In this document: piece after piece, positions 1-6,523 of the stretch | How the letters are laid out: every line of letters begins with the position of its first letter | Position numbering within the stretch: position 1 is the first letter of the stretch | Virus record (IMG/VR): IMGVR_UViG_2663762945_000006 | Location: 1 to 6,523 of that record | Source: a virus | Taxonomy: Duplodnaviria > Heunggongvirae > Uroviricota > Caudoviricetes | Reading direction: 5' to 3' (one strand) | DNA length: 6,523 bases | Notes under the pieces: generated by a model | Seen by the model: the letters and a program-made list of their open reading frames with translations, nothing else | The model's database searches: none | Told to the model about the DNA's origin: nothing | Made by a program: the position numbers and the translations under genes

Positions 1-54
1 ATATAGTTAGAGCAATAACATTACCCAGGCGTTCTGGCGTAGACGATTATTCGA

Positions 55-1642
<1,588 letters not shown>

Positions 1643-1868
1643 TCATTTCCCCTTAACGCCGGGGTAGCGGAACAAAAACCTGCTGCATAGTTATTAAAGT
1701 CGAACCCTGCCATCATGTTCTTACGCCTCGGGCTGGCTACTTAACCCCTGACCACTGCCTGGTAACTCGAAGTATTGCCTGGCGTTCTGTGGGGCGGGGT
1801 GGGTTGATGAAATAATGATGCACTTTTAAAGTTATGATGTCAACACTTATAAAGTTAGCTTTTGATCA

Positions 1869-1896
1869 ATAAAAACCGCCTCGTGTGAAGCGGTTC
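1869..1896 (-). terminator. Rho-independent terminator downstream of the parE-like gene
   Basis: Minus-strand RNA would read CCGCUUC-ACAC-GAGGCGG (7-bp stem with one G-U pair, 4-nt loop) followed by UUUUUAUU. On the plus strand the same hairpin is not followed by a U tract. Lies 16 nt downstream of the parE stop (1912-1914). Confidence 0.6.
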
Positions 1897-1911
1897 TGCG
1901 AAAAAAGAGGA

Positions 1912-2193
1912 TTATCCAGGAAATTGTCGTCTGGAGTGGGTGACACTTACTATTTCAACACTCGAAGCGGCTACACGGTACAGAATGATATAGTTAGGAT
2001 GAGCTACAATCTCACGCAAGCCAAACGCTCTGTCGCTTGATGGGTATAAGTACGGATGTTCAGATAAAGCTAAAACACATGTCTCAATGCGAATCTTTAG
2101 CCTGCGTGCGGCATGGAGATTTTCTTTTGCAATATAGGCTACGATCTGACGTAAATCATCACGTGCAGAAGGTAGCCATAAAATGGGCAGCAT
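1912..2193 (-). CDS. parE2: Type II toxin, ParE/RelE superfamily (93 aa), third gene of a paaR-paaA-parE-type three-component TA operon
   Basis: MLPILWLPSARDDLRQIVAYIAKENLHAARRLKIRIETCVLALSEHPYLYPSSDRAFGLREIVAHPNYIILYRV...VEIVSVTHSRR has the ParE-like pattern (W.P.A..DL..I..YIA..N...A.R......) and the C-terminal (E)I(V/L)(S/R)V.H motif. The ATG overlaps the antitoxin stop (TAATG). SD-like GGGAG about 6 nt upstream. Paralog number (parE1 versus parE2) cannot be decided from sequence alone. Confidence 0.8.
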   Translation of the reverse strand: MLPILWLPSARDDLRQIVAYIAKENLHAARRLKIRIETCVLALSEHPYLYPSSDRAFGLREIVAHPNYIILYRVAASSVEIVSVTHSRRQFPG

Positions 2194-2384
2194 TACACAC
2201 TCCCGCTAGTCGCAGCAATTTGGGCAATGAGATTTTCCATTTCTGCCATTACATCATCATGAGGAATTGCAGGGCGCGGATCTGCAAGATTTGCAGCTAC
2301 TTTTGCACGTAGCCATTCGTTGTAATTATTTTCTTGCTCAACGGTTTCAAACTCAGAAACCATCGGCGAAAGGGCAGTGTTCAT
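2193..2384 (-). CDS. paaA2: Type II antitoxin, PaaA2-like (63 aa), partner of the ParE toxin
   Basis: MNTALSPMVSEFETVEQENNYNEWLRAKVAANLADPRPAIPHDDVMAEMENLIAQIAATSGSV. Length 63 aa and the ...NEWLRAKV... motif match my recollection of the PaaA2 antitoxin of E. coli O157:H7. Start chosen at the internal ATG (2382-2384) because a perfect AGGAGG lies 6 nt upstream; the longer 84-aa ORF (to 2447) has no RBS and overlaps the upstream gene. Confidence 0.75.
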   Translation of the reverse strand: MNTALSPMVSEFETVEQENNYNEWLRAKVAANLADPRPAIPHDDVMAEMENLIAQIAATSGSV

Positions 2385-2413
2385 AACATACCTCCTTTGG
2401 CTTATGATGTAGA

Positions 2414-2821
2414 CTATGCTCGGTGCCCTTTCTGGGCAGCGAGCCATCTTGCAACAGTGCGCTCCATTGATTCTTTTTTGTCTTTCATGTCTTTAAGCAT
2501 TTTTTCTTGATCTTCCTCTGGAAATGCTCCGAATGTTTGAAGCAGTTCCATTTGCCTGGGGCCTATTTTCATAGTATCTGGCACCACAACCTGCTCTTCT
2601 TCGTTTGGCGGTAACATAAACCAATATGGGGGATAACCCGTTACTTCAGAAAGTTTATCAAGATTAGCTGTTGATGGACTTGTGATTCCGTGAACCCACT
2701 TTTGTACCGATTGCTGGGCAACACCAATCCTGCGGGCTAGTTCTGCCTGCTTAAGTCCTGTTTTTTCCAGTACCAATTTTATTCGGTACGTGGTTATTTC
2801 AAGGGTGGTCATTCGCTTCAT
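2414..2821 (-). CDS. paaR2: XRE-family HTH transcriptional regulator (135 aa), PaaR2-like; occupies the CI-repressor position of the prophage switch; no S24 peptidase domain
   Basis: N-terminal HTH: ...LEKTGLKQAELARRIGVAQQSVQKWVHGITSPSTANLDKLSEVTGYP... The C-terminal about 60 aa are acidic/lysine-rich with no Ala-Gly/Ser-Lys peptidase signature. Divergent from the Cro-like gene across a 107-bp promoter region, and immediately upstream of and co-oriented with the antitoxin-toxin pair. Start could be ATG at 2821 (probably leaderless) or the in-frame ATG at 2812. Confidence 0.75.
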   Translation of the reverse strand: MKRMTTLEITTYRIKLVLEKTGLKQAELARRIGVAQQSVQKWVHGITSPSTANLDKLSEVTGYPPYWFMLPPNEEEQVVVPDTMKIGPRQMELLQTFGAFPEEDQEKMLKDMKDKKESMERTVARWLAAQKGHRA

Positions 2822-2928
2822 GCATTCATTTTACATAAAAAAAGTGTAACTAGCACAATCAGCTTAAAGGTGTTGATAAACTAACTTTAAAAGTGTATAA
2901 ATCATGGTGATTCACTGGAGATAACGAT
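2822..2928. promoter_or_regulatory. Divergent promoter/operator region between the paaR2-like repressor and Cro-like ydaS
   Basis: Plus-strand candidate promoter: -35 TTGATA (2873-2878), about 17-bp spacer, TG-extended -10 (TGtATAAAT, 2894-2902), SD GGAG (2917-2920), ATG at 2929. Short symmetric elements: TTACA-N9-TGTAA (2831-2849), ACTTT-a-AAAGT (2884-2894), AATCA-tgg-TGATT (2900-2912). The repressor gene starts at the region edge with no obvious SD, consistent with a leaderless transcript. Confidence 0.5.
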
Positions 2929-3195
2929 ATGCATGAATGTTTAAAAAATAAAATTCACCAAAGAGGGTTATCCCAAGCAGGTATTGCTCGTTTGATTGGA
3001 TTACCGCAACAGGTTGTGTCTCGATGGGCTAATGGTCAGCAGGTCCCTGCATCAAGGGTTCTGCAACTTTGTGAGATTATGGCGTGGGAGGTTACCCCCC
3101 ACGAACTCCGACCTGATATTTATCCTAACCCAACAGACGGCTTGCCTGCTGAGTTTCAGACTAGCACACAGCCAGCGACGGGAGTTGATTCATGA
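2929..3195 (+). CDS. ydaS: Cro-like HTH protein, YdaS family (88 aa)
   Basis: MHECLKNKIHQRGLSQAGIARLIGLPQQVVSRWANGQQVPASRVLQLCEIMAWEVTPHELRPDIYPNP...; HTH plus the ELRPDI motif typical of YdaS/Cro-like prophage proteins. Its stop overlaps the ydaT start (ATGA, 3192-3195). Confidence 0.75.
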   Translation: MHECLKNKIHQRGLSQAGIARLIGLPQQVVSRWANGQQVPASRVLQLCEIMAWEVTPHELRPDIYPNPTDGLPAEFQTSTQPATGVDS

Positions 3196-3617
3196 AAATC
3201 AAGCATGAGCACATCCGCATGGCGATGAATGCCTGGGCATATCCTGACGGTGAGAAGGTGCCAGCTGCTGCTATTGCCAGAGCGTATTTTGAACTGGGGA
3301 TGACATATCCCGAGTTGCACAACGACGACAGGCACAACGCGCTCTATCTCAACACCCAAAAGATTTTCCGTTGGCTGGATAAAGACACTCCTGATGCTGT
3401 TGAGAAAATTCAGGCATTGTTACCGGCGATCGAAAGGGCAATGCCACCTCCGCTGGTAGCCCGAATGCGCAGCCACAGTTCCGCTTATTTTCGGGAGCTG
3501 GTGGAGACGCAGGAACGGCTAGTGAAAGATATCGATGATTTCGTTGCATCAGCGATCGTTCTGTTCGACCAGATGAATCGTGGTGGTCCGGCGGGTAATT
3601 CCGTGGCTGTGCATTGA
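3192..3617 (+). CDS. ydaT: YdaT-family protein (141 aa), proposed CII-like regulator / former 'toxin YdaT'
   Basis: MKIKHEHIRMAMNAWAYPDGEKVPAAAIARAYFELGMTYPELHND...; matches my recollection of Rac-prophage YdaT (about 140 aa, same N-terminus). SD-like GGGAG 7 nt upstream. Translationally coupled to ydaS. Confidence 0.75.
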   Translation: MKIKHEHIRMAMNAWAYPDGEKVPAAAIARAYFELGMTYPELHNDDRHNALYLNTQKIFRWLDKDTPDAVEKIQALLPAIERAMPPPLVARMRSHSSAYFRELVETQERLVKDIDDFVASAIVLFDQMNRGGPAGNSVAVH

Positions 3618-3688
3618 CTGAAAATATTTATACCGGATCGCTTCCGGCAATTCGTGAGTAAAAAGATTCGGTCTCAGAAGAGGTGAGT

Positions 3689-4729
3689 ATGGCTAATGCC
3701 TGGCTCAGATTATGGCATGACATGCCAAATGACCCTAAGTGGCGAACAATTTCCAGGGTGTCAGGACAGCCAATCGCAACAGTGATGGCTGTGTATATCC
3801 ACCTTCTGGTGAGCGCGTCACGAAATGTCACGACATGTCACGGCGTGTCACTACGTGGTCACATTGATGTCACAACGGAAGATTTAGCAAGTGCACTTGA
3901 TGTGACGGAAGAAGTAATTGATTCAATTTTGCAGGCGATGCAGGGGCGGGTGCTTGATGGAGATTTAATCACTGGATGGGAAAAACGCCAGGTAGCGAAA
4001 GAGGATAACGGCAACGTTTCGCAAACCGCGAAATCCCCGGCAGAGCGTAAGAGAGCACAACGCGAGAGGGAAAAATTACGAAAACAGAATGAGGGGTGTC
4101 ACGATGAGTCACGCATATGTCACGACATGTCACTACGAGTCACGACAGATAAAGATACAGATAAAGAATTAAACCCCACACATAACGCGCGCGTGCGCGA
4201 GAGTGCTCCGACCAGTGAATCGAACGGTACGCCGTTGCAGGCAGCGGAACCTGATTACCAGGAAAGCCTGAGCGAACCCATCGGGAAGTTTCCGATGGCC
4301 GATGGCTGGCATCCGTCGCCGGATTTTCGACGGCGGGCTGCACTGTGGGGAGTGGCTCTGCCGGAGCCTGAATTTACACCTGCTGAACTTGCCGCCTTCA
4401 GGGACTACTGGGCAGCTGAGGGGAAAGTTTTTACGCAGGTTCAGTGGGAGCAGAAATTCGCCCGTCACGTAAATCACGTCAGGGCGCAGGTTAAACCAGT
4501 CAGCAAGGGGGTGCGTCATACAGCAGCACCAGGTGGCACCGCATCACGGGCAGTTCGGGAAATTCGGGCAGCACGTGAGCAGTGGGAACGTGAAAACGGA
4601 TTTGTCAGCGACGGAAACGGCGTGGAAGCTGTGGGAGCTCATGGGGGAGGTTTATTCAAACCGCTGGACTCAGAAGAACGGGGCCGCACCTTCGAAGCTC
4701 TGGATTGCCCAGATTGGCGCGATGACTGA
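3689..4729 (+). CDS. Phage replication initiator (lambda O functional analogue) with a DnaT-like C-terminal domain; carries two internal iteron arrays
   Basis: ATG at 3689 with AAGAGG 6 nt upstream (the listed ORF begins at GTG 3683). C-terminal region [62 protein letters not shown] closely parallels the E. coli DnaT C-terminal domain (recalled: [61 protein letters not shown]). The position after the cro/cII-like genes and the internal direct repeats fit an O-like initiator. The last about 65 codons overlap the next gene in another frame, so the true 3' end is uncertain. Confidence 0.7.
3817..3873. repeat. Iteron array 1: six direct copies of GTCAC(G) at 10-11 bp phasing
   Basis: GTCAC begins at 3817, 3827, 3837, 3847, 3858 and 3869 (cgTCACGaaatGTCACGacatGTCACGgcgtGTCACTacgtgGTCACAttgatGTCACA). 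An inverted copy GTGAC lies at 3902-3906. Inside the O-like CDS (codons ~43-62). Confidence 0.75.
4097..4167. repeat. Iteron array 2 (five GTCAC(G) copies at 10-11 bp phasing) plus a tandem 12-bp A-rich duplication; candidate replication origin
   Basis: GTCAC at 4098, 4108, 4119, 4129 and 4139. The 17-mer ATGTCACGACATGTCAC is shared with array 1 (3825-3841 and 4117-4133). Followed immediately by ACAGATAAAGAt ACAGATAAAGAa (4145-4167), an AT-rich stretch, and then a (CG)-rich tract at 4184-4199. Confidence 0.7.
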
Positions 4730-5183
4730 ACAGCAAATCAGGCTGGTCTGCCGTCAGTGCATGGACCGCTGCCGGGCGGGTGAAACGTGGCCCCCGGACC
4801 TGGCTGAGTTTGTTGCGCTGATTTCGGAGAGTGGGGCAAATCCATTTGGTCTTACGGTGGATGCCGTGATGGAAGAGTACCGGCGCTGGCGCAATGAATC
4901 CTGGCGGTACGACGGGAGTGATAAATACCCGTGGCCACAGCCTGTGCTGTACCACATTTGCCTCGAGATGCGCACCAGAGGGATTGAACGTCAGATGACT
5001 GAAAGTGAGCTGAAACGACTTGCAGAACGACTGTTGACCAAATGGGCAAAGAATGTTGGTAACGGCATGAGTGTTCCGCCAGTGCGACGACAACTGGAAG
5101 GGCCAAAACACCCGCCAGGGCCAACGCCAATTGAGTTACTGAAACAGGAATATGAGCGCCGGAAAGCGGCTGGTTTTGTCTGA
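4533..5183 (+). CDS. Lambda P-like replication protein (helicase loader), about 180-216 aa depending on start
   Basis: C-terminal half ...[40 protein letters not shown]... parallels lambda P (recalled: ...AESYPWKSNAHYWLVTNLYQNMRANALTDAELRRKAADEL...), and ...[11 protein letters not shown]...[10 protein letters not shown] parallels lambda ...GITTMEQVNAG...SPGQFVAW. Start is ambiguous: GTG 4533, GTG 4575, GTG 4590 or ATG 4641, none with a strong SD. The frame is open from 4473. An ATG at 4722 overlaps the O-like stop (ATGACTGA) but would remove conserved N-terminal residues. Confidence 0.65.
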
Positions 5184-5216
5184 ATTTGAGAAATGATTTT
5201 GTCGGAGGAAATTTTA

Positions 5217-5930
5217 ATGGAAACCGTTTTTGACGCACTGAAAGCACTGAAAAGAGCCTCTTCACAGGAGGTGTCGGCCCGCCTTGGAATCAGCCGCGAA
5301 GATGCTGTCAACGAGCTGTGGAAGCTGAAACGCCGTGGTGAAGCAGATAACAAGGGGTCGATGTGGTGGCTGACGATTGAGGCAACTGAAATGGTCACAA
5401 AAACCACTGCGGAGATGCTGATTAACTCAATTGAACAGCATGGTCCTCAGTCGGCTGACGAACTGGCGTTAATGTTCGGGATTACCTCCCGCCGGGCGAA
5501 TTCAACGCTGGCAATGGCAATAAGCAAAGGTCGTCTGATTCGAGTAAATCAGAACGGTAAATTTCGTTACTGCCTGTCGGGCGATAATTTACCAGCAGAG
5601 CCGAAAGCTGCATCGGTAACGGAAACTGCTGGTAAAGCCTTTCCTCAGACAGCAGGTGTTGCGTTACCAGTCCGGGAAGCGGAAACACAGGAAGAAATTA
5701 AAACTGAAAGTGTGGCGGTCACAGTGCAGTCACAGCCGTCGTTCACCAGAAAGCATCCGGATAGTCTGATTTTACCATCGCTGCATGTGGCTAACCGCGA
5801 ACTGCGCCGGGCAAAAGGTCAGGTTCAGAAGTGGGAGCGAGTCTGTGCTGCGCTGCGTGAGCTGAACAAGCACCAGGATATTGTTCGACAGATTGTCGAT
5901 TCCTCCAGTCGTATTGTGTCGGAAAAGTGA
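5217..5930 (+). CDS. Hypothetical prophage protein (237 aa) with two winged-helix-like segments
   Basis: ATG at 5217 preceded by GGAGG (5204-5208, 8-nt spacer); the listed ORF starts at an upstream ATG (5193) that lacks an RBS. Segments ...[28 protein letters not shown]... and ...[35 protein letters not shown]... look like winged-helix DNA-binding motifs. No family recognised from memory. Confidence 0.6.
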
Positions 5931-5945
5931 TTGCCGGAGGTACTT

Positions 5946-6338
5946 ATGGCAAGAGTATTTACACAGGAAGAGCGGGAAGAAGTGAAGGCGCGCATTGTGG
6001 AATTCGTGCGCCTGAGCGGACGAGAAACTTTTCGACAACTGGCAGATAAAACGGGTGTCAGTAAGACCGCTATTCGTCGTTTATCTGGTGCGCTTGCGGC
6101 CAGTGGTGATGTCTGGCTCTCTGATTGCGGGGTATTTCCATCAGAGCAGGCGTATCGCGTATGGCGTAAGACACCGGAGAAGGCTGCTGACCCGACACTG
6201 ATTCGAAAGTTACCTGACGGAGAAATACGTCGTTACAACAGATGGCAGAACATAATTTGTCGTGAGTGCCGCCAGAGCGAGGTTATGCAGCGTGTGCTGG
6301 CGTTCTATCGGGGAAACTTTCAGGAGGTGATGGAGTGA
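5946..6338 (+). CDS. Hypothetical prophage protein (130 aa) with an N-terminal HTH-like segment
   Basis: ATG at 5946 with GGAGG (5936-5940) 5 nt upstream; the listed ORF starts at 5931. Segment ...GRETFRQLADKTGVSKTAIRRLSGALAASGDV... is HTH-like. Stop TGA at 6336-6338 overlaps the next start (GTGA). Confidence 0.55.
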   Translation: MARVFTQEEREEVKARIVEFVRLSGRETFRQLADKTGVSKTAIRRLSGALAASGDVWLSDCGVFPSEQAYRVWRKTPEKAADPTLIRKLPDGEIRRYNRWQNIICRECRQSEVMQRVLAFYRGNFQEVME

Positions 6339-6523
6339 GGGTGAGAGTTTATATTGCCGGTCCAATGACGGGATATGAAAATTTCAACCGTGAGGCGTTT
6401 CACAAGGCGGAAGAGGAACTGAAACGGGAAGGGCATACCGTCTTAAACCCGGCAGTACTTCCGGACGGGCTGACACAGCCGCACTACATGGATATTTGCA
6501 TGGCAATGATTCGTTGTGTGGAT
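6335..6523 (+). CDS. DUF4406-family protein (nucleoside 2-deoxyribosyltransferase-like fold), 5' part only; runs off the window end
   Basis: Translation (V)RVRVYIAGPMTGYENFNREAFHKAEEELKREGHTVLNPAVLPDGLTQPHYMDICMAMIRCVD has the characteristic (K/R)(I/V)YIAGPMTG...N...F N-terminus of DUF4406 proteins. GTG start at 6335 with AGGAGG at 6322-6327 (7-nt spacer); alternative GTG at 6341. Not in the ORF track because no stop falls within the window. Confidence 0.7.
   Translation, partial: MRVRVYIAGPMTGYENFNREAFHKAEEELKREGHTVLNPAVLPDGLTQPHYMDICMAMIRCVD

Follow-up and report, generated by a model that had tools for sequence, protein, structure and literature searches.

YdaS and YdaT as probable Cro-like and CII-like regulators of a rare lambdoid immunity variant, with a predicted YdaT-dependent leftward promoter

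In a stretch of 6,523 nucleotides from a member of the Caudoviricetes (positions 1 to 6,523 of the IMG/VR record IMGVR_UViG_2663762945_000006; this whole stretch is called the window in what follows), the adjacent genes ydaS and ydaT very probably encode a Cro-like and a CII-like regulator, respectively, which together make up the rightward arm of a switch of the lambda type. Correct as this finding is, it is an ordinary one: it arrives again at a model already published, for a closely related system worked out by experiment in E. coli O157:H7 and K-12, and the locus itself is a rare immunity variant. The only part that is perhaps of specialist interest is the comparative evidence for the location of a YdaT-dependent promoter, which is presented below along with the competing interpretations of the gene pair. 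The elements on which the argument draws are the following, in order along the window:

1815-1857, minus strand: PL/OL-like leftward promoter, TTGACA-17-CATCAT in the promoter scan, with two operator repeats
1912-2193, minus strand: parE toxin gene (product matches ParE_toxin at 3.6e-16)
2193-2384, minus strand: paaA2-like antitoxin gene (product matches PaaA2 at 6.3e-20)
2414-2821, minus strand: repressor gene, PaaR2/CI analogue (product matches HTH_3 at 5.6e-14)
2873-2901, plus strand: PR-like promoter, with -35 TTGATA at 2873-2878, a 17-nt spacer and -10 TATAAA at 2896-2901
2882-2895, plus strand: operator-type repeat TAACTTTAAAAGTG, OR1-like, inside the PR spacer
2929-3195, plus strand: ydaS, predicted 88-aa Cro-like HTH regulator
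3158-3166, minus strand: predicted PRE-like extended -10, TGC TAGTCT, with the hexamer at 3163 to 3158 and the TGn at 3166 to 3164
3185-3202, no strand assigned: YdaT box (OM) TTGATTCATGAAAATCAA, an inverted repeat that runs across the start codon of ydaT
3192-3195, plus strand: ATGA in which the ydaS stop and ydaT start codons overlap, read from the sequence
3192-3617, plus strand: ydaT, predicted CII-like activator of 141 aa that combines a POU-like HTH with a C-terminal helix for tetramerisation

Identity of the two gene products

As the preliminary description of the locus had it, the two genes overlap: the tetranucleotide ATGA at 3192-3195 holds both the ATG of ydaT and the TGA of ydaS. 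RefSeq gives both genes the same coordinates in a 99.8%-identical prophage, which differs from the window by a single synonymous change across 2800-3700. Each gene is preceded by a GGAG, at 2917-2920 with the ATG 8 nt further on in the case of ydaS, and at 3181-3184 with the ATG 7 nt further on in the case of ydaT. Of the translational coupling previously claimed for the pair, the overlap and the separate GGAG of ydaT stand for this locus; however, the overlap recurs in just 19 of the 88 loci compared, and tight coupling is therefore not a requirement that has been conserved. The compared set comprises 80 IMG/VR loci, which form the bulk of the comparison and are 82-100% identical in YdaT, six genome loci recovered by a profile search of genome contigs with the YdaT alignment, the Rac prophage of E. 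coli K-12 and the CP-933P prophage of E. coli O157:H7. Coupling by ATGA overlap is a subtype feature and not a family-wide one, and in Rac the two genes lie 22 nt apart as against their overlap in the window.

YdaS, which carries the family labels PF15943 (Pfam) and COG4197, scores 41.4 bits against the YdaS_toxin profile of PF15943 (cut-off 30; 1.3e-10) and 31.1 bits against HTH_3 (cut-off 23; 2.3e-7). It also matches PHROG 35, annotated as 'transcriptional repressor' (7e-23), the Cro protein of a Xylella prophage (3bd1; E=2e-4) and YdaS of Rac (40% identity over 50 aa, E=1e-8). Its gene is the first of the rightward operon and is divergent from that of the repressor, with repeated operators lying over both promoters. 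YdaT in turn scores 37.3 bits against the YdaT_toxin profile of PF06254 (cut-off 21; 3.8e-9), so that the assignment of both proteins to the YdaS and YdaT families, which had earlier been made from the sequence without searches, is borne out.

YdaT additionally recovers PHROG 163, 'CII-like transcriptional activator' (1e-42), and, over its whole length (residues 1-141), the PDB entries 8bt1 and 3c4r at E about 1e-74. The former is the structure of CP-933P YdaT, in which a POU-like HTH is joined to a C-terminal helix through which a tetramer of 222 symmetry is formed (PMC9986795). The window protein is 79% identical to this homologue and only 38% identical to YdaT of Rac, with which it shares the start MKIKHEH and the R/W pair of helix 3; R60 and W61 of the recognition helix are invariant in the window, CP-933P and Rac. 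The core of helix 6 (positions 103, 110, 111, 114, 117, 118 and 121) reads V, L, V, I, F, V, A where CP-933P has I, L, V, V, F, V, A, i.e. it is conserved or conservatively changed throughout, whereas residue 53 is a Leu, the Arg53 of the CP-933P protein having been modelled as contacting a phosphate.

No relationship to lambda CII itself was recovered in the searches performed: the Pfam search of YdaT gave no CII family (Phage_CII) at E<=0.01, the PDB search gave no CII chain at E<=1, and BLASTP against lambda CII gave E=1.3. Lambda CII recognizes a direct repeat, TTGC-N6-TTGC, which flanks the -35 of its target promoter. The ydaS/ydaT junction has no such element, the one match in the window (4011-4024) being distant from it and at chance level, and the YdaT site is an inverted and not a direct repeat. 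Lambda CII is also organized as a dimer of dimers, in contrast to the POU-like HTH and 222 symmetry of YdaT (PMC9986795). Thus, as far as these searches and comparisons reach, YdaT is to be regarded as a functional analogue of lambda CII and not as its homologue.

The repressor arm, the operators and the immunity type

The PR-like promoter upstream of ydaS matches the consensus at 10 of 12 positions when read by hand; the automatic promoter scan missed it because position 6 of its -10 is an A where the scan demands a T. Its earlier characterization as near-consensus therefore holds, but whether it has the 'extended -10' attributed to it is a matter of register: with TATAAA as the hexamer, the TG at 2894-2895 is immediately adjacent and misses the spacing of the canonical TGnTATAAT by one base, and the canonical arrangement is obtained only with the weaker hexamer ATAAAT. 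The promoter occupies a position analogous to that of PR933P in CP-933P, the start site of which has been mapped by 5' RACE (PMC8630535).

The 14-mer TAACTTTAAAAGTG is present in three copies in the window (2882-2895, 1821-1834 and 1844-1857), a number that none of 200 shuffles reached. Moreover, the segment 2864-2898, which takes in the operator repeat of PR, is a 35-nt inverted copy of 1818-1852. Thus, the window holds an OR/PR/PRM region plus a mirrored OL/PL region, the leftward promoter of the latter being analogous to PL933P (PMC8630535). The 107-bp gap between the repressor gene and ydaS (2822-2928) contains PR, the -10 of PRM and an operator repeat. This PRM -10, TAAAAT (2833 to 2828 on the leftward strand), lies 6 nt from the ATG of the repressor at 2821. 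In CP-933P the paaR2 message is leaderless, with its start mapped to the A of the ATG and a GATAAT-6-ATG spacing (PMC8630535); by virtue of the same spacing, the repressor mRNA of the window is probably leaderless too and would specify a 135-aa product that begins nine bases before the start given by RefSeq. PR, PRM and OL/OR follow the same logic as in lambda, where the repressor mRNA is likewise leaderless.

The genes for the paaA2-like antitoxin and ParE (1912-2384) are transcribed together with the repressor gene, and this toxin-antitoxin pair replaces the rexAB of lambda. To the right of ydaT follow genes for a DnaT/O-like initiator, a lambda-P-like loader, a DUF1627 protein and a DUF977 protein. 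With the initiator and the loader downstream and the Cro-like gene upstream, ydaT does sit where it had been placed before, in the position of cII, which in lambda likewise lies between the repressor and the replication genes; a cro/cII position had been argued from genetic context in 2003 and once more in 2018 (PMC5917428). The complete genome that matches has this block within a full-length lambdoid prophage that adjoins potC and has int, xis, exo, dicB and lysis genes. The junctions at about 205 and at 1619/1620 of the window may reflect either a chimeric assembly or a genuine rearrangement. An Rfam scan returned no match. An oop-like antisense RNA at the 3' end of ydaT was considered and rejected: the hairpin at 3649 to 3631 is terminator-like, but it has no convincing promoter and is not conserved in CP-933P.

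Comparison with CP-933P, the region of which (CP-933P / Sp12) was taken from an O157:H7 genome via a published primer, shows which parts of this arrangement are shared. There, PaaR2, YdaS and YdaT are the functional CI, Cro and CII (PMC8630535). Gene order and orientation are the same, with repressor-paaA2-parE running leftward and ydaS-ydaT followed by replication genes running rightward; the box TTGATTCATGAAAATCAA and the ATGA junction agree exactly; OL mirrors OR in both; and ParE and PaaA2 of the window are 68% and 65% identical to ParE2 and PaaA2, respectively. In contrast, the repressor is 30% identical overall to PaaR2, with the similarity confined to the C-terminal half and an unrelated N-terminal DNA-binding domain; YdaS is 25% identical to its counterpart; the operator is TAACTTTAAAAGTG as against the consensus GTTTAGTAA of CP-933P (PMC8630535); and the replication genes encode the DnaT/O-like and P-like proteins in place of an HTH protein and an ATPase. 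As the DNA-binding domain of the repressor, the operators and YdaS all differ, the window represents a variant of a different immunity type. This type is rare, with 13 of 5426 complete E. coli genomes covering at least 80% of 1600-3700, eight of these 13 at >=99.6% identity, while a 32-mer specific to CP-933P is found in 584 genomes. Rac differs in yet other ways: its repressor RacR is unrelated, and no paaA2-parE pair follows racR.

The YdaT box and the predicted leftward promoter

The box at 3185-3202 is an exact match to TTGATT-N6-AATCAA, the strong site footprinted for YdaT of CP-933P at the ydaS/ydaT junction, the OM that is bound by the tetramer (PMC9986795), and it is the only zero-mismatch match in the window. 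On the DNA it overlaps both the ribosome-binding site and the ATG of ydaT, and the surrounding junction sequence GGAGTTGATTCATGAAAATCAAGCATGA is common to the window and CP-933P. YdaT of Rac correspondingly binds ATGATTCATGAAAATCAA over its own start codon (PMC11879457).

To the left of the box, the leftward strand presents TGC TAGTCT, which we predict to be the extended -10 of a PRE-like promoter; its start would lie near 3151 and the centre of the box at -42.5, with the ribosome-binding site of ydaT, read on the complementary strand, in the '-35' position. A position of about -42, at a promoter devoid of a -35, is the classic one for a class II activator. The prediction draws on the contexts left of the box across the compared loci, which amount to 21 distinct sequences. 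All 21 have a TAnnnT hexamer on the leftward strand at 21, 22 or 23 nt from the box; at other offsets within 90 nt such a hexamer occurs in at most two of the 11 clusters formed at 60% identity (mean 0.29 per offset), although these contexts are partly related, so that fewer than 11 independent lineages stand behind the -10 statistics. The hexamer is kept whether the DNA codes for the C-terminus of the Cro-like protein or is intergenic.

The occurrence of TGn further follows a compensatory pattern. A TGn lies directly upstream of 15 of the 16 weak hexamers, i.e. those with 3 or 4 of 6 matches (TAGTCT, TAGCCT, TAACCT, TAACGT, TAAGTT, TAATTT, TAACTT and TATCCT), the lone exception being TAGTTT; none of the five strong ones (5 of 6 matches) has it, TACAAT of CP-933P and TATGAT of Rac being among these. 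The latter -10-like element lies 21 nt to the left of the Rac box at the ydaT start (ATGATTCATGAAAATCAA). We also considered that the conserved hexamer might be a secondary YdaT operator and ruled this out: the window has no TGATT half-site left of the box, as was sought by analogy with the secondary YdaT sites OL/OR of CP-933P, and the CP-933P flanks are non-homologous; hence, the hexamer is not merely a secondary operator.

We therefore propose, at roughly even weight for and against, that the YdaT-dependent promoter of the window has a class II placement with the box at about -42. Extended to all YdaT-type lambdoid prophages, Rac and CP-933P included, the proposal becomes that each has a -35-less class II PRE in which weak hexamers are rescued by TGn, a generalization that could about equally well hold or fail. 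The geometry it would entail, a -10 located 21-23 bp to the left of a box centred at -41.5 to -43.5, is put forward with the same balance of confidence and doubt. This placement differs from both published ones: in CP-933P, OM has been described as lying downstream of PRE933P and covering its start (PMC9986795), whereas in Rac, activation was assigned to a predicted promoter, PracR4, about 190 bp from the box (PMC11879457). A start-site mapping of the YdaT-dependent transcript was not found in the text of the published reporter studies.

A second core box is located at 5535-5552, inside the DUF1627 gene, and is absent from CP-933P. As a promoter site it was rejected on reading the sequence, there being no TAnnnT 21-23 nt away on either side; it might serve as a partner site for looping by the two-faced YdaT tetramer or represent a second target. 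Lambda, for comparison, has extra CII-dependent promoters.

Alternative interpretations and a model of the switch

The published placements amount to YdaT acting from a distance, on a promoter within ydaS some 190 bp further left, or on one upstream of or over the box, with the proximal TAnnnT being no promoter element. Both have been stated explicitly (PMC11879457 for PracR4 of Rac and PMC9986795 for CP-933P), and the YdaT tetramer, having two DNA-binding faces, could bridge sites (PMC9986795). Nevertheless, we regard action from a distance as rather unlikely, for PracR4 (TTGACG ... TACGCT) is a predicted and not a mapped promoter with a spacer that we count at 21 nt, and the ydaS of the window has no homology to that of Rac or CP-933P in this region, yet the proximal hexamer is kept. 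Further, mapping of the published primers shows that the 120-bp fragment of the CP-933P PRE reporter contains no more than 84 bp to the left of the box, which requires the YdaT-dependent promoter to be box-proximal there, and the Rac reporter constructs also include the proximal TATGAT. Taken together, the short CP-933P fragment and the content of the Rac constructs make the published data compatible with the class II placement. Alternatively, YdaT might be mainly a repressor or roadblock that limits its own synthesis and read-through to the replication genes, with leftward activation being minor or an artefact. The overlap of the box with the ribosome-binding site and ATG of ydaT would suit such a role; PMC9986795 repeatedly terms YdaT a 'repressor' and has OM covering a transcription start; and the Rac protein binds, in addition, between racR and ydaS, over the promoter of the latter (PMC11879457). 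However, reporters with the Rac protein show that it raises racR up to ~29-fold in a box-dependent manner, with cross-activation by CP-933P YdaT, whereas binding to the box has little effect on ydaST expression (PMC11879457). In CP-933P the leftward PRE933P reporter is silent without YdaT and is switched on in its presence (PMC8630535), and a conserved -10 signature at constant spacing from the box is to be expected of an activator-dependent promoter, but not of a roadblock. We accordingly consider it improbable that repression is the main function of YdaT, while a repressive or roadblock role is possible as a side effect.

Very improbable, in our estimate, is that YdaS and YdaT constitute a type II toxin-antitoxin pair, with YdaT as a growth-inhibiting toxin and YdaS as its partner. 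This reading is encouraged by what the databases call the proteins (YdaS_toxin and YdaT_toxin in Pfam, 'toxin YdaT family protein' in RefSeq), by the small size and overlap of the genes, as in many such pairs, and by the toxicity that ensues upon derepression or overexpression of YdaS/YdaT of Rac (PMC5700377, PMC5700373, PMC11879457). The last of these is explained, in the case of overexpressed Rac YdaT, by transcriptional activation of the host gene rcsA (PMC11879457), whereas the YdaT of CP-933P, at 79% identity to that of the window, is non-toxic (PMC8630535). YdaT is, moreover, a tetrameric HTH DNA-binding protein the defined operator of which is present in the window (PMC9986795); the two genes occupy the positions of cro and cII (PMC5917428); and for K-12 the RefSeq annotation of YdaT now reads 'DNA binding transcriptional activator'. 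The other operon encodes a bona fide ParE/PaaA2 pair, a point from which the preliminary description had argued against an additional toxin; the pair is confirmed by the profile matches, but the argument is weak, and YdaT of Rac is toxic upon overexpression (PMC11879457). The toxin-antitoxin reading thus derives from names only, is contradicted by the data on homologues and is for these largely refuted; by analogy with them, YdaT is not expected to be the toxin of such a pair. The preference for a CII-like role over a toxin, already voiced before these comparisons, is upheld by the experiments on homologues (PMC8630535, PMC9986795, PMC11879457) taken with the 79% identity and the exact box. 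The overexpression and leftward-activation test suggested at that stage has in fact been done already on the two homologues of CP-933P and Rac (PMC8630535, PMC11879457).

Returning to YdaS and YdaT as Cro-like and CII-like regulators, the switch may be pictured as follows. Without the repressor (2414-2821), or once it has been inactivated, a single ydaS-ydaT mRNA would be made from the PR-like promoter (2873-2901). YdaS, as a small Cro-type HTH protein, would bind the TAACTTTAAAAGTG operators that it shares with the repressor in OR and in the mirrored OL, and would shut down the repressor promoter first and its own promoter later. YdaT would be translated from its own GGAG within the 3' end of ydaS, across the ATGA stop-start overlap, and its tetramer would bind TTGATTCATGAAAATCAA over its own start codon. 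Thus bound, it is predicted to activate the leftward -35-less promoter with the -10 at 3163-3158 (TGC-TAGTCT), the transcript from which would be antisense to ydaS and would continue into the repressor-paaA2-parE operon. By entering the repressor operon, such a transcript would favour the establishment of repression, like the action of lambda CII at PRE. In lambda, too, a tetrameric activator bound at the cro/cII boundary acts on a leftward promoter without a good -35, producing a transcript that is antisense to cro and continues into the repressor gene.

For the window itself, the gene structure, the family assignments, the box and the comparative promoter signature are direct observations. 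DNA binding, activation and non-toxicity of YdaT have been shown in homologues, from which we infer them for this allele. For YdaS, at 25% identity to the CP-933P protein and with different operators, we infer Cro-like behaviour by analogy, i.e. operator binding and repression of PRM before PR as reported for YdaS of CP-933P (PMC8630535).

The chief value of these observations lies in a correction of annotation: RefSeq and Pfam attach the label 'toxin' to a protein that in close homologues is a CII-like activator, and, on the strength of that analogy, the locus fits the picture of a CII-like activator completely. The comparative placement of the promoter might be new and addresses the inconsistency between the two published models, albeit as a refinement and not as a new principle. 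More generally, the locus illustrates the mosaic evolution of such switches, in which the specificity module, comprising the DNA-binding domain of the repressor, the operators and the Cro-like gene, has been swapped, with the module of YdaT and its box and the ParE toxin-antitoxin pair being retained through that swap.

Mosaic composition of the left end

Three pieces make up the window, with prophage DNA accounting only for the last of them:

1-210: match to the 3' end of yiaL (98.1% identity)
202-1619: match to an internal fragment of pstA-pstC (100% identity)
1620 onward: prophage DNA

The second junction, from pstA-pstC to the prophage, is sharp, lies a few codons inside the DUF1391 gene and coincides with a GATC. 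The three pieces were found joined in no complete E. coli genome. This mosaic could represent a chimeric clone or assembly, or else a genuine rearrangement.

Repressor architecture and translation start

The repressor encoded at 2414-2821 (- strand) is a domain mosaic when compared with the CP-933P-side sequence (L002 4132-4503): the XRE-type HTH at its N-terminus shows no relationship to the N-terminus of PaaR2, the repressor of the E. coli O157:H7 prophage CP-933P, whereas the two proteins clearly share their C-terminal part (QMELLQTFGAFPEEDQ...KKESME...ARWLAAQK). Whereas the RefSeq annotation places the start at 2812, we favor the ATG at 2821, with translation probably proceeding from a leaderless mRNA (2812-2833, - strand). 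The promoter -10 element, TAAAAT, is located 6 nt upstream of this ATG (- strand), and an identical -10-to-ATG geometry is seen in CP-933P paaR2, which has been mapped as leaderless.

Additional elements to the right of the ydaT start

A second perfect core YdaT box (TGATT-N6-AATCA) is a candidate site within the DUF1627 gene, 2350 bp to the right of the main box that spans the ydaT start:

5535-5552: candidate YdaT box, CTGATTCGAGTAAATCAG

By our estimate, chance alone would give about 0.006 such core boxes per 6.5 kb. Across 12 related loci its arms are invariant, while the spacer varies synonymously. CP-933P lacks a counterpart, encoding RLARVNQ where the window encodes RLIRVNQ, and no -10-like hexamer occurs on either side of the candidate at the 21-23 nt spacing of the predicted leftward promoter.

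Directly right of the ydaT stop codon is a further element, positionally equivalent to the lambda oop RNA terminator:

3621-3649 (- strand): terminator-like hairpin with T-run

It is not conserved in CP-933P, and no convincing promoter to accompany it was found.

Mirrored operators

A leftward promoter mirrors the rightward promoter-operator region, PR/OR:

1815-1857: leftward promoter of PL/OL type, containing two copies of the operator
2864-2898: PR/OR

Together they form a 35-nt inverted repeat (80% complementary) with arms about 1 kb apart. In lambda, a mirrored OL/OR arrangement of this kind permits repressor-mediated looping, which has also been proposed for the same arrangement in CP-933P.

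Follow-up and report, generated by a model that had tools for sequence, protein, structure and literature searches.

A probable two-part iteron-type replication origin within a prophage initiator gene

The window analysed here is a 6,523-nucleotide stretch of viral DNA (Caudoviricetes; IMG/VR record IMGVR_UViG_2663762945_000006, positions 1 to 6,523), in which one gene carries two arrays of a short, directly repeated word within its own coding sequence. The arrangement raises the question of whether the repeats are kept for the peptides that they encode or as sites in the DNA, and, if they are sites, which protein reads them and for what process.

The initiator gene and its protein

Regarding the gene that carries the arrays, it is labelled in RefSeq as 'DnaT-like ssDNA-binding domain-containing protein', and NCBI uses either this name or 'phage replisome organizer' for its relatives. 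The gene, its parts and its downstream neighbour are as follows.

3689..4729, + strand: replication initiator gene, an ORF of 346 aa (predicted N-terminal winged helix, basic helix, disordered linker and C-terminal DnaT-like domain)
3689..3988, + strand: part coding for the predicted N-terminal winged-helix domain, residues 1-100
4037..4093, + strand: part coding for a basic helix, residues 117-135, just upstream of array 2 (model, low confidence)
4289..4489, + strand: part coding for the DnaT-like ssDNA-binding domain, residues 201-267 (Pfam PF17948, E 6.5e-18)
4722..5183, + strand: lambda-P-like helicase loader gene (Pfam PF06992, E 1.5e-15; PHROG 109 'P-like helicase loader'; RefSeq 'replication protein P')

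Upstream lie a Cro-like YdaS gene (2929-3195) and then a YdaT gene (3192-3617) in the cII position, and downstream the ATG of the P-like gene at 4722 overlaps the initiator stop (ATGACTGA). Being placed after a cII-like gene and before a P-like gene, the initiator gene occupies the position of lambda O. The protein matches PHROG 3729/1408 'replication initiation protein', to which the PHROGs assign residues 1-170; weaker PHROG matches are 'DnaD-like helicase loader' (E 1.1e-7) and 'replisome organizer' (E 7.4e-6 and 4.1e-4). Pfam detects the DnaT domain alone (residues 201-267) in the whole protein, and no Pfam family was found for residues 1-170 even at E <= 10. Phage_rep_O, the lambda O family, gave no match with the whole protein at E <= 0.01 or with residues 1-170 at E <= 10, and Pfam Phage_rep_org_N did not match the initiator either. 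Homology to lambda O was rejected because the N-terminal domain falls outside Phage_rep_O and every other Pfam family, so that the term 'O-like' used in the first-pass annotation holds for function and gene position and does not extend to sequence. Identity with full-length DnaT was rejected as well, since NCBIfam PRK02854 scored 98 bits, below its cut-off of 201, and the match is confined to residues 191-270. DnaT chains in the PDB match the C-terminal domain with weak E-values, and no PDB sequence relative was found over the N-terminal part.

In the AlphaFold2 model, residues ~1-100 fold confidently (block-mean pLDDT of 87-94 for residues 11-40 and 61-90) around a low-confidence loop at residues 48-55 (pLDDT below 50). 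A helix follows at residues 117-135 (block-mean pLDDT of 53, 70 and 51 across residues 111-140), and residues 136-170 are disordered (pLDDT below 50). Foldseek matches of the model in the PDB are weak (E > 0.5), the majority being winged-helix proteins, and the prediction for the N-terminal domain is a winged helix similar to the N-terminal domain of DnaD and to a RepA_N initiator.

Two phased arrays and their conservation as DNA

The repeats and the features derived from them are listed below.

3817..3873, + strand: candidate iteron array 1, six direct GTCAC(G) copies; encodes residues 43-62 (helix end, loop, short strand)
3833..3853, + strand: 21-bp in-frame expansion with two extra copies, residues 49-55 (TCHGVSL), from the protein alignment against four-copy alleles
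3902..3906, - strand: single inverted copy (GTGAC on the + strand), 33 bp past the last direct copy of array 1
4098..4143, + strand: candidate iteron array 2, five direct GTCAC(G) copies at 10/11/10/10 bp; encodes disordered linker, residues 137-152

The model regions given above place array 1 inside the part coding for the folded domain and array 2 in the part coding for the linker. On the + strand, GTCAC starts at 3817, 3827, 3837, 3847, 3858 and 3869 in array 1 (spacing 10/10/10/11/11 bp, mean 10.4) and at 4098, 4108, 4119, 4129 and 4139 in array 2; the last copy in array 1 and the first in array 2 are 229 bp apart. The six phased copies described for array 1 by the first-pass annotation were thus found again with the same positions and spacing, and its statement that the repeats are translated agrees with the reading of the array 1 stretch as residues 46-63 of the ORF. 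The 17-mer that it reported as common to both clusters was located as ATGTCACGACATGTCAC at 3825-3841 in array 1 and 4117-4133 in array 2 (offset 292 bp). Tandem Repeats Finder returned period 10 for both arrays, with the call for array 1 covering 3817-3862, and 11 of the 17 + strand copies of GTCAC in the window fall within the two arrays. The inverted copy recurs at the same offset in most GTCAC-type relatives, where codon V72 is GTG in 20/21.

Chance is excluded for array 1, in line with the earlier claim, because six copies in 57 bp were never reached in 1000 dinucleotide-preserving shuffles of the window when any 5-mer in any 57-bp span of one strand was counted; the largest count was three in 909 shuffles, four in 88 and five in one. 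A scan of 2800-4800 detected no promoter-like site within the initiator gene. Terminator-like matches in the same scan occur only on the minus strand, within the CG-rich stretch 4177-4199, where they do not clearly outnumber those of shuffles. With both results, an internal promoter or terminator at the arrays was rejected.

Repeats inside a gene may reflect the protein alone, either because the peptide SRNVT..RGH..VT is needed or because neutral slippage produced them, and the invariance of S44, V47, T48, R56, G57, H58, V61 and T62 in the protein alignment speaks for such a coding-only origin. The nucleotides argue otherwise. The GTCAC copies use all three codon phases (2, 0, 1, 2, 1, 0 in array 1 and 1, 2, 1, 2, 0 in array 2), so that one DNA word is read as S-R, V-T, C-H or G-H and gives different residues in three frames; the same word recurs in the disordered linker. 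Codon usage was compared in a codon alignment of 19 non-redundant relatives which, like the others, came from genomes and viral contigs; the positions compared were those of invariant residues whose codons are at least four-fold degenerate. Inside the motif (n=5), the commonest codon has a mean frequency of 0.97, against 0.47 outside it (n=20; one-sided Mann-Whitney p = 0.001). Inside the motif, S44 is TCA in 18/19 and V47, G57 and V61 are GTC, GGT and GTC in 19/19 each, whereas V32 outside the motif is encoded by GTG in 5, GTT in 7, GTC in 6 and GTA in 1 of the 19 relatives. Synonymous third positions are thus frozen inside the motif only. Recent common ancestry is an unlikely source of the freeze, because the starting set of 23 sequences has a median pairwise nucleotide identity of 0.68.

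The same alignment extends the word. As T48 is ACG in 19/19 and T62 is ACG in 18/19, the core reaches to GTCACG, and in a count matrix of 147 copies from the 19 non-redundant relatives the sixth position is G in 82-84%, while the spacer is unconserved in both arrays. The array built on GTCAC(G) in the earlier description is real, and its conserved core is corrected to the 6-mer GTCACG; in array 1 of the window, only three of the six copies have the sixth-position G.

Successive copies in the relatives are 10 or 11 bp apart in 106/109 cases. In phage Evi and an Aeromonas phage, GTCAC is found at matching places in the gene (nt 129/139/149/160 and ~380-430), as it is in Rahnella, Serratia, Pseudomonas, Bordetella, Chromobacterium, Acidovorax, Gilvimarinus and other genomes, which carries the conservation down to ~58% protein identity across several gamma- and betaproteobacterial genera. 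The first-pass annotation had interpreted array 1 as helically phased iterons of the initiator-binding type, and the repeats and phasing kept in relatives, together with the frozen synonymous sites, support that interpretation. It had also named, as an observation that would speak against the idea, relatives in which the protein is kept and the repeat phasing is lost; the phasing proved to be kept, and the idea survived. Taken with the replacement of the word in both places at once in other sub-families, described below, and with the tolerance of the structured domain for a seven-residue, low-confidence insert made by two extra repeats, these data leave the peptide or slippage origin extremely improbable. 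The codon phases and the frozen synonymous sites reject the coding-only account: the arrays are selected at the DNA level, beyond what coding requires.

The insert also marks natural variation in copy number. The Evi and Aeromonas phage alleles have four copies in array 1; among the 80 closest IMG/VR contigs, the six-copy pattern was found in 74, a six-copy pattern with one copy mutated in 2, and four copies in 4. Residues 49-55, which the expansion adds, fall in the low-confidence loop, and a similar insert occurs in a protein (P0124) ~71% identical over residues 1-135. Some lineages (L030, L032 and L039) are without array 1 and keep 1-2 degenerate CGAAYGC copies beside the AT-rich block that follows array 2, so that array 1 is not essential to the family. 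In the examined loci, the more constant part is array 2 with the AT block, and array 1 is a common accessory. Inter-array distances in relatives are 211, 219, 227, 229, 231, 238, 239, 247, 278 and 319 bp. The scattered fractional turns of these distances give no support for a fixed helical phase between the arrays, as for a looping geometry, and the idea was dropped.

Module exchange, dialects and the reader of the word

Directly after array 2, the GC content of the initiator gene reaches its minimum of 0.35 at 4140-4179. The feature concerned is the following.

4145..4175, + strand: AT-rich, purine-rich block (ACAGATAAAGAT twice ...); candidate DNA-unwinding element and module-exchange junction

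The block is short (~30 bp) and codes for protein as well; runs of GATAAAGAT or GATACAGAT come after array 2 in several of the relatives examined. BLAST matches to phages fall into two groups. The first covers 3603-4167 and comes from Evi, Tritos and 640R1-type phages, and the second covers 4146-4800 and comes from ydaU of Rac-SA53 and others. The N-terminal group stops at 4167 and the C-terminal group starts at 4146-4168, with the junction sequence ACAGATAAAGATACAGATAAAGA at 4145-4167 inside the GC minimum. YdaU of Rac-SA53 is homologous from about residue 160 onward only, its N-terminal half is unrelated, and no phased array was found in it; Rac YdaU was accordingly rejected as an array-bearing relative. 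By these match boundaries, the two modules have been exchanged by recombination at the 4145-4175 block, and the arrays travel with the N-terminal module. The gene context varies: the initiator is accompanied by a P-like loader gene in the window, by LygF in phage Evi and by genes for helicases both in the Aeromonas phage and in a circular, phage-like Pseudomonas record. What stays with the arrays throughout is only the N-terminal part of the protein that they encode. Plasmids with the initiator gene as sole replicon were also sought; the 11 matches, mostly large E. coli records, were not informative. Two of the 11 plasmid matches are 51-kb Pseudomonas circles, and the one examined (CP137943.1) resembles a lambdoid phage genome.

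Distant sub-families of the N-terminal domain lack GTCAC and have CGAACGC or GTAACG at both places, again at 10-11 bp spacing. Among loci with at least two copies in each array, arrays 1 and 2 share one 6-mer in 41/41, namely GTCACG in 26, GTAACG in 4 and GAACGC in 11; copies outside the arrays but within the first 330 nt of the gene number at most two per gene and are usually absent. Arrays 1 and 2 therefore change together. A crude UPGMA tree, built from the domain columns that the iterons do not encode, shows the dialects intermingled, and L034 (GTAACG) is closest to L017 (GTCACG) at 85% identity, suggesting that both arrays switched together more than once. Peptide signatures of 150 representative proteins point in the same direction and suggest further dialects, in a crude classification that contains one apparent hybrid (P0235). 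The GTAACG word is barred from codon phase 2 because a TAA stop would arise.

As for the protein that reads the word, the canonical recognition helix is identical in L017 and L034, which differ in dialect. Within residues 1-110, only columns 46, 48 and 58 separate GTCACG-type from CGAACG-type proteins, and all three are iteron-encoded. Specificity residues in the recognition helix were rejected, since no column of this range outside the iteron-encoded residues separates the two types. In a correlation with dialect that is confounded by shared ancestry, the basic helix has the signature xRKRxQR(E/Q) in 23 of the 24 GTCACG loci in which the motif was located; the corresponding position is Y or F in 4/4 GTAACG loci, and W, Y or F in the GAACGC dialect. 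In the protein, the dialect is thus tracked only by the loop residues that array 1 encodes (46, 48 and 58) and by the basic helix encoded just ahead of array 2.

The silence of the recognition helix would also suit a reader other than the initiator, with the arrays bound for regulation or packaging by a host protein or by another protein of the phage, for instance a neighbouring helix-turn-helix protein of the DUF1627 or DUF977 type. This is very unlikely. The neighbouring genes vary among loci that keep the arrays, the arrays are always inside the N-terminal module and are exchanged with it, and the complete 40-kb Evi genome has no other cluster of the motif (clusters of at least three GTCAC within 45 bp are arrays 1 and 2 only). 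A conserved host factor is further disfavoured because the dialect differs between relatives in closely related host groups.

With the initiator as the preferred reader, a more speculative proposal, which we hold to be rather doubtful, is that the iteron site and its reader occupy overlapping or adjacent nucleotides, the reader being the array 1 loop, the basic helix or both. If this were true, a change of the repeat would alter the DNA site and the reading residues together, the initiator family would gain a built-in route to new, mutually incompatible origin specificities, and the presence of a binding-site array inside the coding region of a folded domain would be explained.

A candidate origin and its known counterparts

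Taken together, the GTCACG arrays are probably iterons bound by the initiator of their own gene, which with the AT block at 4145-4175 would form the replication origin of the prophage, a two-part iteron-type origin of a widespread and uncharacterised initiator family; a literature search found no paper on this family. The anatomy resembles that of an origin, as array 2 lies in the part coding for a disordered linker, next to the GC minimum of a gene in the lambda O position. In the model proposed, the initiator would bind as monomers through its N-terminal part (winged helix, perhaps together with the basic helix), arranged head to tail along one face of the DNA with one monomer in each helical turn. 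Array 2 and the adjacent AT-rich block would be the origin core where the duplex opens, the DnaT-like C-terminal domain would hold the single strands, and the P-like protein would deliver the host DnaB helicase. Array 1, ~230 bp upstream in the part coding for the winged helix, would be an auxiliary cluster that raises local initiator occupancy or cooperativity. The array binder, the melting site and the contribution of array 1 are each inferred as in this model. Against this reading stand the closest low-rmsd fold match of the N-terminal domain, that of DnaD, which is known as an oligomerisation module and not as a sequence-specific reader, the recognition helix common to L017 and L034, the lineages that lack array 1, the variable distance between the arrays, and the shortness and coding function of the AT block.

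A different division of labour would make array 2 and the AT block the whole origin and array 1 a control element instead of a positive part of it, for which we see a small probability. Array 1 might then act on the initiator by titration or 'handcuffing', in the manner of the second iteron clusters of P1 (incA) and F, or serve as an autoregulatory, initiator-bound roadblock to transcription and translation through the gene. Array 1 is dispensable in the lineages that keep 1-2 degenerate copies beside the AT block, its copy number is 4 or 6 without loss of the gene, and array 2 alone adjoins the GC minimum, all of which fit a control element. So does the precedent of P1 and F, which have dual iteron clusters with opposite roles: their clusters flank the rep gene, and the second is a locus of negative copy-number control. 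P1 (incC/incA) and F would share with the present locus two separated clusters of one iteron served by one initiator, if the initiator binds as proposed; here, both clusters are within the coding sequence, and a control role of array 1 is a candidate one. We know of no negative copy-number control in the lytic replication of lambdoid phages. Against a control role, most of the family conserves the two arrays with equal strictness, and Stx phages need two extra, weakly bound iterons for efficient replication, where these are not inhibitory (PMC7466680).

The auxiliary role of array 1 within a two-part origin is retained as the preferred reading, and several known systems can be compared with it. 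Like lambda O/P, the locus has its putative origin inside the initiator gene, with iterons and then an AT-rich tract in the linker-coding middle (here array 2), an N-terminal module that moves with its own sites, and a C-terminal part that pairs with a following, stop-overlapping gene for a P-type loader. Lambda iterons are about 19 bp long, internally symmetric and bound by dimers. The present repeats have an asymmetric 6-mer core at 10-11 bp spacing in place of such ~19-bp dyad-symmetric iterons; moreover, the C-terminal domain is DnaT-like and the N-terminal domain has no sequence homology to O. In lambda, one iteron cluster lies inside gene O and is followed by an AT-rich tract (PMC7466680), against two clusters here, as the first-pass annotation correctly noted, one of them in the part coding for a folded domain. 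The iteron number varies between relatives in the present family as it does between lambda with 4 and the Stx phages with 6 (PMC7466680).

SPP1 gp38 (G38P) binds direct repeats within gene 38 (oriL), next to an AT-rich unwinding element, and also a second set of repeats, oriR (PMC6316719). Direct repeats inside the own gene of the initiator together with an AT-rich element are common to SPP1 oriL and to this locus, where binding is proposed by analogy, whereas the second site of SPP1 lies about 13 kb away and the second cluster here is in the same gene. The likeness to DnaD-like organizers consists of the predicted winged-helix fold, which resembles the DnaD N-terminal domain, and of the weak PHROG matches to 'replisome organizer' and 'DnaD-like helicase loader' mentioned above. 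In contrast to SPP1 and the organizers of Gram-positive hosts, the hosts here are Proteobacteria, the C-terminal domain and the loader differ, and no Phage_rep_org_N match was obtained. The modelled fold of the N-terminal domain is also similar to that of the RepA_N initiators of Gram-positive plasmids (pSK41 type; PDB 4pta); these serve plasmids and not phages, have a single cluster, and show no detected sequence relationship. PhoB and OmpR are winged-helix proteins that bind direct repeats head to tail with a 10-11 bp periodicity. They offer a mechanistic analogy, in which a short core once per turn would be bound by one winged-helix monomer per turn on one face, and differ in that they regulate transcription from two or a few sites and take no part in replication.

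An origin embedded in the initiator gene is textbook knowledge from lambda, and what is distinct here is the short asymmetric one-turn core, the presence of two clusters and the folded-domain location. The initiator family comprises 1,762 clusters at 50% identity (E <= 0.001), and its members include prophages of E. coli, Shigella, Pseudomonas, Bordetella and Enterobacter. The N-terminal domain occurs in just 24 phage records of GenBank, with no classical model phage among them. For this family, the comparison provides a map of a putative core (array 2 with the AT block), an accessory array, at least three natural dialects of candidate specificity, and variants with 4 and 6 copies. Such a map may be used for annotating prophage origins, for predicting the replication incompatibility of co-resident prophages and for designing orthogonal phage-derived replicons, and the gene provides a clean example of overlapping protein-coding and DNA-site constraints.

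Composition of the window and database records

The window is a patchwork in which positions 1-201, 202-1619 and 1603-6523 differ in origin, and its parts outside the arrays are as follows.

55-267, minus strand: separate 70-aa ORF, assigned to the distinct segment 1-201
202-1619: internal part of pstA-pstC, with 100% identity to numerous E. coli genomes
1603-6523: prophage segment
1912-2193, minus strand: ParE-type toxin gene
2193-2447, minus strand: PaaA2/RelB-type antitoxin gene
2414-2821, minus strand: repressor gene

The pstA-pstC match and the prophage match share 17 bp (1603-1619). No complete E. coli genome carries the pstA-pstC piece, segment 1-201 and the prophage side by side, and in the closest genome the upstream neighbors of the prophage are DUF1391, ydfB and dicB. 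The patchwork is due to a rearrangement or else to chimeric assembly. Regarding the database records, a considerable proportion of the closest initiator-family proteins at NCBI are labeled “partial”, possibly because short-read assemblies are frequently interrupted within the initiator gene, for example where several prophages in one genome have parts of this gene in common. The toxin and antitoxin genes lie directly downstream of the minus-strand repressor gene (i.e., to its left on the window map).

Sequence flanking the iteron arrays

Two features flank the arrays within the initiator gene.

3880-3939: second, milder AT-rich stretch (GC 0.375), after array 1
4186-4199: alternating CG tract of 14 bp, CGCGCGCGTGCGCG, approximately 10 bp past the AT-rich block

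The milder stretch, which includes an inverted GTGAC copy, lies behind array 1 as the AT-rich block lies behind array 2; thus, a dip in GC follows both arrays. The CG tract gives terminator-like matches on the minus strand and is part of the C-terminal module that the initiator gene has in common with Rac-SA53 ydaU. In the lambda origin, a palindrome lies to the right of the AT-rich tract. Elsewhere in the window, two GTCAC copies are present at 5718 and 5729, 11 bp apart, within the DUF1627 gene (5718-5733); as there are only two copies, this pair may be due to chance.

Coding limits and variant relatives

The iteron words, or dialects, of two related loci, L034 (a Marinobacter MAG, GTAACG type) and L017, were compared at gene nt 129-160. 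The C-to-A change from GTCACG to GTAACG is silent (Val) in codon phase 0 and replaces His with Asn in phase 1 (RGH to RGN), whereas GTAACG is barred from phase 2 because a TAA stop would arise. The first array-1 copy, which occupies a phase-2 position, is missing in L034. At the sequence level, this comparison shows that coding restricts the placement of each dialect.

Other relatives show different arrangements. In L024 (Erwinia phyllosphaerae), both arrays (gene nt 160-181 and 412-422) contain CGTCA/GTCACG copies every 5 bp (GTCACGTCACGTCACG), a packing at odds with the binding of a single monomer in each turn of the helix. L040 (a Serratia MAG) and L050 (Pantoea) lack array 1 and retain the N-terminal winged helix, right behind which another repeat, ACTACG(TA), occurs three times (gene nt ~325-370); their C-terminal part is different (YYVYYV..GIS.NPW) and may be a domain of the GIY-YIG or T5orf172 type. 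P0235, a representative protein of the family, combines an array-1 loop peptide of the CGAAC type (NASERGRTE) with a basic helix (AAQRKREQRER) and a linker peptide (MSRDVTQSH) of the GTCAC type. Judged from these peptides, P0235 is an apparent natural hybrid of two dialects and, if real and functional, would be informative on which part of the protein reads which array.

Follow-up and report, generated by a model that had tools for sequence, protein, structure and literature searches.

The closest experimentally defined match to the layout described here is oriL of Bacillus phage SPP1, which is necessary and sufficient in vitro and consists of iterons followed by an AT-rich DNA unwinding element (DUE) inside gene 38 (PMC5737612, PMC6316719). 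When we read SPP1 gene 38 directly, we found five units of about 11 nt, the AB boxes, which read CGAAA(C/A)GACA (positions 2939-2990 of the SPP1 sequence L170), with A-rich repeats after them, in a relative position that matches the window. The second SPP1 site, oriR, is located 13 kb away. Iteron plasmids such as P1, F and RK2 carry separate origin and control sets of identical repeats, only one set being placed by an AT-rich opening region. In phage lambda, the iterons are about 19 bp long with internal dyad symmetry, and four of them form a single cluster. Together with an AT-rich tract they are located in the middle of gene O, and in vitro only those iterons that adjoin this tract are required (PMC7466680). 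The DopCE architecture joins a DNA-binding N-domain to a DnaT C-terminal motif and is followed by a P-like gene, and the DopC loci were reported without iteron-like sequences (PMC5509034). In the literature on oriJ/Rac, ydaU, GTCAC iterons and the origins of phages with replisome organizer or DnaT-like initiators, we found no description of the repeats presented below.

Here we analyse a window of 6,523 nucleotides, by which we mean the whole stretch of DNA studied (positions 1 to 6,523 of the IMG/VR virus record IMGVR_UViG_2663762945_000006). The locus belongs to a lambda-like prophage of E. coli, in which short repeats most likely mark the replication origin. The features discussed in the text are as follows:

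3689..4729, plus strand: replication initiator gene, with a winged-helix-like N-domain (suggested for about aa 1-155) and a DnaT-like ssDNA-binding C-domain
3815..3876, plus strand: array 1, six 10-11-nt units with the core (T)GTCAC(G), likely accessory initiator sites
3902..3906, minus strand: one GTCAC core in inverted orientation, 33 nt past array 1
4096..4146, plus strand: array 2, five 10-11-nt units with the core (T)GTCAC(G), proposed origin-proximal initiator sites
4144..4173, plus strand: A-/purine-rich tract with a 12-nt tandem repeat, ACAGATAAAGAt, at 4145-4167, proposed DNA unwinding element
4186..4199, no strand assigned: CG tract CGCGCGCGTGCGCG at the start of the DnaT-like C-terminal module, encoding NARVRES
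4722..5183, plus strand: lambda-P-like helicase loader gene (PF06992, E=1.5e-15)

The origin candidate resembles SPP1 oriL in being located inside the initiator gene at the boundary of the N- and C-domains, with short direct repeats followed by an A-rich tract. In both, the initiator is devoid of an AAA+ domain, and the helicase loader has its own gene downstream. The candidate differs from SPP1 by the second array inside the N-domain coding sequence, where SPP1 has no second AB-box array, and by the lambda-P-like loader and Gram-negative hosts. The SPP1 G38P-type C-terminus (PF09524) is present in some N-domain relatives (P0110), whereas the C-domain of the window protein is DnaT-like. A comparison with SPP1 G38P itself gave no significant sequence or profile similarity (hhalign probability 0.3%).

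The original prediction had read the locus as a mirror of ori-lambda, and for the layout this is a fair description: in both cases the middle of the initiator gene contains iterons with an AT-rich tract beside them, the early rightward promoter is located upstream, and the next gene encodes a P-type loader (PMC7466680). As in lambda, moreover, the N-domain and its iterons move together and form a specificity module, and extra iterons lengthen the protein, by 13 aa in the Stx phages and by 7 aa in the window. The likeness does not extend to the initiator, since the Pfam scan of the 348-aa protein gave no match to the lambda O family PF04492 (Phage_rep_O), nor to the repeats, which unlike the lambda iterons are asymmetric (5-6-nt core), measure 10-11 nt and form two clusters separated by about 230 nt. 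With YdaU/YdaV of Rac-type prophages and with DopC/DopE the window shares the DnaT C-terminal ssDNA-binding motif (PF17948), followed by a PF06992 gene. The N-domains of Rac-SA53 ydaU, PPompW and pPE4 are unrelated to that of the window, and the repeats are therefore unrelated as well. The window resembles P1, F and RK2 in having two repeat sets with one core, of which only one adjoins the candidate opening region. Unlike in these plasmids, both repeat sets are located inside the initiator coding sequence, and the units are half the typical length of plasmid iterons.

A single open reading frame, 3683/3689-4729, contains all elements of the candidate origin. Its RefSeq start is 3689, and in a 99%-identical locus RefSeq names the product a 'DnaT-like ssDNA-binding domain-containing protein', while close homologues go under the NCBI name 'phage replisome organizer'. 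The sole Pfam match in the 348-aa protein is the DnaT domain PF17948 (aa 203-269, E=6e-18), and DnaT chains in the PDB match the C-domain with E about 1e-20. The PHROG families matched are annotated as 'replication initiation protein' (phrog_1408, E=3.5e-113; phrog_3729, E=1.1e-90) and 'replisome organizer' (phrog_4880, E=2e-5; also phrog_10469, E=1e-7). The match to TIGR01714 (phage_rep_org_N; E=0.0011, 19.1 bits) falls below the cut-off of 49.8, and the replisome-organizer N-domain PF09681 was not matched in the Pfam scan of the 348-aa protein. An AF2 model (mean pLDDT 70) contains an HTH at residues 63-84 plus hairpins; Foldseek searches with this model gave no match with E <= 0.001 (best E 0.12), and the N-domain profile, when searched against PDB sequences, recovered only a spurious ribosomal P2 match. 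The better Foldseek matches were all winged-helix regulators or initiators, and the model is thus only suggestive of a winged-helix-like N-domain of the 'replisome organizer' type.

The repeat arrays themselves are real and well beyond chance. Phased GTCAC(G) repeats had been noted at 4098-4143, and all five are found there, starting on the plus strand at 4098, 4108, 4119, 4129 and 4139 (spacing 10/11/10/10 nt), with a 10-nt period over 4098-4147 according to Tandem Repeats Finder. Phased pairs of the form GTCACN5GTCAC occur six times in the window, every one inside array 1 or 2, compared to an expectation of 0.01, and none of 200 shuffled windows reached six. The first array of the original prediction is equally genuine, with six GTCAC at 3817-3873 (starts at 3817, 3827, 3837, 3847, 3858 and 3869) plus one inverted copy. 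Array 1 codes for N-domain residues 45-62 approximately, a predicted beta-hairpin, and contains four units in most relatives, the two additional units in the window corresponding to 21 nt or 7 codons. Among close relatives, array 1 has either 4 or 6 units, and array 2 has 3-9 units in those from E. coli. Most loci of the GTCAC clade also have an inverted core at the equivalent site (gene nt 193); this copy encodes the conserved peptide LDVT, so that a role at the DNA level is inseparable from the protein constraint.

Our comparison set consisted of 85 related loci from the Gamma-, Beta- and Alphaproteobacteria, the Acidobacteria and the Desulfobacterota. Array 2, with at least three units, was present in 75 of these and array 1 in 63, and in the distant relatives L005, L124, L166 and L169, array 2 and the tract are kept without array 1. 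The same 5-mer formed phased chains at both positions in 52 of the 85 loci, as compared to none of 1700 codon-shuffled controls. The core sequence varies by clade (GTCACG, GAACGC, GCAACG or GTAACG), and it was concordant in 52 of the 58 loci in which both arrays were found independently (permuted mean 24.6, maximum 38). The two arrays change core together, as expected if one protein reads both. The distance that separates the final unit of array 1 from the initial unit of array 2 has a median of 227 nt; of the 52 concordant loci, 21 fall within 227-231 nt. At columns with conserved amino acids, identity at third codon positions is 0.87 in the arrays versus 0.57 elsewhere (p=3e-5), and the core is read in three frames, as CH, SR or VT; both observations indicate that selection acts on the DNA. 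An identical core is also found across hosts with proteins that are merely 60-70% identical.

Directly past array 2, a 12-bp tandem duplication had been described at 4145-4167, and it is indeed present, as an exact copy of 11 nt: ACAGATAAAGA occurs at 4145-4155 and again at 4157-4167, followed by T in the first case and by A in the second. A nearest-neighbour profile of duplex stability agrees with the easily melted segment proposed here, in that the gene has its least stable 30-mer at 4144-4173 (-31.2 kcal/mol, where the mean over the window is -41.6; z = +3.0). The only segments of the window with lower stability are intergenic, including those in and around the operator/promoter, or straddle the start or end of a gene. 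Across the loci, the least stable 30-mer in the first 720 nt of the gene was located directly 3' of array 2 in 66 of 70 cases, and the mean stability z was +2.3 to +2.6 after array 2 and at most +0.9 after array 1. The tract directly past array 2 has on average 67% AT (gene 45%) and 78% purines (gene 57%), and takes the form of a purine-rich YAGATAAAGATA repeat with the consensus YAGATA. Its Asp codons are GAT in 170 cases and GAC in 4 (170 of 174, 98%), compared to 47% GAT elsewhere; the preference persists in GC-rich hosts, and GAA/GAG is unbiased. In the window, the tract encodes the linker DKDTDK, and since such a linker is charged (Asp/Lys), the protein explains part of the tract composition. 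Furthermore, similar AGATA tracts are present at the domain joint of unrelated initiators, and the tract could therefore be a feature of the linker or of recombination instead of an unwinding element.

The wider occurrence of array 2, the adjacent tract of low stability and the evidence for selection on the DNA together single out array 2 with the A-rich tract as the leading candidate for the core of the origin. The original prediction had preferred this segment and suggested an auxiliary function for the first array, and the comparison supports it on both points, array 2 being the more widespread array and the weakest segment following array 2 but not array 1. We think that 4096-4173 is probably the core of the theta-replication origin of the prophage, placed within the initiator gene where the coding sequences of the two domains meet; array 1 looks accessory.

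In the mechanism that we envisage, the winged-helix-like N-domain would bind array 2 at its (T)GTCACG units. With a spacing of 10-11 nt, neighbouring protomers would lie on the same helix face and could form an oligomer. The initiator complex, with the help of negative supercoiling and of transcription from the early promoter upstream, would then open the tract at 4144-4173, after which the DnaT-like C-domain and the neighbouring P-like loader would recruit the host DnaB. Array 1, with the same sites about 230 nt upstream, would most likely provide extra protomers for a looped or wrapped complex, or serve in the titration or autoregulation of the initiator, but would not be the opening site. 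As for other elements, the window contains no perfect copy of the DnaA box TTATNCACA, and DnaA boxes with one mismatch number 10 versus about 5 expected, none of them adjoining array 2. A consensus scan for an internal promoter or terminator at the origin stayed at chance level, the sole 'terminator-like' matches on the minus strand being the CG tract, which folds on itself. An Rfam scan gave no family at the gathering threshold.

We also considered the possibility that the origin is bipartite, such that array 2 alone would be insufficient and both arrays would be needed as one unit, for example as a segment of about 330 bp (3815-4173) that is wrapped or looped round an initiator oligomer. The two arrays share a core and co-vary, and array 1 is retained in the majority of the loci. 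The spacing between the arrays is tightly conserved, although the length of the protein encoded between them also constrains it. The fragment sufficient for SPP1 oriL is 356 bp long (PMC5737612), and in the Stx phages the extra iterons are needed in vivo despite being weakly bound; the AT-proximal iterons are nevertheless the only ones that lambda needs in vitro (PMC7466680). The four distant relatives that have array 2 and the tract without array 1 argue against a joint requirement, and we regard a bipartite origin as possible but doubtful.

Another hypothesis is that the arrays regulate gene expression or initiator dosage. By binding to array 1, or to both arrays, the initiator could block or attenuate the early transcript and in this way limit its own amount and that of the P-like loader, or the arrays could titrate or handcuff the initiator. 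The control iterons of P1/F-type plasmids act in the latter manner. Such a function is compatible with an origin role for array 2 rather than an alternative to it, and it leaves unexplained why a purine-rich tract of low stability constantly follows array 2. It would suit the position of the arrays, which are transcribed as part of the initiator gene and precede the loader gene, as well as the lack of a low-stability element adjoining array 1, and the different unit numbers among close relatives are as expected of an element that sets dosage. We consider autoregulation to be rather unlikely as the explanation of the arrays.

Two more specific ideas, which we rate jointly as improbable, concern the tract and the peptide encoded by array 1. 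The YAGATA(A/C) hexamer repeats past array 2 might represent a sequence-specific element for single-strand loading rather than a generic AT-rich DUE, with a role analogous to that of the DnaA-trios or the DnaD recognition element. This would explain both the strong GAT preference next to unbiased GAA/GAG and the AGATA tracts of unrelated initiators. DnaA-trios as such were rejected, because the trio is 3'-GAT-5' and the tract has 5'-GAT-3' every 6 nt. The array-1 peptide (residues 45-62, the predicted beta-hairpin by the HTH) might in turn itself set the iteron specificity. Within residues 1-105, only these residues segregate with the iteron class and no specificity residues outside array 1 were found, a pattern that is confounded by phylogeny. 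If true, the recognition element would be written in the very repeats that it recognises, and a new iteron core would automatically alter its reader.

Finally, although the arrays and the tract are all coding, the tract encodes a simple linker and the unit number varies, protein-level repeats or replication slippage in a low-complexity coding sequence without any cis-acting role of the DNA are scarcely credible and were rejected on the frame and synonymous-site evidence, since a period of 10-11 nt puts the core in three frames and yields no peptide repeat, synonymous positions are conserved in the arrays, the core stays identical in divergent proteins, the two arrays switch core together, and GAT prevails in the tract even in GC-rich hosts.

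The original prediction had also assigned to the origin a CG-rich tract at 4184-4199. The tract exists, but it starts at 4186, the earlier position taking in two A's; it is 14 nt long with perfect alternation of pyrimidines and purines, and no 30-mer of the gene is as stable as 4185-4214. Its inclusion in the origin had to be abandoned, since it belongs to the exchangeable DnaT-like C-terminal module. The tract follows unrelated N-modules in Rac-SA53 ydaU and pPE4 and is shortened in PPompW; by locus, it is found after unrelated N-modules in L008 and L010, is shortened in L009 and is missing from L002 and L003, and L004 merely has an unrelated short GC-rich stretch at this position. It is absent where relatives have retained the iterons next to a different C-terminus. 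We thus rejected a GC clamp or Z-DNA boundary as a conserved feature of the origin, since the distribution of the CG tract follows that of the C-terminal module rather than that of the iterons.

The exchange of modules is also evident from the flanking sequences. In a megablast search, segment 4147-4800 was common to the window and Rac-SA53 ydaU/ydaV with 92% DNA identity, and the C-terminal half of the initiator together with the P-like gene has 89-93% DNA identity to Rac-SA53 ydaU/ydaV, PPompW and pPE4. The loader gene (phrog_109, 'P-like helicase loader'; 'replication protein P' in RefSeq) is, judging from these alignments, inherited together with the C-terminal module of the initiator. The N-domain and both arrays are inherited as another module, with the crossover inside the A-rich tract, and the helicase-recruiting partners of this module vary between P-like, DnaB and primase/helicase proteins. 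The proposed unwinding tract would thus double as the crossover point in the exchange of initiator modules.

Our results do not overturn the current understanding of phage replication; the origin appears to be of the ordinary phage kind, with a layout that, from the loci compared, is conserved across many bacterial groups. Current annotations describe the initiator only as a 'DnaT-like ssDNA-binding domain-containing protein' or a 'replisome organizer', and no origin is marked. The pattern, in which two arrays of 10-11-nt units co-vary and a purine tract of YAGATA repeats comes after the second one, provides a rule for predicting origins in hundreds of prophages and several isolated phages. 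The natural specificity classes GTCACG, GAACGC and GCAACG should furthermore be useful for studying how initiators without an AAA+ domain recognise and open DNA.

The copy of the prophage in the window may be defective, since its left arm has been replaced by pst genes. Strains JMF1 and UTME-9 are examples with an intact copy. The module is also present in phages of E. coli, Pseudomonas, Aeromonas and Ralstonia that have been isolated and replicate. Relatives of the N-domain are present in prophages across the Proteobacteria and beyond. Among complete E. coli genomes, 2592 of 5426 matched part or all of the replication module, and 658 contained the full 1.2-kb combination.

The second of two repeat arrays in the initiator gene (array 2), together with the A-rich tract directly 3' of it, represents a candidate origin of a familiar kind, which is a well-supported prediction from the sequence. 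This main point of the original prediction stands, whereas its views on a CG tract and on the family of the initiator do not. In the window lies the early region of a lambdoid (Rac/Qin-like) E. coli prophage, and positions 1603-6057 are 99% identical to the potC-adjacent prophage of E. coli JMF1, in which RefSeq names the initiator "DnaT-like ssDNA-binding domain-containing protein" and its downstream neighbour "replication protein P." The genes are arranged as follows:

1912-2447, minus strand: ParE-family toxin and PaaA2/RelB-type antitoxin pair
2414-2821, minus strand: cI-like repressor gene
2929-3195: Cro/YdaS-like gene
3192-3617: gene in the YdaT/cII position
3689-4729: initiator gene, containing both arrays and the tract
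4722-5183: lambda-P-like gene
3' of the lambda-P-like gene: DUF1627 and DUF977 genes

The five GTCAC copies of array 2 start at 4098, 4108, 4119, 4129 and 4139 (spacing 10, 11, 10 and 10 nt), and exact duplicate copies of ACAGATAAAGA occupy 4145-4155 and 4157-4167, as had been predicted at these coordinates. All six occurrences of GTCACN5GTCAC in the window fall within the two arrays; the number expected is 0.01. A duplex-stability profile of 30-mers with nearest-neighbour parameters, which had been suggested as a check, identified 4144-4173 as the least stable segment of the gene (-31.2 kcal/mol, z = +3.0; mean of the window, -41.6), lying directly beside the most stable one (4185-4214). All segments of lower stability are intergenic or close to intergenic DNA (the cI/cro operator region, 2824-2955; 1846-1875; 173-202). 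Two more GTCAC(AG) copies, 11 nt apart, are located within the DUF1627 gene (5718-5733, GGTCACAGTGCAGTCACAGCC) and could be due to chance or represent a weak extra initiator site.

Relatives of the N-terminal domain (residues ~1-155) were collected from isolated phages of E. coli, Pseudomonas, Aeromonas and Ralstonia, from 80 viral contigs and from 79 genomes of Gamma-, Beta- and Alphaproteobacteria, Acidobacteria and Desulfobacterota. A set of 85 loci, made up of the 79 genomes plus the window and five phages, was scored at gene nt ~130-180 and ~350-450. In 52 of them, one and the same 5-mer formed a phased chain of three or more units at each position; this held for none of 1700 codon-shuffled controls. 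The core varies by clade (GTCACG, GAACGC, GCAACG, GTAACG). One reader for both arrays would be the simplest explanation, since independent motif discovery in each array returned the same or an overlapping core in 52 of 58 loci; with array pairs permuted between loci, this number averaged 24.6 and never exceeded 38. Array 2 was identified in 75 of the 85 loci, two of the ten exceptions being truncated contigs, and array 1 in 63. In the remotest relatives (Edaphobacter, Desulfosarcina, Desulfovibrio and an uncultured myovirus), array 2 occurs alone.

The number of units in close E. coli relatives is 4 or 6 for array 1 and 3-9 for array 2. In the 80 close viral contigs, exact GTCAC copies of array 1 number six in 75, four in four and five in one, and array 2 ranges from 3 to 9. 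Compared to the 4-unit form of most relatives, array 1 of the window has two extra units (3833-3853; 21 nt, or seven codons, encoding TCHGVSL). Because the additional 10 + 11 nt preserve the reading frame, array units seem to be gained and lost in pairs. This parallels the O proteins of Stx phages, in which extra iterons are accompanied by 13 extra residues (PMC7466680).

Over 70 loci, the 30 nt past the last array-2 unit averaged 67% AT and 78% purine on the coding strand, vs. 45% and 57% for the gene. In 66 of the 70, the first 720 nt had their least stable 30-mer at -10 to +40 nt from that unit, and with loci aligned on the last unit the mean stability z was +2.3 to +2.6 past array 2 and at most +0.9 past array 1. 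The tract starts with YAGA in 63 of 65 distinct tracts, 40 of which start with YAGATA. Its Asp codons are GAT in 170 of 174 cases, vs. 47% elsewhere in the same genes, and its Lys codons are AAA in 76%, vs. 47%; Glu codons are bias-free. Since this GAT and AAA bias persists even in hosts of 60-67% GC, the tract is more than AT-rich, with constraint on the DNA sequence itself beyond the coding of a DK/DT linker.

The best-characterised match to this layout is SPP1 oriL, located inside gene 38, where G38P binds AB boxes that precede an AT-rich DNA unwinding element; in vitro, a 356-bp fragment is both required and sufficient (PMC5737612, PMC6316719). Read directly, gene 38 contains five ~11-nt units (CGAAA(C/A)GACA) and then A-rich 9-nt repeats, in the same relative position as array 2 and the tract; sequence homology of the initiator to G38P was looked for and was not demonstrable. 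Ori-lambda, where iterons and an AT-rich tract lie midway through O and P comes next (PMC7466680), shares this logic, but the protein family and iteron type differ.

The sole Pfam domain of the initiator is the DnaT DNA-binding domain (residues 203-269), confirmed against solved DnaT structures. A lambda O homologue is thereby ruled out, and the lambda-family initiator originally envisaged was not borne out. The C-terminal module, with its DnaT motif and P-like gene, matches the architecture of YdaU/YdaV and DopC/DopE (PMC5509034). The full protein has very strong matches to PHROG "replication initiation protein" families (E = 3.5e-113 and 1.1e-90), which the N-terminal 155 residues also match; these residues weakly match "replisome organizer" and "DnaD-like" families, and TIGR01714 (phage_rep_org_N) scored below its cut-off. 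Many close homologues carry the NCBI name "phage replisome organizer." An AlphaFold2 model built from 30 homologues (mean pLDDT 70) contains helices, a beta-hairpin (47-58), a helix-turn-helix (63-84) and one more hairpin. Foldseek matches were weak (best E = 0.12), the better ones all being winged-helix DNA-binding domains, and the model is at most suggestive of such a fold. The gene occurs in several prophages per genome, in up to six places, and many database homologues are "partial" proteins ending at contig ends, which suggests that the multi-copy gene often breaks short-read assemblies.

We hypothesize that the N-terminal domain binds array 2 units along one helix face, and that its oligomer, with supercoiling and early transcription, would open the adjacent purine-rich tract, whereupon the C-terminal domain and the P-like protein would load DnaB. 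Array 1 may serve as an extra set of sites, either in a higher-order complex or in autoregulation. Rival models, which computation does not separate from this one, are a strictly bipartite origin and arrays of mainly regulatory function. That the repeats arose purely at the protein level is effectively ruled out: with a period not divisible by three, the array core is read in turn as CH, SR and VT, and in amino-acid-conserved columns of 22 GTCAC-clade sequences, third-codon-position identity is 0.87 in the arrays vs. 0.57 elsewhere (Mann-Whitney p = 3e-5). Selection on the arrays thus acts at the DNA level. Within residues 1-105, only 45-62, the hairpin encoded by array 1, segregate with iteron class. 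This may be a passive outcome of the DNA repeat, or the recognition element could be encoded by the very sites that it reads.

Alignments show the initiator gene to be a mosaic with its joint in the A-rich tract. The N-terminal half (3603-4167) is ~86% identical to the "O" genes of phages vB_EcoS-640R1, Evi and Tritos, whereas the C-terminal half and P-like gene (4147-4800) are 89-93% identical to Rac-SA53 ydaU/ydaV, PPompW and pPE4, and the switch falls inside AGATACAGATAAAGA. The CG tract (CGCGCGCGTGCGCG, 4186-4199), originally placed in the origin layout, segregates with the C-terminal half. Since three unrelated N-terminal modules precede it (Rac-SA53, pPE4 and, with the CG tract shortened, PPompW) and it is missing in iteron-sharing relatives with other C-termini, it lies outside the iteron module. 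AGATA(A/C) repeats at the domain joint are also found in initiators with unrelated N-terminal domains, namely Rac-SA53 YdaU (L008 1496-1530) and pPE4 (L010 1497-1525). Because these repeats (window 4147-4167) coincide with the recombination joint, the A-rich tract may also act as a common patch of homology in module exchange. The PPompW/Stx2a phage initiator, a different N-module on the same C-module, has six ACCCAAA repeats just upstream of this joint (L009 1300-1510), which look like a separate iteron family.

The left end of the window (1-1620) is a patchwork: 1-201 is a piece of another gene (a YhcH/YjgK-like ORF, 55-267, minus strand), 202-1619 is 100% identical to chromosomal pstA'-pstC', each gene being truncated, and prophage DNA begins at ~1603, within the ydfA region of related prophages. 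No single place in complete E. coli genomes covered at least 80% of window 1-3000, and the joints may stem from rearrangement, from loss of the prophage's left arm or from chimeric assembly. The ParE/PaaA2 pair directly adjoins the repressor gene, the 3' end of which is overlapped by the antitoxin ORF. The cI/cro intergenic region (2824-2905), which holds the least stable DNA of the whole window, contains the repeated motif AAAGTGTA(A/T) (2842-2850 and 2890-2898) and the related AAAGGTGTT at 2867, which probably represent the operators.

Follow-up and report, generated by a model that had tools for sequence, protein, structure and literature searches.

The window, a 6,523-nucleotide stretch of viral DNA (IMG/VR record IMGVR_UViG_2663762945_000006, Caudoviricetes), contains two adjacent genes of a phage replication module, a replication initiator followed by a putative helicase loader. 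The reading frames of the two genes, called here the O frame and the P frame, share DNA at the junction. The features of this locus are as follows.

3689-4729, plus strand: replication-initiator gene of the YdaU type ('phage replisome organizer') with a DnaT-like single-stranded DNA-binding domain; PGAP starts it at ATG 3689, the ORF tool at GTG 3683
3816-3875: first cluster of TGTCAC iterons, with 10-bp phasing, inside the initiator gene; candidate origin
4097-4167: second cluster of TGTCAC iterons (repeats at 4097-4150), followed by two copies of ACAGATAAAGA; candidate origin
4289-4489, plus strand: DnaT DNA-binding domain (PF17948), residues 203-269 of the 348-aa ORF, confidently modeled by AlphaFold
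4470-4472, plus strand: TAA that closes the P frame upstream
4505-4511, plus strand: Shine-Dalgarno sequence AAGGGGG for the P-like gene, within the initiator ORF and 6 nt before codon 4518-4520
4518-4520, plus strand: codon at which the P-like gene canonically starts; all relatives examined have ATG, this contig has ATA
4518-4729, plus strand: probable dual-coding overlap of 212 nt, with the initiator C-terminal tail in the O frame and loader domain I plus the first three domain II helices in the +1 frame
4518-5183, plus strand: full-length lambda-P-like helicase-loader ORF, 221 codons plus stop
4641-4643, plus strand: internal Met codon (residue 42), the start in 180/181-aa annotations, in the middle of predicted helix 25-46
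4722-4724, plus strand: ATG of ATGACTGA, the PGAP start (153 aa); Leu, Phe or Cys in other lineages
4727-4729, plus strand: TGA stop of the initiator gene

An earlier note, made from the sequence of the window, had described the upstream gene as lambda O-like, and profile searches placed it elsewhere. The protein, identical to WP_044699233.1, matched the DnaT profile PF17948 at 64.7 bits, and a Pfam profile search found no Phage_rep_O (PF04492) match in it, although lambda O itself matches that profile. Its PHROG matches were to 'replication initiation protein' and 'primosomal protein'. Against the DnaT equivalog NF002770 it scored 98 bits, below the cut-off of 201, and the matching part covered DnaT positions 79-157 only. 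By these matches the gene is a YdaU/DnaT-domain initiator that falls outside the lambda O family. Like lambda O it carries origin-type iterons within its own gene, a resemblance that is a functional analogy only.

The 221-aa product of the downstream gene, counted from codon 4518, matched the lambda P family profile PF06992 at 57.6 bits (cut-off 26) and the PHROG 'P-like helicase loader' (phrog_109) with E = 6.7e-62, residues 19-220 aligning with profile positions 22-235 of 236. Both matches begin upstream of the initiator stop, the Pfam match at nt 4692 (profile position 31 of 162) and the PHROG match at residue 19, numbered from 4518, which bears out the earlier note's report of P-like residues in this part of the DNA. 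BLASTP against lambda P aligned the C-terminal half alone, and the N-terminal half required profile and structure comparison. In the AlphaFold model of the loader (mean pLDDT 79), residues 1-25 are disordered and helical domains come after them; the predicted helix 25-46 spans Met42, and three helices precede residue 69. The best Foldseek matches were the lambda P chains of 9oa1 and 9oa2, with chain 9oa1_Z aligned over its full length (218 columns, probability 1.0) at a TM-score of about 0.47, which is modest because the domain arrangement is flexible. The model has the four-domain architecture of lambda P, whose domains I-IV are described in PMC12661323: an N-terminal lasso, domain II, domain III and a C-terminal lasso. 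By sequence and predicted fold, the loader belongs to the lambda P helicase-loader family, and it is predicted to load DnaB.

We confirmed that the P frame is open from 4473, runs without stops to 5183 in the O frame +1 register, and passes the O-frame stop at 4727-4729. Besides codon 4518, its candidate starts are GTG 4533, ATG 4641 and ATG 4722, giving overlaps of 197, 89 and 8 nt, respectively. The overlap proposed in the earlier note thus stands, and its size, given there as 89-197 nt, does not, the canonical value being 212 nt from codon 4518. Given the O protein, a +1 frame would be open over such a length about 39% of the time, so that openness is unremarkable alone. What exceeds chance in this overlap is its homology and conservation. 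On the O side, the Gly/Ala/Arg-rich, low-complexity composition remarked on earlier was also found; the tail is mostly predicted disordered and runs from a helix through a disordered stretch to an LDxEER...DCxDW motif.

Alignment of relatives identified the canonical loader start. An ATG aligns with codon 4518 in 33 diverse loci (about 35 relatives at species level), and in the Enterobacterales relatives and Limnobaculum it lies 5-9 nt past GGAGG, GGGGG or GAGGT. Across the loci the overlap ranges from 149 to 224 nt before the initiator stop, with P always in O+1; among close IMG/VR relatives, 68 of 68 have the ATG and a 212-nt overlap. The aligned ATG is retained in Vibrio phages, in weaker Shine-Dalgarno contexts. 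Moreover, many loader homologues of 212-223 aa begin at the Met equivalent to 4518 (Klebsiella, Enterobacter, Salmonella, Symbiopectobacterium and others). The earlier note, which had seen no good Shine-Dalgarno sequence at any candidate start, overlooked the real start because the contig reads ATA at 4518-4520: AAGGGGG is present at 4505-4511, but it serves the mutated codon. It had also held that the long overlap would fall if orthologues showed the initiator ending at 4729 and the loader beginning at 4722. In our alignment the initiator does reach 4729 and the loader start is not at 4722, the opposite of that outcome.

To assess coding in the two frames, we used synonymous-codon reshuffles in 26 non-redundant enteric lineages. 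The O frame, expected to be open in about 5% of reshuffles that keep only the P protein, was open in 26/26 lineages, as was the P frame, for which about 37% was expected. Both frames were likewise open in four Vibrio phages and Limnobaculum, with expectations for the Vibrio phages of 0.3-2.6% (O) and 8-32% (P). Because the lineages are non-independent, these shuffle probabilities cannot simply be multiplied. OLGenie-style dN/dS estimates with 95% bootstrap intervals gave 0.62 (0.42-0.93) for O and 0.26 (0.15-0.40) for P over the whole overlap; purifying selection is present in both frames at this scale. Taken alone, the 3' portion (4641-4724) gave 0.76 (0.23-2.10) for the O frame, with no significant sequence-level constraint beyond openness. 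Two orphan loader loci in Erwinia, chosen as initiator-free controls, turned out to be recent deletion remnants; one (L040) has acquired stops in the former O frame, in keeping with lost constraint, and the other (L035) is still open.

These data bear on two models in which the loader begins further downstream. In the first, the conserved ATG 4641 would serve as the start; the protein would have 180 aa, the overlap would be 89 nt, and 4518-4640 would not code for P. PGAP proteins of 180/181 aa in Citrobacter, Klebsiella, Salmonella and Brenneria follow this model; the Met shows about 90% conservation and has GGGAG 3 nt ahead of it, and P residues 1-41 are poorly conserved, with poor conservation and predicted disorder over the first ~24. 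However, the upstream ATG and its strong, well-spaced Shine-Dalgarno sequence are kept in Enterobacterales despite nearly no conservation immediately after them (in Vibrio phages the ATG is retained and the Shine-Dalgarno sequences are weaker), the P frame between 4518 and 4641 is open in all lineages, and its dN/dS over that stretch is 0.52 (0.29-0.95). A conserved W..LW motif directly precedes the 4641 Met, helix 25-46 starts 17 residues upstream of it, and lambda P has an equivalent domain I. We consider a 4641 start unlikely.

In the second model, which is that of PGAP, the loader would start at ATG 4722, coupled to the initiator stop in ATGACTGA with an 8-nt overlap, and the openness upstream would be incidental. 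Both PGAP and the Rac-SA53 record annotate the gene in this way, ATGA-type junctions are classic, lambda O/P being an example, and with ATA at 4518, reinitiation at 4722 may occur in this contig. Nevertheless, the 4722 ATG is unconserved, being replaced by Leu, Phe or Cys elsewhere, and starting there would delete three predicted domain II helices and leave out the 27 residues just upstream (MGEIYSNRW..KNG..PS.LWIAQIG), which are the best-conserved stretch of the N-terminal half (dN/dS 0.07). The Pfam and PHROG matches also begin upstream of 4722. This model is very unlikely to account for the family's normal start.

Two further explanations, both raised in the earlier note, do away with separate loader initiation or with the initiator tail itself. 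On the view that a frameshift or a sequencing mistake lies in the 3' part of the initiator gene, the real protein would stop near 4520 and its Gly/Ala/Arg-rich tail would be an artefact, a reading to which the low-complexity, predicted-disordered tail, the G5 runs at 4507-4511 and 4643-4647, and the origin of the sequence in a chimeric draft contig would lend themselves. The contig has a yiaL/pstA junction at 201-210 and a pstC/prophage junction at 1619/1620, both of them expected to be false joins. Yet 26 non-redundant lineages and the Vibrio phages have the same tail in the same frame, with a similar stop position and the motifs SRAV..I.AAR, LD.EER and DC.DW, and complete genomes match the region at every position but 4520. 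With the tail open and conserved in all lineages, an error in the 3' region of the initiator gene is almost certainly not the explanation.

Alternatively, programmed +1 frameshifting or transcriptional slippage near the G run could yield an O-P fusion, perhaps alongside separate products. The frameshift stimulator of prfB is an internal Shine-Dalgarno-like sequence, which the Shine-Dalgarno sequence inside the initiator ORF resembles. The P frame is the +1 frame, and GGG_G at 4508-4511 would let tRNA-Gly re-pair after a +1 slip into it. In addition, a PHROG profile of 482 positions (phrog_15931) matches O at 1-347 and P at 280-482, and a few O-P fusion proteins exist in databases. On the other hand, a scan for X_XXY_YYZ heptamers in the O frame found none, only the G5 runs; the G run is unconserved, most lineages having GGAGGT there, and no fusion is needed where the loader has a conserved ATG and a Shine-Dalgarno sequence of its own. 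A synthetic-junction query retrieved just three fusion proteins (P0200, P0159 and P0091), which we treated as artefacts, seemingly of assembly, because they carry extra frameshifts or internal deletions; two of them are also rare, P0091 being a singleton and P0159 having 11 member sequences, and P0200, with 44 member sequences, was seen on one contig. The PHROG profile, for its part, looks like one built from merged or mixed sequences. We regard programmed fusion, which lacks a slippery heptamer, a conserved slip site and any significant local RNA structure (z = -0.6), as extremely unlikely.

Orthologue conservation gives strong support to the first of the explanations in the earlier note, that of a genuine long overlap in different frames, and it is highly probable that positions 4518-4729 of the window are a genuine, evolutionarily conserved dual-coding stretch with separate loader initiation. 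In this arrangement the initiator would be read through to the TGA at 4727-4729, its last ~70 codons forming the C-terminal tail. The loader would initiate independently inside the initiator ORF, from the Shine-Dalgarno sequence at 4505-4511 and the start codon at 4518-4520, in the +1 frame, so that the overlap DNA would also encode the loader domain I 'lasso' and the first domain II helices. We infer that the two proteins come from separate initiation events.

The copy in the window departs from this arrangement in the start codon itself. A G>A change at 4520 converts ATG to ATA in the P frame and Ala to Thr in the initiator; across 1619-5839, just one other difference separates the contig from the nearest complete genome. 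The region is matched in 2,707 of 5,426 complete E. coli genomes (about half), and the window's 61-mer with ATA is absent from all 5,426. Exact-match scans of IMG/VR and JGI metagenomes for the ATA allele returned no carriers; an exact protein look-up found it in a second assembly. RNA folding of 4470-4570 for sequestering of the ribosome-binding site gave no significant local structure (z = -0.60). Initiation at AUA reaches ~1-2% of the AUG level (bioRxiv 10.1101/063800), and ATA at the canonical site would be expected to reduce loader translation to roughly that fraction of the ATG level. Residual loader in the contig would be N-terminally truncated, made from ATG 4641 or, via termination-reinitiation, from ATG 4722. 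The replication module in this copy of the prophage is thus probably weakened or inactive. Toxicity of lambda P has been described (PMC4926192), and the replication defect predicted from the ATG>ATA change could fit selection against it.

The overlap also has consequences for annotation. Loaders of this family, which about half of complete E. coli genomes carry, are annotated with at least four different starts, giving 140, 153, 180/181 or 221-223 aa, and most current models drop domain I and part of domain II, which would mislead cloning or modeling. In the literature on ydaU/ydaV, on DnaT with replication protein P, on overlapping genes with helicase loaders and on overprinting, we found no description of the overlap. 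It appears to be a clean, deeply conserved case in which coding DNA is shared by two replication proteins whose partnership is presumed from lambda O/P. The overlap gives a way to test how mosaic phage genomes keep matching initiator and loader specificities together.

This raises the question of what the shared stretch may do. In classical genetics the C-terminal part of lambda O binds the N-terminal part of lambda P; the literature consulted on lambda P does not say directly which of its residues contact O. By analogy, the two overlapping segments may be mutual contact parts of the initiator and the loader. In four Vibrio phage groups both the initiator body and the C-terminal half of the loader are of other kinds and the overlap is the same, and where the loader has a lambda-type N-terminal half, it is paired with a different, short initiator tail and an overlap of only 4-29 nt. 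More tentatively, and with the odds against it, the ~200-nt stretch could be a portable 'handshake cassette', in which initiator tail and loader N-terminal domain are mutually recognizing segments that move as a unit; recombination could then not separate the interacting surfaces, as they lie on the same DNA. If so, the cassette would move among initiator bodies with the window-type N-terminal domain, DUF1376 or an HTH_36/DnaD-like domain, with or without DnaT, and would pair with lambda P domains III/IV or Vibrio VdhL-like C-terminal halves in phages of Enterobacterales and Vibrionaceae.

The closest known system in organization is the lambda O-P module, which has the same gene order, from cro/cII-like genes to an initiator with internal iterons and then a helicase loader, and in which the loader is likewise a Phage_lambda_P member with a four-domain model. 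Lambda O and P, which the earlier note had described as simply abutting, overlap by just 4 nt, compared with the 212 nt in different frames found here. The window's initiator differs in being of the YdaU type with a DnaT domain rather than Phage_rep_O, and its loader has an N-terminal half of a distinct 'W..LW..M..IY..RW..KNG' type. Rac-type ydaU/ydaV modules (Rac-SA53 and PPompW/Stx2a prophages) have the same two genes at ~87-90% DNA identity over the O/P region. Rac-SA53 and the examined Stx2/PPompW locus have an intact ATG and Shine-Dalgarno sequence, and the window differs from them by its ATA. The Rac-type records place the loader start at the codon equivalent to 4722 or further downstream (products of 153 or 140 aa), so the overlap has gone unrecorded there.

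Sister modules provide a contrast. Three of them (L048, L049 and PAS61) combine a DnaT-domain initiator with a lambda-type P, and in L048 and L049 the Phage_lambda_P loader comes directly after the initiator; we also compared three modules with a lambda-type P (L043, L044 and L047). Some sister loaders are ~50% identical to the window's in the C-terminal half. Their N-terminal halves, in contrast, are lambda-like, their genes abut or overlap by 4-29 nt, and their initiators end in a short, distinct tail, ..DWNNTDW..GV.DE.. or ..HWNSPEAWEEFL.

The same cassette as in the window, with an overlap of 191-212 nt and the loader in the +1 frame, occurs in Vibrio phages, where loaders probably related to VdhL adjoin lambda-O-like genes; VdhL, to which we assign them by its description, is the subject of PMC11087808, a paper that makes no mention of the overlap. 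In its N-terminal half the Vibrio loader shares 31% identity with the P-like protein of the window (E = 8e-25), and this half overlaps an initiator tail with SA..AI.AAR..., VD.EEW and D..D motifs. The Vibrio phages differ in that the initiator is HTH_36/DnaD-like and lacks a DnaT domain, and in that the C-terminal half of the loader has no Pfam match and no relationship to domains III/IV of lambda P.

Finally, the locus resembles lambda Rz/Rz1 and the A/B/K and D/E overlaps of phiX174, in which two proteins are likewise made from one stretch of DNA in different frames. Overlapping genes typically pair a disordered segment in one frame with a structured segment in the other, and here the predicted structured part of each protein lies opposite the disordered part of its partner. 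The window differs from Rz/Rz1 and phiX174 in that the ends of adjacent genes overlap, rather than one gene being embedded in another, and in that the two products would be partners by analogy with lambda O and P.

The window is the whole of draft contig CDRC01000554.1 (6,523 nt; E. coli assembly GCA_000939695.1), and from 1619 to its right end it carries the early-right region of a Rac-like lambdoid prophage, with these genes:
1912-2447, minus strand, RelE/ParE and RelB toxin-antitoxin pair
2414-2821, minus strand, cI/DicA-like repressor
2929-3195, plus strand, cro/YdaS-like gene
3192-3617, plus strand, YdaT
3689-4729, plus strand, O-like initiator
to 5183 (ORF end), plus strand, P-like loader
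5193-5930, plus strand, DUF1627
5931-6338, plus strand, DUF977

The earlier note had proposed a long overlap between initiator and loader, and its reading of the frames held. The P frame is closed by TAA 4470-4472 and open thereafter to 5183, TGA 4727-4729 ends the O-like ORF, the P frame is the O frame +1, and GTG 4533, ATG 4641 and ATG 4722 (ATGACTGA) are in-frame candidate starts. An open +1 frame of such length is unremarkable alone: given the O protein, its expected frequency is about 39%. P-homologous sequence does lie upstream of the O stop, as had been claimed: the match to Pfam Phage_lambda_P, which scores 57.6 bits against a cut-off of 26, opens at nt 4692 with position 31 of the 162-position profile. 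Profile position 1 corresponds to lambda P residue 38, and so about 30 further domain positions must lie upstream of 4692.

By length, the loader homologues in the protein database form classes of 140, 153, 180/181, 188/189 and 212-223 aa. The first Met of all long homologues, from E. coli, Enterobacter, Klebsiella, Salmonella, Symbiopectobacterium and others, aligns to codon 4518-4520. We sampled DNA from 35 species-level loci and several E. coli, phage and Salmonella loci, and 33 had ATG at this position, 5-9 nt after GGAGG, GGGGG or GAGGT. In these loci the initiator ORF ends 149-224 nt past the loader ATG, with P in O+1 without exception; close IMG/VR relatives share the ATG and a 212-nt overlap in 68/68 cases. 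The overlap is thus genuine by the conservation of an aligned ATG and both open frames: in relatives O extends to the 4729-equivalent and P starts at the 4518-equivalent. Orthologues do not start at ATG 4722, the start chosen by PGAP, where other lineages have Leu, Phe or Cys, and Met 4641 is conserved yet internal to the loader. By alignment and structural model, neither downstream ATG appears to be the native start. Public records give the loader at least four different starts (221-223, 180/181, 153 and 140 aa; window 4518-5183, proteins P0001-P0120 and P0266-P0279, locus L059), and many 50%-identity cluster representatives start exactly at full-length residue 42 or 69.

The earlier note had also considered a frameshift or sequencing error in the initiator 3' region. 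This was excluded, because the tail occurs in the same frame with a similarly placed stop in 26 non-redundant enteric lineages, with motifs T/S-A-S-R-A-V-x-x-I-x-A-A-R, L-x-P-L-D-x-E-E-R and D-C/S-x-D-W. With the P protein fixed and synonymous codons random, the O frame would be open by chance in about 5% of cases per lineage; it was open in 26/26. The Erwinia loci L035 (2426-3052) and L040 (2471-3040) hold orphan loader genes that lack an upstream initiator and adjoin chromosomal genes (a ttcA-like gene; a PTS transporter); they are prophage remnants keeping only the loader. In L040, the former O frame contains three stops. Together, these comparisons show that the initiator tail is real. Programmed frameshifting to an O-P fusion, a further suggestion, could draw on a +1 slip at the G run 4507-4511, but this run is unconserved, and we found zero slippery heptamers and no RNA structure around it (z = -0.6). 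Databases hold a few fusion proteins, but these bear extra frameshifts or deletions. Programmed frameshifting thus found no support and is very improbable. The family phrog_15931 ('unknown function', 482 positions), matched by the initiator at positions 1-347 and by the loader at 280-482, seems to be a chimera of merged or frameshifted O-P sequences.

In an AlphaFold model of the 221-aa loader (87-sequence alignment, mean pLDDT 79), residues 1-25 are disordered, a helix at 25-46 continues through Met42, and two further helices precede residue 69 (ATG 4722). Its best structural matches were lambda P chains of the DnaB-lambda P complex, and full-length chain 9oa1_Z aligned over 218 columns with probability 1.0. 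Lambda P comprises domains I (~1-29, an N-terminal lasso probably disordered in solution), II (~30-119), III (~120-192) and IV (193-233) (PMC12661323). On this agreement, the overlap is predicted to encode domain I of the loader and, of domain II, the first three helices. The initiator C-terminal model has a confident DnaT domain and a weakly predicted helix (~4544-4594), the remainder being disordered; thus, in these models, the DNA that encodes the structured part of one protein encodes, in the other frame, a disordered part of its partner gene's product, and this holds for both proteins.

By codon-position variability, the two frames divide the overlap between them: periodicity is weakly O-type in the 5' part and clearly P-type in the 3' part (P3 = 0.50 vs 0.59-0.60 in P-only DNA). 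OLGenie-style dN/dS was estimated from 55 moderately diverged pairs, whose phylogenetic non-independence makes the intervals approximate.

dN/dS in the two frames of the overlap (95% bootstrap intervals in brackets)
5' part (4521-4640): O 0.60 (0.37-0.94); P 0.52 (0.29-0.95)
3' part (4641-4726): O 0.76 (0.23-2.10); P 0.07 (0.02-0.15)
Whole overlap: O 0.62 (0.42-0.93); P 0.26 (0.15-0.40)

Both frames therefore behave as coding, and the distal initiator tail is constrained mainly to remain open.

The window has the same Shine-Dalgarno as its relatives (AAGGGGG, 4505-4511, spacing 6), but the start codon at 4518 reads ATA. Across 1619-5839, it differs from UTME-12, the nearest complete genome, at two positions only; one is G>A at 4520, which also gives Ala to Thr in the initiator. 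The window's 61-mer around 4520 was absent from all complete E. coli genomes. The same ATA recurs on contig CDQN01000376.1 of a second assembly, GCA_000938575.1, where the prophage context is ordinary; therefore, the allele is reproducible and not a random read error. Initiation at ATA 4518 is expected at only about 1-2% of that from ATG, the value reported for AUA (bioRxiv 10.1101/063800). The earlier view that no candidate start has a good Shine-Dalgarno overlooked the one preceding codon 4518. GTG 4533 is 21 nt away from it, and GGGAG is only 3 nt ahead of ATG 4641. Ribosomes that terminate at the initiator stop could reinitiate at ATG 4722. Products from all three starts would lack domain I, and from 4722 also much of domain II. 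We infer that the loader gene of this prophage copy is attenuated or dead. The ATA may have arisen by selection, for example against P toxicity, or by plain decay.

Three unlinked pieces make up the contig. Window 1-210 is a fragment of yiaL with 98% identity to the chromosome; pstA'/pstC' follows at 202-1619 (100% identical), its match overlapping that of yiaL by 9 nt; and the prophage starts at 1619. Among complete E. coli genomes, none covered at least 80% of window 1-3000, and in the sister assembly the left prophage flank is ordinary; the window is probably a chimeric draft contig and not a real rearrangement. The toxin-antitoxin pair, PaaA2-type and directly left of the repressor gene towards the early-left region, is common to the window, UTME-12 and the sister assembly. 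From 5840 on (5840-6400 vs locus L003), identity to the nearest complete genome falls sharply (~250 differences), which places a recombination boundary within DUF977 and the 3' end of DUF1627; DUF977 is intact in the window and has an internal stop in UTME-12. Inside the initiator gene, two clusters of about six TGTCAC iterons with 10-bp phasing (3816-3875 and 4097-4167, ~270 bp apart), the second followed by two copies of ACAGATAAAGA, likely form a replication origin with bipartite iteron layout. PP818812.1, labelled 'Actinobacillus phage vB_Apl-pPE4', matches this E. coli Rac-like replication region at 90% identity, which makes its host label unexpected. The initiator N-terminal body is mosaic among otherwise similar prophages (window 3689-4290 vs L007 1672-, L010 1732- and P0148), being of the window type, DUF1376 (P0148, P0244), MARIRTVKPEFW... 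(L010, no DUF1376 Pfam match) or HTH_36, while DnaT domain, tail and loader remain together.

In a tblastn search of phage genomes, the 221-aa loader matched 124 Vibrio phage records by its N-terminal half only. In the four groups examined (D77, K249, 1.247.B and D68), the initiator body is HTH_36/DnaD-like and, unlike the window's, without a DnaT domain. These initiators end in a related tail (e.g. ...EAMGNTDGVLHGQVHQEERGGSFIDLDNGDW, pairwise E = 1e-4 against the window's tail), overlapped over 191-212 nt by a loader ORF in the same +1 frame (L051 2001-2660, L054 1501-2160, L055 1390-2019, L056 1393-2034). The first ~130 loader residues share 31% identity with the window's P (E = 8e-25), and the C-terminal half is unrelated; the chance of open frames is 0.3-2.6% for O and 8-32% for the loader. 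The records annotate this loader from internal codons only, e.g. 2334-2660 (D77) and 1570-2019 (1.247.B), and its N-terminal half and the overlap are therefore absent from them. By published description the proteins fit VdhL-type viral loaders, which adjoin lambda-O-like genes and have ~30% identity to some PF06992 proteins, with no mention of an overlap (PMC11087808). The cassette of initiator tail and loader N-terminal half thus appears older and more mobile than the surrounding genes. The genes themselves, and overlapping phage genes as a phenomenon, are already known; in the literature we found no description of this O/P overlap, its enteric-to-Vibrio conservation or its systematic mis-annotation.

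Modules with a lambda-type loader N-terminal half (lambda, phi80 gp14, L043, L044, L047, L048 and L049) have initiator tails that are short and of another kind, with overlaps of only 4-29 nt, even where the loader C-terminal half is ~50% identical to the window's; lambda itself, rightly contrasted with the window earlier, overlaps by only 4 nt. Initiator-tail type thus goes together with loader N-half type, and the long overlap is confined to one particular combination. In lambda, the C-terminal part of O binds the N-terminal part of P. By analogy, initiator and loader may plausibly recognise each other through the segments encoded in the overlap.

Follow-up and report, generated by a model that had tools for sequence, protein, structure and literature searches.

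The window, a stretch of 6,523 nucleotides comprising positions 1 to 6,523 of the IMG/VR virus record IMGVR_UViG_2663762945_000006, carries two consecutive open reading frames on the plus strand, ORF A (5217–5930; 237 aa) and ORF B (5946–6338; 130 aa), which are listed together with their domains in Table 1. Both are annotated in RefSeq with identical starts—as WP_000450633.1 for ORF A and WP_001792328.1 for ORF B—and the DNA of the RefSeq-annotated genome is 100% identical to the window over 5193–6338. Over 1603–6523, the window is 99.8% identical to a prophage of E. coli 23CRST047, which is lambdoid and Rac-like and integrated beside potC/potD. The minus strand bears a ParE/RelB toxin–antitoxin pair and a CI-like repressor. 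The plus strand features, in this order: a Cro/YdaS-like gene; a YdaT/CII-like gene; an O-like initiator gene with a DnaT domain; a lambda-P-like gene; ORF A; ORF B; a DUF4406 gene; and then ead/Ea22-like genes. The replication genes are immediately followed by the two ORFs, which occupy the ren/nin-type accessory position that an earlier note, made from the letters of this DNA, had assigned to them. The iteron-rich origin that it had placed upstream is present as well: 10-nt repeats form two clusters within the O-like gene, at 3815–3864 and 4107–4156, which is 1–2 kb upstream of the ORFs.

Table 1. Coordinates of ORF A, ORF B, and adjoining features in the window
Feature	Position	Strand	Description
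GGAGG ribosome-binding site, ORF A	5204..5208	+	8 nt ahead of ATG 5217; direct sequence reading
ORF A	5217..5930	+	237 aa, full-length YdaW-type; PF07789 DUF1627, PHROG 630
ORF A winged helix 1	5217..5372	+	aa 1–52; AlphaFold2 pLDDT 93–97
ORF A winged helix 2	5400..5576	+	aa 62–120; AlphaFold2 pLDDT 92–97
ORF A linker	5577..5771	+	aa 121–185; disordered, variable length; pLDDT 47–67
ORF A C-terminal module	5772..5927	+	aa 186–237; basic amphipathic helix
GGAGG ribosome-binding site, ORF B	5936..5940	+	5 nt ahead of ATG 5946; direct sequence reading
ORF B	5946..6338	+	130 aa, DUF977/LygF; long-form lambda Ren homologue, PHROG 142
ORF B winged helix	5964..6170	+	aa 7–75; AlphaFold2 pLDDT >90
ORF B C-terminal module	6186..6311	+	aa 81–122, ...LPDGEIRRY...NIICRECRQSEVMQRVLAFY; pLDDT 52–66
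DUF4406 gene, start	6335..6523	+	PF14359 E 4.4e-23; RefSeq annotation

ORF A and ORF B share their strand with the homologues of cro, cII, O, and P, and the junctions are short or overlapping. The stop codon of ORF B overlaps the GTG start codon of the DUF4406 gene (GTGA), which points to co-translation in one operon. The scan of 4500–6523 gave no promoter-like site, where chance alone would predict 1.3; its terminator-like sites are at chance level. Given the common strand, the tight junctions, and the lack of a promoter-like site of their own, both ORFs are part of the repressor-controlled rightward early operon (pR-type); they belong to the delayed-early genes of an E. coli prophage that is Rac/lambda-like. 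Their products are presumably made in lytic development and absent in the lysogen. A hidden RNA or antisense feature was also considered for this region and discarded, since the Rfam scan of the window gave no match, no promoter-like site is found, and terminators remain at chance level. No rexAB is annotated within the 25-kb prophage stretch that was examined.

Both ORFs are real genes, as judged by their ribosome-binding sites, their RefSeq coding sequences, the start residues that they have in common with their homologues (METV... in ORF A and MA(K/R)VFT... in ORF B), and purifying selection. The dN/dS ratio is 0.16–0.20 for ORF A and 0.16–0.22 across both genes, measured against alleles with dS of 0.15–0.34. 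Thousands of homologues exist for each of the two. The coding reality presumed in the earlier note thus stands, down to the exact coordinates, and the lack of conservation by which it would have recognized non-coding ORFs is not seen, either in the selection data or in the Pfam matches given below.

ORF A is a full-length protein of the YdaW/DUF1627 family. The whole PF07789 model (positions 1–155 of 155) aligns with aa 72–226 at 277.8 bits and E 2.7e-83, the gathering threshold of this family being 28.1 bits, and PHROG 630 matches over aa 1–233 at E 1.1e-112. Representatives of the YdaW family down to approximately 22% identity align with ORF A from the first to the near-last residue. DUF1627 is a small family, confined essentially to enterobacteria: 146 representative clusters were retrieved at E ≤0.001 among 1.84 billion proteins, and species-representative genomes contributed six loci, from Escherichia, Citrobacter, Salmonella, and one proteobacterial MAG, so that the taxonomic breadth rests mainly on the representative-cluster search.

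The AlphaFold2 model of ORF A, calculated from a 40-sequence alignment (A3; identities of 18–76%), has a mean pLDDT of 82 and features the full YdaW-type architecture: two winged helices, a linker, and a C-terminal helix. It upholds in every part the anatomy that had been read from the 237-aa translation, namely two helix-turn-helix-like segments, a compositionally biased linker, and a charged C-terminal helix. Conservation is strongest in winged helix 1, whose third helix is net acidic family-wide, as judged by column entropy and charge in the 40 sequences. In winged helix 2, at which the Pfam DUF1627 model begins, the third helix and the wing are net basic, which makes this domain the more plausible nucleic-acid-binding surface of ORF A. 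The linker is rich in Ala, Glu, Thr, Pro, and Val; in the same alignment, column entropy peaks here and indels are frequent. The C-terminal module is modeled as two helices, aa 189–218 and aa 220–236, with pLDDT values of 88–96. It follows one heptad register with hydrophobic residues at 10 of the 14 a/d positions, and the modeled helix is probably a coiled coil for oligomerization. Modules of this type also occur outside the YdaW architecture: three small stand-alone proteins (P0252, P0312, and P0369) consist of the C-terminal module only, and in a further protein, P0262, the DUF1627 C-terminal module is fused to DUF1376, a YdaU-type initiator domain.

Intact phages of the Rac type encode YdaW proteins that are 65–75% identical to ORF A, in the gene order ydaU/V–ydaW–lygF. 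The YdaW of the K-12 reference is a truncated form of 186 aa with 57% identity to ORF A over aa 1–135; both winged helices are kept in it, whereas the C-terminal helix is missing. The replication genes upstream differ too, being a DnaT-type O and a P-like gene here and YdaU and YdaV in the Rac prophage of K-12.

The search of solved structures by sequence gave nothing significant for ORF A and ORF B, with best E values of 0.53 and 0.051. Foldseek searches with the predicted structures, which had been suggested earlier as a check, returned only winged-helix matches of a generic or tandem kind. For ORF A, the PDB matches are weak tandem winged helices from DIP2311, ScpB, SelB, and ESCRT-II with TM scores ≤0.35. 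The C-terminal domains of SelB, ScpB, and the ESCRT-II subunits superimpose weakly on both winged helices (Foldseek E 9e-5 to 1e-3) at an identity of 10–20%; a relationship at the level of sequence is absent, and these scaffolds come without the linker and the C-terminal helix; the likeness is a resemblance in fold only and not a family membership. The model of ORF B finds generic winged helices only in the PDB and among viral structures (BFVD), and lambda Ren is not recovered by structure. A paralogy of ORF A and ORF B was considered as well, because the PHROG of ORF B, PHROG 142, matches aa 58–118 of ORF A at E 3.4e-6. It was rejected: the profile–profile comparison of the two, with a probability of 45.7% over 46 columns, corresponds to general winged-helix similarity.

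ORF B belongs to the DUF977/LygF family and is homologous to lambda Ren, which is shorter. Residues 1–126 cover the entire PF06163 model (1–134 of 134) at 141.6 bits and E 2.1e-41, the gathering threshold being 22.1 bits. The relation to Ren emerges from several comparisons. PHROG 142, named "Ren-like exclusion protein," matches ORF B at E 7.5e-42 (143 bits) and lambda Ren at E 1.6e-41 (142 bits); BLASTP aligns the two proteins directly with 28% identity over 90 aa at E 5e-8; and hhalign of a 22-sequence DUF977 profile with Ren residues 7–93 yields a probability of 94.6%. In addition, a tblastn search across the entire phage collection picks up, at E 4e-6, the protein annotated as Ren in PhiR30_1, whose gene comes right behind P. 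The C-terminal signature N-[IL]-[IV]-x-x-E-C-R-Q-S-x-x-M-x-R-V-L-A-x-Y is invariant in a four-way alignment of ORF B, the LygF of Rac-SA53, lambda Ren, and PhiR30_1 Ren. Taken together, these matches identify ORF B as a long-form Ren. Lambda Ren itself has no match to Pfam DUF977 at E ≤0.1, which is probably why the link is absent from the Pfam and RefSeq names. The earlier note had been able to assign neither protein to a family; both have one, and the homology to Ren that it had listed among its refuting outcomes is found for the 130-aa protein. Ren being a named but poorly characterized protein, this homology does away with "unassignable" and leaves "function unknown" in place.

In lambda, Ren has 96 aa and is likewise encoded after the replication genes of the pR operon. 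It is the first gene to follow them, whereas ORF A stands between the P-like gene and ORF B at the present locus. Lambda Ren and ORF B have in common a winged helix and the C-terminal ECRQS..M.RVLA.Y. ORF B exceeds lambda Ren by 34 aa, with an extra N-terminal helix (aa 4–13) and insertions after the wing at aa 61–70 and about aa 75–85. DUF977/LygF proteins are known from Rac-SA53, Stx phages, and the Sdf region of Salmonella Enteritidis. Those of phages are 55–62% identical to ORF B, which represents the short 130-aa variant; forms of 140 aa add a basic insert of approximately 10 residues (SRAK.KK...). LygF only denotes a locus and says nothing about function. A tail reading ...AFYRGNFQ is common to ORF B and PhiR30_1 Ren.

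The single helix-turn-helix-like segment described for the 130-aa protein corresponds to the confidently modeled winged helix. Its third ("recognition") helix, aa 40–53, is the most variable segment of the protein, with an entropy of 1.58. The C-terminal module is almost invariant—it has the lowest entropy of the protein, 0.35, and the invariant columns cluster there—and lies in the last approximately 50 residues, which are poorly modeled by AlphaFold2 (pLDDT 52–66). The conservation of ORF B is hence inverted compared with a classical repressor, featuring a variable recognition helix and a near-invariant C-terminus. The CxxC motif (CRECRQ) noted before does sit inside this module, but it is no conserved site: Its second Cys is a Ser in two relatives (P0139 and P0213), and its first is a Phe in lambda Ren. 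A metal site was therefore rejected, the motif offering just two Cys residues that are not conserved.

This pattern bears on whether the two proteins are sequence-specific transcription factors acting on phage or host promoters, a reading that is unlikely on the evidence at hand. It draws on the high confidence with which the winged helices are modeled, on the basic character of both proteins (pI 9.4 for ORF A and 9.6 for ORF B), on weak Pfam and NCBIfam matches of the two ORFs to HTH domains of the IclR, AsnC, MarR, and TrpR type, and on the listing of K-12 YdaW among predicted transcription factors. The helix that should read the promoter is, however, the least conserved part of ORF B, and a C-terminus other than an HTH is the most conserved one; winged helix 1 of ORF A has a net acidic third helix; and the best, though weak, structural matches of ORF A—ScpB, SelB, and ESCRT-II—bind proteins or RNA. 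Repeat and promoter scans of 3600–6523 moreover gave no operator-like repeats near the genes.

The category name of PHROG 142, "exclusion protein," and the frequency of defense genes in prophage accessory regions would suit a different role, namely prophage defense or superinfection exclusion that shields the lysogen from other phages, as had been raised in the earlier note. The PHROG is named after Ren, a protein that counters exclusion and does not cause it. Mutants of lambda ren are reportedly sensitive to Rex exclusion, an observation said to go back to Toothman and Herskowitz in 1980. Neither ORF has its own promoter-like site, and the early operon that contains them is under repressor control. 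The PADLOC models, which cover defense and not anti-defense systems, gave no match above noise: the best one for ORF A is marginal and partial (SWIM_XIII, E 6.8e-5, aa 58–167), and those for ORF B, at E ≥0.014, are not convincing. A defense function in the lysogen is hence highly improbable.

The genomic distribution of the two genes shows how closely they are tied to each other and to their neighbors. Of the 80 IMG/VR loci that come closest to ORF B, upstream sequence is long enough to judge in 70; a DUF1627 gene lies directly upstream at a fixed spacing in 57 of these and not in the other 13. In the phage collection, 24 records carry DUF1627, 25 carry DUF977, and 12 carry both. The PPompW phages examined carry DUF1627 and show no match to DUF977; in HannyBb and mEp460, the Ren-like gene directly follows the O-like gene, and there is no DUF1627. 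Homologues of ORF B are accordingly met in three positions: after P (lambda and PhiR30_1), after the O-like gene (HannyBb and mEp460), and after ydaW (Rac-type phages). The pairing also follows the type of recognition helix. Loci with GVSKTAIRRLSGAL, the type of ORF B in this window, have DUF1627 upstream in every judgeable case, and loci of the GAGWHSVRRCLVDV type lack it in 9 of 10. A single ORF B allele is combined with three replication modules—DnaT-type O with a P-like protein, YdaU with YdaV, and a lambda-O-like protein with YdaV—and one P-like allele accompanies ORF A alleles of 58–100% identity. From the pairing counts and the mixing of modules, ORF A and ORF B are frequent neighbors that are nevertheless separable and tied to no one replication machinery. 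A co-variation of the two genes with the replication module, which had been considered as a candidate, was discarded on the same module and allele data.

Replication itself offers a further explanation. ORF A and ORF B might be accessory factors: By binding to the origin, to the O-like initiator, or to the helicase-loading complex, they would adjust either initiation or the change of replication mode. Replication complexes being what Rex senses, the Rex phenotype of Ren would then be a by-product. The genes are always found immediately downstream of replication genes, here with an iteron-bearing origin 1–2 kb upstream; two-hybrid assays show interactions of Rex proteins with both lambda O and Ren, in a study whose authors regard ren as "likely involved in DNA replication"; and P0262 joins DUF1376 to the DUF1627 C-terminal module. 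This fusion may, however, be a deletion artifact of a decaying prophage, and the module mixing described above argues against a dedicated replication role for either ORF: the same ORF B allele serves alongside three unrelated module types, and a single P-like allele accompanies widely diverged ORF A alleles. One or both genes are, in addition, absent from many lambdoid phages, and lambda ren is dispensable for plaque formation. A replication accessory function is thus rather improbable, though it ranks second, after the preferred reading given below and ahead of the transcription-factor one. The constant site beside the replication genes, taken by itself, suits a replication-linked role equally well.

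Experimental observations on the two families are scarce, and a literature search found no functional study of DUF1627, DUF977, or LygF. K-12 YdaW is one of several prophage genes that block the toxin RcaT of retron-Sen2 upon over-expression, a result that was confirmed on re-test. The protein in this screen was the truncated K-12 form, comprising only both winged helices, and its effect could be indirect, e.g., through lower toxin expression. The guess in the earlier note that the two proteins are anti-defense factors fits these few experiments, i.e., lambda ren against Rex and truncated K-12 YdaW against RcaT.

The reading tentatively preferred here is that ORF A and ORF B are lytic-phase accessory factors with an anti-exclusion or anti-toxin role. 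It is favored by the expression from the early operon, the independence from any one replication module, the non-essentiality, and the Rex and RcaT phenotypes. Both proteins would be produced solely in lytic development, would not be required for replication itself, and would shield early phage development from abortive-infection or toxin systems of the host or of prophages. ORF B, like Ren, would stop an exclusion system from triggering or from acting. Its invariant C-terminal module may contact a conserved partner, and its variable winged helix may provide a second, allele-specific contact. ORF A could be an oligomeric adaptor that self-associates through the C-terminal helix, with the basic winged helix 2 binding nucleic acid and the acidic winged helix 1 binding protein. 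The two would often travel together, each being able to act alone.

Rex cannot be the sole target of such a function. Of 5426 complete E. coli genomes, 4201 have a DUF977 gene detectable by blastn, at a median of two places per positive genome, and only 99 have a detectable lambda-type rexAB; resistance to Rex alone cannot explain how common the Ren-like gene is. Either the target class of the DUF977/Ren-like proteins is broader than Rex, or their primary role lies elsewhere. A wider form of the anti-exclusion reading, in which DUF977/Ren-like proteins, often together with DUF1627/YdaW, serve the temperate phages of enterobacteria as a general device against abortive infection, is doubtful as it stands. 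The early replication complex, which is what systems like Rex or retrons sense, would be hidden or modified by this device; the C-terminal module would target a conserved component of the host or its defense, and an arms race would drive the evolution of the variable winged helix. If true, such a device would explain why the gene is found in approximately 77% of complete E. coli genomes and lambda-type rexAB in <2%.

RefSeq already has annotations for the exact proteins of ORF A and ORF B, and the gene arrangement is typical of many Rac-type prophages; the novelty of this window itself is therefore low. DUF1627 and DUF977 are, at the same time, among the commonest unexplained genes of E. coli prophages, and the genetic phenotype of lambda ren dates back more than 40 years, with its mechanism still missing. 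The identification of DUF977/LygF as a long-form Ren joins a large family of this kind to a testable phenotype. The same link shows which parts of the protein to mutate: the invariant C-terminal module and, set against it, the variable winged helix.

ORF B, the DUF977 (PF06163) homologue of lambda Ren, and the upstream ORF A of the DUF1627 (PF07789) family differ in how much their alleles vary. Among the 80 IMG/VR loci closest to ORF B (L009–L088), the ORF B allele is almost constant at 92 to 100% identity, whereas identity for the neighboring ORF A allele spans 58 to 88%, with the spacing to ORF B unchanged. In addition, DNA similarity to Rac-type phages begins only at position 309 of the query spanning both ORFs (window 5193–6338), that is, at approximately window 5501, within ORF A. 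The constancy of ORF B against the variability of ORF A, together with this onset of similarity, suggests a recombination breakpoint within ORF A that would separate the first winged helix from the rest of the protein.

Two proteins combine DUF1627 sequence with another domain: P0262 (313 aa) joins a YdaU-type initiator domain, DUF1376, to the C-terminal module of DUF1627, and P0121 (204 aa) carries DUF1627 and DUF977 in a single protein. Both may be deletion or frameshift products from decaying prophages; alternatively, they may be real fusions—hinting at a functional link.

The Ren-like DUF977 gene occurs in 4201 of the 5426 complete Escherichia coli genomes, with up to seven copies per genome. 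Lambda-type rexAB was found in 99 of the 5426, laboratory strains included, every one at an identity of at least 99%. In lambda, rexAB occupies the slot beside the repressor gene; the window carries a toxin–antitoxin pair there instead (Table).

Features of the window and their positions
Feature	Position	Strand	Remarks
Third piece of the left end	1–201		YhcH-like ORF on minus strand
pstA/pstC internal fragment	202–1619		100% identity to many E. coli genomes
Prophage DNA	1603–6523		Adjoins potC/potD in other genomes
ParE/RelE-family toxin and RelB-family antitoxin	1912–2447	minus	Directly adjoin the CI-like repressor gene
Iteron cluster 1	3815–3864		10-nt units; inside DnaT-domain O-like gene
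Iteron cluster 2	4107–4156		10-nt units; inside DnaT-domain O-like gene
P-like gene, RefSeq form	4722–5183		153 aa; RefSeq start maps to 4722

The two iteron clusters share the consensus (A/G)TGTCAC(G/T)(A/G)C at a spacing of 10 nt and likely constitute the replication origin; the lambda origin has the same placement within the initiator gene. The P-like gene begins with a GTG at window 4533 in the mechanical ORF list, yielding 216 aa. With the RefSeq start, it shares its first 8 nt with the end of the O-like gene, and this 153-aa form fits translational coupling.

The left end of the window (1–1619) is a patchwork. The pstA/pstC and prophage pieces overlap by 17 nt (1603–1619), and the left end has the appearance of a chimeric contig or an assembly misjoin, not of a site of natural insertion.
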